Shown in pieces: positions 1 through 64,000 of a stretch of 64,000 nucleotides of DNA. The stretch is taken from IMG/VR virus record IMGVR_UViG_3300016744_000001. One strand, given 5' to 3'. The notes under the pieces are model-generated. The model was not told where the DNA came from and searched no databases. It saw nothing but the letters and a program-made list of their open reading frames with translations. This DNA comes from a virus. Lineage: Duplodnaviria > Caudoviricetes. Made by a program: the position numbers and the translations under genes. Position 1 is the first letter of the stretch; each line of letters begins with the position of its first letter.

Positions 1-855
1 ACGTTTGGTCACGGTAGTCAGTTCTGGTGTCTGCTGCAGTTCTTCCCAAGTGAGTTCATGACTATCAGGATAGACTGGACCGCTATCACCAATCTCATTA
101 CCTTCATCATCCTTGGGATTACCGACACGGATTGGAAATGTTCGGACAGTCATCATGACATTCCCAAGATAACTTGGATGTAATCCGAGATCACTCAGGA
201 CAGCAGATGGTGTCACATCAATGCTCGTGCAATGTGGATAGGAGTACCCATGATTAAGAGACAAATCAAAACCCTGTCCTGTCTCTACTAACACATTGAG
301 ATCCTGATCCAGCAAGTATTGCACGTATTCAGTGTCAGTCTTGATGAACGGCTGAAGTTCTTTTGTTCCTTGAGCAAGTGGATTGCTTCGCATGATCTTA
401 CTGGCTCTTGCCGCACCACTGCCAGATTGCGTGCTAGCGATGCGTACAACGCCGTTTTGATCCTGTTCCGTCTCCTTATCCATCTTTGTCACTACGGCCG
501 CTCTAGGGTGTATTATGAGCCGTTCTGGGCCTATGTCAAACTCACGCATCTCCTTGAAAAGGATGTCCAGATCAATGACACTCCCAGCACTGAGATAGAT
601 GGTGGATCGTTCTTGAATGATCCCGGCTACTGGGAGCATCTTGGTCACGTATTTTTTATCCTGGTAATAAAAAGTGTGACCAGCATTTGGTGACAATCTT
701 CCCACAGCGAGATGAACAGTATTGTCAAGAGCTAACCGGTTTGCAATTAACCCTTTCCCAGTAGAACCAAACTGTCCATCAATCACCATGTTGCATTTGC
801 CAGAGATAACAAAGTCATCCAAGGGACTTGATTCCCCGTGAGAAAGATTTGGCAT
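1..855 (-). CDS. purZ: PurZ-like N6-succino-2-amino-2'-deoxyadenylate synthase (adenylosuccinate synthetase family), 3'-truncated by window edge
   Basis: Hand translation from ATG 855 is open to base 1: ...NMVIDGQFGSTGKGLIA...SPNAGHT...IHPRAAV...IASTQSGSG...ETGQGFDLSLNHGYSYPHCTSIDVTP...RTFPIRVG...ELTWEELQQTPELTTVTKR. Ser replaces the PurA catalytic Asp (GSTGKG vs GDEGKG). Confidence 0.85.
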   Translation of the reverse strand, partial: MPNLSHGESSPLDDFVISGKCNMVIDGQFGSTGKGLIANRLALDNTVHLAVGRLSPNAGHTFYYQDKKYVTKMLPVAGIIQERSTIYLSAGSVIDLDILFKEMREFDIGPERLIIHPRAAVVTKMDKETEQDQNGVVRIASTQSGSGAARASKIMRSNPLAQGTKELQPFIKTDTEYVQYLLDQDLNVLVETGQGFDLSLNHGYSYPHCTSIDVTPSAVLSDLGLHPSYLGNVMMTVRTFPIRVGNPKDDEGNEIGDSGPVYPDSHELTWEELQQTPELTTVTKR

Positions 856-860
856 GGTAG

Positions 861-1262
861 TTAATCCGGCAGAATGAAACAACGGTTGATCACACCACCT
901 TGATAGTATCCAAACTCACCATCTGAGGTTCGTCCAGAGATCGGGGTTTTAGCGTCAATTGCCCTGAAGAGTTCTTTAATAGCTTCAGGAGAAAGATACT
1001 TAAACACAACCTCAATTGACTGTGATTGATTGTTGGTGCCTTTTGCCCGAACAGTGTACAATTTGGACGAATCCAATCTGCCAAGGATGTTGTTCCTGGC
1101 GGACATGGCCGCTCTTTCAAATTGTGTTTTATCCGTCCAGTATCGATCTTTTTCCTGGGGATTTAAGATTTCGATCTGGATAGGCGAATGATCTTCAGCA
1201 ACGACTTCTTCTATTCGCTGCTGAATTTTTCTGAAATTACGACGGATAACAGGCTTTTTCAT
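861..1262 (-). CDS. hypothetical protein
   Basis: 133 aa ORF with AGAGGA RBS; its stop lies 5 nt before the purZ start. Confidence 0.7.
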   Translation of the reverse strand: MKKPVIRRNFRKIQQRIEEVVAEDHSPIQIEILNPQEKDRYWTDKTQFERAAMSARNNILGRLDSSKLYTVRAKGTNNQSQSIEVVFKYLSPEAIKELFRAIDAKTPISGRTSDGEFGYYQGGVINRCFILPD

Positions 1263-1279
1263 TTGAACTGTCCTCTTTC

Positions 1280-1498
1280 TTAAATCGAAATTCCTTTCGT
1301 GGAGAGATGGGCTTTGACATTTTTGAACTTGTCAATTCGCTTCCGAATTTCTTCCGGTGGAAGAGACCACATCAATGGCATCCGCATTTCAAATTTGTGG
1401 TACGGATTAAGCACAAACTTGATGAGATGACCGTATTCTTGCATCCACAAACAACACCACTCGACACAAAGGCAAACACACAAAAATATCCAGAACAT
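1280..1498 (-). CDS. small membrane-anchored hypothetical protein
   Basis: AAGGAG RBS, hydrophobic N-terminus. Confidence 0.6.
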   Translation of the reverse strand: MFWIFLCVCLCVEWCCLWMQEYGHLIKFVLNPYHKFEMRMPLMWSLPPEEIRKRIDKFKNVKAHLSTKGISI

Positions 1499-1509
1499 GC
1501 TAAGCTCCT

Positions 1510-1815
1510 TTACATTTCAAGAACACGATATCCAGCACACCCACCACCATGACAAGAACAAATTCGTAGTTGTCCAGTTTTATCGTGTTTGGTCAATACC
1601 ATGGTTTTGTAGATGCCCGTAATCAGAACAGTGTCATCCACTTCCCATGTAAAATCAGCCTCGACAAACTCAAGTTTATCAATCCAATCTCCACCACAAG
1701 CGCAGAATGCCTTTGATGGAGTAACGTCTTTACAGTGGAAGTTGAAGCGAGCTAATGCTTTACAAAGAGCATCTTCAGAATAGTACACTCGTTGTGATTG
1801 TGGTGTTTTACCCAT
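1510..1815 (-). CDS. Cys-rich hypothetical protein
   Basis: GGAGG RBS before ATG 1815; CxC and CSCH...C motifs. Confidence 0.6.
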   Translation of the reverse strand: MGKTPQSQRVYYSEDALCKALARFNFHCKDVTPSKAFCACGGDWIDKLEFVEADFTWEVDDTVLITGIYKTMVLTKHDKTGQLRICSCHGGGCAGYRVLEM

Positions 1816-2086
1816 CTGGGTCCTCCAATCCAAATTCTTGGATCATTCGTACTAGTACGTCACCATGACAGATCTTTGGTTTACAATAACAACCAAGCCG
1901 TTTACCAACAAGAGGAATCAGATCCTCTTTGGTGAAAGTATCCCGAGCATAGTCTTCGTACATGTCGATAACATAAGCTCTGTCATTTTCGCACTTCATC
2001 GGGAAAGGATTTCCCCATTTACTACCTCTGCCAATATACACGTCATACGCAGATTTGCGTAAGTTAACTACCGTAGTCTTTGACAT
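1808..2086 (-). CDS. DUF4326 domain protein
   Basis: YIGRGSKWGNPF and LGCYCKPKICHGDVL motifs. Confidence 0.85.
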   Translation of the reverse strand: MSKTTVVNLRKSAYDVYIGRGSKWGNPFPMKCENDRAYVIDMYEDYARDTFTKEDLIPLVGKRLGCYCKPKICHGDVLVRMIQEFGLEDPDG

Positions 2087-2161
2087 GGGTTCCTCCGTTC
2101 AAGTATTTATCAATAGAAATATAAAGCTATCGTGAGACTCAATCAAGAGTCCCACGATTGG

Positions 2162-2737
2162 TTAGTTGGTTAATTGTTTGATATAAAGTAAACACTGAAT
2201 ATTTTCAGTTGGGTCTGGATCACGAAATTTTGTAAACAACTCGCAACTCATGGTGTCATAAAACGTAACATCGCAATATTTTTCATAGGTGCAGATCAAC
2301 AGTTTTTTGTAATTTTGCTTGACCGCATGATTACAAACACACTGAAAAAGTTCTGCACCATACTGTTTCCCGCGATGTTTTTTGTCAATCACAATAACTG
2401 TTAGTTCACCATCACAAAGTTTGATGAATGGTCGATAGGTATTATAAATCTCGTAGATGTAGAAGATTTTACGATTGTAAAATAACCACACCCAGTAGAT
2501 TAAAAAATGAAAAACAATGTTCCACCAAAAACGATAACTCGTACCTTTTGAGTAACCAGTAAAACCGATTACATTGTTGTTTTCTGTTTTAACAAATACA
2601 TATTTAGAAGCCCTGAGGATTTCAAGTAGGTAAAGCCAACTGAAGATATTTGTTGGTTTACCATCGTTCATTGGCCATTGTTCTTTAAGTAAATTCATGC
2701 ACGCTTTGGCATGTTTGTGGAAACGAAATGCTTGCAT
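2162..2737 (-). CDS. GNAT family acetyltransferase
   Basis: VIVIDKKHRGKQYGAELF acetyl-CoA motif A and FY motif; AT-rich gene. Confidence 0.75.
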   Translation of the reverse strand: MQAFRFHKHAKACMNLLKEQWPMNDGKPTNIFSWLYLLEILRASKYVFVKTENNNVIGFTGYSKGTSYRFWWNIVFHFLIYWVWLFYNRKIFYIYEIYNTYRPFIKLCDGELTVIVIDKKHRGKQYGAELFQCVCNHAVKQNYKKLLICTYEKYCDVTFYDTMSCELFTKFRDPDPTENIQCLLYIKQLTN

Positions 2738-2803
2738 TGATATACTCCTAAAGTATTGTCGATCATGCTATCATTGACTTAAGTAAATAAATATGCTTAG
2801 ACA

Positions 2804-2838
2804 TGACCCACACTCTGTCACTGACAGAGTGTGGGTCA
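2804..2838. terminator. 17-bp inverted repeat with 1-nt centre
   Basis: tgacccacactctgtca-c-tgacagagtgtgggtca immediately after the 2844..3689 stop. Confidence 0.7.
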
Positions 2839-2843
2839 CGTGA

Positions 2844-3689
2844 TCATACGGTCTGAAGGATCAGCTTACCATTACCGAAGGTAAATATTCGGCTGCCATC
2901 CCAGGTCACAGCGTTGACGACTGAACCAGTGTTGCAGATCTTGTACGCCATCTGGGTGTAGATGGCTTCTGTACGACGAAATGAAACACCAGCCGCGTCA
3001 TAGTCATCGACCCCACGGTCAACACCCGTGTACAGACCCCATTCGGAGATCTTGGCGTAGGTCAAGTCACCCTTGAACATGATGTTGATGGCTTCGTAAA
3101 CCTCAGCACCGGAAAGAGCCGCCTTGACTCGCTTGGTGCAGAGCACTTCAGTCATTGCCCCAGAAGTGACACCACTGACATCAGTTGTGCTGGGCACTGG
3201 ATACAGGTTAGCACTGTTGATTTCATACGCTTGTTCCTGACCGGTGGCCGGGTCAATGCGCACAATGCTGACGCTGTTGTCGATGAATTCCAGCTTCTTC
3301 AGGTAGTAGCACCAGTACTGAGCACCATTGAAAGTCTGCTGAACACGCATGCGGTACTGCAGCATCTCTGCCGTGGTCAGGTCTTCATCGATCGGGACAC
3401 ACCTGAATGGGATCGGCTGGTACAGGTCCATTTCATTGGACTTCGGCTGGTAAGGGGTGCCTTGGATTTTGTCACCCGTGTTGTAGAACCCATTGATACC
3501 AATCCCAAAGTACCCAAGGCCCGGTGCATCAGCGATGTCCGTAAGCGCTGAATACTTATTGTACTTGGTGTTCAGGGTAGAGTCCGGATATATGGGATAC
3601 GTCCCCGATATACGGTCTTCCAGATCATTGAGTTCAGCGAAAACAGTTTTCACTGCTCTTTCAGGATACTTCATATTCGTTGTTGCCAT
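2844..3689 (-). CDS. virion structural protein (phiKZ gp127-like)
   Basis: 281 aa; synteny with a gp128-like gene and the portal; ...PIPFRCVPIDEDLT...ISEWGLYTG. Confidence 0.55.
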   Translation of the reverse strand: MATTNMKYPERAVKTVFAELNDLEDRISGTYPIYPDSTLNTKYNKYSALTDIADAPGLGYFGIGINGFYNTGDKIQGTPYQPKSNEMDLYQPIPFRCVPIDEDLTTAEMLQYRMRVQQTFNGAQYWCYYLKKLEFIDNSVSIVRIDPATGQEQAYEINSANLYPVPSTTDVSGVTSGAMTEVLCTKRVKAALSGAEVYEAINIMFKGDLTYAKISEWGLYTGVDRGVDDYDAAGVSFRRTEAIYTQMAYKICNTGSVVNAVTWDGSRIFTFGNGKLILQTV

Positions 3690-3715
3690 TCGTCCAACTC
3701 CTACGGGGACTTAAA

Positions 3716-6094
3716 TTATTCAAGTGGACTGATATCCACAAGATCATTGCCTGCTCTCAGAACTGACATGACCGCTTGTGCACCATATATCTGGTAAAGA
3801 CCAGTAACGGAGAACGCATCATTTTCCAGCTTTTCAGTGGTTGTTGAAGAGAGCATTTGTTGACTGTCATAAAAACACATGTCACTGGTTTCTTTCAGAG
3901 TGGGATCACCCTTGATGACCACAGACACACTGTCATCAGTTGGTAGCATTTCTGTCTGTGTGGTGTCATTCAGAGTGGGATGCATTGAGTAATCATCCCG
4001 CAAGTCTGCAGGTAACATCTCAATTGCATTCACTTCACAATCACAACCAAGATCATTGATCTCAGTTGTTGAGGTGTCAACATGAGCGCCAGTGGTGACT
4101 GATGTGGGCATCAGTGACAAGTACGTCACATCAGTACGATCTGTATCAAGATACGTCAGATCCTGGCTGGTCCAATCGGTGAATAGCTGCTTGATTGATG
4201 AGTAGAATGCCGTGTTATCGTAGATTGCACCAGCATACCGCAACAACAATTCTGAATCTTGGATCGGTAATACCTGACCAATCAGGGTGTTGGCGAGCTG
4301 ATCGTAATAGACCTTGCTTTCTGGCAATTGGTCGTACGCTGAAATCAGTTGCCCGACTCCCTCGTTTTCAGCTAACCACTCTGTATACGGTTTGTTGGTT
4401 TGACCAAGGTTAACCGTTTCACGAGCAACCAAGAACTCGTAGAAGTACCACATCGCCCATTGATACGTGAGGTCAGGTTCAGTGGCGGCACTGCGCAGAT
4501 GTTGAATCATGACATCAAACTGCAACGCCAATGCCTGAATGAAATCCGATACCGATTCATACTTCTGGTCGATCCAAGGAATCTCTTTCAAGATGGTGTT
4601 GACCTGAACAATAGTGTCCATGTTGTACTTGAACCCGTTGAACCAGAAGTGGTCAGGTAAGTCCTTCAAGCTTGGTTTGGTCTTCTTGTACGCCAGATCA
4701 ACTGGGTACCTTTCAGGCAAATATTCTGGGGTGATCCCGAAACGTTTGTAGATGACGTAATGCATCAGGATCAGGGCATTTCCGATTGTCAGTGAAACGG
4801 GCAGTGCCGTGTTCTCATCCTTAAAGGTGATCTTGTACTGCAAGTTCCCTTGGGCAAATTGATACATCATGCTGTCAAACAAGAACACTGTCAAGTGTCT
4901 CAGATACTGAGTATTAACGATGTACTTCTGGAACTCCAGCAACCGAGTTGGGACCGTGTTCGTGGCAGTTCTTGCGAAGGATGCCGTCATCAACGCTGAA
5001 TCATCCACAGAGTAGTCCGGGTAGTACCCTTCCTTATATACACGATTCAATATCGTGTCCATGGATTCTTTCGCATTGGTGTTCACCAACTGACTACTGG
5101 AGGCAGTCATCGATTTGTATCTGCGAGTGGTTGCCAGCAATGGGTTAGCTGCAGCCACAGTAGAGGTCGTAGCTTCAGATTCGGCGATTGCTACTTGGTA
5201 ATCGACCACTTCTTCTGACAGGATTTCTGGGATTAGTTCCACGTCATCGTTCGGGTCAGTTGTCTGCTGCATGATGCGTTTACCAACCAAGTGCACACGT
5301 AAGTTCTGCAAGAGGTTGTCCGCCAACAAGATCATGTTGGACTTTCGACCACGGTTAGCTTTCAGGTAACGCATGTTGCGATAGAACCAACGAGCTTGGA
5401 CATCAGTCAGCATGGATTCATACGGGCCAAGACCATTTGCTTCCAAGCGATCCCACACGTGCATGTGGTGAACAGCATAGGTGTCGCAGTTCACCAAACG
5501 TTGCTTGATGATGCAACTAAATAACAACAGGTTGACCTTGGCCATGAACACCAGTGGATACTGATCTTCGTAGTTGTAGTCACGAATAAACCAACGATCC
5601 CTGACGTACTGCAGACACTGCTGACAAGCTAACAAGATTGATTCCCGTTCATTTTCCCTGAGGAAACTGGGAACTTGATTCACGATCGTCAGCTCATCGG
5701 CATTGATGACAGCATCGATATCTTTGCAGGGATAGATGATGTTTTTGATCAGACCAACTTGTGTAGGATATGTCAGACAGAGACGTTTATATGCATCACT
5801 GCCCATGGTGTAGAAAGATGCTGTCTTTGGATAGTTGGACCACAGGTCCAAATCGAATGGAACCGGTTCACCAGTTTCTACTGAAAGGACGGTCATGGGC
5901 TTATCGAGGAAGCTATACAAACCGCACAAATTGCGATAGTATGGGTTTTCCCGATCATTTGTTATCCGAAAATTCGTATTGTTGTGCACCTGTGTGGCAA
6001 TGATTTCAGCGAATGGACCAAACTTGATTGTCATGCTTGACAAGTACTGAAGAATTTCTCTTCGGTACAACTCATAGCGAATTGAACTTGCCAT
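3716..6094 (-). CDS. large virion structural protein (phiKZ gp128-like)
   Basis: About 792 aa from ATG 6094 with AAGGAAGG RBS; YYRNLCGLY...MTVLSVETG motif; divergent from the portal-like gene. Confidence 0.6.
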   Translation of the reverse strand: MASSIRYELYRREILQYLSSMTIKFGPFAEIIATQVHNNTNFRITNDRENPYYRNLCGLYSFLDKPMTVLSVETGEPVPFDLDLWSNYPKTASFYTMGSDAYKRLCLTYPTQVGLIKNIIYPCKDIDAVINADELTIVNQVPSFLRENERESILLACQQCLQYVRDRWFIRDYNYEDQYPLVFMAKVNLLLFSCIIKQRLVNCDTYAVHHMHVWDRLEANGLGPYESMLTDVQARWFYRNMRYLKANRGRKSNMILLADNLLQNLRVHLVGKRIMQQTTDPNDDVELIPEILSEEVVDYQVAIAESEATTSTVAAANPLLATTRRYKSMTASSSQLVNTNAKESMDTILNRVYKEGYYPDYSVDDSALMTASFARTATNTVPTRLLEFQKYIVNTQYLRHLTVFLFDSMMYQFAQGNLQYKITFKDENTALPVSLTIGNALILMHYVIYKRFGITPEYLPERYPVDLAYKKTKPSLKDLPDHFWFNGFKYNMDTIVQVNTILKEIPWIDQKYESVSDFIQALALQFDVMIQHLRSAATEPDLTYQWAMWYFYEFLVARETVNLGQTNKPYTEWLAENEGVGQLISAYDQLPESKVYYDQLANTLIGQVLPIQDSELLLRYAGAIYDNTAFYSSIKQLFTDWTSQDLTYLDTDRTDVTYLSLMPTSVTTGAHVDTSTTEINDLGCDCEVNAIEMLPADLRDDYSMHPTLNDTTQTEMLPTDDSVSVVIKGDPTLKETSDMCFYDSQQMLSSTTTEKLENDAFSVTGLYQIYGAQAVMSVLRAGNDLVDISPLE

Positions 6095-6127
6095 AAAAGT
6101 GCCTTCCTTAATAATTGGAGATGTCGC

Positions 6128-8968
6128 ATGGCTGAAACACAAAAGAAACATGCAACTGGTAAAGAGCTGCGCAGACGGTTCTTTGATATGTTCGACACCA
6201 GTACTGGCCAAGGTGAACAAGCATACACTGATAAATCAGTTTCGCTTGGCCTGACCAAAGAGTACAGTACGAATGAACTGAACATCATGACAAAACGCCA
6301 GTTTGTTACACCCAGTAACAATAAGCGTGCGGATCTGACCAGTGTCACCCAAGTCGTTGATGCCATCGGGCAGCCACATCGTGAGATTGTAAACAACATT
6401 GCTGATGCTGAACGACTGAAAGCGCTTGACCCGAACATCAAACGGGTCGAGCAGATCGTCGTGTCATCGATCATGTCCCCTAACGATTTGCAGGATGTTG
6501 ATCCAGAAATCGTGGTGGAGTCAGAAGAGATTCCTGATATCCAGAAAACCAAAATATCAGAACTTCTTACAAAATTTTATTGCGACACGTACAATCTCAG
6601 AAAGAAGATGACCAGCTGGGTCAAGGAAGCCCACTTCCGTTCTGGTGCTGGTGTCGGCATGATCTTGCCTGAAGCCACCCTTACTGAGATCATCAATAAG
6701 TACGACCCTCAACGGGTCTTCTTGCGCCAGAAGGCAAGTGAAAGTCTGATCAGACACGCTGATGAAAAGAAGCTGTCTACTGAAGAAGCAGCTTACCTGA
6801 AGTCAGTTATTTTTTCTGATCAGTTCTATCAGAACGTACTTGGTCATCAGGAGTTCACAGAAGTTCCAAAGGAATTTCTGCCAGCGGCTGGTGCCGAAGG
6901 GATCAAGGTTGGACTGCGGCAGTCACCGTTACAATCAGAGAATACTGAGAGTGAGCTTAACACAGAAGATCAGGCGATGGTTGAACAGATCTTCTCTGAC
7001 CTGATTTCTCTTGATCCACCAGACTTTCATGTAACTGATCTGATTCGAGCCGACCTTCGTCAAGGTGTGGAAAGCATCGCATTGAACTTCAACAAGGCGT
7101 TATCTGGCAAAGGTTCTGGTCTACACATTTCTGAAAATGCTGAAGTCCTCAGGTTTGGCCGAGCTTTTCGAAAGAACCAGAAGGACAAACTTGCAGCGAA
7201 GATCTCACCTATCTTCGCACAGTTGGATGCAACCAACGAAGAGAAGGATGACGACTTCTACGCTTATCGTGACTTGCCGATCATGGACCTCAGTGGACAC
7301 ATGACTGACTTTTCCGAACAGCAGACATATCCGTTTTACATGGACTTGCCTACTGAAGCCGTCATCCCGGTTTGTGTGCCCGGGACTAAAGATCAACATC
7401 TTGGCTACTTCATCCTGGCTGATGCGTATGGTCAACCAATCGAAGCGTCAGCTTATCTGATTGATGCTCCTGGCAACACCATCTCTGGTCGAATTAACAC
7501 CGCGTATCAAGCCATGTACGGTGAGATGCCCACAAACAGTGGTATCTACGGTGCCCCCGGTGCGGGTTACGGCTTGACCACGATGAAAGCTGCTGACTAC
7601 AAAAAGAATAGCATTAACAAGATCTTCAACTACGTCTTGGACGAGATGCTCAAGCGTAAGCTTGGAGACATGGGTCTGAACGATGTCACACTTGGTCGGT
7701 ACAACACAATCGCGCAGTGCATGTTGTATCGCCTTCTGGAGAAGAAACAGACATCACTGGTCTTCGTTCCAGAAAAGTACATCACGTACTTGGCATTCGA
7801 CTATCATCGAGCTGACGGTACTGGTAAGTCAAGGATTGAAGATATCCTGTACATGGAGTCTTTGAAAGTTTCCTTCTTGACTGCCAACACCATGGCAACA
7901 ATGAAGTCTGCGGTGCCCGTGAAGAAGCTGAAACTGACCTGTGATGAAAAGCAGATCAACACAACAGCACTTGCTTGGGAAGTAAGAAACGCTGTGGTGC
8001 AAAAAGAAAAGTTTTCACCCACAACGTACCCAGCAACTGTCGCTAACCAGATCCTGTCGCAAAACCTGTCAATCGACTTGACTCATCCAAACAGTCAGGG
8101 TTTTGCTTACACGGTTGAAGACACTCATCGGGAAATTCCCAAAGCAGATACTGCCTTCCTTGAACAGTTGGACAATGCCACCATCATTGGGTTGGGGGTT
8201 GCACCAAGTGCTTTGAGTGAAAGTAGTGAAGTGCAGTTTGCCCGGTCGTTGGCGACAACCAACTTGCATTATGCAAAGAGCATCCGTCAGGACCAGGTGA
8301 TCGTTGAAGAGATCACCACAACACATGTGCAAAACCATCTGGCATTGAGTAGTGCGCTCATTTACAAGATTGGCAACATCCTCAATTCTGTAGAAGAACA
8401 TGCTGACGCTGAACTTGAACGCACTGCACCGAAAAAGGACTTGACAGAAGTCAAACCTTCTACTGATGACAAACTGACAACCGTTGGTATGATCAGCCGG
8501 AAGATTGATGACAAGACCTTTGCCAAGGTATTGAAAGTCATTGCCAATGTCCATGTGAAGCTCTGTCCGCCAAACGTTGCACCTGACGATACTCAGTACA
8601 ACATCCTTGGTGATCAGATCAAGCGCATTGGTGAATACGTTGATGCTGTCTATCCTGACGATTACTCCAACTTCGGTGATGAGAAGGTATCGAACCATTA
8701 CCGGTTGGTTAAGGCACACATGAAGTCAATCCTTTGCAAGGAAGCTGCTGAACAGCTTGGCTTCAATGGCTTGATGACTCAGGTGCCCGACATCATGACT
8801 TACTCGCTGGAACACATGAGTGATTTGACGAAACTGTATGGTGTAATGAAAGGCATTTCTGAAACCATCACACGTCAAGTGCAAGCTCGTGAGAAGAAAG
8901 CCCCTGAGGACACTCCAGTGGAAGATACCTCTGGTGATACCTCTTCTAGCCCCAAGAACTTCTGGTAA
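6128..8968 (+). CDS. portal protein (phiKZ gp129-like)
   Basis: 946 aa; VSSIMSPND, LPTEAVIPVCVPG..HLGYFIL.D..GQP, AFDY..DGTGKS, LGVAPS....EVQFA pattern typical of jumbo-phage portals. Confidence 0.7.
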   Translation: MAETQKKHATGKELRRRFFDMFDTSTGQGEQAYTDKSVSLGLTKEYSTNELNIMTKRQFVTPSNNKRADLTSVTQVVDAIGQPHREIVNNIADAERLKALDPNIKRVEQIVVSSIMSPNDLQDVDPEIVVESEEIPDIQKTKISELLTKFYCDTYNLRKKMTSWVKEAHFRSGAGVGMILPEATLTEIINKYDPQRVFLRQKASESLIRHADEKKLSTEEAAYLKSVIFSDQFYQNVLGHQEFTEVPKEFLPAAGAEGIKVGLRQSPLQSENTESELNTEDQAMVEQIFSDLISLDPPDFHVTDLIRADLRQGVESIALNFNKALSGKGSGLHISENAEVLRFGRAFRKNQKDKLAAKISPIFAQLDATNEEKDDDFYAYRDLPIMDLSGHMTDFSEQQTYPFYMDLPTEAVIPVCVPGTKDQHLGYFILADAYGQPIEASAYLIDAPGNTISGRINTAYQAMYGEMPTNSGIYGAPGAGYGLTTMKAADYKKNSINKIFNYVLDEMLKRKLGDMGLNDVTLGRYNTIAQCMLYRLLEKKQTSLVFVPEKYITYLAFDYHRADGTGKSRIEDILYMESLKVSFLTANTMATMKSAVPVKKLKLTCDEKQINTTALAWEVRNAVVQKEKFSPTTYPATVANQILSQNLSIDLTHPNSQGFAYTVEDTHREIPKADTAFLEQLDNATIIGLGVAPSALSESSEVQFARSLATTNLHYAKSIRQDQVIVEEITTTHVQNHLALSSALIYKIGNILNSVEEHADAELERTAPKKDLTEVKPSTDDKLTTVGMISRKIDDKTFAKVLKVIANVHVKLCPPNVAPDDTQYNILGDQIKRIGEYVDAVYPDDYSNFGDEKVSNHYRLVKAHMKSILCKEAAEQLGFNGLMTQVPDIMTYSLEHMSDLTKLYGVMKGISETITRQVQAREKKAPEDTPVEDTSGDTSSSPKNFW

Positions 8969-8975
8969 CCATACT

Positions 8976-9007
8976 GACACTGAGGACGGGAAACCGTCCT
9001 CAGTGTC
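8976..9007 (+). terminator. 14-bp stem with GAAA tetraloop
   Basis: gacactgaggacgg-gaaa-ccgtcctcagtgtc after the portal stop. Confidence 0.75.
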
Positions 9008-9008
9008 T

Positions 9009-9040
9009 TGTAAACCGTATCAGTTTCTAAGATATATTAC
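9009..9040 (+). promoter_or_regulatory. phiKZ-type early promoter
   Basis: TGTAAA at 9009 and TATATTAC at 9033-9040, upstream of an accessory operon. Confidence 0.7.
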
Positions 9041-9072
9041 CACTTTGATGTTCTATCGTTAACATTTAACCA

Positions 9073-9732
9073 ATGAGGTCCACAATGTGCAATGAAGCTT
9101 TGTTGAAAAACTTTGGTAACTTGGTCACCCCAGAAATGTCTGACCGTGAAGCGTACCCACTGATCCTCAAGAAATTGTTGGATACCATGCCGCCTGACGC
9201 AAATGTCATGGTTGCGACGTCCGGTGCGCTTAACGAGCTGGTCACCAAGTTCTTTACAGACATTGACCGTGACCAATTCTTCTCGTTTAATGTCCAGTAT
9301 GCTGACTACCGGACATTGGAAAATGGTGTCTTTGCCGCATTGAACATTAAGATGCCAAGTCTGCGGCAATTGGTTGACCATCTGAAAGCCCACGGGACTT
9401 ACCGGGCATCGTTCGGCAGTGAAGATGTCCAGATCTCAGTTACCCTGATCACTGAGAATCAAGATCCTCGGTTCTTTGATTTGACAACTGGGATTCTTGG
9501 TTTCAAGACCAAAAACATTTTCTGCCGCAATTCCGGAAGTTGGCATGCAACCAAAGTGTTGTACAAGCTCCTGAAGGATTGGCAAATTCATTCTGGTGGC
9601 GAGCTTCGGGTGATCACTGATACTGCTGAATGGAATCACCACGAGTATCGTCCGGGCACAGTCTACCATTCTGGGATGGGCTGCACCAACCCTGTATGGG
9701 TTGATGCCGATCGCACACGCACATACGAGTAA
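9073..9732 (+). CDS. hypothetical protein, paralog family A
   Basis: DIDRDQFFSFNV and FKTKNIF shared with the 9746 and 11033 ORFs. Confidence 0.7.
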   Translation: MRSTMCNEALLKNFGNLVTPEMSDREAYPLILKKLLDTMPPDANVMVATSGALNELVTKFFTDIDRDQFFSFNVQYADYRTLENGVFAALNIKMPSLRQLVDHLKAHGTYRASFGSEDVQISVTLITENQDPRFFDLTTGILGFKTKNIFCRNSGSWHATKVLYKLLKDWQIHSGGELRVITDTAEWNHHEYRPGTVYHSGMGCTNPVWVDADRTRTYE

Positions 9733-9745
9733 GCTGGAGAAGCCC

Positions 9746-10240
9746 ATGGAACCGGATTTTTATGACCTAGTTACCAGGCTTACTTTGCAATCAGCATCCG
9801 AGTCCGACCAGCGGATTTATTTTGCAAAGGAACTCTTCCGCAACATCCCATCAACGGGTGAAGCATACACTGACATTCTCCGGGTATTGGATTCCTATCT
9901 GTTGGACATCGACAAATCTCAATTCTTTGAATTTGAGATCTTGATCGAAACCTTCGACAAAAAGTTTCGACCCCTGGTTTCAAAGTGTCAGCTGTTTGCT
10001 CCGGAGGCCAACATAATCCAGTTGGCTTTGGCTGACGGGACCCCCACGTACTTTGTGGGGGTTGGAACTGTTGCGGATTCTTTTCGCACTCGGCAAATCC
10101 AAATCCAGTATGCAACGAATCGTCTTTATTTCAAGATTCAGACGAAAAACGTGTTCACTGGATTTATGCGTGAAGCTCACGAACTGCTGCGCATGATCAC
10201 TGATGATCGTCGTGATCGGTACGAAACAAAAGTTTCTTAA
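9746..10240 (+). CDS. hypothetical protein, paralog family A
   Basis: GGAGA RBS before ATG 9746; DIDKSQFFEFEI and IQTKNVF. Confidence 0.7.
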   Translation: MEPDFYDLVTRLTLQSASESDQRIYFAKELFRNIPSTGEAYTDILRVLDSYLLDIDKSQFFEFEILIETFDKKFRPLVSKCQLFAPEANIIQLALADGTPTYFVGVGTVADSFRTRQIQIQYATNRLYFKIQTKNVFTGFMREAHELLRMITDDRRDRYETKVS

Positions 10241-10264
10241 CTGTCTAACCAAAAGGTCAACCAG

Positions 10265-10987
10265 ATGAAAAGTTTTCTTGGTGTTCTTACGTTGATGCTG
10301 GCAATCTTTTTCCTTGGCCTTGTTACCTGCAATGCAGAAGTCTCCAATGGCTACCGCATGGGCATGCTCAACAAGGTGTCTGACAGCGGCTGGATTGCGA
10401 AAAGCACCGAATGCCAGTTGTCGATGGGTGTGGATGGTACGCCCATGGTACTGACGTGGACAACAACCGATGACAAAGGTAAGGTTACCAACCACAAGAA
10501 CACGATCAACCCTTGGAAGTTTACCTACAAGGGTTCACGCAAGATCGGCGAATTCATCGGCACCTACATGGTGATTCCTTACGAAAAGGAATACTTCCGT
10601 AATTGGTTTGCGGAAGACACCCCGTACATTGTGAAAGATTTCTTGCCCATTGAAGAAACTCCGTTGCCTGAAAAGATGGCGACGTCCAAGGAATACGACG
10701 CCAAGAAATCCGAAGGTGCGCTTGTCGGGCGCATTGTTCAGGCGTCTTACCATGGCAAAGTCTTTAAGACCTACGAAGCCACAATCCAGGTTGGTATCGG
10801 CGGTGGTCAGTATCAGTTCATGACCATGGCTGATGAGGTCATCTACAACTTTGGTGTGGAAGCACTGAAGCGTGGTACACTGCTCAAGATCTCGTATGTG
10901 GATCTTGGTGTGATGAACAAGATCACCACCGCCAACAATTCCTACCGGATCACCAAGCTTGAAGTGGTGGAAAAGCCCAAGTTTTAA
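10265..10987 (+). CDS. exported/membrane-anchored protein with an internally duplicated domain
   Basis: Signal/TM N-terminus; repeats SNGYRMGMLNKVSDSGWIAKSTECQL and SEGALVGRIVQASYHGKVFKTYEATI. Confidence 0.7.
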   Translation: MKSFLGVLTLMLAIFFLGLVTCNAEVSNGYRMGMLNKVSDSGWIAKSTECQLSMGVDGTPMVLTWTTTDDKGKVTNHKNTINPWKFTYKGSRKIGEFIGTYMVIPYEKEYFRNWFAEDTPYIVKDFLPIEETPLPEKMATSKEYDAKKSEGALVGRIVQASYHGKVFKTYEATIQVGIGGGQYQFMTMADEVIYNFGVEALKRGTLLKISYVDLGVMNKITTANNSYRITKLEVVEKPKF

Positions 10988-10993
10988 TCACTG

Positions 10994-11021
10994 CAGTGGG
11001 GTGGAATATTCCACCCCACTG
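10994..11021. repeat. 28-bp perfect palindrome
   Basis: cagtggggtggaat|attccaccccactg. Confidence 0.9.
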
Positions 11022-11032
11022 TTTGAAAGGAG

Positions 11033-11497
11033 ATGAGTATGGTTGCTGAAATGTCCAAGAAGTTACAGCAAGTGTTGTTTGATTATGACAAGATCAATGC
11101 AAAGAATTTCATGGAAGCTCTGGATAACTTACATCACTTGGACCGTGACAAGACTTTCGAGTTTGTTGTTGGTCTGCGTGACCTCTATCTGGTTTTTGAA
11201 CTGATGCATTCATCCGACCTCTTTCCTGTCCAGTACGGCTATGAAATTGAGGACATGATCACCACGGGCAAAACCTTTTCACAATCCTCCCCCGTCCTCA
11301 AAGATGGCCGAGTAGCCAAAGTTGAAGTCCGTCTGATTGGTGATATTGTTTATACAACAACCACCAACATGTTCGGACGACGGGGGTCAACGTTCATCTG
11401 GTTAAAAGAAATCCTCGAACGCGCTCGAATTGCTGAGCTGAATATGAATTTTGACTTTGCATCCATTAATGATGGAGGGCAGACCGAACAAAGCTGA
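11033..11497 (+). CDS. hypothetical protein, paralog family A
   Basis: AAGGAG RBS; HLDRDKTFEFVV and TTTNMF. Confidence 0.65.
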   Translation: MSMVAEMSKKLQQVLFDYDKINAKNFMEALDNLHHLDRDKTFEFVVGLRDLYLVFELMHSSDLFPVQYGYEIEDMITTGKTFSQSSPVLKDGRVAKVEVRLIGDIVYTTTTNMFGRRGSTFIWLKEILERARIAELNMNFDFASINDGGQTEQS

Positions 11498-11505
11498 GGT
11501 AGCAA

Positions 11506-12585
11506 ATGGGCAAACCCCGTATTATTGGTGTTCACGACGGCCCGATGCACAGTGATGAAGTATTCGCTGTTGCGGCGTTGTCGATGATCATGGACGTGGA
11601 TATCGTGCGTACACGAGATCCTGAAATTTTGAAAACCTGTGACATGCGTGTGGACGTCGGGGATAACTACAATCACCAGACGAAGGATTATGACCACCAC
11701 ATGCAGTGGTTCAATGTCAGACACCAGAGACCATTCAAAAAGTACGTTGATGGGAAACCAAAAGAGTTCCCCGATGGACCTCTCAGGAGTGGCTTCGGGT
11801 TGATCTGGCTGCATTATGGTAAAGACATTATCATGAAGATCCTGACTGAGGTGTACACACCAGAACAGTACTGCACCTTTGAAGAGTCAGACTTCTTCGA
11901 CTTGTTTGACGCTGTTGACAATGGCATCGTTGCCTACATAGATGCCTGCGACAATGGTGAGCAAAAGAAATTCTTGTTGAATGTCTCCCCATTCAGAAAT
12001 TCAGACATCACCAAGATTGTTGCCATCTTCAACCCAACCATTCAGGAGCAACGCTGCTGGACGGATGCAAACACATCTGAAGCCAACTATCATGGCCAGT
12101 TCATGGCCGCGATGAACATCGCTAGATTGCTTCTCCGTCGCGAAATTGTTTCCCAGTCAGAGCTGTTGTATTTTCGCCGGCCTTTCATGAAACTCATCGC
12201 CAACATGGGCCAGAACGAACAGATCCTTGTATTGGATCAGTACATTCCCTGGTCATACGCCTACGGCCGCGCTGGTAGCGCTACTAATGGTGTGGAGATG
12301 ATTGTTTATCCTGCGTCGAATGGTAACTGGATGTGTCAAACTCCGTATTACTATTTCAGGCGGGATAGCCAGACGTACCCTGCCGTGATGAAAGACGGGT
12401 CGCAACGACAGTACAAACATCAGGCTCCGGTGGAAATATGTGGTCTCAGAGACCAAGCTCTCTGTGATGCGACGGGCATTGCTGATCTGAATTTTGTCCA
12501 CAAAGGTGGGCACCTCGGTGCAGCAAAAACTAAAGAAGCAGCAATTGCTTTAGCGCAGTACTTTATTGATCATAGTCGACAATAA
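11506..12585 (+). CDS. MYG1 family (UPF0160) DHH-like exonuclease
   Basis: HDGPMHSDEVFAVAAL, IVRTRD, VDVGD...DYDHH, SGFGLIWLHYG, IDACDNG, FVHKGGHLG. Confidence 0.88.
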   Translation: MGKPRIIGVHDGPMHSDEVFAVAALSMIMDVDIVRTRDPEILKTCDMRVDVGDNYNHQTKDYDHHMQWFNVRHQRPFKKYVDGKPKEFPDGPLRSGFGLIWLHYGKDIIMKILTEVYTPEQYCTFEESDFFDLFDAVDNGIVAYIDACDNGEQKKFLLNVSPFRNSDITKIVAIFNPTIQEQRCWTDANTSEANYHGQFMAAMNIARLLLRREIVSQSELLYFRRPFMKLIANMGQNEQILVLDQYIPWSYAYGRAGSATNGVEMIVYPASNGNWMCQTPYYYFRRDSQTYPAVMKDGSQRQYKHQAPVEICGLRDQALCDATGIADLNFVHKGGHLGAAKTKEAAIALAQYFIDHSRQ

Positions 12586-12595
12586 GGAGTGAGCT

Positions 12596-12922
12596 GTGGC
12601 AATCTTCAAGTGTCGGAAGAAAATCCCCGATACTTCTGAAGTAACGGTTTGGTATGGCATCACGTTCAAAGGCGATGAGTTAATCATCGCACTCACTGAT
12701 CTGAAAGAGATGTTTGGGGAAGAGCTCTGGTGTGAGCTTGATCCTTGCGGAAAGTGTAAAATCTGCGGCAAGCATCCTTTCCTGGAATTGACTCCGATTG
12801 AGTTTGACAAACGAGAATCTGTGTTTATCTTTTCCTCAAAGCTGAATAGCCCAAGACAACAGGACGTCGTCGTTAGGAAACAATTGACAAAGGCAGTTTC
12901 TCGTGAACAAACGCATTCGTAA
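12596..12922 (+). CDS. hypothetical protein (CxxCxxC motif)
   Basis: AAGGAG RBS, GTG start. Confidence 0.6.
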   Translation: MAIFKCRKKIPDTSEVTVWYGITFKGDELIIALTDLKEMFGEELWCELDPCGKCKICGKHPFLELTPIEFDKRESVFIFSSKLNSPRQQDVVVRKQLTKAVSREQTHS

Positions 12923-13106
12923 AAAGTGGAATCGAGATCCAGATATTGAACAGTTGGCGCACGTCGTTGAACAACAAAGCCAACTCATCGGAAACATCTT
13001 GACTCTACTTGAAAGGCAAACACAAAACGTAATGAAGCTCGAACAGATCTTGATTATGTTCGATCCGAGATTAACCACAGCCGTCGAAACCGAACGACTT
13101 CAGTGA
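12903..13106 (+). CDS. small coiled-coil hypothetical protein
   Basis: Overlaps the upstream stop; MNKRIRKK start; followed by a hairpin. Confidence 0.55.
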   Translation: MNKRIRKKWNRDPDIEQLAHVVEQQSQLIGNILTLLERQTQNVMKLEQILIMFDPRLTTAVETERLQ

Positions 13107-13110
13107 CAGC

Positions 13111-13347
13111 ATGTCCTCACTACCTCAAAAGGGTAGTGAGGACATTATTGATATTGCGTTATTTTTTCTTTGCCACTCTGAGGACGGTTTCCCGTCCTCA
13201 GAGCACCCATTGTAAACCACCAAAGTCACATGGATGAGATAGCCAAGGAACTATCTCAGCAAACCGGTAATCAAACACAAACGGAGTAGATTAGAAAACA
13301 GTAGTCATCTAATATACTACCATAGGGAGCAATGCTCCCTATGGTAG
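13111..13347. terminator. cluster of hairpins between convergent transcription units
   Basis: Stems at 13111-13145, 13176-13203, 13235-13258, 13290-13313 and 13317-13347. Confidence 0.7.
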
Positions 13348-13354
13348 GTCAAGG

Positions 13355-14308
13355 TTAGAACGTGCTTGTGGAATCAGAAGTGATACCAAAGTCGTTAGTT
13401 GCTTCCTGGACAAGACCATTATTCGTGGCTTCATCCACCCAGCCCTTGGCGCCGTAATCGATGATGTTCGAGCTGATGCCGTTATAGGTCAGCGCGTAAT
13501 CAAGGTTCGGCTTGTGAGCATTGATTGAGTTAAGCACCAGACGACCGAGTTCACGAGTGTTCTCGTTGTGGGTGATCACACCCTTGTACGTCACAGTACG
13601 CTTGGCAAGTTCGGTCGCACCGATGGTACGCTTCATGCCAAGGTTACCTGTTTCGGTAGGCACGATATTCGTGATGACAGCAGCTTCGACCAGACGATTG
13701 CTCAGACCGGTCGGGTCAGGCTGGATCACGAGCCAAGAAGAAGTGAAGGTCGACCACACCCATTGTTCCATTGCATCACCGTACAGCGCTGAGAGCAGCG
13801 AAGCACAAGTGTCAGGATGATTGATGTGTTTCAACCACAGATAGTTCAGGTTCCAGAACAGGTTGCCTGTGATATCGTCGACCGTGACCGACGGGTTCAC
13901 AGGGTTACGCTTGGTCTGCAGAGGCATCGAAGCAGACTGACCGTCATGGCCGATCTGGGTGTCATCGAATTCCTCGGTGTAACCGATATCGATGCCGTCG
14001 ATGGACTTTGCATGCAGTTCGATCATCGCCTTGTAGGTCTGTTGGACCTTCGGGAAACGATCCCACATTCGTGGCTGTTGCAGCACGAAGACGTGAGCGC
14101 AGTTCAGTGCCAGAGGTGTCGCACCATCCATCTGGGTGATACGAGGACCAAAACCGAGCTGACCACCTTTCTGAATGTTACCAACCGGGACAAACCGAGG
14201 GTTGCCGAATTGGCCAACGTTGTTAAACAGAAGGGAATCAACACCGTTGTTATCTGTGGCGGTCGACTGGCCATTGCTAATGGAATAGTTGTCAAACTGA
14301 GTTGCCAT
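13355..14308 (-). CDS. tail tube protein (phiKZ gp30-like)
   Basis: 317 aa directly downstream of the sheath; ELHAKSIDGID and QPDPT motifs. Confidence 0.75.
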   Translation of the reverse strand: MATQFDNYSISNGQSTATDNNGVDSLLFNNVGQFGNPRFVPVGNIQKGGQLGFGPRITQMDGATPLALNCAHVFVLQQPRMWDRFPKVQQTYKAMIELHAKSIDGIDIGYTEEFDDTQIGHDGQSASMPLQTKRNPVNPSVTVDDITGNLFWNLNYLWLKHINHPDTCASLLSALYGDAMEQWVWSTFTSSWLVIQPDPTGLSNRLVEAAVITNIVPTETGNLGMKRTIGATELAKRTVTYKGVITHNENTRELGRLVLNSINAHKPNLDYALTYNGISSNIIDYGAKGWVDEATNNGLVQEATNDFGITSDSTSTF

Positions 14309-14314
14309 GATTCA

Positions 14315-16351
14315 TTACCCCGCAGTCGACGTAGAAGTGGTCGTGGTTTCGGAACGGCCCCTTGCCACGATGGTGTAGTTCCATGTACGCTTGGGATAAT
14401 CGCCTTCGAGTCCGATCTCGATCGAGACGGTGTCGTGGTTGGATTGATCTTCCGCTGACAGGTACACACGAGAAGTCACAGTGTACAGTGAGCCAAAGGC
14501 CTTGTAACCGTAACTGTTGATTTCCTTTTGGACCTTGTCCGCCAACGCCAAGAAGGGCATCTTGCGGCTGACGTTTTCGGTCCAGACAAAGTCGGCGATG
14601 TACTTCAGGTAGATACAAGCATCCGTGAATTCATCGTCCGACAGCAGAGACGTGGTGTCCTTGTAGATCGAACGGATCGACGGCATGAACTTGGAATTCA
14701 TGGTCTTGTACTGCATGTAGTTTGCAGCGCCGTCCCACAGCAGTTGCTTCTGCGTCTGGCTGTAAGGAATGAAGTTGACCTCACGATAGATGTCAACGAT
14801 GTTCTGCGGGCTAGCCGCCCAACTACCCTTAATGTAGGTAGCATTGTGGAATGTCGAACGACGTTCCGCAGCCCAGAAGGTCATCGGGATGATGGTCTTC
14901 ACGCTGGTGTCATTGACATAACCAGCCTGAGCAAAGATCGTGGCACGAAGAGCATCCGTACCGTAGAGCTCTGATTCAGGAGTGATCGCACAGCGAGCAC
15001 GGATAGCCGCTGCCACTGAGACAGCTTCGTCCATGTTGTACAGACCACGGTTGCAGTCCTGCGCGGCCATGACGATCTTGCAGTACCCCTGCACACCCAT
15101 GAAGTCAGCCATCGCAAACTTGGTCTGCAGACTGTAGCCAGGGTCATAGATGTGGGTCAGAGGATACCGGAAGCGGTCGCCGAGTTCAGGGTACTTGCGC
15201 AGTGACAAGATCTGACGGATACCGTCTTCGAAGGCTTCATCAGAGAGGTCACCGTCGTCACCACCACTGAGGTAGATGAGTGACAGGTTGGACAGGCTGA
15301 TGTGGTTCGGGTCAGACTCATCCAGAATGGCATGGTAGTAAGGATTACCGTCCATGTTTTTCATGGAAGCAATGTTCACCATCCAACCGGTGGTCAGATT
15401 GGCGTCATTGGTTTCGTATGACCGAATCAGGTTGCCGATGGTTTCGATGTTTTCACTGTAGAAGTGAACATCGAACGGCAGGAGGTACTCTTCAGTGACC
15501 TCGTTGTAGAAGAGACGCAGCAGCGTGTCTTCAGCAGAGATACGACGGTTGGTGTACGGGTCAAGCTGGTTGGGACGCATGACCATCTGGTTCAGGCGAG
15601 CTTCATACTTGTCCACGATTTCCGTAGCAGTGCTGCTGTTGTAGGGCTGTTCCATAGGAACGAATGACCACAACAGTGACTGGGTGGCTTCTACCAGATC
15701 ACCGGTCTGCTTGTTCAGATCGATGTACAGTTTCATGCCGGCACGGTTGCCCATGTCGCAAGGGTCTTTGTAGACCACACCAGCGATGGGGTAGATCTTG
15801 GTTTGGACATCACCATTGGTGACTGTCTTCACGGGGATCTTGTCGTAGCCGGTGAGCAGTTCGTCAGCAGTCATCTTGCGAACAAGATACTTGACGGAGA
15901 CACCTTTCTCTTTGATCACCTGACCAGCGTTGTCCGTCAGAGGAATGAGTTCCCCGGACAGCTCGTCATAAACGTAGCGACCTTCGTCGTCACGACGGTA
16001 TTGGATGATGGGCACGTCTGTCTTGACATGCGCTTCCACCACAGCCGTCGCCTTCTGAGCATTCGGTGGAATCACACGCATGACGAAGCAGGACTGATGG
16101 TTGAGGATGGCTTGCGTCAGATAGAACTGCTCGCCACGCCAGTATTTCTCAAACTGGTCAAAAGACTGGCCGCCGTATTTGGCAACTACTTCTTGACCAT
16201 TGCCCCAGAATGGTTTGTCATCGCCCTTCGCTGCACGCAAAAAGACCAGAGGCTTGTGCAAAGGCAGTTCAAGGTTTCTGACGCGTTGCCCAGCAGATTC
16301 GTCTTTGATATTGACTGTATCATGCGGATGGGTATAGGTTACGAGAGGCAT
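14315..16351 (-). CDS. tail sheath protein (phiKZ gp29-like)
   Basis: 678 aa; IKDES...LPLHKPLVFLRAAKG, YLSGGDDGDL, YDPGYSLQTK, PESELYGT, SIY...SLL. Confidence 0.85.
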   Translation of the reverse strand: MPLVTYTHPHDTVNIKDESAGQRVRNLELPLHKPLVFLRAAKGDDKPFWGNGQEVVAKYGGQSFDQFEKYWRGEQFYLTQAILNHQSCFVMRVIPPNAQKATAVVEAHVKTDVPIIQYRRDDEGRYVYDELSGELIPLTDNAGQVIKEKGVSVKYLVRKMTADELLTGYDKIPVKTVTNGDVQTKIYPIAGVVYKDPCDMGNRAGMKLYIDLNKQTGDLVEATQSLLWSFVPMEQPYNSSTATEIVDKYEARLNQMVMRPNQLDPYTNRRISAEDTLLRLFYNEVTEEYLLPFDVHFYSENIETIGNLIRSYETNDANLTTGWMVNIASMKNMDGNPYYHAILDESDPNHISLSNLSLIYLSGGDDGDLSDEAFEDGIRQILSLRKYPELGDRFRYPLTHIYDPGYSLQTKFAMADFMGVQGYCKIVMAAQDCNRGLYNMDEAVSVAAAIRARCAITPESELYGTDALRATIFAQAGYVNDTSVKTIIPMTFWAAERRSTFHNATYIKGSWAASPQNIVDIYREVNFIPYSQTQKQLLWDGAANYMQYKTMNSKFMPSIRSIYKDTTSLLSDDEFTDACIYLKYIADFVWTENVSRKMPFLALADKVQKEINSYGYKAFGSLYTVTSRVYLSAEDQSNHDTVSIEIGLEGDYPKRTWNYTIVARGRSETTTTSTSTAG

Positions 16352-16507
16352 TTTGCACTCCTGATAGAGATGATCCTTTGAAGAGATGATAGCTGACTAT
16401 GAAGTATATCACTCCACTCTGAAGCTATCGTATGGCGTAAATCCTGGTAGACCAGTTTAGCGCCCACATTCAGCAAGTAAAGTTCACACAAGTAAGGAGC
16501 GGTGTGC

Positions 16508-17548
16508 ATGAAGCGCATGTTCAAGTATATCACGAATACCAGGATAGCCCAGCAACTCAATCTGCAACAATCAATGAAGATCGTTGTTGAGTACCTTGCA
16601 GGTAACCGTAACGTGATAGCAAATCCGGAAGATTTGACTTCAATATTTTCCACTCGATCCTTCACTTCCACACCGATCTCGATGTTCTTCGACAAATGTG
16701 TGGTTAGCCAACACTTGAATGAGTTTGCAACAATTGCAGATCCGTCAAGGTCGGTTATTGAAGGAATCCCTGACGCTCTCACGATGCCTTCTTGTGTCAT
16801 CGATCTTGAGCAAACTCCTTCAGGTGAAGTCCTGAGCGGTTATAAGGAATTGCATCGCAAAATCGTGCTGAACATTACGAACCTCGTAAAACGCACCAAT
16901 GCGGGTTTACAAGTTTCTGCCCTGCACGAATTGCATAGCATGTACACAAAGGCACTGCTGGTGCGCAGTTATTTTCGTTCTGGGTCAAACCAGTGGCTGT
17001 CACCAATCATGCAACAGTTTGTGATCAGAACGTATGCTCAGTTTATTGGCTCGATCATTGCGAACCAAGCCAACCTGAACATTGCTGAATCCAATCAGGT
17101 TGCCAGTATCTTTGCGTTGTACATGTGTCAGATGCTTTCTGATGACCGCAGCAACCTGACTGTGCCACCACAGTTCTTGAACTTGACCTTCTTGGGCAAT
17201 CGCAGTGACCTTCTGTACATCACAGAGGAATGCAGTGACTACACAAAAGATGGTCTTGATCTTCAGAAGTGTTGTGAGCTTGTTGCCAAGTTTGGCCCTG
17301 CTCGACTGAGCGATTATTCAATTGACGTGTTCTACCGTCATTGCTCCACCCTTGGACCTTACAACGATGCGATCAGTACCTACATGGCTTTTGATTACCC
17401 ACCCTATTGGGTTTGGTTGATCTTGATGTCTTTGTCAGGTGCACAGATGGGTCGCATGAGCAAACTCCTGCAACAGTTTAACCTGAAGCAAGCAGGGATG
17501 AAGTTTGCACACGACCTGATGGCATATCCTTCTCTTGTTGAACGCTAG
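16508..17548 (+). CDS. virion structural protein (phiKZ gp28-like)
   Basis: About 346 aa, divergent from the sheath; C-terminal AFDYPPYWVWL. Confidence 0.6.
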   Translation: MKRMFKYITNTRIAQQLNLQQSMKIVVEYLAGNRNVIANPEDLTSIFSTRSFTSTPISMFFDKCVVSQHLNEFATIADPSRSVIEGIPDALTMPSCVIDLEQTPSGEVLSGYKELHRKIVLNITNLVKRTNAGLQVSALHELHSMYTKALLVRSYFRSGSNQWLSPIMQQFVIRTYAQFIGSIIANQANLNIAESNQVASIFALYMCQMLSDDRSNLTVPPQFLNLTFLGNRSDLLYITEECSDYTKDGLDLQKCCELVAKFGPARLSDYSIDVFYRHCSTLGPYNDAISTYMAFDYPPYWVWLILMSLSGAQMGRMSKLLQQFNLKQAGMKFAHDLMAYPSLVER

Positions 17549-17556
17549 TTGAATGT

Positions 17557-17588
17557 CCATCTCCAGTGGGATATCCCACTGGAGATGG
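17557..17588. repeat. 32-bp perfect palindrome (GGGATATCCC core)
   Basis: ccatctccagtgggat|atcccactggagatgg. Confidence 0.9.
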
Positions 17589-17603
17589 TTGAATGTTTAC
17601 AGA

Positions 17604-17611
17604 TATATTAC
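17604..17611 (+). promoter_or_regulatory. early promoter core TATATTAC
   Basis: Exact motif at the head of an accessory island. Confidence 0.65.
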
Positions 17612-17654
17612 GTTTTTAGTGATTCACAACAATATCTCCGAAGGAGAACGAACG

Positions 17655-19076
17655 ATGTACAAACACAAAGTCATTCGGTCACTCAAATCTGGAATTAATA
17701 AGGTCTCATACGCAAACCGGCAATACGTTAATGCGTTGATTAGTCAACTCAATCAAGCGACTACGTATCACCTTGGGAAAATTCCATTGGAAGGAATTTT
17801 CTTTCAAACTTTTATCAAAGAAGCAAAACACAGAACAACCATTGAAAATGAAGCGATTGACTTGTTTGAACAGAAACAGAAAATCAGTCGTGAACTTCGT
17901 CTGTCATACCAGAAAAGTACCAGAGAACTGGCTGACTGGTTTCCAGAATCACCTTTAGAAAAACCAATTTATCTTGAGGTGATCATTGATGCAATCAATT
18001 TGTTTGAACAATTCTCAATAGACCCAATTCCGCAAAATAGTAAAATTCGTCGATCAACAGTATACTGCGGAATTTTAATTTGGTCTGATGGAGATGACAA
18101 TTTGATTGAAGACAACAAAGTCATCAACATTCAAGTATTACCAATGTTTACAATGAATGGTGATTCTTTTCGTGAGAATCACGACGTTGTCATTGGGCTG
18201 TACTCGACAAAGCTGCTGCTCACCAAACAACCCAAGGCGCATTTTGATGAAGATCTTAACCTTCAGATAGATGTGTTAAAAATGCACAGTCCGCATTTTG
18301 ATCACTTTGTTGATACATTGATCGACCGAGTACAAAAAAGCGGTGGAACGTTGGTTGTTGAACGAACCCTTGATTTTGACTGGACTCTTGAACTACACGG
18401 TTTAACCACCTCGAACATTGGGTTACTACCATTGGTAGTTGAACTGGATCAGCAAATTGATCACAATTCGGAAGATTATCTTCGTTGCATGAAGGACATC
18501 TGCGACGCATTGGATTTAGACACTGGTCGGATCATTGATGTTGTCTGCAGTAAGATGAAACTGATCCCTGGGTTATTTGGGGACAGTCCCCAATTCATCA
18601 CTGTTTCAAATGGGCTAAAGGTAAAAAGCCAGCTTAACAGTTTGGTGACAAGAGTCCAAGAACAGTTTGCAACGGAAATCGCAGGAGTCTTCTTTAAACT
18701 CCTCAACTGCAAGAATGTCACGACTGAAGTCGTTAGATCAAACGTGACTACTACTCCTAACAAACAAACACATAAAACCCAGCCAAAATCAATGAAAGTT
18801 GGATCGGAAGAATACCACGTCATCAAAATGGTACTTCCGAAAACTAAAATCAAGTACATTGGTGGAAAACGAGTGACGACTAGCCGAGATAAACAAGAGA
18901 CAACCAAGATCTCGTTTCGGTCGGGTCACTTTAAAACCTTTACCAAAGAAAAACCTCTTTTCGGTAAAGCAGTCGGAACATTTTGGTGGCAACCGATTGT
19001 GAAAACCAATAAAGAGGTAGTATATAACGTCTCCGTTAATGAAAAGAAAGCGGCTGATGTTATTTCTACTAATTAA
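17655..19076 (+). CDS. hypothetical protein with basic C-terminal RxGH...WW motif
   Basis: AAGGAG RBS before ATG 17655; FRSGHFKTFTKEKPLFGKAVGTFWWQP. Confidence 0.7.
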   Translation: MYKHKVIRSLKSGINKVSYANRQYVNALISQLNQATTYHLGKIPLEGIFFQTFIKEAKHRTTIENEAIDLFEQKQKISRELRLSYQKSTRELADWFPESPLEKPIYLEVIIDAINLFEQFSIDPIPQNSKIRRSTVYCGILIWSDGDDNLIEDNKVINIQVLPMFTMNGDSFRENHDVVIGLYSTKLLLTKQPKAHFDEDLNLQIDVLKMHSPHFDHFVDTLIDRVQKSGGTLVVERTLDFDWTLELHGLTTSNIGLLPLVVELDQQIDHNSEDYLRCMKDICDALDLDTGRIIDVVCSKMKLIPGLFGDSPQFITVSNGLKVKSQLNSLVTRVQEQFATEIAGVFFKLLNCKNVTTEVVRSNVTTTPNKQTHKTQPKSMKVGSEEYHVIKMVLPKTKIKYIGGKRVTTSRDKQETTKISFRSGHFKTFTKEKPLFGKAVGTFWWQPIVKTNKEVVYNVSVNEKKAADVISTN

Positions 19077-19102
19077 CCTTAACCCAAACACCGGAGAGTT
19101 TC

Positions 19103-19798
19103 ATGGCAGTGCATCACATCTCAAACAAAATTCATGGGGCGGTTCTTGATCTGATCAATATGAAAGCATCCTTCAAAGTGGGTGACTTCTACTATTGTGA
19201 AGACATCACAATTGTTGACGCCAATCCTGTTCCTGATGAACCAGTACTTAAGCTGGATTTCAGTATTGGTGGTGAGCCATCGCCCATGCTTTGTCGTGTT
19301 CAGTCTGTCAGGTCCCTTAATGGGATTGAACAGCTCACTGATAAAGTAGTCAAGAAAACATACCTTGGGATGCTTGCAGAAACTGAGCGTCTTGCTGGTA
19401 CATCTATCCCGTGCATCAACAAACCGGCTGAAGTTTATGGCGCGCAGTGTGCGTCCAAAGCAGTCATTGCCAAAGCCACCTCAGTTGTGCTGTACATGTG
19501 CAACGGTGAAGTTACGGCGAACATGAACATCAAGACGCCGTACACGGAACACCATCTCACGGGCATCAAGGTGGCAAACCTTGAAATCTTGCGGGATCAT
19601 TTGTACATCATCCCGGTGGTAGTTGATGACATCACATCGAGAGTTTGGTTTGATGTTACCACAATGGTGACCGACCACAACTGCGATGATGAATTCATCG
19701 ACCAGATCACCCCTGGCAAAAGTACTGAGTTCCGGGAAAGGCTGGTCGACCTGATCATGAATTTCTCGGATGAACACGCCGAAAGAAATGGTAGGTAA
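19103..19798 (+). CDS. hypothetical protein (C-terminal domain resembles family B)
   Basis: GGAG RBS; ...LRDHLYIIPV. Confidence 0.65.
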   Translation: MAVHHISNKIHGAVLDLINMKASFKVGDFYYCEDITIVDANPVPDEPVLKLDFSIGGEPSPMLCRVQSVRSLNGIEQLTDKVVKKTYLGMLAETERLAGTSIPCINKPAEVYGAQCASKAVIAKATSVVLYMCNGEVTANMNIKTPYTEHHLTGIKVANLEILRDHLYIIPVVVDDITSRVWFDVTTMVTDHNCDDEFIDQITPGKSTEFRERLVDLIMNFSDEHAERNGR

Positions 19799-19836
19799 AA
19801 CTACCGTCGATCAGAAAAAATAATCAGGAGGTTTAG

Positions 19837-20478
19837 ATGAGCATTATGGCAGTTAACCTTGCAAGCAATGTTGAAATTAATTTTGCTGCTGGCACAATTT
19901 CGTTGTTCAACAAAGCGGAAGCTCACCTGGTGAAGGATGCAAAAATCCTGAGCTATTTTCGAGTCGGTGCCTCTCGTGGAATAGTGGTGCAGCCTTTTGA
20001 AGATAGTGAGGCGGAAGCCAAGTTTATTATTCCGGAAGAAATTGCGATCATGCATGACCCTGAGAACTATCCGGAGGAGTGGATCTACCCCAGAAACAAG
20101 TTTGAGTTCTCACCTGGTTCTTGGGATTCCATGGTCATCATGCACATTGTTGATGTTAATGTGCACTCGGTCAACGGCGGCGAGTTTGACATCTCCTTCG
20201 AAGGTAATGGTCATCTCTATCCCAAAGTCACTTGCACGGGTGCAATGATCAACGGAGAGACCCTTTTCTTCATCCCGAAGAGACACCGCTATGAAAAGCC
20301 CAGTCTCTTGATGGTTTATTCTCTGGTCGCTGAGCAGGAGAAAAGTCTCTTGGAGCAGTTGCAAGTTCCTGATCTGGTGAAAACAGAATTGCTCCATCGA
20401 TGGAAGCTCAAGCAGGAAGAACTTGACCTAAGCTACACTCAGGTGGATAACCCTGAAGAGGCAAAAGCTGATGAGTGA
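19837..20478 (+). CDS. hypothetical protein, paralog family B
   Basis: AGGAGG RBS; HLYPKVTCTGAMINGETLFFIP...LLEQLQVP. Confidence 0.7.
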   Translation: MSIMAVNLASNVEINFAAGTISLFNKAEAHLVKDAKILSYFRVGASRGIVVQPFEDSEAEAKFIIPEEIAIMHDPENYPEEWIYPRNKFEFSPGSWDSMVIMHIVDVNVHSVNGGEFDISFEGNGHLYPKVTCTGAMINGETLFFIPKRHRYEKPSLLMVYSLVAEQEKSLLEQLQVPDLVKTELLHRWKLKQEELDLSYTQVDNPEEAKADE

Positions 20479-20797
20479 CATGACCGCTTTTGAAAAGCAT
20501 TTGTCAGGCAAGATCATCAGCATCTATGATGTTGAGATTACCGTGGTGCAACGTGATCATTTCTTTGCGACGTTCACACATCACGATCACATTTACAGTT
20601 CGGTGGAGTGCAAACATTTGTTCATGCGTGGAGATCTTCTCTACCTTGTTCCAATAACGTCATCCACTCCAACCGATCCGGTCTTTGAAGCGAAGCATTT
20701 GCTTTCAACTCAAAGCAAAGGGATCATTGATCAGTTGGCTTACCCTGCGCAACTGAAAGAACGAATCAAGAACATGATCGAGCATCAGTTGTATTAG
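20471..20797 (+). CDS. hypothetical protein, paralog family B
   Basis: HIYSSVECKHLFMRGDLLYLVP...IIDQLAYP. Confidence 0.7.
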   Translation: MSDMTAFEKHLSGKIISIYDVEITVVQRDHFFATFTHHDHIYSSVECKHLFMRGDLLYLVPITSSTPTDPVFEAKHLLSTQSKGIIDQLAYPAQLKERIKNMIEHQLY

Positions 20798-20813
20798 GTT
20801 TCTAAATGACATC

Positions 20814-20845
20814 ACACAGCTGGAGGGATGCCCCTCCAGCTGTGT
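20814..20845 (+). terminator. 14-bp stem hairpin
   Basis: acacagctggaggg-atgc-ccctccagctgtgt followed by ttctt. Confidence 0.7.
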
Positions 20846-20925
20846 TTCTTATGATATTTATTTTTTGTCAGTAAACCACGAATATTGTGTGGTCTTTTAG
20901 TCTAATCTATCTAAGAGGTATATCC

Positions 20926-23760
20926 ATGGCTACTTCCGTATCCAACGTCTCTTCAGAAAAAGAGCAGATGATCGCTGCTAACATCAATTTGTACCTCTTT
21001 CAAAACGTTTGGAATGAGACACAGCGGTCGCTTCGGAATAACATTCTTCCACAATTGCTAAACACCCGAACGTACAACGGGTCGGTGATGCTGTATGGCA
21101 ATTCAACACCGTTGCCGAACGATACTGATTCTTTCTATCTGTTTGCGGTTGCCAGAAGTGCTGCACCTGGTCTTCAATGGCCAAAGCGATTGGTCAATGC
21201 TTGGGTCTCCACTCAGGACTTGATCAATGAAGACAATATCTTGCTTGACACCTATCACATTCATGGAAAGATGTTGAACAAGAAGGACGTCTATGTGTAC
21301 AAACTGCCCAATGAATACGGATTCATCGTGGCCGTGAACAAGAAGATGTCTGCAAAGATCATCCCTCACACAGAGATGACCAACATTCGATTTACTGTCT
21401 ACTATGATCCGGATATCCCGAATAACATCTACGTCACTGGCTACACTGTTCCCACCACGGATGGTAGCTTTGTCGTCAGATCAGAAATCTGGAATAAATA
21501 CCAGTCATACAAAACGGTGCCCGTTGGGGGCAATGTCCCTACCGTGATGATGTTTATTAATGGTGTCGAAACTGTTCCAGTGGATATGACATCCATCCCC
21601 ACTGGTTCAATTGTTGACATCCACGCTGACTACAACGTCACTTGTGACATTACGATCGACTTGTCAAATCCAGTGTTGAATGCTGCATTCTTCAGTGACA
21701 TGGATAAAGTGTACAAACAGATCGTGCACATCCCCAAGTTGAACAATCCGAACCATTACGTCATGACCCACAATGCCATGGAGATCTACGTCAGGAAACG
21801 CAATCCTGAGGCAGATGGAACATATCAAGGTCTCTATCTCCATCGGTGTGCTGAACGGTCAGTGACTCAGATCACACATCAAGACATCGGTATCCCCTTG
21901 TACATCTTGGATGCATATCGGGATTACCTTGGGACATCTGAAATCGTTCTGCATGTTTACTGGCGGCAACATGATGCTCCGAATGTCCTAATCAGAGACA
22001 AGAACTACATCGACCTCTTGTACTACAATTCTCATATTGACCAAGAGATCATCGGTTACCTGTCAGGGCAACACCAATGGTCAGAGGCATTGCCATTTTG
22101 GAAAGCCTCAAACCTTGAGCAGTCAGAGTACATCAAGATGTTCTTTGACATCCCTGACACGGTGACTCCGAGCAACATGACGTATTACATTGAGGCTCTC
22201 GGTTATTATAACGTCATGTGTTTGCTCTGCAAGCACATTCACCGAACCAAGATCACTGACTGGTATCAAGGTGGGTATTCCTTCCCTAAACCATTGGTGT
22301 ATCAAGGTGCTCCAGTAGCTGCGTTGGTCTACGGAGATGGGAAGAAACTCCCTGAGGCACAGGTCACTGTCAAGAATGATGATGACTTTTACGCAACCAT
22401 TGCAGTGCCCACTGCTACTCCAATTGGGACTGACATCGCAGTAGAGATGTACCTTGATGGCAACAAGAAAGTGTACGGAATCACACCTGATGTTGGCTCA
22501 ACACTTTTGGTGATTCCACCTACAGAGTACATCATCGTTGAAGAAGTTGATTGTCCTGTGGAGACCAACCAATACGATCAGACATCAACAAAAGGATACA
22601 TTGAGTTCACCAAATTCGCAGGGAACATCGTCAAGACGACTTTGCCCGATGGGAACTATCAGTTGTCCTTTGGTCCTTCGATGTTTGGCCGTCGGTTCTT
22701 TGTCATGCCGAAACCAAGAGTTCGGTATTGGTCAACCACTGACAACCCAGAAGACTTTGACATCCAAACAAAGATGGAAAACGGTGACCCCTTGTTCTTC
22801 CCGTTGAGAACCAAGGTCGGTTACCGTTTTGTCAATAACGTCCTGACGTATGTTGATGAGTACATTCCTGAATGGGAAACCTCAGCAATGTTAGTCTTCT
22901 TGAACGGACGTTACCTGATCAGAGACCTTGACTACACGATCCAAGATGTCAAGAATTACAATGGTCAAACAGCCATGAAGATCCTTGTCATCCAAAACTT
23001 ATCGTACCTTGAAACGACTGGTAACAATCTTGAGGTGTACAGTACCTCAGCATCAATCGAAAATTGTGAACGCGGTTATGTGAGTGACCGCAGAGATCTG
23101 GATGCTCTCACTGGTGGTTCTGAGTTGGAGGATGCTCCCATCATTATTGCTGGTGTGATGACAGACAACCGGACGTTCATTTATAACCCCAGTACCACAA
23201 TGATCCATGTGAATGGGTACTTTAGCCCAGCCATTGTTCATGGCAATAGCTTGAGCATGGACCCCACATGGTTGCGACCATGGAGTACTGGTCAGGCAAT
23301 CGAGGTCAAAACAGCTGTGCCGTATTTCATCAGTGACTATCTGAAGAAGTACCACAGCAATGACGACTTTGAACGGATTGAGCTACTGAATAAATACTTC
23401 TACAACCGTGACCTTCGACTGCCTAGCAAGATCGTCATCAGTCAATCGCACTTACTGTACTCAGTTTACACTGCGACAGTACTGCGTGATGTGTTGCAGA
23501 AGAAGAACTTGCAGCTGTCGCTTGATCCAGATACCCGAAGGATGTACGACCAACTTACGTCTTATGCGTATCTGAAGGACATGGATCTGGTCACCAATGT
23601 CAAGGTCGATCTGACTTATGTTGATGGGTATCCCCATTACAAACAGTTGGTTGCCCCTGACAAGGTGACGTATGATTTGCTGTATGCTCTGATGCGAATT
23701 ACCATGCCAGCAGACGACATCATCTCTGACAAAAAAGATATCAACTTGGTTTCCCCGTAA
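20926..23760 (+). CDS. large virion structural/baseplate protein (phiKZ gp27-like)
   Basis: About 944 aa; QNVWNE, FINGVE, WKASNLEQSEY, LGYYN, VFLNGRYLIRDLDY motifs; order relative to the gp28-like and gp26-like genes. Confidence 0.65.
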   Translation: MATSVSNVSSEKEQMIAANINLYLFQNVWNETQRSLRNNILPQLLNTRTYNGSVMLYGNSTPLPNDTDSFYLFAVARSAAPGLQWPKRLVNAWVSTQDLINEDNILLDTYHIHGKMLNKKDVYVYKLPNEYGFIVAVNKKMSAKIIPHTEMTNIRFTVYYDPDIPNNIYVTGYTVPTTDGSFVVRSEIWNKYQSYKTVPVGGNVPTVMMFINGVETVPVDMTSIPTGSIVDIHADYNVTCDITIDLSNPVLNAAFFSDMDKVYKQIVHIPKLNNPNHYVMTHNAMEIYVRKRNPEADGTYQGLYLHRCAERSVTQITHQDIGIPLYILDAYRDYLGTSEIVLHVYWRQHDAPNVLIRDKNYIDLLYYNSHIDQEIIGYLSGQHQWSEALPFWKASNLEQSEYIKMFFDIPDTVTPSNMTYYIEALGYYNVMCLLCKHIHRTKITDWYQGGYSFPKPLVYQGAPVAALVYGDGKKLPEAQVTVKNDDDFYATIAVPTATPIGTDIAVEMYLDGNKKVYGITPDVGSTLLVIPPTEYIIVEEVDCPVETNQYDQTSTKGYIEFTKFAGNIVKTTLPDGNYQLSFGPSMFGRRFFVMPKPRVRYWSTTDNPEDFDIQTKMENGDPLFFPLRTKVGYRFVNNVLTYVDEYIPEWETSAMLVFLNGRYLIRDLDYTIQDVKNYNGQTAMKILVIQNLSYLETTGNNLEVYSTSASIENCERGYVSDRRDLDALTGGSELEDAPIIIAGVMTDNRTFIYNPSTTMIHVNGYFSPAIVHGNSLSMDPTWLRPWSTGQAIEVKTAVPYFISDYLKKYHSNDDFERIELLNKYFYNRDLRLPSKIVISQSHLLYSVYTATVLRDVLQKKNLQLSLDPDTRRMYDQLTSYAYLKDMDLVTNVKVDLTYVDGYPHYKQLVAPDKVTYDLLYALMRITMPADDIISDKKDINLVSP

Positions 23761-23764
23761 TCAC

Positions 23765-23798
23765 CAGTACTCCAGTGGGATATCCCACTGGAGTACTG
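23765..23798. repeat. 34-bp perfect palindrome sharing a 24-bp core with 17557
   Basis: cagtactccagtgggat|atcccactggagtactg. Confidence 0.9.
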
Positions 23799-23828
23799 TG
23801 AATGAACTTTTTCTCAGTCCTATATTAC
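23797..23828 (+). promoter_or_regulatory. early promoter
   Basis: TGTGAA at 23797 and TATATTAC at 23821. Confidence 0.7.
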
Positions 23829-23878
23829 ACAGTAGTTTCCTCATGGAAAACTTTCACTTGTAACGGAGGACTACTTGT

Positions 23879-24238
23879 ATGTTAGGAATTGATCGACCAT
23901 TCGAGCTGAGTGATCCTATATTTAGATCACTCAGCAGGGAAGAAGTGTATTTTGATACCCAGTGGTGCGACACTGAAACACAATGCACATTGGGAACTTG
24001 CCAGGTTGGAGACTTAGTTCTGCTCTCCAACTACGGTCTCAAAGTTTTCGAAGATAAGTTCTTCGAAGCAAACATGTATCCAGATGCTCCGATGAGAATC
24101 ATTAAGATGATTGCTTGTCGACCAAAGCATCTGGATGATCCACCACGTTGTTGGTGTCGTTGCGAACACCCATCTGGTCATGTTGTTAATTGTTCATTGG
24201 AACACCTCTCACCATTCAAAGTGAGTACGTATGCTTAG
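23879..24238 (+). CDS. hypothetical protein
   Basis: GGAGG RBS; 119 aa. Confidence 0.65.
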   Translation: MLGIDRPFELSDPIFRSLSREEVYFDTQWCDTETQCTLGTCQVGDLVLLSNYGLKVFEDKFFEANMYPDAPMRIIKMIACRPKHLDDPPRCWCRCEHPSGHVVNCSLEHLSPFKVSTYA

Positions 24239-24357
24239 TTATCCCGTAGTGGAGCAGAGATCGATCTACTCCACTACAAAGTAATTTTCTTTATCTTATC
24301 AGAGTTGAGTCGCTTAAAGCTTGATACTTACCACATCAACGTAACCGGAGGTTACAA

Positions 24358-25116
24358 ATGGTTATTGAAAAGAAGGTTAATGCCCCGATCTGTCTTGACT
24401 TGCACAAAGATCGGCATCTTCTTGTCACCAAGATACATGTCCTGCAGATTTCGAATGGAAGTAAGGTCCTTTTGAATCAGTTTGGAATGAATGTCCTGCG
24501 TGACTACTACCGAGACAATTCGACTCTGCAGAATCCAATCCTTGATCCATGTCAGTTGTTCACAGTGGAGTCAATTCATCTCGATCCGCTGGATGCTGAT
24601 CAACTGGCCAACCCTATTGTCAGAAACGACGGTAAATTGCAGTATGGTTACGCTGTGATCTCCGCCAATCCATTTGGTCAGAATTTTGAACTCACAATCA
24701 ACTTGGCATGCATTGATCCAGCGGCGGTGCACAATGTTGAACAGCATTACTACGTGATCGGCACCAGAAATACCCTTGTTGGGCATTACGCATATGTCGG
24801 TCGAGAATGCTGCGCTCCGTATTGCCGTCATCTTCAACTGGCAACAAGGTTTGCTACGTTTAAAGATGCTGTTGAGTTTTTACGTAAGAACTCAAAGGAC
24901 CCTGTACAACTTTCACCCAGCAAATCTTCTAACGTGGAGGCTGGTGGCTCACCACGATTAGGGCGCAACGGGCTTGCATACTACCATTTCGGTGATAGCA
25001 TTGAAGAAGGAACTTTTGAAATACTTGAGGTCCACACAAGCTTGGACCTCATCAAGTGTTTCAATGAATCCGACTTTGTCGAAGACAAACACCGATTTCA
25101 GCAGATGCTGAAGTAG
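24358..25116 (+). CDS. hypothetical protein, paralog family C
   Basis: LQISNGSKVLLNQFG...YVIGTRN. Confidence 0.7.
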   Translation: MVIEKKVNAPICLDLHKDRHLLVTKIHVLQISNGSKVLLNQFGMNVLRDYYRDNSTLQNPILDPCQLFTVESIHLDPLDADQLANPIVRNDGKLQYGYAVISANPFGQNFELTINLACIDPAAVHNVEQHYYVIGTRNTLVGHYAYVGRECCAPYCRHLQLATRFATFKDAVEFLRKNSKDPVQLSPSKSSNVEAGGSPRLGRNGLAYYHFGDSIEEGTFEILEVHTSLDLIKCFNESDFVEDKHRFQQMLK

Positions 25117-25169
25117 AAAACTAACTCGTTGAACATTCAGAACTTCTGGCAATGTCTCTTGGAGGAAAC

Positions 25170-25790
25170 ATGGAAACTGTTAATATCAATATTGAGCTTG
25201 ATCGTGAGCTGCTTGCCAGCTGGAACCATGTCTTGCAGATCAGCCCTGGTCGCAAGGTCATCTTGAACAAGATTGGCCGTGACCAGATGGATATGCATTT
25301 TGCCAATGCCTTGTCACCGCATCATCAGTGGTTTGACCCTGAAACGATTTTCATGGTTCAATCCATGAACGTCCCTGAAATCCAGAAGGACCAGCGTCTT
25401 AAGCAGTCTGGTTACAAAGAAGGGGACTTGCGGTTTGGTCATGTCAATCTGATCGGCACTTATAAAAACATGACCATCCACCTGCAGATCAACATCGCTG
25501 GTGTGGAGCCAGTCGAACGGCATTGCGTTGAGCGGTGTCAGTACGTGATCGGCTGGCGCAATGCTGATGCTGGATGCTACACCTACCTTGGTGGCGGTCA
25601 TGCGCGTCATCCGTCTTTTACAGTTGACATCATGGGAGCTTACTTCTTCAGCACCGCGACGTCTGCTTTGGAATACAGTCATCAATGTGCCGACTTGAAG
25701 GACCAGGTGATTGAGATCATCGAGGTCATTTCCAAAAGCAATGTGGTCATCGTTGCTGACCCCAAGCTCACGGAATTGAACAACATTTAA
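25170..25790 (+). CDS. hypothetical protein, paralog family C
   Basis: GGAGG RBS; LQISPGRKVILNKIG...YVIGWRN. Confidence 0.7.
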   Translation: METVNINIELDRELLASWNHVLQISPGRKVILNKIGRDQMDMHFANALSPHHQWFDPETIFMVQSMNVPEIQKDQRLKQSGYKEGDLRFGHVNLIGTYKNMTIHLQINIAGVEPVERHCVERCQYVIGWRNADAGCYTYLGGGHARHPSFTVDIMGAYFFSTATSALEYSHQCADLKDQVIEIIEVISKSNVVIVADPKLTELNNI

Positions 25791-25810
25791 ACCAGATTTT
25801 GGAGGGCAAC

Positions 25811-26152
25811 ATGGAATTTAAAGCTACTGAAGAGCAGGTGTGGGAAATCATGACCAATGCCATCAACGCCAGCAGTCCTGCTGGCATGGGCTTCTTCCAC
25901 TTTGAAAACAAAGACTACACCGTGGAAGAAGTCAAAGCCAACCTGGCGGTAGACGGTTACGGCCGTCCGCAGAAAAACGAAGTCTACGCCGACTACTTTG
26001 CCGGCCGCATGGTGAAGCTCAACATCCGTCGGGTGAGCGATGGCGTCTGGGGAATGAATGACGAGTTCCGCGACGACTATCAGAGCTTCTGCCACAAATA
26101 CCCCACACCGCTGGATCTGATCGCCTCTGTTTCTGGTGTTGACCTGGTTTAA
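25811..26152 (+). CDS. phage hypothetical protein
   Basis: GGAGGG RBS; GMGFFHF...DYFAGRMVKL. Confidence 0.7.
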   Translation: MEFKATEEQVWEIMTNAINASSPAGMGFFHFENKDYTVEEVKANLAVDGYGRPQKNEVYADYFAGRMVKLNIRRVSDGVWGMNDEFRDDYQSFCHKYPTPLDLIASVSGVDLV

Positions 26153-26165
26153 CCTTTAACCAAAA

Positions 26166-26660
26166 GTGAGCAAACTCATGTCTTATTGTGAAGCTGACAA
26201 ATTGTCTCTTGAAGCCAAGAACGTCCTGATCGGTCACCGTCTCCGCTTGAATGGTGCCAATGGTATTAACTTTACCCTCAACGGCATGCCCGGGCTGTGG
26301 ATGTCTGAAATCGACATCACCTTCCAGCTTCCCGATGAAGTGGAAGGCGAACAATCCCGCCGCAGCTATCTGGCGAACGCGCTGATGTGCATCAACGTGG
26401 TACCGTACGAAAACCAGTCGCCGTTTGAACACGGCACTGACAAGATCAAGAAAGCCTTGGTCGATATCGCCACGACCATCCGTGACGACGAAGAATTCCG
26501 TTTCACGGACAACTACTGCTGGACCATCAGTGGGCATTTCCCGCTTGAAAACGAATTCGCCATCCAACGGGCTGCCCCGGATTTCTTCGGCACAGTACTG
26601 CTTACCCCGGTCTTCCGCAGCGGTGACCCTGTCACACACACGATCTCACTCGACGACTAA
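26166..26660 (+). CDS. hypothetical protein
   Basis: ORF with biased codon usage, followed by a hairpin at 26667-26697. Confidence 0.65.
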   Translation: MSKLMSYCEADKLSLEAKNVLIGHRLRLNGANGINFTLNGMPGLWMSEIDITFQLPDEVEGEQSRRSYLANALMCINVVPYENQSPFEHGTDKIKKALVDIATTIRDDEEFRFTDNYCWTISGHFPLENEFAIQRAAPDFFGTVLLTPVFRSGDPVTHTISLDD

Positions 26661-26768
26661 CGGCATCTGGTACCCGGGGAAATTCCCCGGGTACCAGGAT
26701 TAAGTAAAGATCAGATTACTTTTGATGAGAATCGAATAATGCATGGTTCTCGTTAAAGAAGGAGCACT

Positions 26769-27377
26769 ATGGTGACAATCTTTGAGTACATGGTTACTGA
26801 AACGTCCCCAACTTGTGTCGGTTATTTGATTGAACTGGTTTCGAAACAGAAAAAAGTTCGGTTCCGTCATGAGAAGTTTATGCAGGTTCATGATGGTGGT
26901 TCCACAGTTGAGCTCATGTGTGCTAGTCCAAAGTCAGTCCAGACCATTAAAGGATTGTGCAATGAGCTTGATTGTGAACTTGGTGAGGTTGAATTTTCTC
27001 ACCACGATGGCTATACTGAAATCGCCGAATTTGTGGCGCAATGGCCGAAATTTGTTGAGTTGATAATTCAAACAGTCGCTGGGCAATCACTGGACTTCCG
27101 TCGGCAAGCAACCTTCAGTGCGAACATCTTGTCTAAGAAAACTCCGGATACGGTTTACTCCGTCTTAGTAGATTCCATCTACGTCACAATTAAACCGATC
27201 TTCGATATCGTCGCACATCCACTTGGTCAGCAGAGTTGCGAACTTACTCGCAATTGCAAATGTTGTGATCGCCGGTTCACTCCCAAAAACCGAAAAGGGG
27301 TTTATTGCTCAGACAAGTGTCGTCTTAAGGATTATCGTCAAAATCACTCACGGAGTAAAAATGAAGACGAAAATTAA
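26769..27377 (+). CDS. hypothetical protein with C-terminal zinc finger (CGNR-like)
   Basis: CKCCDRRF...YCSDKCRLKDYRQ. Confidence 0.7.
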   Translation: MVTIFEYMVTETSPTCVGYLIELVSKQKKVRFRHEKFMQVHDGGSTVELMCASPKSVQTIKGLCNELDCELGEVEFSHHDGYTEIAEFVAQWPKFVELIIQTVAGQSLDFRRQATFSANILSKKTPDTVYSVLVDSIYVTIKPIFDIVAHPLGQQSCELTRNCKCCDRRFTPKNRKGVYCSDKCRLKDYRQNHSRSKNEDEN

Positions 27378-27708
27378 CGCGTACTGTCCGGAATGTCACG
27401 TGTCCATTGGCATGCCTCATTTGGATGGTTGTGACATTGCTCAGTGTCACAACTGCGGTGGTCAGCGACTCACTTGTCAGTGTGAAGATTCTGGCACGGA
27501 TGTTTGGACTGGGTATTCCCCTGGTGTTAAAGAAGCAGAAGAGTATCACTTCTTCTGTAAAATTGGAAAAATCTCAGTTGGGTTGGGAGCAATTCATGTT
27601 CCGGTTGCTTGTCCGTTTGACGACCCTGATGCCGAAGCTGATGTCAACCAAATGAAACGAAGTTGCGTTTGGGACAAAGACAAGAAACGTTTCATTAAAC
27701 CGGTCTAA
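27361..27708 (+). CDS. Cys-rich zinc-binding protein
   Basis: GGAG RBS; CPECHV...HLDGCDIAQCHNCGGQRLTCQC. Confidence 0.7.
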   Translation: MKTKINAYCPECHVSIGMPHLDGCDIAQCHNCGGQRLTCQCEDSGTDVWTGYSPGVKEAEEYHFFCKIGKISVGLGAIHVPVACPFDDPDAEADVNQMKRSCVWDKDKKRFIKPV

Positions 27709-27755
27709 CCGGATAAAGGGGGTTGAAATACCCCCTTTATTTTTTTGGAGTAGAC

Positions 27756-28265
27756 ATGTGGTATCCATCAAACACGATTGCTGGTTTCTTTGGTCCATAC
27801 AGATTCTTATCAAACTTTTATGCGGCACCACAATACACCGATGGTGTTTGGTGGCCAACAAACGAACATTACTTTCAGTTCAGGAAAGCAACAACTGATC
27901 TGGAATATTGGAAAGCGGAGATCCTGAAGAAAGAAAACGCCTCATGGGCGAAACACATTGGTTGTTACAAGATACCAATTCCAAGTAATTGGGCAGACAT
28001 CAAAGACGACTGTATGATTGAAGGATTGTACCGTAAGTTTAAAATCCCACGACTTCGGCAACTTTTGATTGATACTGCCCCACTTATTCTTATTGAAGAA
28101 AACAATTGGAATGATACCTATTGGGGCATGTGTCGTGGAAAAGGGCTTAATCGATTAGGTGAACTCTTGATGGAAGTCAGAGAAAATATACTCATGCAAG
28201 GAACCCACGATGAAGAGCACGAGGAAGCATCCAAGTATCACGATTTTTCCGCTGATGGATTTTGA
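27756..28265 (+). CDS. NADAR (YbiA-like) hydrolase
   Basis: FLSNFY, WPTNEHYFQ, LRQLLIDT...LIEENNWNDTYWG, GLNRLGELLMEVR. Confidence 0.9.
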   Translation: MWYPSNTIAGFFGPYRFLSNFYAAPQYTDGVWWPTNEHYFQFRKATTDLEYWKAEILKKENASWAKHIGCYKIPIPSNWADIKDDCMIEGLYRKFKIPRLRQLLIDTAPLILIEENNWNDTYWGMCRGKGLNRLGELLMEVRENILMQGTHDEEHEEASKYHDFSADGF

Positions 28266-29079
28266 TTTTGATAATCCAAAGATTTCTTCCAAACTTCAGG
28301 AATGGAGACAAGAACTTGATGGTGTTGATACCGAACTGACACTTGAAGAACTGAAACAGTGGAATGGTGTCAACATCATCGCACACAACAAACAGCACAT
28401 CGGTTGTGTTGGTTTGGTTGATGCTTTGCATGCCAATGAAGTTCAGTACCTCCACGGATTCGTGATCGACAAAAAATATCGTCAGCAAGGATTTGGTCGA
28501 CAAGCTTTGAAGCAAGTAATCAAATCAGCAAAAGCTTCTGGTTATAACTACCTGACTCTTGGGGTGGAGAAACGGAACCATGTCGCACTGAAGTTGTATT
28601 TGGACTTTGGTTTCTCTCCTACGGCAGAATCGCACTGGATCAATGCTCCAGCTCACACAATTGAGCAATTACCTTCCTGTTACAGTTTGATTAAACGACA
28701 ACGTGATCTGACAGATCAGTGGCACCGGAAACTTGATCACTACTACATGGAGCATCATCTCGACAAAACCCATGTTCCTGGGATACACAAGCCTGGTTTC
28801 TGGTGGCCACCGAATCAAAACTATCAGCAGCTGACCAAAGTCGATGACAATGGTTTTATCTTGGCCACCACTGGATTATACGTCTTTGAAGATCGAGTAT
28901 TGATTGACCATCCCTTGAGCGATCATGCCACTGACCTTGGTAGCTTGATTGAAACAGCACTTGGGCTGTATGCTCGTCAGACGAACATCTTCACTGACTA
29001 CAGGTTTAAGTACAACTGTGTCATCCATCAGTTTGGTACTCAACCCGATTGTTATTGCTTGGCGTTGCCATGTAAATGA
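28210..29079 (+). CDS. GNAT acetyltransferase with C-terminal extension
   Basis: FVIDKKYRQQGFGRQAL; NHVALKLYLDFGF. Confidence 0.8.
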   Translation: MKSTRKHPSITIFPLMDFDFDNPKISSKLQEWRQELDGVDTELTLEELKQWNGVNIIAHNKQHIGCVGLVDALHANEVQYLHGFVIDKKYRQQGFGRQALKQVIKSAKASGYNYLTLGVEKRNHVALKLYLDFGFSPTAESHWINAPAHTIEQLPSCYSLIKRQRDLTDQWHRKLDHYYMEHHLDKTHVPGIHKPGFWWPPNQNYQQLTKVDDNGFILATTGLYVFEDRVLIDHPLSDHATDLGSLIETALGLYARQTNIFTDYRFKYNCVIHQFGTQPDCYCLALPCK

Positions 29080-29155
29080 TTGGTTTACGGAACTATATTC
29101 CTACTCTGATCATTACGATCAATCAACAAAACTTATCCGAAAAGGAAGGGAACTT

Positions 29156-29587
29156 ATGAAAACTCTCATGCTGCTTATCGTGTCTGTGGTGCTGATGGCT
29201 TCCAATGCTTTTGCTTGGACTGACTACGAGAACATGTCTCCTGAACAGATCAGGAAGTTCCATCAGTTGTGTCCCTTTGGGGATGCGGTAATGGTAAACA
29301 AGGCTGATCCTAACAAGACGGCTGAGGTCGACTGCATCAACCTGGATAAGAACAAGTACGTCTGGATCACCTGGTCAGTGGTCGATGGTAAGAAAGTGTT
29401 CACCAGTTATCCCACTGACAAGTGGGATGCATTCACCATGGATTACCAACTGATCATTAAGGATGGTCAGTTATACAAGGAAAAGACGTACAACCGCCAG
29501 GAAGATATCGAGCGTCTGGACAAGATGATCAAAGATGCTGAAGCAGAACGCAAAGTATCGATGATGGTCGTCAGCCCGCTGTTCTAG
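29156..29587 (+). CDS. secreted hypothetical protein
   Basis: Signal peptide MKTLMLLIVSVVLMASNAFA with AxA site. Confidence 0.7.
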   Translation: MKTLMLLIVSVVLMASNAFAWTDYENMSPEQIRKFHQLCPFGDAVMVNKADPNKTAEVDCINLDKNKYVWITWSVVDGKKVFTSYPTDKWDAFTMDYQLIIKDGQLYKEKTYNRQEDIERLDKMIKDAEAERKVSMMVVSPLF

Positions 29588-29623
29588 GTTACAAAAAAAA
29601 ACAAACTCCGAAGGAGTCCTGCC

Positions 29624-30238
29624 ATGATCAGAGAGAACAAATTTTACACCGGAATTGGTGTTGCGGTTATTGCGATGTTCATCATGTTCCTTGTTGAGCA
29701 TAATGACAAAATCAACACGATGAATGAACTTGCTGCGCTTCAGGTCAAGTACGATAAACTGGAAAAGAAACCTCCAGTCGTCGTCTACAAGACACTTGGA
29801 CTTGAAGTCAGGAAAGCCAATTCCTCAGGAAAGATCGAGTTGTGGCAGAAAAACAAGAATCTGCTCAATGTCAAGAAACCACTCAACGCCCCAAAGTGGC
29901 TTGGGCAGATCGGCGTCGATCAATATGATCATGCTATCTTTGAAGACGAACGATACTCTGTTCGTGCTGGGGCATACGTCCTGCTCAAGTACTACCTTGA
30001 GTATGGACTGAATACCGTGGAACTGCTTGTCCCAAGATTTGCCCGGGGCAACAATGCGGAGTACATCACGTTCCTTTGTGATAAACTAAGGGTCAAGCCC
30101 AACGAACACATTAACGTGGTTGAGCGCTTGGCAGAATTCCTCCAATGCATGGTGCAGTTCGAATCTGGTCAAAAGATCAGGATCGAAGAATTTGTTGCCT
30201 TTGACGTGGCCAGTCGGGTGTACCGGCAGTACAAGTAA
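29624..30238 (+). CDS. membrane-anchored PM2 P5-like (lysozyme-like fold) protein
   Basis: N-terminal TM; NLLNVK...WLGQ...IF...VRAG..LLKY...GLNTVELLVPRFA..NN.EY...MVQFESG. Confidence 0.55.
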   Translation: MIRENKFYTGIGVAVIAMFIMFLVEHNDKINTMNELAALQVKYDKLEKKPPVVVYKTLGLEVRKANSSGKIELWQKNKNLLNVKKPLNAPKWLGQIGVDQYDHAIFEDERYSVRAGAYVLLKYYLEYGLNTVELLVPRFARGNNAEYITFLCDKLRVKPNEHINVVERLAEFLQCMVQFESGQKIRIEEFVAFDVASRVYRQYK

Positions 30239-30345
30239 AATAATGATAGCAGGGGGAGCATTACTCCCCCTGCTATCACCATCCTGGATACTTTTATTTT
30301 TTATCTGTTTAGCTGATTAGATAAACACAAATAAAGGAGCGTCTC

Positions 30346-31296
30346 ATGACGATCGATTTTAAAAAACTGTTGCTCACTGAACCACCATTGTGGGTTGTTG
30401 TTGGAACATTTGTACTGATGTTCCTAGTAACCATTTTTGCAATTTATGCCAAGGTTGATCCCTCAATGATGCAATGGGTTATCCTTGCGACAATGCTTTG
30501 GTTTGGGATTGCTACCACGAACTACCGCACAATCAGGGCACCGAAAGAACAAGACATCCAAGTAACATTCATGAGCCGTGACAACACTCAGACATTCTAT
30601 TTCACTGGGGATGACTACCACGGTTACGTCGTGAAAAATAAGGCACGGTCTTACAGCCAGCAATTGTTTGCGGAATTCAAGTGTCGTGATATTCCGGAAG
30701 GAATTGCGCTTTGTTTTTCAGCCCTACGATTTCTATCGAAAACGATTTCGGTAGAAAAGCAAAGCTCCGGGTATAACGCGGATGATGTTTGGTTGATTAC
30801 CAACATCAAAAAACTCGTTGACAATCGTCACTGGGAACCCATCCTTCCTGAATACTACTTCTACACGGCTAGCTCATTTTTCCCTGGTCAACCAACAGAA
30901 GAAACACATCCTCGGACAATGATCACCCCATGCGTGTTGATGGTCGACGATGGTGTTTGGGATAGTGTTGCAGCTGCCTTTGGTGCAATTCGTAAATGTG
31001 AACAATTTGGGGAACGTTGCCAACTTGACTTTCTCCAACTCAGTCTCCAATCTCCTGAGTTGCTTACGTACTTTGAAAAGCTGTGTATGGAACTTCAGGA
31101 TAATGACAATCCCACCGCTACCGTTACAGCGATCTTTTACGATCACAACTCTCGTCAGACTATCCCTCTCATTCTGAATGCCAACTGGTATGTCAATGAT
31201 CCGAAAGTATTCAACTTTGCAAATCGCAGTGCTTGGGAAGATCAACTTCAGATCATCAGAAACTGCACCAACATCAAAAGTTTGACTGAGTACTAA
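30346..31296 (+). CDS. 2-TM membrane protein, paralog family D
   Basis: Two N-terminal TMs; GYVVKN...WEDQLQIIRN. Confidence 0.7.
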   Translation: MTIDFKKLLLTEPPLWVVVGTFVLMFLVTIFAIYAKVDPSMMQWVILATMLWFGIATTNYRTIRAPKEQDIQVTFMSRDNTQTFYFTGDDYHGYVVKNKARSYSQQLFAEFKCRDIPEGIALCFSALRFLSKTISVEKQSSGYNADDVWLITNIKKLVDNRHWEPILPEYYFYTASSFFPGQPTEETHPRTMITPCVLMVDDGVWDSVAAAFGAIRKCEQFGERCQLDFLQLSLQSPELLTYFEKLCMELQDNDNPTATVTAIFYDHNSRQTIPLILNANWYVNDPKVFNFANRSAWEDQLQIIRNCTNIKSLTEY

Positions 31297-31314
31297 CTGT
31301 ACAAGGAGCCACCC

Positions 31315-32202
31315 GTGTTAAAAAATTGGATTAACCAGAATTTCGGACTAGTCCTAATCGCAGTGTGGTTCAGTTGGTGCTGGTTCGGGATAAACCTGAT
31401 GATTGCCAACAATACCACAACACCAGAAGGGGTACTCTTTGCCGTTAGTGGATTCTTGGTAGCGATCACAACCGTTGCGTGGGCAGTTCAAAAAGTTAAC
31501 CGTAAGCGGCAAGACGCGTTGACCAAACATCTGGTAACTTTTGTCAATGGCCCCACTCAACGTAACTTCATCATTCTTGGATGTCCTTTGACAGGTTACA
31601 TTGTCAAATCGGAGGATGGTGCCGTTTACGGTGAATACCCTGCCAGTGATTTCCAGACTGCGATTGGGGTTAGTTTTGATCTTGTCAAGGTGCAAGAAAA
31701 AGCTACTCCATCCACTTGGATAATCCTTCGGATATTACGGATCTCGAATAATGAGCAACAGTACACCCACTTTGAGTTGTACGGATTGACTCAGAAAAGC
31801 TTTTCCGAAAGGTTAGCTGAAAGAGCTTTCCAGCTGCGCAGGACGCCCTGTATGGTGTTGTTCCCAACTGAGCTGACTGCTCAAGTTTGTGATGTATTCG
31901 GAACAATCACAAACTTTGTAGCGCTCACGGCGCGTCACAGATTTGGTATGATCAACATCACCTTGGATGATGACCTTCTTCCAACAAAGATGCTTAAGCT
32001 GCATGAACGCATTGAGACCCAGGTTACTGATGAAGAAGTAAAGCGCAAACGAATTGTGTTTTTCTTCTTTGTTGAAGCTCAGTCTAAACTTGTTCCGTTG
32101 GTATTCCATGGCTCAGCTGATTCTGGAAAACCAGAAGACCTGAGCACCATCGGAAAAGAAACCTGGATTACCCAGATCCAACTTGTTCGGAATGCACAGT
32201 AA
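31315..32202 (+). CDS. 2-TM membrane protein, paralog family D
   Basis: Two N-terminal TMs; GYIVKS...WITQIQLVRN. Confidence 0.7.
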   Translation: MLKNWINQNFGLVLIAVWFSWCWFGINLMIANNTTTPEGVLFAVSGFLVAITTVAWAVQKVNRKRQDALTKHLVTFVNGPTQRNFIILGCPLTGYIVKSEDGAVYGEYPASDFQTAIGVSFDLVKVQEKATPSTWIILRILRISNNEQQYTHFELYGLTQKSFSERLAERAFQLRRTPCMVLFPTELTAQVCDVFGTITNFVALTARHRFGMINITLDDDLLPTKMLKLHERIETQVTDEEVKRKRIVFFFFVEAQSKLVPLVFHGSADSGKPEDLSTIGKETWITQIQLVRNAQ

Positions 32203-32301
32203 ATGTCATGAGAGGGGGAACCCTCTCATGGCTTACAATTTGTTGGGATTGTATGGTTCTCTTATTCTATACCAACAAAATGACCTATCTGTGAGGACAT
32301 C

Positions 32302-34011
32302 ATGGCTGAGCCAACCCAGGCAACACCAATTGTCTTGCTTAAAGACAAACGCCCATACTCGTGCTTCATTGATCAAATCTACGATCCTGATAAGGATGGT
32401 ACATTCCAAAACACGGATGACTACCCACGAGTTGTCCCCATGGAAGGGGCTGCCGCAATTGACCGTGCGACAGGCAGCATGTACTACGTCAAATCGGTCG
32501 ATCCGAAAACTCTGAAGAGTACCCTTGCACCAACCAGAATCGTGGTTGATGTTGATGCAGAAGAAATCAAGTTGGTGTCTTACGGCATTGACCGTTATGT
32601 CTTGTACATCAACAAAGACCACAAACCTTCTCAGTTGACAGTCTCTGGCAACTTCATGGCTTTTGGTGCATCCATCGTGGAGTATCAACTCTACAAACGT
32701 AACACCGCTGGTGAACGTGAAGTAATCTCACTGTACCTTGACAGTGATGAAAACTATCGCAACAACCGCATCCCCATGATGTCAATCATGCCGGGAAGTC
32801 CCATCAAACAGTGCACCAACTGTCACACCCTCTCAGATGTGAAAGATGGTGACAGTGTAGAAATGGATCTGTTTGACAATGTCGGTATCTTAGTGATGAC
32901 CGTCAGGTTGACAGTGGTCAATTCCATTGCCCTGAATGACCTTGCCAGTGATAGTGACATGATTGTTGGCATGGATGCTACAGCACTGCAGATGCTGTCA
33001 GACGGATCATTCTACCTTTACCAACGACAATCAGTCGACCATCTTGGGATTGTTCCACGACTGGAATACTCTGATGGTCGGTATGCTGATCTTGCCATTG
33101 ATGGTAAGACTTGCTTCGTTCATGGTCTCGAAGGTTTTGTACCTTCTTACCCTGGGCAAAAGCAAAAGATCCTGATCAAGAAATTCCTTGGTCCTAAAGA
33201 GTACGCAAAGATCCAGCCCACGGAAAGTAATCAACGTTTTGTGATCTGCGAAAAGTGGGTGACTGTGTTGGCGAACAAATCCTTAAGTGGCATCAAGGTT
33301 TCTGTGATGCCTCTTTGGAATGCTGCTGCTGAAAACTACTATCTCAAGTACATCGCGTACAGCGATTCCCGGGATAAAGTTGTTGATATTACCAACGATG
33401 TCGTTCTGCAGCACGCCATCAACACTGGTTTGTTCGGTGAGAAACAGCAGCTGTACTTCACTGTTGACTTGTCAAAGGTCTTTGGTGTCGAACTGACAGT
33501 GCCCTTTGCTCAGAAGAACTATCTGGTATTCCAGAATGGTGTCAACTATCAAAAGTATCTGATCGCGGATGACGAAGACATGAACGTTACGTATGGTGTC
33601 GAAAGCACGATGCGCCGGCGTCCAGTTATCCATTATGACGCCACTCTTGGTAAGTACTTTGTGCCGACTTCTCGGTTTGCGAACCAAGAAGCTATGCTGG
33701 ATGCATTCTACAAGTGTGCAAACCCGCCGTACAACACTGATAGTGAACTGGAGCCACCCACTCCTACTCACTACACCATCCGGGCACTTGACAACCTGAC
33801 CACTCTCGTCACGACACCAATCCCCATGGAAACGTTCAACGTGGCTTGGGCAATCAATCGCACTGGTCGCACTGATCTGTTGGTTGGTTCTAATGTCATT
33901 GTCGAGTTCTTGAAAGAACAAGGAAGTGAGTTCCAGATTCTGTACGGAGTACCCGTGGATGTGGTTACATCTGCAACTGGGTACAATACTGAGCCGAACA
34001 ACATCATTTAA
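32302..34011 (+). CDS. virion structural/baseplate protein (phiKZ gp26-like)
   Basis: 569 aa; IDQIY...RVVP, C.NCHT, E.EPPTPTHY motifs; order after the gp27-like gene. Confidence 0.65.
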   Translation: MAEPTQATPIVLLKDKRPYSCFIDQIYDPDKDGTFQNTDDYPRVVPMEGAAAIDRATGSMYYVKSVDPKTLKSTLAPTRIVVDVDAEEIKLVSYGIDRYVLYINKDHKPSQLTVSGNFMAFGASIVEYQLYKRNTAGEREVISLYLDSDENYRNNRIPMMSIMPGSPIKQCTNCHTLSDVKDGDSVEMDLFDNVGILVMTVRLTVVNSIALNDLASDSDMIVGMDATALQMLSDGSFYLYQRQSVDHLGIVPRLEYSDGRYADLAIDGKTCFVHGLEGFVPSYPGQKQKILIKKFLGPKEYAKIQPTESNQRFVICEKWVTVLANKSLSGIKVSVMPLWNAAAENYYLKYIAYSDSRDKVVDITNDVVLQHAINTGLFGEKQQLYFTVDLSKVFGVELTVPFAQKNYLVFQNGVNYQKYLIADDEDMNVTYGVESTMRRRPVIHYDATLGKYFVPTSRFANQEAMLDAFYKCANPPYNTDSELEPPTPTHYTIRALDNLTTLVTTPIPMETFNVAWAINRTGRTDLLVGSNVIVEFLKEQGSEFQILYGVPVDVVTSATGYNTEPNNII

Positions 34012-34066
34012 ACAACTAACCTGAGCACCAGAGAAATCCTGGTGCTCAGGCTGATAGGAAGAGCAT

Positions 34067-34726
34067 ATGGCAATTGTGTTCGCTGGTACCGATGCTACAA
34101 TGCTGAAGGCTGTGCAATATCCAAGATCACTTGACATCGACTTTACGAAGTTCATGTCAGGTACCGAACTGTACAACTATCTAGCATTGACCTACCCAGA
34201 TTTCTTTGACACATCAAACAAATGTTTGTTGTCCTCAACTACGAAGGTCGGCCCAAATAGCTCAAAAGCATTTCGATATGGTGATAGTGTTGAGCGGTAC
34301 AATACCGGATTTCGTTTGAATTTTCCAATCATTCCGAAATCAATCACATGCTCTTTTTATGTTGGTGACACTTTCGGGAACATTACCACGGCAATGAACT
34401 TTGATGCTGGTCTTCGATGGTTTCTACCAACATTGGCTGGGTACTATCCAATTATGTGTGTCGTAAAAGTTGGTAACTCAGCTTACAACAACACAGCAAA
34501 CAGCATTTACGGACATACTGGAACTGCCTACTGGAGAAACTATTTTGCCTCAGCTACTCCAGGTAAGATCACAAAAGTGCTGACTCCAGCAAACTCATGG
34601 TTCCCAACAAAACCAATGGAAAACCCATTGGTGTTCCATAACTGGAATACGTACACTGATGGTGCTAACCACGGTTCGTATACTGGTTATGTGTTCTTCG
34701 ACAAAATCTCAATTTCCTTTGTTTAG
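34067..34726 (+). CDS. hypothetical beta-rich protein, possibly virion-associated
   Basis: 219 aa, rich in T/N/G/Y, flanked by hairpins. Confidence 0.55.
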   Translation: MAIVFAGTDATMLKAVQYPRSLDIDFTKFMSGTELYNYLALTYPDFFDTSNKCLLSSTTKVGPNSSKAFRYGDSVERYNTGFRLNFPIIPKSITCSFYVGDTFGNITTAMNFDAGLRWFLPTLAGYYPIMCVVKVGNSAYNNTANSIYGHTGTAYWRNYFASATPGKITKVLTPANSWFPTKPMENPLVFHNWNTYTDGANHGSYTGYVFFDKISISFV

Positions 34727-34762
34727 TTCATCACCACTCTGCTGGTAACCCCAGCAGAGCGG

Positions 34763-34794
34763 TGTGACTCAATGATTTTTTTAATCTATATTAC
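34763..34794 (+). promoter_or_regulatory. early promoter
   Basis: TGTGAC at 34763 and TATATTAC at 34787. Confidence 0.7.
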
Positions 34795-34839
34795 CCAAGT
34801 AGTTACAGTTGTAAAGAACCTTTAATCCTTGAGGAAGAA

Positions 34840-35124
34840 ATGGGAATTCTCACCTCGCTTGATGGTGCTGTAGTATTCAGTGTTCTTGGCATGGCCATCA
34901 TAACGGTGATGGCAGTGCAACTAATCAATTTCCTTAATGGTGGCGATCAACCGCTGGTCGAAATCATGGACGCACTGATGAAACCCGAACATATCCGACA
35001 GGTCCGAATCCAACAAATGCAACTGCAGTTGGATGAGCACGAACAGAAACTTATAAAATTACAGGAAGAAACGGAAAAACTGAAAGCCCTCCTTGCAGAA
35101 AAATACGATCACCCTAACCAATAA
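34840..35124 (+). CDS. TM + coiled-coil protein
   Basis: GAGG RBS; N-terminal TM. Confidence 0.65.
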   Translation: MGILTSLDGAVVFSVLGMAIITVMAVQLINFLNGGDQPLVEIMDALMKPEHIRQVRIQQMQLQLDEHEQKLIKLQEETEKLKALLAEKYDHPNQ

Positions 35125-35136
35125 TTGAAGGTTATT

Positions 35137-35529
35137 ATGGAACATCCTGAACTCATTTTTAAGCTGGTTCTTCTTGTTATTGGCTGCACCATCGTGTTCG
35201 GTGCGTTCTCATACTGGGCATCGAAGCAATTCTGTAATGATGTCCGCAAGGTGTCGATTCCGCAAAACACCGAGTATCTTGATATCCTTAAGGAGCAGGC
35301 ATCGCTGGTGAAACAGCAGCAGATGCTCCTTAACAAGATGTCTGGGACCAACACCAGTCTGGTTGAAGTTTACAGTGCTCAAGCTGAACAACTGGAACAG
35401 ATGAACCGATTTCTTGGGGATAGCCATGCACTGGTAGTCGCAATCTTAGAAAGACTTGAAGACCTCAGGAAAAGTCTTCATGAAGAAAACAAAACAACTG
35501 ACACGACTGGAGACGCTGATGTATCATAA
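35137..35529 (+). CDS. TM + coiled-coil protein
   Basis: N-terminal TM, heptad-rich C-terminus. Confidence 0.65.
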   Translation: MEHPELIFKLVLLVIGCTIVFGAFSYWASKQFCNDVRKVSIPQNTEYLDILKEQASLVKQQQMLLNKMSGTNTSLVEVYSAQAEQLEQMNRFLGDSHALVVAILERLEDLRKSLHEENKTTDTTGDADVS

Positions 35530-36403
35530 CCCGTTTGATATCCTCGATCCCATGAAAGAAGTTTACCGGATCAACTTGGCTGAACTGGGTGAGCTGATCA
35601 ACCAGGATCACGCAACAAGGTGGGGTGCCGCCGATCCGCAAGATTTCAACCCAAGTAATCACTTCACCGCGATCGCTTGTGGTCATGACCTGGCAACCAT
35701 GGACATTCCTATCAGCACCATCGCACTGGTGTACGGGATCGATACTGGGATGCTCGCCATCAAAAAGGCGAAACGTGTTGACGGCACCCCTGTGAAGTTT
35801 TCACCGAAGCTCTGCCAGAAGTTCATCGTTGACCAGTTGAGTCTCTGGCAACATCAGGTCTTTTCCGGTGCCGCCCCGAATAAGCCAACTGAACTGATGC
35901 AGCTCCTCAACATCAAAGAAAACGAATGTGAACTGTACTTCGCCATGATCCGGGCAACCACCACGGCGCACGACAAGAAGCTTGATGGGGATGACTTCTA
36001 TCAATACGTCATCAACAACCTGCTTGCTCAGTTCAAGATTGCTCATGACTTGGCGGTCACAGAAGCAAATGCTGAACACCCAACAGACATGGAGAACCGT
36101 GATTACCACATCAATCGCCACGCTGACTGGCAAACCAGTCAGCTGGCGTTTTGGTTTCATGAGCTTGAACGACTCCAGTCCCCTGACGCGGAGCTTCCTG
36201 ATTTTCAGGAACTGCTTGGTGCGTTAGTGGAAGTGTTCAACTATCCCATTGACTGCTTGTTGGAAGAAGATGGAACTTATGCTTCTCCTAACGTGCAAAC
36301 ATTGGTGCACTTTCAAAAAGCCATGACCAAGCAGTTTATCGACCAGATGCAGGGCATCTTCTTCTGGACCCACGTTCCAGCAACGATTGCCTTTCAGGGA
36401 TAA
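35519..36403 (+). CDS. hypothetical protein
   Basis: GGAG RBS before ATG 35519; helical. Confidence 0.7.
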   Translation: MYHNPFDILDPMKEVYRINLAELGELINQDHATRWGAADPQDFNPSNHFTAIACGHDLATMDIPISTIALVYGIDTGMLAIKKAKRVDGTPVKFSPKLCQKFIVDQLSLWQHQVFSGAAPNKPTELMQLLNIKENECELYFAMIRATTTAHDKKLDGDDFYQYVINNLLAQFKIAHDLAVTEANAEHPTDMENRDYHINRHADWQTSQLAFWFHELERLQSPDAELPDFQELLGALVEVFNYPIDCLLEEDGTYASPNVQTLVHFQKAMTKQFIDQMQGIFFWTHVPATIAFQG

Positions 36404-36415
36404 ATCGCTATTGAC

Positions 36416-36453
36416 CAGACAGCCCTCTTCGGGGGGCTGTCTGTTTTATTTTT
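36416..36453 (+). terminator. classical intrinsic terminator (cUUCGg loop + U-tract)
   Basis: cagacagccctc-ttcg-gggggctgtctg-ttttattttt. Confidence 0.85.
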
Positions 36454-36456
36454 TCG

Positions 36457-36540
36457 TGTAAATCAATTCAGTTCGCACGTATATAACAGTCTTGAAGAAG
36501 GAGATTAATCCAATCTCCTAATAAACTCAAAGGAGTCTAT
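36457..36540 (+). promoter_or_regulatory. early promoter variant (TATATAAC) plus leader, homologous to 51019-51085
   Basis: tgtaaatcaa...ttcgca..tatataaca....tgaagaag.agattaat...atct shared between the two loci. Confidence 0.7.
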
Positions 36541-36541
36541 C

Positions 36542-36757
36542 ATGGCTGCTATCAATTACTGTGCGACGTTTTCGTCTGAGAATTCGGCTGAGTATTTTCG
36601 TGGTATTGTTGAACGTCTGTCCAGCGAAGTCCACACTTTCAATCACAATGGTAATCACACGGTGTGTTTCCGTATTTGCTTGGGTTCCTGTGACACCACG
36701 ATGATTCGTGATCTCGCTGTGAATACTTGCTGCGGCACCTTCGCATGTGCTGTGTAG
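36542..36757 (+). CDS. small hypothetical protein
   Basis: AAGGAG RBS; own promoter and terminator. Confidence 0.7.
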   Translation: MAAINYCATFSSENSAEYFRGIVERLSSEVHTFNHNGNHTVCFRICLGSCDTTMIRDLAVNTCCGTFACAV

Positions 36758-36810
36758 TGAGCATGGAGGATAGGGGTTTACCCTACCTCCATGCTTTTAT
36801 TTTTTTTTGT

Positions 36811-37293
36811 TCAAAATCGCACGAGATAGCAAATCTTGAGATACTTCTCCACCTGTGGAAGGAATTGATCTTCAACACAACACAAGACCTGATCATGATC
36901 CAAGCCACCGCATCCACAGCCAAGTGGTGGAATCGCAATGGAATAAATTTTTGTTTGAACCACGAATTGTGCAAGGGCTCTCAGACCTCTTTCAACTAGT
37001 TCAATTGGCGATGCTTCACGCCAGTGGTATTTGGTTGGAAAGTTTACTACGATTTCAGGTTTGTTAGTATCGTAAAAAGACGCATCACTGATCGACACGG
37101 CTTGAACGAGCCCTTCAACCAATTCCCCTTCCTCAATTGCTCTACGGTAATCCGTAAAGACTTCTGGATAACGCTGCTTGAACTGCAACGCTAAGCCCTT
37201 ACCCATGACACCAACTAGGTTCACCGGATTAACCAATGCTTGTGCTGGAAGTGAAAAAATGTCAGCTGTTGTGTGGATGATGTTTGTGGCCAT
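36811..37293 (-). CDS. macrodomain ADP-ribosylhydrolase (DarG N-terminal-like)
   Basis: LVNPVNLVGVMGKGLALQFKQRYP, NFPTKYHWR, IAIPPLGCGCGGL. Confidence 0.9.
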   Translation of the reverse strand: MATNIIHTTADIFSLPAQALVNPVNLVGVMGKGLALQFKQRYPEVFTDYRRAIEEGELVEGLVQAVSISDASFYDTNKPEIVVNFPTKYHWREASPIELVERGLRALAQFVVQTKIYSIAIPPLGCGCGGLDHDQVLCCVEDQFLPQVEKYLKICYLVRF

Positions 37294-37402
37294 AATTCCA
37301 ACCCGCCAATCGGTTTAATATATAGTAATCGTCACGCATCGTATGGCTAGTTTTATGTTAATATCTACATCATTTACAAACACCCACGGAACGGAGGGCA
37401 AC

Positions 37403-38719
37403 ATGCGGCAAATCTACAGTTTGTATAAAGCCGCTGGTACAGTTTTGACAGAAATGAAAATGTCAGATATCAAACCAGTGGATGTGTTCACTTCCTCAAG
37501 CGCATCTTGTCGTGACTTGTCTGTTCGGTATTTTGTTGTTGTTGATTCCCCAGCGGATACTGCAACTGAGTATTCATTCGCAGATCTCACCGCACTGCTC
37601 ACCATGACAAATGTGATCAGTGGTAAAGACATCACCACCCTTACTTGGGCTGACCTTGGTGGTCTCATCACTGATCACATGGTCCTCGGTTACAGCACTA
37701 AAGTACCAGACTTCATGGATGCAACCAGAAGTCTGTGTTTTGCTGAACCACTGCATGTTCCTGAACTGTTTGAACTTTCTTACACCAGGGTCAATGTCCC
37801 AAAAGACCGCAATGTCTCTTTTCGACGTTGGCAACTTCTTGATCTTGGTGTGAAAAAAATAGATCCTGATTGCAAACTGGATCTCTCACAATGTTTGCTC
37901 AGTGTCAATGGGTTGCTGTCAATTCCCACATTTTTCGATGATGAACTTTTGATGCCAAGAGGCGCAGAGTTCATGCATTCATCTACGACAACAAAGCGAC
38001 CCTGCGTATCACTGTTGGACTTCTCCAGCCTTGGGGGCATCAAGTGTGTCCCCTTCTCAGCTTGTACGTCAAAAACAAAGGCTGGTCAAAAAGCAGACGT
38101 GAACTTTGCAATGGGATTGGACGTTGAAATCTTCTTGCCAGCCACTTACTCCTTGAAGAACAAGTCTGTCTTCATGGTGATTGGCCACACCCTGTTCTTC
38201 CCTGATTCCTGCAAAGTAGTCAGTGACACTTCTGTGCTGATCTCACCACACCACTTGCCAATCGGAACTTGTTTGCTGAAGCAACAAATCGCTGCGAACA
38301 AGTTCAATGAAAGCACTGACACTGTCAGTACTGAGATGGGTATCCAAGAGTATCTTGGTGGTGGCATGTACGCTGCTGATCACAAGGGAGCGTTCTTTGT
38401 GATCGTTGACACACCAAAGCTCTACATCAAGAAAGTACACACTCATCAGTACGCACATTCCGCACTGCATGTTGCCACTGGTGGGGTAGCCGGATTCCTT
38501 TGGGATCAGTCATCAATGTCGATTGTTGACCAGACAAGAGTAGACTATCAATCGTATACCGATTTTTACGCCTACAATAGCCCTAGGATGTCTCTGCTGA
38601 CGACACATGACTACTACAACAGGAATCATGCAATCGAAGCTCTGCATCCATTCTACGAAGGTTTTCTGCCACAGGTAGATGCCAACTGTATGTATGCAAT
38701 TCAGATCACACGTCCTTAG
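37403..38719 (+). CDS. putative virion protein (phiKZ gp177-like by position)
   Basis: About 438 aa; CLLSVNG...LDFSSLGGI; first gene of the protease operon. Confidence 0.5.
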   Translation: MRQIYSLYKAAGTVLTEMKMSDIKPVDVFTSSSASCRDLSVRYFVVVDSPADTATEYSFADLTALLTMTNVISGKDITTLTWADLGGLITDHMVLGYSTKVPDFMDATRSLCFAEPLHVPELFELSYTRVNVPKDRNVSFRRWQLLDLGVKKIDPDCKLDLSQCLLSVNGLLSIPTFFDDELLMPRGAEFMHSSTTTKRPCVSLLDFSSLGGIKCVPFSACTSKTKAGQKADVNFAMGLDVEIFLPATYSLKNKSVFMVIGHTLFFPDSCKVVSDTSVLISPHHLPIGTCLLKQQIAANKFNESTDTVSTEMGIQEYLGGGMYAADHKGAFFVIVDTPKLYIKKVHTHQYAHSALHVATGGVAGFLWDQSSMSIVDQTRVDYQSYTDFYAYNSPRMSLLTTHDYYNRNHAIEALHPFYEGFLPQVDANCMYAIQITRP

Positions 38720-38728
38720 GAGCTACTG

Positions 38729-39421
38729 ATGGCAAAGCAATTTTCAAAGTACCTCAAAAATGATCCAGGTAGTGATGGTTTTATTTTTGTTGGTGAGAGC
38801 GCGAAAGCGTATATCCCACAACGATACACTGTCCACGATCTGCTTATCGTTGAGAACACAGTCAAAGCGCTTGGCATTTTCACAATTGAAGTCGAAGGGG
38901 ATACTCAGAAGTACAATCTGATGTTCCCTGCGATTCTTGAGATGATGCCATCTGACACCTATCAACAGAAGATCGACAATGTCGAGTACACGGTGTTGGT
39001 GTTTAAAAAGGGTGATCCTTTCTTGGTCAGTAAGACGATGATCAAGCAAAGCTTTATCCTGGGTAAGATGTTTATCGAGTTTACCCGAAACGGCAACATC
39101 CCACCATTCGTCAGTTACTCACAGCTGTCCACTCTTATGGACGTTGCGCAGGAAACGTGTGGGGTATCATTGAAGGTTCTGCACTCCATCTTTGAAATGA
39201 TGGCCGCATTCCAAGCGCGTGATCCTAACAACTTGAATGTTCAGTACCGGCATACTGACATGAAAAATCCAGCTGCCTATCTCGGACTGCGAAACACCAC
39301 GTCGATCAGAGACAGTGCGACATCCGGTCTTCTTGGTAGTTATTTCATGGAAGGACTTAACAGGTCTTTGATCAATCAGTCTGAACAACAGCACGAGATT
39401 GAAGACCTTCTTCGTACGTAA
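38729..39421 (+). CDS. virion RNA polymerase beta'-C-terminal-like subunit (phiKZ gp176 / SPN3US gp244-like)
   Basis: HSIFEMMAAFQARD and LGLRNTTSIRDSATSGLLGSYF resemble the beta' C-terminal HIEVIVRQM and LLGITKASL..SFISAASF; adjacent to the prohead protease. Confidence 0.65.
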   Translation: MAKQFSKYLKNDPGSDGFIFVGESAKAYIPQRYTVHDLLIVENTVKALGIFTIEVEGDTQKYNLMFPAILEMMPSDTYQQKIDNVEYTVLVFKKGDPFLVSKTMIKQSFILGKMFIEFTRNGNIPPFVSYSQLSTLMDVAQETCGVSLKVLHSIFEMMAAFQARDPNNLNVQYRHTDMKNPAAYLGLRNTTSIRDSATSGLLGSYFMEGLNRSLINQSEQQHEIEDLLRT

Positions 39422-39443
39422 TCTTTTCCCCACGAGAGAAAAT

Positions 39444-40289
39444 ATGTCAACTGCCGCCGCTCAAGTACTGCAAAACACACCGAACAAACTGTACCTCTAT
39501 GTTGGTGTGATGGATTCTTTTGATGGACGCAAACTCCAAGCGTTGCGCCCTGATGCTGATGGCTACTTCAATGGTATCCCCATGTCAGCGTTCAACGCCA
39601 AATCCCTCAATGGTTGTTACTACGATACCGAATCGTACTACAGCCAGTTGACGAATCTTAACACGCCGTTCAACATTCGGCTGACCCATGGCAACCTTTA
39701 CGGTGAGTGGGGTCATCCGAAAGATGACGCTCCGCTTTCCCGTGTAGTGATGATCGACCGTGATCAGGAAAGTCACCACTTCAAGGCTGTCTACACAGAC
39801 AAGAATGCTGCTGGCAACTGTCCGATCATCCGTGCTGACATCAAGTGCACGGGGCCTAAGGGCAAGTACCTTGAACCTTCACTGATGAACCCGCATGAAA
39901 ACACAGCGTTTTCACTGCGGTGTTTGATGACAGAACGGTATGATGCTGCGCTGCGTGCACCTGTGCGCACTGTGGAAGAATTTGTTACCTTTGACGCTGT
40001 TGATATGCCTGGTTATCTGTACGGTAGCAAGTGGTATGTCGAAGCAACCCAGACAGGCAAAGAGTGTCTCATGCCCATCACGTTGGACATGCTGTACACT
40101 CCCACTGGCAAGCGTGTCGCATTGGAAAGTTACAATGACGAACGTCTGCTGGAACTGTTTGGTGTCAAGAACTTTGACCTCGATGGCAAAGCTCTTGGTA
40201 GCTATATCAAAGGTACAAACACCTACCGTGATCCCATGGGTGTTAACCGGTCTCTGATTCACAGTGTGCTGAATCAGAAGCGTTCCTAA
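39444..40289 (+). CDS. prohead protease (phiKZ gp175 / T4 gp21-like)
   Basis: LYGEWGHP, TAFSLR, VTFDAVDMPG. Confidence 0.85.
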   Translation: MSTAAAQVLQNTPNKLYLYVGVMDSFDGRKLQALRPDADGYFNGIPMSAFNAKSLNGCYYDTESYYSQLTNLNTPFNIRLTHGNLYGEWGHPKDDAPLSRVVMIDRDQESHHFKAVYTDKNAAGNCPIIRADIKCTGPKGKYLEPSLMNPHENTAFSLRCLMTERYDAALRAPVRTVEEFVTFDAVDMPGYLYGSKWYVEATQTGKECLMPITLDMLYTPTGKRVALESYNDERLLELFGVKNFDLDGKALGSYIKGTNTYRDPMGVNRSLIHSVLNQKRS

Positions 40290-40298
40290 GGAGGGACC

Positions 40299-41015
40299 AT
40301 GTCAAGTCGTTCTGCCCTGGTTTCAATGGGCATCAAAGTTGGGAACATCAGTGCTGGCAATGAAGGATTTCATCCAGCAACGATTACGACCAACAAACAG
40401 ACCCACAAGTTCACGTACGAATTGGATCAGACTACACTCACGTTTGATCCGAAGTTGTACGATGAAAACAGCTGGTGCCCAGTCTACAAGATTGGCAAAA
40501 CTGATAAGGGTGGCGATGTCTGGTTGGCGAACATCACTGACAGCATCTCTGACATCAGTGAATACCTGCCACTCTTGGACACACTCTACAACGCTGGTGT
40601 CAATGATGTCATTGAACTGAACATCGCGTCACCTGGTGGTTATATCACAACCGCCACACAGATCTGCACTGCGATCCGTGCTTGCCAAGGCACAGTCATT
40701 GGACACGCGTCGGGGATGTGTGCTTCAGCTGGTTCACTGATCTGGTCGGTGTGTCACGAAGTCACCATTGGTGATGGTGCCAACTTCATGTGGCACATGT
40801 CGTCACACGGTGACTGTGGCAACTCCCTGCGGATTCGGAATGAGGCTGACTACCAAATCAACTATGTCCGTGACGTGCTTCTGAGTATCTCACTGAGTCG
40901 TGGATTCATCACTGCTGATGAGGTAGACCGGATTTGCTCAAACCCGGATGAAGCAGTCTGGATCACCGCACCGATGATGCGGGATCGACTTGCCAAATTC
41001 GAAGAAGCCGCTTAG
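40299..41015 (+). CDS. ClpP-like serine protease (S14)
   Basis: LNIASPGG, GMCASAGS (catalytic Ser), FMWH (His), DEAVWIT. Confidence 0.8.
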   Translation: MSSRSALVSMGIKVGNISAGNEGFHPATITTNKQTHKFTYELDQTTLTFDPKLYDENSWCPVYKIGKTDKGGDVWLANITDSISDISEYLPLLDTLYNAGVNDVIELNIASPGGYITTATQICTAIRACQGTVIGHASGMCASAGSLIWSVCHEVTIGDGANFMWHMSSHGDCGNSLRIRNEADYQINYVRDVLLSISLSRGFITADEVDRICSNPDEAVWITAPMMRDRLAKFEEAA

Positions 41016-41024
41016 GAGTAAAGC

Positions 41025-41909
41025 ATGACCGGAAACTTGAAAAGTAGCGGTGCGGCATTTGCATCAGACGCATTGCTTGAGCTCCAGAACACCACAACTG
41101 GTAGTCAGATGGACATCACCAGTCAGTCTGTGGAAGTTCGCGCGTATGAGTCATTGCAATCCAGTATGCTTGGCACCAAAGACCTTACGTATAACCCACC
41201 AATGCTGACTGGCAGTCTGTCAATCCCTCGTTTGGGAATGAAGCTGTCGGACGCGGCACTGAACTGCTATGGTGGGTGCACTTCACAACAGGACAAGTAC
41301 TACAAGTTGATGCTGTCGACCAATGACAATGTCAACTTCAACTTGTACTTTACAGAATACACTGATCTTGACCACCCCAAGTTCCAGAACCGGTTCTGTA
41401 AGCTGTTGCGGACATTGTCACAAAACACCCAACTGCATATCCACATGGGCAATGGTATCTACGGCTACTATCCCATCTTCTCCTACGGCAACGTCATTGA
41501 CGCCATCCAGCGGACACAGAGCAAAATCGTTGCTCATGTCAATGGACGTGCCGGGTTCTGTGAAACCAGTCTCTGGTTGTTCGCTCATGAACGAGTGATC
41601 TCCGAGTTTGGTTCACTCTACTTTACTGGCATGCAACAGTACCTTGAATGGTATCCTCGTTGGCATTTCTTCTATGAATTCATCTTTAACCGTGCAGTGG
41701 ATCTGAAGATCCTGACACAGGAAGAGATGGATCAGTTGATGACCACCAACATGGACATCTATCTGTCAAGGGCTGAAGTCGTAGCCCGGATGCAACGGGA
41801 TAACAAGCCTGACCCTGTGACACAAGATCCGACTCAACCTCAGCTTACCCCAGCTGATCTTGAGCGTGCTCAGCCCGTCACTGACCTTCAGCAAGCTCCT
41901 CAGGAATAA
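41025..41909 (+). CDS. catalytically inactive ClpP paralog (ClpR-like)
   Basis: IDAIQRTQSKIVAHVNGRAGFCETSLWLFAHERVISEFGSLYF...MDIYLS aligns with the ClpP core, but Ser and His are absent. Confidence 0.6.
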   Translation: MTGNLKSSGAAFASDALLELQNTTTGSQMDITSQSVEVRAYESLQSSMLGTKDLTYNPPMLTGSLSIPRLGMKLSDAALNCYGGCTSQQDKYYKLMLSTNDNVNFNLYFTEYTDLDHPKFQNRFCKLLRTLSQNTQLHIHMGNGIYGYYPIFSYGNVIDAIQRTQSKIVAHVNGRAGFCETSLWLFAHERVISEFGSLYFTGMQQYLEWYPRWHFFYEFIFNRAVDLKILTQEEMDQLMTTNMDIYLSRAEVVARMQRDNKPDPVTQDPTQPQLTPADLERAQPVTDLQQAPQE

Positions 41910-42003
41910 CCATATGACACGGAGAGGTAACCCCTCTCCGTGTCAGTAATTTAAGCTAAATATCAGTTATTTTTTGTACGGCATTTTAACCTGAGGTTTA
42001 CTT

Positions 42004-44166
42004 ATGATCCTTTATCGTAACGACTGGGGCAGACAGGATGCCACAGTCCAAATCAATACCACGAATGAATCGTTCAAGCGCATGCACTTTGTCCTTAAAG
42101 ACATGGGTGTGAAAAACAACGCATTCTTTTTGGCACTCCATCAACCAGAGTTGCTGAACGTAAATCCCCACGATTATGATTCAATCACTCCAGAGATCGC
42201 CGCTAAGATCTCCATCGAGTGCAAGATCAATCCTTGGTACTACATTCGAGAGATCGTGCGCATTCCAGCGACTGGTGTGGAAGCTATTCCGTTTATCTTG
42301 AATCGTGCCAACCTGTTTCTGTTTTGGGCATTCTTCAATAGCTGTGCAACCTTTCTGATTCAACCTCGTCAGACTGGTAAAACTATTGGTTCGATGGCAC
42401 TGATTGTCTGCTTGATGTACTTCACGTATATCAACACTCGTATCAAGCTCTTCACACATAGCAACCAGCTGATCATCGAAAACGTTTCTCGTCTGAAAAC
42501 CATCCGAGATGAGCTACCACCATATCTGATCCATGTGGACAAGAACTTAGATACAGAAAACAAAGAAGAGATTCGGTATGCAGCACTGAATAACGTGTAC
42601 GCCACTAAGACCGCTCAGAAAGATATCGCTGGCGCTTTTAACGCTGGTCGTGGTGGTACCGTCTTGGTGAACCAACTTGACGAAGCTCCCTTCTGTTCGA
42701 ATATCCGGATCTCCTACCCAGTTTTGATGAACGCCAAGAACGCCGCTATGGCAATTGCTCGTGAGCACAACATCCCTTTTGGTGACATCATCACGACAAC
42801 TGCGGCTAAGTTGAACACTGACTCTGGTGCGTATGTGTACAACATCATGCGTAAGTGCTGTGCGTTCAACGAGCGGATGTACGATCTTGAGTCCAATGCT
42901 GCCTTGAAGTACGTCCTTAGAAAGAACAGTCAGAATGGCATGCTGTACGGTGAGTTCTCTTTCCGTCAGTTGGGCAAGACTGTTGAGTGGGCAGAAGAAG
43001 TTGCCAGAGAAAACAACCTTGAACAGGAAGACATCGAACGTGATTTGTACAACCGTTGGTCGTCAGGTAGTGAACGTCCTGCTGTTGATGTCGATCTCTT
43101 GGCCAAGATGGATGATGGTAAAACTCATCCTGTGCACACAGAAGAAGTAGATGGTTACCTGTTTAGATGGTACGAGCATCCAACGCAAGTGTGGAGTGAT
43201 CCGAACAGATTCTTTGTCATGGGTCTGGATACTTCAGAAAACATTGATGAAGACTTCACCACAATCCACTTCATGGATATCAGTGATCTCTCCACTGTAA
43301 TGACCAGTCGTTGCAATGACTCTGACTTGGTCAAACTTGGATTGTATCTGGCAAAGATGTTGATCGCTCACCCGAACTTTGTTCTCGTTCCTGAACGTCG
43401 TTCAACCGCTTCAGTTCTGATTGCGATCATCTGTGCTGAATTGTGGAAAGCTGGGATCAATCCATTTACCAGAATCTACAATAAGGTTTTCCAATGCCGT
43501 GAAGAAATGCCATTCAGCAAGATGGATGTCAGCAACAAGTATGCCAGTGAAGGACCAACAAAGAAGTTCATCGGGTTCACAACCACAGCTTCAGGTGAGA
43601 ACTCTCGTGACGCCCTCTACAAGTTCACACTGAATCGTGCACTCAAGATGAACTACGCTGTTGTGCGTGATATCAACCTAATTCAAGAACTGCACACACT
43701 AACTCTGCGTAATGGTCGAATCGACCACTTAGCTGGAGGACATGATGACTCTGTCATTTCGTTCATGCTCGCCGCTTGGTTCATTATTCACGGTCGTAAC
43801 CATCACTTGTACGGTATCCCAACCCACATCAAACTTGCCAAAATTGGTGGTAGTGGTGAAGCCATCGACATGAAGCGGAGCCATCGCCAGCGTCAACTGC
43901 AGATCAGGATCAAAGAACTTGAGAAGCAGATCAATGGCACAACTGACTCCATCATCAAAGTCGACTTGATCAAAGAGAAGAAATTCTTAGAGAACAGTCT
44001 ACTGGCACTTGGTCCCGGAGTACAATCAGTTGCAGCTATTGGTGACTTGCAGAGTGCTCCGTTGCAAACGGTTGATATGTCTGAGTTGGCACAAGCATTG
44101 TCCAGAGATGCCCAAACCAACAAGCTGAAGAAACAGATGACTGATCCACTATTCAAGTATTGGTAA
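42004..44166 (+). CDS. terL: terminase large subunit (phiKZ gp25-like)
   Basis: ECKINPWYYIRE, Walker A QPRQTGKT, Walker B QLDE, TTTA, nuclease GLDTSE and GGHDD. Confidence 0.92.
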   Translation: MILYRNDWGRQDATVQINTTNESFKRMHFVLKDMGVKNNAFFLALHQPELLNVNPHDYDSITPEIAAKISIECKINPWYYIREIVRIPATGVEAIPFILNRANLFLFWAFFNSCATFLIQPRQTGKTIGSMALIVCLMYFTYINTRIKLFTHSNQLIIENVSRLKTIRDELPPYLIHVDKNLDTENKEEIRYAALNNVYATKTAQKDIAGAFNAGRGGTVLVNQLDEAPFCSNIRISYPVLMNAKNAAMAIAREHNIPFGDIITTTAAKLNTDSGAYVYNIMRKCCAFNERMYDLESNAALKYVLRKNSQNGMLYGEFSFRQLGKTVEWAEEVARENNLEQEDIERDLYNRWSSGSERPAVDVDLLAKMDDGKTHPVHTEEVDGYLFRWYEHPTQVWSDPNRFFVMGLDTSENIDEDFTTIHFMDISDLSTVMTSRCNDSDLVKLGLYLAKMLIAHPNFVLVPERRSTASVLIAIICAELWKAGINPFTRIYNKVFQCREEMPFSKMDVSNKYASEGPTKKFIGFTTTASGENSRDALYKFTLNRALKMNYAVVRDINLIQELHTLTLRNGRIDHLAGGHDDSVISFMLAAWFIIHGRNHHLYGIPTHIKLAKIGGSGEAIDMKRSHRQRQLQIRIKELEKQINGTTDSIIKVDLIKEKKFLENSLLALGPGVQSVAAIGDLQSAPLQTVDMSELAQALSRDAQTNKLKKQMTDPLFKYW

Positions 44167-44168
44167 AA

Positions 44169-44227
44169 TACAGAGGGAGGGCATTGCCCTCCCTCTGTAA
44201 ACTAAATATTTTTAGCAGATATATTAC
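44169..44227 (+). promoter_or_regulatory. hairpin (44169-44199) overlapping an early promoter
   Basis: 15-bp inverted repeat; TGTAAA at 44196 and TATATTAC at 44220. Confidence 0.7.
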
Positions 44228-44278
44228 TTTACAGATGTTGAATATCAATCTGCATAACCTTTAAAAATAGAGGCACAT

Positions 44279-46558
44279 ATGTCCAGACATGCAAGATGGC
44301 GAGTAACCGTTACCTGGCCGGGTGATGAAAACATTGTGTATGCCAGGCCAATCAAATCTGATTCCAGGAAGCTCCCGTGCACCGTACAGCCTCACCGCAG
44401 TCATTCTGCTGCCAGTCGGTTGGTAAAAGAAATTGCTCTTTCACTGCAGACCACCATGCGTCAATGCGGGTTTACCCCTCAGGATATTGACCACCTGAAA
44501 ATCTTGCCGCCGATATGGAAGCTTGAAGCATTCCTTGCTGAAAAGCTGTCGACAACACCGGCATACTCCTTATCAGTTCGATTTTGGCTGCGGTCTGTCT
44601 GTTTGGTCAGTATCACTGTGGAGTGGACTGATCCCGACGACCGGTCCAATGAACAGACAGCCGGGATTGACATCGCTTACATCACCGACAAAACGGCGGA
44701 TAAGCTGGGAACGATCGACATTATCGGTTTGTCCACGGATATCGGGAAACTGGCAGACATCTTTGACTCCAGTTCTTTCGATTTTACAGAAATGTGGACT
44801 TTCGGCGCTGACAATGCCGGGGATGAACTTACCACCTACCAAAACCTTGAGGACGCTATGAGCAGCAAAAAGAAAAATCAGACCACCACGACTGAAGATG
44901 ACAAGACCATCGGCGAAGCAATACCGTCACTTGATCGGCTGTTGGTAGCAGTGCATCCCAGGATTACTGAGCTCTTCACCGATGAACCCAACCCGACCGA
45001 CGAACAAAAAGCCGACATCGTCAAACAGATCTATTGGGTGATTGCTCGTGAGCTGGACCTGCGCTCCAGAAGCATTATCAAAACAGCCACTCCCGTGCCG
45101 GCGATTGTCCCCTCATTCCTTGCGTCGATAAGCGACCCTGTTGTTGCAGACAAAATGATCTCAGCCGTTTGCCAGGTACAGGACGCAGTTGATGTGTTAC
45201 GTTTGTCGGCAGATCAATCTGAAATCCTGAATAATTTCGATGTTATCATCGGCGTTGTGAATGGGTTTGTCAGACAGATCAAAGATTACCATGCTGACGA
45301 GACCACATCAATGTCAACACCTGAAAAGTCCAAACGTGAACGGCTCATCGAGCTGCTCAGCGAAGCCAAGAGTGATGAAGACATCAGCGACATCCTGCTG
45401 GCTTACAACGGGGCAACACCTGTGGTAAGCGAACGCACCAAGCAGGTGGATGCCGGCATCACAAAGATCCGTGACCTGTTGGCCAAGACTGGGCATGATT
45501 GGACCAATGAAATGGTCCTGGAGGAAATCTATCGCATCCTGATCAACGTCATCGACTGGCTCGTGATCGATGACATGGTCCAGGGCAACAATGATGAGCT
45601 GTCAAATCCGCTCACTGCAGACCAGGCTGCAAAAACACGTCTGGCGGTAATGGAATTCATCCACGACGTGGATATTTTTCGTAGAAGCAATCATTCCTTT
45701 GCGGCGGTCGCCAGTTTCTTGGACAGCATGGGTTACCTGGCAAAGAAACACAAAGTTGTGGTGGTGACTGGTGATGGCATCCTTTCGGATCTGTTGGAAT
45801 ACTCCAAGGTTCCAGCAGAAGATCGTGCTGCGGTCAAATCACAGATCATCAAAGTGATCAACCGTGAAGGTAACCTCAACAGGACCGGGACCTCTGCTTC
45901 GACGTGCCAAGGGTTTACTTTGTCGTCGGATCGAACCGCGCAGCATGACCACAAACGTGTGGCCGTACGTGGGATGCTTCGTACATATGGTTCGGTCAAA
46001 ATGCAGCAATTCTGCATGGATTGCCAACATGTTGCAGACTGTAAGCACTGCAACCTTGTGCTCCAGAATCGTGTAAACGATGATCGCCCCAGTCGGAGCA
46101 GCTTTGATGTCAAGGTACGACTCATTGCTGCCGACATGACCCAACCAGAAAGTCAGCAGCGTGGTGAGCAGGTACGTGTTGACAGTCCGTCAGATTCATT
46201 TTCTGACTTCGGCACCGGCCGCATGGCCAAGGCCTCGGACGAACGCCGTCGGAAGTACCACCTTGACGCCCGCCGTGATCAGATCATGGAGCTCAGAGAT
46301 CCCGACCTGCTGCTCAACTGTTTCAACTGCACTGATCTGCCCACTTGTGAGGCATTTGCTGAACGGGTGGAAGAACTGAAGAACGATCCCTTCCGCCCGG
46401 TTTCCCGTGGTGATAGCCGTGTGAAAAATCTGCTGGATATGCTGGAAAAGACTCATGTCCAATCCAGTGTTGCCAAGGGTCAACAGCCGGAAGACAATGA
46501 TTGCGACCAGGCAGCGCACCGTGTCCTGAATCGCCTCTTTCGCCGCGCCGGACGATAA
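44279..46558 (+). CDS. large multidomain hypothetical protein with C-terminal Cys clusters
   Basis: 759 aa; CMDC....CKHC and CFNC....C; possible internal start (GAGG..ATG, MSSKKK). Confidence 0.65.
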   Translation: MSRHARWRVTVTWPGDENIVYARPIKSDSRKLPCTVQPHRSHSAASRLVKEIALSLQTTMRQCGFTPQDIDHLKILPPIWKLEAFLAEKLSTTPAYSLSVRFWLRSVCLVSITVEWTDPDDRSNEQTAGIDIAYITDKTADKLGTIDIIGLSTDIGKLADIFDSSSFDFTEMWTFGADNAGDELTTYQNLEDAMSSKKKNQTTTTEDDKTIGEAIPSLDRLLVAVHPRITELFTDEPNPTDEQKADIVKQIYWVIARELDLRSRSIIKTATPVPAIVPSFLASISDPVVADKMISAVCQVQDAVDVLRLSADQSEILNNFDVIIGVVNGFVRQIKDYHADETTSMSTPEKSKRERLIELLSEAKSDEDISDILLAYNGATPVVSERTKQVDAGITKIRDLLAKTGHDWTNEMVLEEIYRILINVIDWLVIDDMVQGNNDELSNPLTADQAAKTRLAVMEFIHDVDIFRRSNHSFAAVASFLDSMGYLAKKHKVVVVTGDGILSDLLEYSKVPAEDRAAVKSQIIKVINREGNLNRTGTSASTCQGFTLSSDRTAQHDHKRVAVRGMLRTYGSVKMQQFCMDCQHVADCKHCNLVLQNRVNDDRPSRSSFDVKVRLIAADMTQPESQQRGEQVRVDSPSDSFSDFGTGRMAKASDERRRKYHLDARRDQIMELRDPDLLLNCFNCTDLPTCEAFAERVEELKNDPFRPVSRGDSRVKNLLDMLEKTHVQSSVAKGQQPEDNDCDQAAHRVLNRLFRRAGR

Positions 46559-46625
46559 TCAATAACCGCAACTATTAATCAGAGTGGGGAGAAGTTTCTC
46601 CCCACTCTGGTATTTTAGGAGCATT

Positions 46626-47279
46626 ATGCTGACAAATAAAGCTGTGATGGAAATTGATTTTTCAGTATTCACATCAACTCCGGTTAAGAAAAAGACAAAC
46701 CATGGTGTTCCTAGAATGGCTGGCTTGTCAGTTGAGCTTACTGAAAAAGGTACGGAACCAATAAACTTTCGAGAGAAGTTGATGCAGAAGTTGGCAAGTT
46801 ATAACTTCTTGCTTACTCCTCAACAACAGAATCGAGTCCTTTGTATTTTTGAGTGGGCAATAATCATTGATGATTTTTACAACAAGACTCAAAACAAATC
46901 CTCAGAATTCACAAAGCACTTCAAAATACTTGTTGACAAAGCACAACACTTGATCAGACTCTCATCGGAGTTTGAACAGATGGAAACAACGTTTCAAGTT
47001 GGCGTCAACAATAAAACCGCAATTGTTTTCACGGGGACACCCGCACAAGTCTTTTCAATTAGGCATGCAGCACTTTTTGAAAACTTCCACTTGTTTAATG
47101 GTGAAAATCCAGAAGAACATTTGCAAAAACAGAAAGTGCTGTTTAAATACCGTAGGGCAAAGTTGGTGGAAACTGAATTTGTCGACGGAATAAAGTGCCA
47201 GTGTTACACCAGTATATTTGCTGGTGCTTCTGCGCCAAGACACAGTGTCACAATCACATTAGTACTGGACGAAGATTAA
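46626..47279 (+). CDS. hypothetical protein (AT-rich)
   Basis: AGGAG RBS before ATG 46626. Confidence 0.65.
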   Translation: MLTNKAVMEIDFSVFTSTPVKKKTNHGVPRMAGLSVELTEKGTEPINFREKLMQKLASYNFLLTPQQQNRVLCIFEWAIIIDDFYNKTQNKSSEFTKHFKILVDKAQHLIRLSSEFEQMETTFQVGVNNKTAIVFTGTPAQVFSIRHAALFENFHLFNGENPEEHLQKQKVLFKYRRAKLVETEFVDGIKCQCYTSIFAGASAPRHSVTITLVLDED

Positions 47280-47288
47280 GGAGGTAGC

Positions 47289-47855
47289 ATGGCAGATTAC
47301 TATCAGATCTTTGCTAAGACTGTTCAGGATTTTCCTGAAAAAGCAGCAAACGACCTCAATGCGCTGATTTCCTTTGCGGATACCAGAGAGTTTCCGGAAC
47401 CGGAAGAACCCCTTGGTGGGCTCCCGGAATGGTACGCAAAGAAACACAACCTCACTGATGACCAGACCACGCTGGATACTCAGTTGGCACAACAGGTTCT
47501 TGATGCTCAGGACATCTACTCGTGTGGCACTGATGTCATCATTGAATCCAGCAAGGATGGTAAGTGCGATCTTTACCTGAAAGCTGAACTCAATGGTGAT
47601 CCTCATGCCGTGATGTCACTGATGTCAGAAGTAATGCAAGAACACAAAATCGATGAACCCATCATCCTTGAAGCCGCCGTCACTTGCAGTCGGATGCGCT
47701 CAGGTGCTTTTGGTGGGATGGTCACTGTTGCTGGCCCCGGTGTTGTCATGCACGAAAACACTTGGAGCCTGGGAACAACTTTGAAAGACATGATCGCACG
47801 CAATGAAGACGAAGGGGAACTTCGTCCTTTCACTACGAGGACCAATAATGAGTAA
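47289..47855 (+). CDS. phage hypothetical protein
   Basis: AAGGAGG RBS; MADYY...TCSRMRSGAFGG. Confidence 0.7.
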   Translation: MADYYQIFAKTVQDFPEKAANDLNALISFADTREFPEPEEPLGGLPEWYAKKHNLTDDQTTLDTQLAQQVLDAQDIYSCGTDVIIESSKDGKCDLYLKAELNGDPHAVMSLMSEVMQEHKIDEPIILEAAVTCSRMRSGAFGGMVTVAGPGVVMHENTWSLGTTLKDMIARNEDEGELRPFTTRTNNE

Positions 47856-48774
47856 AGTTATTCTTCCGTGGTTTGATCCTGAAAACCAACAGGATTACCG
47901 CTGCTTGATGTGGAACCTGACCAGGCAGTGCACTGCAAATTGTCCGTACTGCCCTTTCCACTATAACCATCGCAGCCCTTATGAACATGATGCCGCCAAG
48001 ATTATCTCTTGGATCTGGGAACAGTTCATGAAGTATCCTGCGAAATATACCCAGGTCAGTTTGTTTGGTGGTGAACCCACCTTGCATCCGAGATTCATGA
48101 AGATCGTGCAGACTTTGAACGAGCTTGTGCAGAACGTTCTGGTCTACACCAATCTCAGTGACTCGGTGTCTTTCTACTTCAAGACACTTGGGTATGCTCG
48201 AGTTTCCTTGATCACAACGTATCACGAAAACCAGATGTCTCCAGAAATGTACATCCAGAAGCTACGTTACTTGAAAGAGTTCGCAACCATGCCCGGGTAC
48301 GAAGATATCTGTAAACGTATCATTGTCACCGTCATGACCAGTGATCCTTCGCATCAGCAGGTGTTTGAAACCTTGCGGTCTGAGGGCTTTCAGGTTAGCC
48401 TGGCTGAACCTCATCGTGGTGGTCAAGGTCATTCACATCTCAAAGAAGACAAAACAATCATTGACACTGCTGGCTGGAAGAAAGTCGTCAACAACAATGC
48501 GAATTGTTTTACTGGCTGGGAATGTCTGGCCGGAAAGAACAATCTCTACATTGAAGAAAACGGCGACGTCTTTCCTTGCCAGTGCATGGGTCAGCGTGCG
48601 TTCCTTCAGAAAGAAGACGCTACTGCTCCTTTGACAAACATCGTCAGTGATCCTACCTTTGACTGGGGCAACGTTCCTGCAACCACTTGTACAATGAAGG
48701 CGTGTCGCTTTGAACTCTTCCTCACAAAAACCGAACCGGTCCTGGGCAGCGGAGAAGATGGAAATCACAGTTGA
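47848..48774 (+). CDS. radical SAM protein with SPASM/twitch-like C-terminal domain
   Basis: CTANCPYC, GGEPTLHP, YTN, CLAGKNNLYIEENGDVFPC. Confidence 0.88.
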   Translation: MSKVILPWFDPENQQDYRCLMWNLTRQCTANCPYCPFHYNHRSPYEHDAAKIISWIWEQFMKYPAKYTQVSLFGGEPTLHPRFMKIVQTLNELVQNVLVYTNLSDSVSFYFKTLGYARVSLITTYHENQMSPEMYIQKLRYLKEFATMPGYEDICKRIIVTVMTSDPSHQQVFETLRSEGFQVSLAEPHRGGQGHSHLKEDKTIIDTAGWKKVVNNNANCFTGWECLAGKNNLYIEENGDVFPCQCMGQRAFLQKEDATAPLTNIVSDPTFDWGNVPATTCTMKACRFELFLTKTEPVLGSGEDGNHS

Positions 48775-49027
48775 TTATGTTTTCAACATGACCATCTGGA
48801 TGATCGGACTTGCTTTGTTCTACGCAAGAATCATTGCAACTGATCAACGTCCTGGGATTGCATTCATCAACTGTTTTGGCCAGATGGCTTGTGCCTAGTT
48901 AGTGACTCTCCAACTCAATCAGTGGGGAGTAGAACCAAGATCTTGGGTTTTAAAAGCCATCCTCTACATGAGTCTCTGCGCATTCGTCTCTTGGTTTGGA
49001 CAACTAACACTGGGCATGTTTGCCTAA
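48758..49027 (+). pseudogene. small membrane protein interrupted by an in-frame TAG (48896-48898)
   Basis: Frame stays open and hydrophobic for 42 codons past TAG and ends in a TAA overlapping the next RBS. Confidence 0.5.
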
Positions 49028-49037
49028 GGAGAAACAC

Positions 49038-49694
49038 ATGAGTCAGGAAAATACGGTCACATTGGAGTTTTCTGGATCGTCTGCTACCGTGGCAACTGGT
49101 GTGGTTGGTTCTGACCACGTAATTATTCCGAAACTTGGGCACCACAAAGGTGCTGGGCTGACGCAACTGACCTGGGAATTGCCGACAACCCCACCTGAGG
49201 ATGTTGTCACCACTGTGCAACAGTACATCCACGACATGTTCGATGAGGCAATCGCTCTGGCTCAGCCCACTCCGGAAAAACGGGATGCTCACCCAGAACC
49301 CCATTTTCGCCTGATGTACAACACCTTGGTGATGGCACTTCACCGACTCGAAGATTCCCTTCAGGGCATGATGATCCGTGATGACACGGCAGTTGAACGA
49401 CACAAAGTGCGGGTGGAAGTGCATTTTCTGACGCGTGACACCCCCCTCAAAAGGTCTCTCCCCACCTCTGGTTATCTCTGGGTTGAAGCTGTGATTGCCT
49501 CTGCCAAACCAGTGCACCCGCCGTACTACTCCAGCAGTGATCGAACGGTGGTACTCAACCGTCTGGTAGACAGCGATGAAGAATACATGCTGCTGACCCC
49601 TCAGACAGAAATCAGCACTCATGAGGAATTGCGGCGTTTTCTGATATCGCGGGAAAACAGATCCCAGGAGGAGCAGAGTGGCGACGGTAACTGA
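49038..49694 (+). CDS. hypothetical protein
   Basis: AAGGAG RBS before ATG 49038. Confidence 0.7.
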   Translation: MSQENTVTLEFSGSSATVATGVVGSDHVIIPKLGHHKGAGLTQLTWELPTTPPEDVVTTVQQYIHDMFDEAIALAQPTPEKRDAHPEPHFRLMYNTLVMALHRLEDSLQGMMIRDDTAVERHKVRVEVHFLTRDTPLKRSLPTSGYLWVEAVIASAKPVHPPYYSSSDRTVVLNRLVDSDEEYMLLTPQTEISTHEELRRFLISRENRSQEEQSGDGN

Positions 49695-50283
49695 GTTCAA
49701 ACCGCAAAAAGAGAAAGCGCTGCCAGCGCCAACTTTCACGTATGAAGAAAAGTTCTTCCGTGAATTTACGGCGAATGAACCCCCGGCTTGGGATATCCGA
49801 GTGGAAATATCTCGTATCCCAAAGCGGGTAAATGTCGATCCAAAAGCCTTGCTCTGTCTTGGACCACTGAGCACAATGGCGGCCGCGTTTTTGGCATTCC
49901 GTGCTGAATGGTTCGCTGAGCTTGAAAACAAGCAAGCTCAGAAGAACTGTGCAACCAAGTTTGTGCAGATCATTCGCGAAGCTTGCGAAAAACTCCCGGA
50001 CAATCTGTTCAGTGAAATGCAAATTGGAATGGAGGTCGATTGTGGTGGTTCAGTCCTCACACAACACTCCATCCATCGTCGAGCATCAGCTGTTGATTTC
50101 CTGTACAGCACTGACATCATCGGTTTCTTTTCCAGACTCGCTGAGACCAAAAAGGTCGCTGTGATGTCAGCCATGATCTTTGAGCTGCCTGAAGCTATCT
50201 GTCAGGTAGAACCACTCATCGTGCGCAGTGACCGTAGCAAACATGTCCGTGTGAATGTTCGAGTGCTGTCAACCTTGCCTTAA
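49678..50283 (+). CDS. hypothetical protein
   Basis: GGAGGAG RBS, GTG start. Confidence 0.7.
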   Translation: MATVTEFKPQKEKALPAPTFTYEEKFFREFTANEPPAWDIRVEISRIPKRVNVDPKALLCLGPLSTMAAAFLAFRAEWFAELENKQAQKNCATKFVQIIREACEKLPDNLFSEMQIGMEVDCGGSVLTQHSIHRRASAVDFLYSTDIIGFFSRLAETKKVAVMSAMIFELPEAICQVEPLIVRSDRSKHVRVNVRVLSTLP

Positions 50284-50312
50284 TCTATTCCACTTTCAGT
50301 TAAGGAGCAGTC

Positions 50313-50969
50313 ATGAAAAATTCTTTTGCCGTGTCAGTGTTCAATCGTTCCAAGGACTTCTACTTCATGCGTGAAGTTGGTCAACTCTCTGAAAACATTG
50401 GCACTTGGGCTGTGGCCACCAATGAACTGGAATCCAAGGAAAAACTCAGCTACTGGCTGAAACGCACAACCACGCAAATCAAGTTCAGCCACCCTGGCCG
50501 TCTGGATATGCCCAATCCGTCATACTTGTTGCGTGAAATGTACGCGATGGAACATCTGCTTGCTCACCCGATCTTCCACAGTGCTCTGGTTGACGAACTG
50601 GAGTCGAAAAACGACCAGATCGCCAACCCGTTCACTTTCTCCATTGGTATCGCCGACACCCCGGCAGACAAGTACGATGGCGGCTTGCTTATCAGCCCTA
50701 GGGCCTACTTGAAGTACAATCCGCTGATGTCGGAAGCCCGAGTCGTAACCTTTGACAATGAGCACATGGAATCGACGGATGTCTTTGCGCCATCCGTCTC
50801 CGTCTACCGGACGGGTGAAGTCAAAAACAGTCGGCAGCTGTACAGCAATGTGACGGAAATGTTGAAGACCATCTTCAAGACTGACTTTGATGGTCTTGAA
50901 CCGATGGACATGGACATCTTCCGTCTGTTCTGCTCTGGTCAGCTTAAGCTGATGACGCAGACCGTCTAA
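50313..50969 (+). CDS. hypothetical protein
   Basis: AAGGAG RBS; terminator follows. Confidence 0.7.
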   Translation: MKNSFAVSVFNRSKDFYFMREVGQLSENIGTWAVATNELESKEKLSYWLKRTTTQIKFSHPGRLDMPNPSYLLREMYAMEHLLAHPIFHSALVDELESKNDQIANPFTFSIGIADTPADKYDGGLLISPRAYLKYNPLMSEARVVTFDNEHMESTDVFAPSVSVYRTGEVKNSRQLYSNVTEMLKTIFKTDFDGLEPMDMDIFRLFCSGQLKLMTQTV

Positions 50970-51018
50970 ACCTACCGTAAAATAAACCACCCTGGGCAAC
51001 TGGGGTGGTTTATTTTTT

Positions 51019-51085
51019 TGTAAATCAACCTTATTCGCAGCTATATAACAACTGTGAAGAAGCAGATTAATGTGATCTGTAACAA
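51019..51085 (+). promoter_or_regulatory. early promoter variant (TATATAAC) plus leader
   Basis: Homologous to 36457-36520. Confidence 0.7.
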
Positions 51086-51121
51086 CTTTATTCACCATGT
51101 CTTAAGCCCACGGAGGCTATC

Positions 51122-51454
51122 ATGAACATGCTCAACGGTTTGCCCAGCGCCAATGGTCTTCGTTGGGAAGATCGCAATGGTACTGAAGTCATCACCTTTT
51201 CTCCTCGACTGTTTTCTGATGAAGTCATTGAAACTTCTGACTTCCGTTTTGAGATCATCTCTGGCGGTCTCCTTCTTCGTGTGTTCGAAGAAGGTACCAA
51301 GAATGGTCGCAGGATCTACAAGGACTATTTGGTGTCCTACTTTCGTCGTGACCAGTCTCCTATCTGGCGCAATGAAAACAACAGCTTTACTTATCGCCGC
51401 ATCCTTGACGTGTTTGACCGTTGCTTGGTTGCTGCTTATGGCGATGCAATTTAA
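51122..51454 (+). CDS. small hypothetical protein
   Basis: GGAGG RBS; own promoter and downstream palindrome. Confidence 0.7.
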   Translation: MNMLNGLPSANGLRWEDRNGTEVITFSPRLFSDEVIETSDFRFEIISGGLLLRVFEEGTKNGRRIYKDYLVSYFRRDQSPIWRNENNSFTYRRILDVFDRCLVAAYGDAI

Positions 51455-51460
51455 CTACGA

Positions 51461-51494
51461 CAGTGGTGGCTAGGGATATCCCTAGCCACCACTG
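51461..51494. repeat. 34-bp perfect palindrome (GGGATATCCC core)
   Basis: cagtggtggctagggat|atccctagccaccactg. Confidence 0.9.
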
Positions 51495-51582
51495 AAATGG
51501 ATAAAGTGCATCATAGTTTTTCTTTAATAATTAACTGACAATATTTGTAAATGTTGTCTCCAAATAATCAAAGGAGCTACCG

Positions 51583-51748
51583 ATGCCTCGCCCACTCCCA
51601 AATCTAATACGACTTGTCTGAAAAAGAAGCAATTGAACGTTATGCTGAACGGTATGACGCGATGGTTCCTCTTCTGTTGGCAAGAACTGATCAAACTCCA
51701 ATTGGTGATATTCTCAACGACTGGTTTTCAGAATGCACAATTTACTAA
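51583..51748 (+). pseudogene. small gene apparently broken by a +1 frameshift near 51607
   Basis: AAGGAG-ATG MPRPLPNL, then +1 frame YDLSEKEAIERYAERY...CTIY* ending just before hairpin 51751-51779. Confidence 0.4.
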
Positions 51749-51784
51749 CTGTCTAGTGGAGGCAATGCCTCCACTAGACACCAA

Positions 51785-53371
51785 CTACAATCCAAGTGGA
51801 AGCTTAAATATCCACCACAAGGTGAATTGAACCAAAAAGCAAACCGTGACAACAATTGATATTGGTAATGTTAAAGCATACACACTACCAATTCCAACTT
51901 CTTCATCATCACGGCGATACTTTTCCCAAATCATTAACACCACTGGAATGTAGTAGTTTATTATCGAAATACTGTCAGTGCATTTATCCCCGATCACGTA
52001 AGCCAATTGCGTCCATTCTGGAGATATCCCTAAACGATAAAACATGGGCACAACAATTGGTGCAAAGATCATCCACTTTGCTGATCCAGAAGTGATGAAC
52101 AAATTGATAAATGCGATCACGACAATCAACCCAATCATTGCTGGGTACTTTGACACCCCAAGGGTAATCAACAGTTCCGCCCCTTTGACAGAAACAATTG
52201 TTGTTAAATGACTATCTCCAAAAAACTTGATTGCGAATGCCGCAGGCAAACAAATCACCAAATACCCCGCAGCATCATAGATGCCAGATTGCATCATCTT
52301 TGGAATGTCATTACAACATTTTATTTTTTTCGTTGACACACCGTAGACTGTTCCAATCAGAAAAAACAACCCAACGATCAAAGCGATTATTCCTTCGGTG
52401 AATGGACTTTTCGGAACAAGTTTTCCCTGAGGATTCAACAAAAATCCCCCGTAAGAAGTCATTCCCAGAAACAACACAATCCCGTATCCAAAGACAGCAA
52501 TTGCTGTTAACCACAGTGCTCTGGTTACAACAATCGAATTGACATTCCCTTCAGCAATATCAATTAGGTGTTGATCCATTGAAGAATCTTTTCTTGTCGA
52601 ACAATTCAACATTCGTTTCCATTCAGCATCATCCAAATCCAATGGAATAATCTTTGGGATGAATTTTTCAGTCACGATTGTAATTGCAGTTGATAAAACA
52701 ATCAATGCAACTAGAAGAAAATAGTAATTTGACAATGGAGTGATCGTGGCTGGGATACCAGCAGCATCTACGGACATTTGTGTGATGCTGGACATCATAA
52801 CCATAAACCCGGTCAAAAGAATATTACAGGGTTCAGCACCATGTGCTGCAGCATACCCAATTGCTGCTCCAACGATTGGATTGCGTTTCATTGTTAAAAA
52901 AATTGCTGACGCAACTGTCGTTGAGATGATGATCCCAGCATTGGATGCTAAATTGGCCATACATGCCATCAGGACGACTGAAAACGTAATAAACGACCTA
53001 GGTACTACGTTACACACTTTGTGCATTAGATCGACAAAGAAACCCGTTTCTTTGACATACCCAACAACCAGCAAAGTTACCATGACCAATCCCAATGGGG
53101 CAAAGCTGATGTACACCTTGGTAAAGTCTTTGAGGATGTAGTGGAGGTAGTCAATGCTCATCAGGTTTCTGACAGCCACTACCTGGTTGACCAACTTGTT
53201 CGTAGACTTGTCCACGATATCAGCTTGCACTGCGACACCATAGTGACTCAGAACGGCTGACAGTCCAAGAGTGATCAACATCAATGATACAAACAAAAAG
53301 AATGGGTTTGGCAGTTTATTCCCCACTCTCATTACCCAGCCAAAGAAACCATTTTGTATTCCAGTCGACAT
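51785..53371 (-). CDS. abgT: AbgT family p-aminobenzoyl-glutamate transporter
   Basis: GNKLPNPFFLF, FAPLGLV, RNPIVG, NLFITSGSAKW, YVIGDKCT, GIGSV...LP; many TMs; AAGGAG RBS before ATG 53371. Confidence 0.88.
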   Translation of the reverse strand: MSTGIQNGFFGWVMRVGNKLPNPFFLFVSLMLITLGLSAVLSHYGVAVQADIVDKSTNKLVNQVVAVRNLMSIDYLHYILKDFTKVYISFAPLGLVMVTLLVVGYVKETGFFVDLMHKVCNVVPRSFITFSVVLMACMANLASNAGIIISTTVASAIFLTMKRNPIVGAAIGYAAAHGAEPCNILLTGFMVMMSSITQMSVDAAGIPATITPLSNYYFLLVALIVLSTAITIVTEKFIPKIIPLDLDDAEWKRMLNCSTRKDSSMDQHLIDIAEGNVNSIVVTRALWLTAIAVFGYGIVLFLGMTSYGGFLLNPQGKLVPKSPFTEGIIALIVGLFFLIGTVYGVSTKKIKCCNDIPKMMQSGIYDAAGYLVICLPAAFAIKFFGDSHLTTIVSVKGAELLITLGVSKYPAMIGLIVVIAFINLFITSGSAKWMIFAPIVVPMFYRLGISPEWTQLAYVIGDKCTDSISIINYYIPVVLMIWEKYRRDDEEVGIGSVYALTLPISIVVTVCFLVQFTLWWIFKLPLGL

Positions 53372-53422
53372 AGCGTTCTCCTTTACAACGTTCATATTTC
53401 TTTTTGTTTATGTTCAAATGTA

Positions 53423-53456
53423 CACATCTCAGACAGGATATCCTGTCTGAGATGTG
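53423..53456. repeat. 34-bp perfect palindrome (GGATATCC core)
   Basis: cacatctcagacaggat|atcctgtctgagatgtg. Confidence 0.9.
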
Positions 53457-53463
53457 CTTACTG

Positions 53464-54651
53464 TTACGATTCGAGTTTTCCAGCTGCGGTAATCTTGGCC
53501 ATCGTTTCGAGGTCAAGAGATTCAGCAAGAGCGATCGCCAGCTCAGTCTTCGTGAAGAGGCTGTCAACCACAGCATATTCATTTTCCGTGTGGTTGAACT
53601 CACCCTCCACACCCATCTGGTCAATGGTCGGGATATCTTTCATCACGGCATATGCCGCGTCACCTGCACCACCAGAAACGATACTTGGACCCATGGGGAG
53701 ACCACGCTGTTTGGCAACATCGACTGCCTGCATGTACAGAGCTGTGTTAGCGTAAGTTGCTGTCATCGGTGGGATACCCGGAACAACCGAGGTGTATGCT
53801 CTGGCTTTATCGTCACACAAGAACAGACTTTCCGTGATAAGATCACGAACTCTCTGGATGCTGTTTTCATCATAGACACGGATGTCGAATTTGACCTCGG
53901 CACGATCGGCAATGACATTCCTCGCCGACCCCCCATTGATCACCCCAGGAGTGAACCAGAATTTCTCACGGTCATTGAACTGCGAGATGTAGTTGATGAT
54001 CTTAACCGCCGTCATAATCGCATCACACCCGTTTTCTGGGTTTCTGCCAGTGTGCGCGGATTTACCTTCGATTCTCATGTCGAGGTTGATCGTCCCGGCT
54101 CGGCCAATGATCAACCCGTGATCCAGTGATGCCGTCTCAAAGCTGAAGGCTGCAGCCGCTCCAAGACATTCATCCTGCATAACGGCTGCAAAACTCGAAT
54201 CATCGGTGTGACCAACTTCTTCACCGCTGGTAAAGATAAGTTTGATCGGACGAGAATAACCTCGTTTGACAAGAGCCAACGCGGTGTAGATCATGATGAC
54301 GATCCCACCTTTCATATCCAAGACACCAGAACCAAAGATCTTTCCGTCGTGGATTGTGCAACTTGCGGCAGTCCTGACAGTATCCACATGTCCCATGAAG
54401 ACTAAAGGCCGCAGCTCAGTGGCGGGCCCAGTTATGTAGCTTACGATTGATGGCCGTGCACAGTACTTCGAGCAGTATGCCTCAAGGGTATGCTTCCTCA
54501 GTTTACAAAAACCTTCTTGGATCTCACGATCTATCCGAGCAAAGATCTCGGATTTGTCATCGTAAGTTGAAGAAGCAATGTTGACCAGGTCTTGCCAGAA
54601 CCTGATCATTTCTTTTTCATGTTCCTTAATGAACTGTTTGATATCATCCAT
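53464..54651 (-). CDS. M20 metallopeptidase, glutamate carboxypeptidase (CPG2)-like
   Basis: GHVDTV, GSGVLDMKGG, GEEVG, FETA, GKSAHTG, GGAGDA, HTENEY. Confidence 0.88.
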   Translation of the reverse strand: MDDIKQFIKEHEKEMIRFWQDLVNIASSTYDDKSEIFARIDREIQEGFCKLRKHTLEAYCSKYCARPSIVSYITGPATELRPLVFMGHVDTVRTAASCTIHDGKIFGSGVLDMKGGIVIMIYTALALVKRGYSRPIKLIFTSGEEVGHTDDSSFAAVMQDECLGAAAAFSFETASLDHGLIIGRAGTINLDMRIEGKSAHTGRNPENGCDAIMTAVKIINYISQFNDREKFWFTPGVINGGSARNVIADRAEVKFDIRVYDENSIQRVRDLITESLFLCDDKARAYTSVVPGIPPMTATYANTALYMQAVDVAKQRGLPMGPSIVSGGAGDAAYAVMKDIPTIDQMGVEGEFNHTENEYAVVDSLFTKTELAIALAESLDLETMAKITAAGKLES

Positions 54652-54688
54652 AGTGCCCTCCGGCGTTTATTCATGTCACGATTATCAC

Positions 54689-54696
54689 TATATTAC
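54689..54696 (+). promoter_or_regulatory. early promoter core TATATTAC
   Basis: Upstream of the HAD/NAMPT/NadM operon. Confidence 0.65.
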
Positions 54697-54779
54697 CTTA
54701 GTATACCAATTCGCTAGTGATCTTTCACTTACAAACTGATGGTATAACCAATTAACATTTAACGCGAAGGAGCTTCGCA

Positions 54780-55346
54780 ATGTCTGACACTAACTTCAAA
54801 ATCGCAATTGACCTGCATGGCACCTACGACCAGATGCCAGAACTGTTTGAAAAGTATCTCTTTACTTTGCCCAGTACGGATATCTATATCTTCAGCGGGT
54901 CACCGAAAGAGGATATCAATAATTACCTGGCTTCTCGGGTCAGTGAAATTACAGATCCGAACATCATGAACATGATGAAACGTGTTCAGCTCCTCTCCAT
55001 TGTCGACTACTGTTTTGAGCAGGGTCTCCCGATGGAACCAAGAGTCAGTGAACGCAGCGGCCGTGAGTCCTGGTACTTTAAGGGGGACGAAGCCATCTGG
55101 TGGGCGATGAAAGGCATCATCTGTCAGAAGCACGGTATCAACCTGTTGATTGATGACAAGGAAGAATACCTGAACTTTATCAACATCGGTCGCAACATCA
55201 TGCCCAAGTTCATTCTGTTCAAAGGGTTGAACGGTGAACCAGCAACCAAAACCGACTTTATCAGGTTGTTTTCCCCGGCTTGGTCAACGTTCGCTGGAAT
55301 CCATCCAGCGCTAGCGTTTCAGACCACCAGGCAATTCAAAGACTAG
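54780..55346 (+). CDS. HAD-superfamily phosphatase/nucleotidase-like protein
   Basis: IAIDLHGT (motif I variant), IFSG (II), K (III), LLIDDK (IV). Confidence 0.6.
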   Translation: MSDTNFKIAIDLHGTYDQMPELFEKYLFTLPSTDIYIFSGSPKEDINNYLASRVSEITDPNIMNMMKRVQLLSIVDYCFEQGLPMEPRVSERSGRESWYFKGDEAIWWAMKGIICQKHGINLLIDDKEEYLNFINIGRNIMPKFILFKGLNGEPATKTDFIRLFSPAWSTFAGIHPALAFQTTRQFKD

Positions 55347-55400
55347 CCACTGGGGCTTTTCTTATATATTTCATCAACCTAAACGCGAAGGAGCTTCGCA

Positions 55401-56795
55401 ATGATTTCCAACAACATTATCACCAAGACAGACAGTTACAAGCACTCTCACTACCAGGTACTTCCTGAAGGTACCAAGACTGTGTACTCCTATCTGGAGA
55501 GCCGTAAAGGCATGTATCCGTATGACCTGTTCTTCGGTATGCAGGCGTACTTGATGAAGTATTTGACGAAGCCCTTCACCAAGAAGGACATCGACATTGC
55601 TGAACGTCGGGTCAACCAGCATATCCCTGAGCTTAAATTCAACCGGAAGGGATGGGAACACATTCTTAACAAGCACGGCGGCTACTTGCCACTGCGCATC
55701 CGTGCCGTACAGGAAGGCTTGAAGATTCCCTTGAGGATGCCTCTTGTCACTGTCCAAAACACCGACCCTGCGGTGCCCTGGTTGACTGGTCACATCGAGA
55801 CCACTCTTCTGAGGGGTATCTGGTATCCGACCACCGTTGCTACCCGGTCGAACTGGATACGGGGAATCCTGGCTGAAGCGTTGAAGAAGAGCTCTGACAC
55901 GACATCACCCATGGAAAAGCTGAACTTCATGCTGCATGACTTTGGTATGCGTGGCAACACCTGCGAAGAATCTGCTGGCATCAGTGGTGCAGCTCACCTG
56001 GTGAACTTCATGGGGACCGACACAATGGACGCGCTTGACTGGGTGGAGACATACTACTCAGAAGAATGCGCCGGTTACTCGATCCCTGCGACAGAGCACT
56101 CAGTCATGACGATCTACGGTCGTCGGAATGAGATTGAAGCGTATCGGACCGCTATTCGCAAGTTTGCGAAGAAGGGTGCCATCTTCGCTACTGTGGCTGA
56201 CTCGTACGACATTTTCGAAGTTTGTCGTTCGATCATGCCCCAGCTCAAAGATGACATCGTGGCATCTGGCGCCACCATGGTACTCCGTCCCGACAGCGGT
56301 GATCCCATGAGCGTACTGCCGAAGATGCTGGAACTGCTGGAACCAATCTTTGGTGTGACCTACAACTCGAAAGGGTACAAGGTCCTCAACCACATTCGTC
56401 TGATCTGGGGTGATGGTATTAACCAAGACTCCGTCAAGGCGATTGTTGAGTTGCTGAACCAGCTTGGTTACAGTGTGGACAACATCGCATTTGGTTGCGG
56501 TGGCTGGATGGTGCAGGACCTGACCCGCGATACCCAAGGTTTCGCAATGAAGGCAGCTGCTGCACTGGTGGATGGTACACACATCGAACTCTGCAAGGAC
56601 CCGGTCACTGACCCTGGTAAGCGCAGCAAGGCAGGCATGGTGACCACGTACCAGAACGGAGATGGGCAGTACTACTCTGGTCTGTGGATCGAAGGCACCG
56701 ACGATGCCCTGCAGGATGTGTACCTTGACGGTGAATTGCTTAACACCACAACGATGGCTGCGGTCCGTGAACGGGCCGACATGGGAGCGTTCTAA
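55401..56795 (+). CDS. nadV: nicotinamide phosphoribosyltransferase (NAMPT/NadV)
   Basis: TDSYKHSH, WYPTTVAT, LHDFGMRG, AHLVNFMGTD, SIPATEHS, LRPDSGDP, WGDGI, KDPVTDPGKRSK. Confidence 0.95.
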   Translation: MISNNIITKTDSYKHSHYQVLPEGTKTVYSYLESRKGMYPYDLFFGMQAYLMKYLTKPFTKKDIDIAERRVNQHIPELKFNRKGWEHILNKHGGYLPLRIRAVQEGLKIPLRMPLVTVQNTDPAVPWLTGHIETTLLRGIWYPTTVATRSNWIRGILAEALKKSSDTTSPMEKLNFMLHDFGMRGNTCEESAGISGAAHLVNFMGTDTMDALDWVETYYSEECAGYSIPATEHSVMTIYGRRNEIEAYRTAIRKFAKKGAIFATVADSYDIFEVCRSIMPQLKDDIVASGATMVLRPDSGDPMSVLPKMLELLEPIFGVTYNSKGYKVLNHIRLIWGDGINQDSVKAIVELLNQLGYSVDNIAFGCGGWMVQDLTRDTQGFAMKAAAALVDGTHIELCKDPVTDPGKRSKAGMVTTYQNGDGQYYSGLWIEGTDDALQDVYLDGELLNTTTMAAVRERADMGAF

Positions 56796-58009
56796 TGAGT
56801 GCTACGATTTATTCTGAACGCCACATCGGCGTGTTGATTGGCAGGTTTCAGCCGTTTCATCTCGGCCACATGCACCAGATCAGCGAAGCGTTGGACCAAG
56901 GTCTGAACAACTTCAAGATCTTCATCGGCTCAGCCAACAGTGGACGGACACTCCAGAATCCGTTCACGGTTGCGGAAAGAGTTCAGATGATCGGCCTTGC
57001 AGTCGGTGACATGCTGATTGACAAAGGTTGCGCAACGGTCAAGTCTGAGGCTTATTCGCAAAGCGTCACTGATCAGCAGGCGTATCCGATCTGGACCATC
57101 ACTGGTGCGAAATCATCTCGTGAACAGGTCACGATCGAGATCTACCCGCTGAATGACTACTTGTACAACGATGACAAGTGGAAGCTTGAATTCCTGACAG
57201 CACTGTTCACTGAACGGAGCGGTTTCAAGTTCAGGCCGATCCACACCTTGCTGGGTTACCACAAGGATGCCACATCGTGGTACCTTGACGAATTCCGTGA
57301 ACTGGAACAGGCAATCGTCAAGACTCCGTACAAAGCGGTGATTGGTGGCACTGAAACCATGATCAGTGCGACCGACATCAGAGAACGTTACTTCCTTGAT
57401 GAGACCATCTCAATGACCGATTCCTACAAGGAAAACGGTTGGGATACCATTCTGCCTTACAAGGTTGCACTTTGGCTGGAATTGTTCAAAGTACAGCAGC
57501 CGCGTGATTGGCAGTATGTTCGTGACGAATACAAGTTCATGGTTGATTACAAGAAGCTGTGGGCGGGATCACCATATCCCCCGATCTTCGTCACAACCGA
57601 CGCCTTGATTCAACAGGGTAACAACATCCTGATGATCCAACGGCGGACTCAGCCGGGCAAGAACATGTGGGCAATGCCTGGTGGATTCTTGAAGGACAAT
57701 GAACTGCTCGAGACTGGTATGCTTCGTGAACTTCGCGAAGAAACTGGTCTCCGTGTATCCATGCCTGTCCTCAAGCGGTGCATCGTGAACCGTGAGGTCA
57801 TTGACAATCCGAACAGGAGCAGTCGTGGCCGTACGATCACACATGTGTTCCACATCAAGTTGGAGGACATCTCCAATGGTCTGCCAGCGATCCGTGGCGC
57901 ATCTGACGCAGTCAAAGCACGGTGGATTCCACTGTACGAGGTTGCCAAGATGAAGGCCGAGATCTTTGAAGATCACTGGGACATCATTGCCAAACTGATC
58001 AAGTTCTAA
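56795..58009 (+). CDS. nadM: bifunctional NMN adenylyltransferase / Nudix ADP-ribose pyrophosphatase (NadM-Nudix, NatV-like)
   Basis: IGRFQPFHLGH, NPFTVAER, ISATDIR; Nudix box PGGFL...RELREETGL; FEDHWDII. Confidence 0.93.
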   Translation: MSATIYSERHIGVLIGRFQPFHLGHMHQISEALDQGLNNFKIFIGSANSGRTLQNPFTVAERVQMIGLAVGDMLIDKGCATVKSEAYSQSVTDQQAYPIWTITGAKSSREQVTIEIYPLNDYLYNDDKWKLEFLTALFTERSGFKFRPIHTLLGYHKDATSWYLDEFRELEQAIVKTPYKAVIGGTETMISATDIRERYFLDETISMTDSYKENGWDTILPYKVALWLELFKVQQPRDWQYVRDEYKFMVDYKKLWAGSPYPPIFVTTDALIQQGNNILMIQRRTQPGKNMWAMPGGFLKDNELLETGMLRELREETGLRVSMPVLKRCIVNREVIDNPNRSSRGRTITHVFHIKLEDISNGLPAIRGASDAVKARWIPLYEVAKMKAEIFEDHWDIIAKLIKF

Positions 58010-58156
58010 GCTCAACAATGTGACCTACCGAGGGATTTCCCTCGGTAGGTCACTCTAAGTACCCAATTATTTTTGTCAATCAATTAAAGGAACAACTATA
58101 TAACTATTTTGGATCTACTGGATTTACTAACCAAACAACCTCCGAAGGAGTTTCCC

Positions 58157-58861
58157 ATGTTGTATCCTGAACTGCAATTGTACTTTGATGTGGAACGTGA
58201 AGTGCTGATGATCCTGAACGAACTGACCGATCCAAGCACGGAAATCATTATGACCGACGTTGATCTTCATGAACTGTCGGTTCAGCAGGGCAATGAACTG
58301 CACAAGTCTCAACTGTACCCTGTCACTGACAACGGCATGGGTGGTGTTTGCTTCCGTGGTGAAATTGGCAAGGTCCAGATGGATACTTGCCTCAAAGCGT
58401 TTGAAACTTCAGGCACAATGAGTGAATCAGCAATGTGTGCGTATTATGAACGCTTCAATGGTCAGCTTGTCTACTCAGTTCCGGGCATCACCATGGGCAT
58501 CCTTAAGTCGGTCATCATGTTCAAGACTGAGTTCATAACTCGTGAACTGGTCTTCAGCATGGTAATTGGCATCATTGCTCACGAACGTCGGCATGCCGTC
58601 CAGACTTTGGCCAAACTTAACATCGGTGGATTTGAAGGCAAAGACATCATGTCGGTGCATATCACTGAATACGCGGCACAGCCTTCTGAAATTGATGCCC
58701 TCTGCTTCAACATTGCGGTCCAACAGGGTTTAGCCAGAATGGAAGACGTTGAAACCTGGCAGCCGGATGAAGAATACAAACAAAACTGTTTGACGGCAAT
58801 CAAAAACTTAGCCGCCCACTCTGAAAAAATGTTTCCCAACAAGACGGCAGTTGCGGGCTAA
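58157..58861 (+). CDS. zincin-like metalloprotease
   Basis: IAHERRHAVQ (HExxH) plus downstream Y..QPSEIDA. Confidence 0.65.
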   Translation: MLYPELQLYFDVEREVLMILNELTDPSTEIIMTDVDLHELSVQQGNELHKSQLYPVTDNGMGGVCFRGEIGKVQMDTCLKAFETSGTMSESAMCAYYERFNGQLVYSVPGITMGILKSVIMFKTEFITRELVFSMVIGIIAHERRHAVQTLAKLNIGGFEGKDIMSVHITEYAAQPSEIDALCFNIAVQQGLARMEDVETWQPDEEYKQNCLTAIKNLAAHSEKMFPNKTAVAG

Positions 58862-58871
58862 GGAGTCCATC

Positions 58872-59324
58872 ATGTACAAGTCCATCCTGCTTTTCCTTGC
58901 AATCTTGGTCTTTGGCCTTTCTGTTTCTGCCCGCGCGGCGGTCTATGCTGACAGCTACATGGCATCCACAGAAGACGGGTTTTATGTCACTGGTCTCGAT
59001 GATCAGTATGAAACCTGCTACCAAACCTCCAACTCCATCACCGACAAGACTGGATGTCTGGAAAAGTTCATTGACCGTTCCAGAAAGGACATCCCGGTCT
59101 CGTTGAAGATCATCCGTACCAGCTGCAACAAGCCCAAATGTGCTGAAATGGTAAAGGCCATCGAAAATGGTTACCAACAATTCGGTGCTTCCATCGATGG
59201 TATCTTCAACTACTCTGCTCCGAAGGCAACCTACGCCAGACTGGCACTCAACGCCACCATCATCAAGGGCATGCAGGATACCACTGCTCAACTATCAACC
59301 TTCATCCAAAACTTCGACAACTAA
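58872..59324 (+). CDS. secreted helical Cys-containing protein (LprI-like)
   Basis: Signal peptide; YETCYQTSNSITDKTGCL. Confidence 0.5.
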   Translation: MYKSILLFLAILVFGLSVSARAAVYADSYMASTEDGFYVTGLDDQYETCYQTSNSITDKTGCLEKFIDRSRKDIPVSLKIIRTSCNKPKCAEMVKAIENGYQQFGASIDGIFNYSAPKATYARLALNATIIKGMQDTTAQLSTFIQNFDN

Positions 59325-59340
59325 CCACAAGGAGTCTCAC

Positions 59341-59625
59341 ATGCTTGCTGAAATCAATGACCTCATCAACAATATCTCTGTCATCATCGAAAACACCAGC
59401 AATGATCAGGTGGTGAAAATCACCACGGCTGTGAAAGAAGATCTGATCAGGTTGCGTGAAAACTATACCACCAAGATGACCACGCACAACGCCAACGTCG
59501 ACATGGTTATCAACAACACCGAAACCATCGGTGATGCTGTTCAGGCATTGCCTGGCGGCGGGTATGATGCCAGCAAAGACCTTGCAGAAGTCAGCATGCT
59601 TATCGCCAACCTCAAGCTCGACTAA
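59341..59625 (+). CDS. small helical hypothetical protein
   Basis: AAGGAG RBS before ATG 59341. Confidence 0.65.
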   Translation: MLAEINDLINNISVIIENTSNDQVVKITTAVKEDLIRLRENYTTKMTTHNANVDMVINNTETIGDAVQALPGGGYDASKDLAEVSMLIANLKLD

Positions 59626-59637
59626 CAAGGAACTATC

Positions 59638-60024
59638 ATGAAAATCATCTCCTGTTTGATCCTTATTCTCGGCATCGCCTGCACTGCTCACGCCCGTGAT
59701 CCTTTCGACACCTTCATGTCCTTGAACTATCAGCAGTGCGCCCGCACCTCTGGTGAAAGCATCTGTCTCGCCCGTGAGCTGGACCAGCAGAACAAAGCCT
59801 TGGCTGTACTGCGCCAGAACATCATCAACCACTGTGGCGGCCGGCAGCAATGCATCGCTTCTTTTGAAAACTACCGCATGGCCATGGATCAAGATCTCAT
59901 CGCTCTTCAGCAGCTGATGCAGGCGACTTCACCCAACACCAACTCGATCACTTTGAAGAAAGCAGCGGTCATCATGACCATGCGTCGCATTGAACTTCTT
60001 GGGGCATTGTTCCCCAGACGGTAG
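59638..60024 (+). CDS. secreted helical Cys-containing protein (LprI-like)
   Basis: Signal peptide ending TAHA; YQQCARTSGESICLARELDQQNKAL...TMRRIELL. Confidence 0.5.
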   Translation: MKIISCLILILGIACTAHARDPFDTFMSLNYQQCARTSGESICLARELDQQNKALAVLRQNIINHCGGRQQCIASFENYRMAMDQDLIALQQLMQATSPNTNSITLKKAAVIMTMRRIELLGALFPRR

Positions 60025-60027
60025 ACA

Positions 60028-60055
60028 TGATGGCCGGGGATATCCCCGGCCATCA
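60028..60055. repeat. 28-bp perfect palindrome (GGGGATATCCCC core)
   Basis: tgatggccggggat|atccccggccatca. Confidence 0.9.
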
Positions 60056-60096
60056 TCAAAACCTACAGATGTTTTATTTTTTATAAAGGAGTCATT

Positions 60097-60447
60097 ATGC
60101 ACAGATACGTCATCACTGATATTGCTGGGAACATCTGGTTTGGTGAGATGACCTTAAACTGGTTCCAAAAGTTGTTTCCACCAAAACAATTCACGTTAAG
60201 GAATGCTCGGCAATCAATCAATCAAAAAGCAGCATTAAACACAGTGTTCTTTAAAGTTGGTGATCCTGTTCCACATCCATTTTCAACACTTGTTCCTGGA
60301 CTTTGGACAAACGTCGCGATTGATGAGATGACTCTGCAATGGAGTTCTTTCTTCCGAGTACATGATCAAGCTGAGAAGACTGGTCTATCAGATCGACCAG
60401 TAGCTGATCGTGAGAAGTATGGAATAGTCATTGATAACGACGACTAG
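60097..60447 (+). CDS. hypothetical protein
   Basis: AAGGAG RBS. Confidence 0.65.
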   Translation: MHRYVITDIAGNIWFGEMTLNWFQKLFPPKQFTLRNARQSINQKAALNTVFFKVGDPVPHPFSTLVPGLWTNVAIDEMTLQWSSFFRVHDQAEKTGLSDRPVADREKYGIVIDNDD

Positions 60448-60525
60448 CGTACATTATTATTTCTCTGACAAATATTGAATGTACAGTCCGAATATTGTAA
60501 ACCCCAACCCTTGAAGGAGACAGAA

Positions 60526-61359
60526 ATGTCGCTTCCGATTCTTACATTCACAGCCCTTGTGAACTATACTCCCAATCTGACCGCCGGCACCGTGCTTGAA
60601 CGCGCTTCGGTACAAAGCATCTTCGGCCGTGTCAACGACCAGCTGATACATGATTTCGCTGGTCAGGAACTGACTCTGACGATCAAACGTCTGAGCCGTG
60701 ACTCTGATGGTAACATGCGTGGCGCGGCCAAAGACGATGAAATCTACACCCTGAACGACTCCAAAGCCGCCGCCCTGCGGCATCTCCACCTGACCGACGC
60801 CAATGGCAATCAGGTTCGTTCCATCGTTCTGGCCCTTACCGAACTGGTGGCCACAGAACTGTTTGGTGAAATCAACGACGAAAAGGTCTTCTCCTGCCCG
60901 GTAGCTGAAAACCTTCTTGGCGTCATCGGTGAAGCCAGCAGCATCTTCAAAGCCACCAATGAATTCAGCTACCCCATGCACGAAGGTCTGCTGCTCTACC
61001 CTGACAACAAGTGGTATGTCCTCGTTCGCTTCTTTGGTGAAGAAGGCAAAGATCCCCAGGTGGAAAAACGTCTGGCCACTGCGGCCGAACTCAAAGCCGC
61101 TGGCATCAGCCAGGACTTCCCGATCAAAATCGCCATCGACTTCAGCAACGGCGCCCCCAACAAGTTTACCGACGACAAGGGTGTCTGGCAGATCGTTACC
61201 GGTGCCAAGTTGGTGAACACTGACAAGGGTGGCACTGCTTACGTACTGGATTACCGCGCCTGCACCCAGGCTGAAATCCCTGTGGTCCCAGCCGGTGACC
61301 CTGCTGCTGAAACCACCAAGGTTGCGGCGCCTACAGTCGCCACAAGCGAAAAGAAGTAA
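60526..61359 (+). CDS. hypothetical protein with strongly biased codon usage
   Basis: AAGGAG RBS before ATG 60526; GC-richer, C-ending codons. Confidence 0.75.
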   Translation: MSLPILTFTALVNYTPNLTAGTVLERASVQSIFGRVNDQLIHDFAGQELTLTIKRLSRDSDGNMRGAAKDDEIYTLNDSKAAALRHLHLTDANGNQVRSIVLALTELVATELFGEINDEKVFSCPVAENLLGVIGEASSIFKATNEFSYPMHEGLLLYPDNKWYVLVRFFGEEGKDPQVEKRLATAAELKAAGISQDFPIKIAIDFSNGAPNKFTDDKGVWQIVTGAKLVNTDKGGTAYVLDYRACTQAEIPVVPAGDPAAETTKVAAPTVATSEKK

Positions 61360-61444
61360 CCCTTCTTGACACATCCATCTGGTGGCTCAAATGCCACCAG
61401 ATGTGATCGTTGTATGCTTAGTGAACTCTACCCGAGGGCTTTCC

Positions 61445-62713
61445 ATGAACTACTACAAATCACGTTTTGATGGACTTCCGTATTTTCAGCCAGAAATCAC
61501 AGTGAAGCACATCGAACGCATTCTTGCTTGCTGTACGTATTTTGAAACAAAAGATCAGCATGCCAGCGCACTGAACTCACCATTGCTTGGTGTTGTACCA
61601 ATCTACTTTACGTCAATTGATGTTGCCATGCTGTATGATGTTTTTCAAGTCAATGAGGATGACATCACTAAGATTGTTCAGGAGAGTGAGTTCACTGATC
61701 CTAACTGGGTTGTGACCAACGATCCTTATAACAACGTTGTCATCTATCTCGTTCACCGAATCATGGCTACCTCACTTGATGGTGACATCAAGAAACAAGG
61801 GGCGATGGCTCTGTTGAAACTGCTCCATTACAAATATTTCACTTCATTGGTATTCAACTCGTACAAGTTTGGTGCTGATGAAGAAACCATGTCTTGGGTA
61901 ATCAACACTCTCTCTAAGAAGTATGACCTCACCAAGTACGAAACATGGAAAGCCGTTATTGAAGCCAGATGTGAAGATATCTTGACACCGGGATCACTTC
62001 ACTACGATACCCTGCTGAAGTTCACAGATGACGTAGCGATCATCTACGTCATCTCAGACACTCAATCCAACCTTCGTCAGAAGATCGTCCGGATCAACTG
62101 TCTCTACTACGAAGCAAAGGCTCAGAAAGAGTCCATTGGTAGTTACAGTTCTTTGGATAACATCGACGGTCAGAAGATCATTGCCTCAACCACAGAAATG
62201 TTTGACGTGATGATCTCAGGGATGAGTCTTCAAGCTCAATCCCCAGCAAGGCTTCTTGACTTTGAGTTGCTTGAAGTCATCGCTTCCAAGTACAAGGAAG
62301 TGTCAGCTGAAACGCTTCGGTTAACCTTGACCAAATTCTGTGAGCTGACGGTCGAGCAGGCATCATCACAGAACTACAAGCGCAATATCTATCTCCAGAA
62401 CAAAGAGACTGGGGAAAAAGACTTGGTGTATGTATCAACGCAAAAACTACTCTCTGAGTTCTTGCAGAAGTCATATCGCTATTGCATCATGAGCAAAGAT
62501 GTCAACATGTCTTCGAAGAAATCTATCCTGATCAAGGTGATCAATACGTACACCTCATCTCGTGTGATTGATCCTGACATTTTGACAATCAAACGTTCCT
62601 TCATGTACTTTGTCCTCAACTGTGAGATCAGTCGTCGACCAGCCACCAACGCAGCATTGTCAGTGTGCTTGGTTATCTACTTCTTGATCAGATCTTTTGA
62701 TTACGTGCAGTAG
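61445..62713 (+). CDS. jumbo-phage hypothetical protein (possibly phiKZ gp174-like)
   Basis: LLGVVPI.F, LHYKYFTSL, LSKKYDL.KY.TW, YVISDTQSNLR. Confidence 0.55.
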   Translation: MNYYKSRFDGLPYFQPEITVKHIERILACCTYFETKDQHASALNSPLLGVVPIYFTSIDVAMLYDVFQVNEDDITKIVQESEFTDPNWVVTNDPYNNVVIYLVHRIMATSLDGDIKKQGAMALLKLLHYKYFTSLVFNSYKFGADEETMSWVINTLSKKYDLTKYETWKAVIEARCEDILTPGSLHYDTLLKFTDDVAIIYVISDTQSNLRQKIVRINCLYYEAKAQKESIGSYSSLDNIDGQKIIASTTEMFDVMISGMSLQAQSPARLLDFELLEVIASKYKEVSAETLRLTLTKFCELTVEQASSQNYKRNIYLQNKETGEKDLVYVSTQKLLSEFLQKSYRYCIMSKDVNMSSKKSILIKVINTYTSSRVIDPDILTIKRSFMYFVLNCEISRRPATNAALSVCLVIYFLIRSFDYVQ

Positions 62714-62722
62714 AGGACAACT

Positions 62723-63124
62723 ATGTACACATTCAAAATCCCACATGACTTTAGCAATCCGACATTACTCATGCGTCCCGGTGAGGTACATTACCACACG
62801 ATCAACCTTGGTCAATGTGGTTACACTGGACCCGGGAAGTACTCGATCCATGCAGTTGCTAGCAATGATGTTAAGGTCGAAGTATTTGTCAGTGACATCT
62901 CTCTTTCAGAAATGGAATTGGGATGGAATAACTGCGAAAGCATCCAACAATTTGTAGTGAACGGTGGCAACAACCATTTCCAACAAGGGGAATTCGTTGA
63001 TGTCGCTGCACTACTGATGTTCAAACTCACGGCGTCTTCTCTTGCTCCAGATGTTGTTGCAGTCAGTCTGAGCTTGTGCTTCAAAGATTTGCCTCGAAAA
63101 AAGCAACCAAAACTGACCCCATAA
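62723..63124 (+). CDS. hypothetical protein
   Basis: GAGG RBS; followed by GCGA-loop hairpin 63127-63158. Confidence 0.6.
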   Translation: MYTFKIPHDFSNPTLLMRPGEVHYHTINLGQCGYTGPGKYSIHAVASNDVKVEVFVSDISLSEMELGWNNCESIQQFVVNGGNNHFQQGEFVDVAALLMFKLTASSLAPDVVAVSLSLCFKDLPRKKQPKLTP

Positions 63125-63164
63125 TCGAGATACCTGCAGGGCGACCTGCAGGTATCTCAGATCT

Positions 63165-63773
63165 TTACTTAAAGACGGTTGATGCTGCACCCAATGCCCC
63201 ACCAATCGCACCACCACCAAGAGGGGAGCAAGATTGATTCAGTGGAGTACTGTTGTAGATCATGTTGTTCTTCGACAAAGAGTCCATGTTACTACCGAAG
63301 TAGTAGTCATAGACGTTTTTCAGCAAAGCGACACTACCAGTGTTACAAGCACCAAGCAGATAACTACCATCACTGGAGACTTTGATCTGAAGGAAGATCA
63401 AAACAAAGCAACCAATGATGTTAAGCAAAAAGAACAAGAGCGCACCCAGCGCAAGCATCTCAGGAACTCGGCTGTTACCAATACGAGCTTCCCGATCACG
63501 AGCAGACTTGCGATCGTCAACCACAAGAGCGGCAAGATCGATCCCTTTCTGAGCCATCTCTTCTTGGAATCGATTGTTTTCTTGTTTGATCGCCAACACC
63601 TGATCAGGTGTCAGGTTTTGAAAAGCTGCGGCAACTTGTTGTTCTGTAACTTCCGACCCAAGACCAAGTGCTCCACCAAGAGCAGCCACAGCGGCACCTG
63701 CAAGTGGACCACCAAGGGCGGTAGCAATCGTTGGAGCAAGTGTCCCAACGACTGACTTCCAGTTAAAATCCAT
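63165..63773 (-). CDS. holin-like membrane protein
   Basis: WKSVVGTLAPTIATALGGPLAG, DRKSARDRE, two TMs, YYFGS; directly downstream of the endolysin. Confidence 0.7.
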   Translation of the reverse strand: MDFNWKSVVGTLAPTIATALGGPLAGAAVAALGGALGLGSEVTEQQVAAAFQNLTPDQVLAIKQENNRFQEEMAQKGIDLAALVVDDRKSARDREARIGNSRVPEMLALGALLFFLLNIIGCFVLIFLQIKVSSDGSYLLGACNTGSVALLKNVYDYYFGSNMDSLSKNNMIYNSTPLNQSCSPLGGGAIGGALGAASTVFK

Positions 63774-64000
63774 AACCCCTCCGAATGTTTTCTTCCGTAG
63801 CCGCAGTGATGCCACTCACATGGATCTCATTGATCAACGCACGGCAAGCGTTTACTCGTGCCGTCCAGCCAGCAATGAATGTTCCATAGACCGATGATTT
63901 TCCTGTAGCCAATGATGTATAAAATTCCTGACGTTTGGTCTGGAACTTATTAGCCAGTTCAAAGTCACGGCCTTGGTCGTTGAGCATCTTGCATGCCGCT
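63763..64000 (-). CDS. endolysin C-terminus (GH108 peptidoglycan-binding domain-like), 5'-truncated
   Basis: RQEFYTSL...FIAGWTARV; frame open to the window edge. Confidence 0.65.
   Translation of the reverse strand, partial: AACKMLNDQGRDFELANKFQTKRQEFYTSLATGKSSVYGTFIAGWTARVNACRALINEIHVSGITAATEENIRRGYGF

Follow-up and report, generated by a model that had tools for sequence, protein, structure and literature searches.

We found that a phiKZ-like jumbo phage encodes a PurZ-type synthase which, together with a partner protein predicted to have a nucleoside 2'-deoxyribosyltransferase (NDT) fold, probably supplies 2-aminoadenine (Z) for DNA. The synthase gene lies at the left edge of a 64,000-nucleotide stretch of viral DNA (hereafter the window) from the IMG/VR record IMGVR_UViG_3300016744_000001. 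The combination is new: a PurZ-type synthetase and an NDT-fold partner in a phiKZ-like genome, with DatZ, MazZ and DpoZ undetected. To our knowledge, Z-containing DNA has been chemically demonstrated only in small sipho- and podophages, in which DatZ, MazZ and often DpoZ accompany PurZ. The first-pass annotation of the window had likewise described the Z-type phages as small, and the cultured phages among 214 PurZ- or PurA-like matches in a phage-record collection all have genomes of 38–68 kb. Within that collection, no PurZ match came from a cultured phiKZ-like or Chimalliviridae phage, and a full-text search of the literature returned no paper tying PurZ, 2-aminoadenine or diaminopurine to jumbo, phiKZ-like or nucleus-forming phages.

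The first-pass annotation had remarked that the ORF track missed this gene. The left edge of the window cuts the purZ reading frame, which is why the gene is absent from an ordinary ORF list and appears only when open ends are allowed. Its start is the ATG at positions 853–855, with an alternative in-frame TTG upstream at 882. The last 78 codons fall outside the window, to its left, on contig k133_69751 (273,278 bp), which is 100% identical in DNA to window positions 1–10,882 and in which the window occupies record positions 101,691–165,690. DNA identity to the window is 100% for sequence L009 and 99.97% for L008. The full-length product, P0122, is 363 amino acids long, and contains the 285 window residues at 100% identity; a JGI contig (273,336 bp) encodes it as well. 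P0122 and a 372-amino-acid version of it belong to the same 90% cluster as the best database match. A megablast search of phage records and a first IMG/VR scan with a single protein each gave no match. Beyond the window, two walks along the contig allowed us to scan record positions 74,091–101,690. The features at and around purZ are listed in the table.

Coordinates of purZ and neighbouring features (window positions unless another sequence is named)
Feature	Position	Strand	Family match or remark
purZ, codons 1–285 of 363	1..855	–	GSTGKG P-loop; best NCBIfam model NF038379
Whole purZ gene	L009:10028-11119		contig ena:ERZ27250306:k133_69751
133-aa ORF directly upstream of purZ	861..1262	–	no family match
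72-aa ORF, co-directional	1280..1498	–	no family match
101-aa ORF, co-directional	1510..1815	–	no family match
DUF4326 protein, 92 aa	1808..2086	–	Pfam PF14216 (E 2.3e-21); PHROG 464
Hairpin, 12-bp stem, T-rich tail	2129..2158 (L009 8725-8754)	–	between GNAT gene and DUF4326

The purZ gene is intact and under purifying selection. Its frame is unbroken over all 363 codons, so the disrupted C-terminus that the first-pass annotation had named as counting against its reading is not the case. Comparison with an 80%-identical homologue gave a pS of 0.88 (saturated) and a pN of 0.155, and 65 positions are invariant in a PurZ clade that reaches down to 49% identity; in 19 members of the clade, neither the P-loop nor the catalytic positions vary. 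One could suppose that the gene is a degenerating or inactive relic of a purZ gained by horizontal transfer, and it is indeed an orphan relative to the canonical Z cluster. Its open frame, its substitution pattern, the invariant positions and its retention in syntenic complete relatives make that scarcely credible.

Sequence comparison identifies the enzyme as PurZ and as neither PurA nor PurZ0, and it likely acts as a PurZ; we regard it as a new member of the known PurZ family. Translating the minus strand of window positions 1–855 gave every motif quoted in the first-pass annotation, at residues 27 (GQFGSTGKG), 56 (PNAGHT), 206 (YPHCTS), 240 (FPIRVG), 267 (ELTWEEL) and 277 (PELTTVTK) of the 285-residue translation. 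This fragment matches the adenylosuccinate synthetase family (Pfam PF00709, Adenylsucc_synt; E 1.4e-27, with E 2e-29 also obtained) and PHROG 1211, '2-aminooxy adenylosuccinate synthetase' (E 1.8e-52). Its best match in the PDB is the PurZ of phage phiVC8 (6FM1/6FKO, E 7e-40), in an alignment spanning all 265 residues tested, followed by the PurZ of S-2L (7ODX, E 4e-38), an archaeal PurA (5K7X) and PurZ0 (7VF6, E 2e-25); the match to E. coli PurA is far weaker (E ~1e-12). Identity to the known PurZs is ~38–40%. The Pfam, PHROG and phiVC8 matches are much too strong to have arisen by chance.

We aligned the motifs with those of annotated genes from phage records, and this reproduced the contrast that the first-pass annotation had drawn between the PurA and PurZ P-loops: GDEGKG in PurA, GSEAKG in PurZ0, and GSTGKG in both PurZ and the window protein. 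The specificity motif, encoded left of the window, could be read from the recovered C-terminal part of P0122 (TTVTKRVRR ... FLNFINY). FLNFINY, at residue 310, is an NFxNY motif of the ATP-using type and matches the FLNF(C/A/M)(N/Q)Y of PurZ; at the same place PurA has TKLD, of the form (S/T)KxD, and PurZ0 has LTMLDQ or LSFADQ, which keep the Asp. Residues that discriminate PurZ are, in the numbering of the Vibrio enzyme, F12, S14, T262, F295, Y298 and W252 (bioRxiv 10.1101/2025.10.22.683976). In our alignment F29, S31 and the Thr of TTVTK in P0122 correspond to F12, S14 and T262, and these three positions are invariant in the clade.

True PurA does occur in large phages, as in LR756501 with its GDEGKG, and an auxiliary PurA could raise AMP production without involving Z. 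For the window protein this is very improbable: like all 243 homologues with a readable P-loop, it has Ser in place of the catalytic Asp, the GTP-binding motif is replaced as well, and the protein clusters apart from PurA with a support of 100. We then considered a PurZ0-type or intermediate, GTP-dependent enzyme, which the first-pass annotation had proposed from the Arg that follows TTVTK. PurA has an Arg at the aligned position, and the best-scoring NCBIfam model, NF038379 (PurZ), gave 257 bits, above the 195 bits of archaeal-type PurA and below its own curated cut-off of 300 bits. However, 'KR' at the end of TTVTKR is the commonest state of the family (95 of 268 homologues) and is shared by the PurZ of Ochrobactrum phage OH. 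The 300-bit cut-off excludes true members, since seven PurZs in full DatZ-MazZ-DpoZ clusters, including that of phage OH, score only 213–243 bits. The C-terminus carries NFxNY and not an Asp-bearing motif, the P-loop is not GSEAKG, the PDB match to PurZ0 falls well behind that to PurZ, and PurZ0 lies outside the protein's group in our trees. The proposal from the Arg is not supported by these comparisons, and a PurZ0-type enzyme is very unlikely.

When a tree of 78 rows was rooted on PurA, PurZ0 was the first to split off and the window protein lay deep inside PurZ. This placement, with the P-loop, the NFxNY motif and the PDB ranking, bears out the first-pass assignment of the gene to the PurZ type. 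The protein belongs to a clade of 7 rows (support 99), itself part of a 14-row clade of large phages (support 90), which nests among small-phage PurZs that have DatZ-MazZ-DpoZ clusters. In a second tree, limited to PurZs on contigs of 20 kb or more, all large-phage PurZs (83–287 kb) fall in the 14-row clade. No DatZ, MazZ or DpoZ is found near purZ in this clade, and across the tree the trait of having DatZ nearby undergoes just three changes. The large-phage PurZ clade thus has its origin within ordinary PurZ and is carried without the classical helpers.

The first-pass annotation had also placed the gene in a phiKZ-like jumbo phage with a multisubunit RNA polymerase (RNAP), and we consider this correct because virion genes, RNAP, DNA polymerase and syntenic relatives agree. 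The tail sheath protein matches phrog_3242 (E 5.5e-88), and its tblastn matches were all phiKZ-like jumbo phages, at ~24% identity. The window further holds structural PHROGs of phiKZ type (3004, 3185, 3430, 3184 and 3222), Pfam matches to Peptidase_S80, phiKZ_gp29PR and Phage_TTP_14, and a large terminase. No RNA polymerase gene was identified within the 64-kb window; on the 273,278-bp contig, multisubunit RNAP subunits (phrog_2962, E 3.8e-70; phrog_3233, E 4.5e-66; phrog_2943, E 6e-51) and the phiKZ divergent DNA polymerase (divDNApol, PF20286; phrog_2927, E 2.7e-109; L163:646-2826) lie 8–27 kb left of it. With phiKZ-like phages and Chimalliviridae it thus has in common the virion genes, the split multisubunit RNAP, the divergent DNA polymerase and a genome of >200 kb, and yet it is very distant from the cultured ones, no cultured phage exceeding ~24% identity in the tail sheath.

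Two complete IMG/VR genomes, G003 (220,982 bp, with terminal repeats) and G004 (286,688 bp), share a syntenic block with the window in which 19–20 of 79 ORFs are held in common at 30–50% identity, and both retain purZ. Each carries homologues of phiKZ gp55, SbcD and gp71 in phiKZ order, and G003 adds gp66. The 264-kb contig G001:C1 was rejected as a relative, with 5 of 79 ORFs in common and no phiKZ markers; it is an independent carrier of PurZ and an NDT-fold gene. The 735-kb megaphage LR756501 was likewise rejected as a jumbo carrier of PurZ, its enzyme being an ordinary PurA. For chimallin, a tblastn search with phiKZ gp54 gave no match in the relatives, and a profile of the ORF upstream of their gp55 homologue did not match the sequences of solved chimallins in the PDB. 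For this ORF in the chimallin position, a word-index protein search returned one near-identical sequence only, the AlphaFold model reached a pLDDT of 37, too low to be of use, and Atlas leads were GNAT-like, weak and below the level at which Atlas matches are trusted.

We read the neighbourhood of purZ as a nucleotide-pool module. In co-directional order it comprises a DUF4326 gene, three small ORFs, purZ, a 97-amino-acid ORF and the gene for a 171-amino-acid protein, P0125, which overlaps the 97-amino-acid ORF by 17 nt; 155 nt after P0125 follows a 1,348-amino-acid class II ribonucleotide reductase (nrdJ). The DUF4326 gene is probably the first gene of the unit, and the complete relative G003 has a DUF4326 homologue at 153647-153862, ~1 kb from purZ. 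The hairpin before it may delimit the transcription unit on the upstream side, a suggestion we make tentatively; a scan for promoters and terminators found sites no more numerous than in shuffled sequence. The stop codon of the 133-amino-acid ORF lies 5 nt before the purZ ATG, and both public contigs call this ORF as a gene. We considered and rejected it as a hidden DatZ or MazZ, as it has no family match. The 97-amino-acid ORF, which occupies the position of MazZ in phage OH, was likewise rejected as a hidden DatZ or MazZ: Pfam, NCBIfam and the MazZ profile all gave no match, and none of the relatives encodes a homologue.

P0125 has no sequence match in Pfam, NCBIfam or the PDB. A structural model built from 17 homologues reached a pLDDT of 83, and the top Foldseek matches of this model were DNPH1 and NDT (probability 1.0, E 5.6e-4). 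VIA-align gave Z scores of 9.1–9.8 over 104–125 residues with an rmsd of 2.8–3.9 (109–120 residues), and nearly all of its top 50 matches were NDT or DNPH1. On this model, P0125 has the fold of the nucleoside 2'-deoxyribosyltransferases and DNPH1. It is thus predicted to share the Rossmann-like NDT fold of the NDT/DNPH1 (Rcl) superfamily, unlike whose members it has an additional β-rich stretch in its C-terminal 50 residues. As we read the alignment, E89 and D60, both invariant in the P0125 family, fall at the nucleophile and Asp positions of NDT, and an invariant Thr occupies the apparent position of the catalytic Tyr of NDT and DNPH1. A GS(T)R stretch presumably resembles the phosphate-binding GSIR of DNPH1.

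The P0125 family is rare, occurring in 9 of 50,697 phage records. In each of the four closest relatives it shares a contig with purZ, even where that contig measures only 7.6 or 18 kb, and it also occurs in G001:C1, G002, G003 and G004; a search of five other large PurZ contigs, run without a positive control, found no homologue. PurZ is strongly conserved together with this NDT-fold partner. In PurZ0 phages that lack DatZ, the NDT-like dAMP hydrolase/transferase DmtZ cleaves dAMP and can convert the Z base to dZMP (PMC12884076), and an NDT preferring dA has been associated with dZ-enriched contigs. An hhalign comparison of P0125 with DmtZ was not significant (E 0.12), with E89 aligned to the DmtZ Glu. 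By analogy with DmtZ and the metagenomic NDT-M2, we think it most likely that P0125 strips dAMP or dA of its adenine or exchanges that base.

The helpers of the characterised PurZ phages exclude dATP and supply dGMP. We built profiles for DatZ, MazZ, DUF550/DUF5664, Dut-type proteins, DmtZ and DpoZ from annotated reference genes and used 80 IMG/VR purZ loci plus reference loci as a positive control. Among the 89 control loci, the profiles recognised DatZ 62 times, MazZ 53 times and DpoZ 66 times; the control-set loci nearest to this purZ, all on large contigs, lacked the helpers. The first-pass annotation had reported no datZ, mazZ or dpoZ in the window, as our profile searches confirmed. It had also proposed that the genome be searched for DatZ and MazZ/DUF550; across 91.6 kb (33%) of the genome, the profiles detected neither these nor DUF5664, a Dut-type gene or DpoZ. 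In G002, G003, G004 and G001:C1, searched over their full length, DatZ, MazZ and DpoZ were likewise undetected. G003 is the sole relative with a DUF5664-type dATP/dGTP diphosphohydrolase domain (PF18909, E 2.4e-13), and G002 has a dUTPase-family gene 2.3 kb from purZ. PurB (Lyase_1) was not detected in the phage contigs of G001–G004; small Z phages rely on the host PurB. No enzyme converting dATP to dAMP was identified in the scanned 91.6 kb, so P0125 would be without a source of its presumed substrate unless the host or a gene in the unscanned part provides one. This missing step is the main gap in a Z-DNA reading.

These helper results bear on a further explanation, that PurZ is active and the phage has no Z genome, with 2-aminoadenine nucleotides or the drain on dGMP serving another purpose. 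Partial or sporadic substitution, poisoning of host replication or of defence nucleases, or balancing of the pool with the ribonucleotide reductase would each fit such a role. In its favour, neither the scanned third of the genome nor the complete relatives yielded the helpers that enforce full substitution, the entire large-phage PurZ clade lacks them near purZ, the polymerase is an ordinary phiKZ-type enzyme and not DpoZ, and Chimalliviridae are reported to be less reliant on DNA modification. Yet S-2L too lacks DpoZ and has, by its record annotation, a non-selective PrimPol, and PurZ0 phages without DatZ are still treated as Z-DNA phages (PMC12884076). The strong conservation of PurZ alongside the NDT-fold partner also argues against it. 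We know of no alternative role for PurZ, and on balance we consider an active PurZ without a Z genome rather unlikely.

From the enzyme family and motifs, the phylogeny, the gene context, the phage type and the non-detection of helpers, we infer a route by which Z could enter the DNA of this phage. By homology, PurZ would convert dGMP, aspartate and ATP to dSMP, from which the host PurB (adenylosuccinate lyase) and kinases would produce dZTP. The phiKZ-type B-family polymerase would have to incorporate dZTP. The NDT-fold enzyme may lower or exchange the deoxyadenine nucleotides, standing in for the DatZ/MazZ pair, and the neighbouring class II ribonucleotide reductase would feed the deoxynucleotide pool. 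Judged from the genomes, Z-DNA in this phiKZ-like phage group is plausible. That the phage DNA carries some Z we hold to be slightly favoured; that the replacement of A by Z is near complete is doubtful.

The PurZs of phiVC8, S-2L and Acinetobacter phages are of the same fold and length class as P0122 and have the same GSTGKG, TTVTK and NFxNY motifs. PurZs of the phiVC8/S-2L type occur in sipho- and podophages of 38–68 kb beside DatZ, MazZ or DUF550 and usually DpoZ, whereas this one belongs to a 273-kb phiKZ-like myophage and has an NDT-fold gene and nrdJ as neighbours. In the PurZ0 systems of Arthrobacter, Gordonia and Microbacterium phages, which use DutZ, DmtZ and DUF5664 (PMC12884076; PDB 7VF6), DutZ or DUF5664 converts dATP to dAMP (PMC12884076). 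The helper logic of our phage and its relatives appears by analogy to resemble that of the PurZ0 phages: DatZ is missing in those phages and was not detected here in the scanned 91.6 kb, an NDT-superfamily enzyme lies near the synthetase, and relatives of our phage add a DUF5664-type domain (G003) or a dUTPase-family gene (G002). It differs in that the synthetase is of the PurZ type, P0125 has no significant similarity to DmtZ, and a Dut-type gene was not found in the scanned 91.6 kb.

If Z is made into DNA by this phage, the minimal requirements for A-to-Z replacement would be looser than has been thought, and dZTP must be a usable substrate for a B-family polymerase of phiKZ type. In the conserved NDT-fold partner we see a concrete candidate for an enzyme that clears deoxyadenine nucleotides by a new route. 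If Z-DNA is not made, PurZ would have a second role. A 2026 review of jumbo phages describes DNA modification as less common in Chimalliviridae and does not mention a link to PurZ, and nucleus-forming phages have been viewed as needing little DNA modification (PMC13282480); Z-DNA in this group would require that view to be revised. In its most far-reaching form, which we offer only tentatively and think doubtful, a phiKZ-like and possibly nucleus-forming lineage swaps most or all of its adenine by means of PurZ and a new NDT-fold enzyme, without DatZ, MazZ or DpoZ. Were this so, an altered genome and a protein shell would protect one and the same phage.

The gene following purZ on the 67-kb contig L042, whose PurZ is 58% identical, encodes a 201-amino acid protein with a histidine and aspartate pattern; this possible divergent HD helper matched neither the DatZ profile nor Pfam. 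A DUF5664-type domain was not found in the scanned 91.6 kb of our phage's genome, unlike in G003, its complete syntenic relative. In the literature on PurZ0, the related synthetase type, a statement in section 24 of PMC12884076 contradicts both what that paper's introduction implies and the motifs themselves, as PurZ0 retains the Asp; this reversal is probably a slip.

Features in the window and in related or neighboring sequences.
Feature	Location	Strand	Evidence or remark
201-aa protein, H...HD...D pattern	L042:11075-11680		next gene after purZ
DUF5664-type dATP/dGTP diphosphohydrolase N-terminal domain	L127:2073-2903 (G003 102073-102903)		PF18909, E 2.4e-13
AbgT-family aminobenzoyl-glutamate transporter	window 51785-53395	-	PDB 4R1I, E 3e-56; Pfam PF03806, 2.9e-103
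Carboxypeptidase-G2-like M20 enzyme	window 53464-54651	-	1CG2, E 1e-22
Nicotinamide phosphoribosyltransferase	within window about 55401-58009	+	phrog_448, 4e-154; ORF assigned by size only
Cytidylyltransferase-like/NUDIX protein	within window about 55401-58009	+	ORF assigned by size only
Class II ribonucleotide reductase, 1,348 aa	L009:12071-16117		left of window
Canonical PurA (GDEGKG) / NDT-fold homologue	LR756501.1 at 345,344-346,543 and 668,433-668,786

Five PurZ homologues of 730–765 amino acids (P0142, P0165, P0181, P0194 and P0267) each matched the query in two separate stretches, which points to a large insertion within the enzyme, perhaps an intein. An insertion may also be present in the class II ribonucleotide reductase, in which ~480 residues lie between the barrel (94–721) and TSCPD (1199–1291) domains.

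Within the window, the transporter gene adjoins that of the M20 enzyme on the same strand, and the two look like a phage-borne pair for folate breakdown or salvage that includes a membrane transporter. The phosphoribosyltransferase and the cytidylyltransferase-like/NUDIX protein form an NAD salvage set.

The 735-kb megaphage LR756501.1 encodes a canonical PurA together with a homologue (40% identity) of the NDT-fold protein encoded near purZ, and the NDT-fold gene is also present in the Caulobacter jumbo phages CcrColossus and CcrPW. The NDT-fold family thus extends beyond PurZ carriers.
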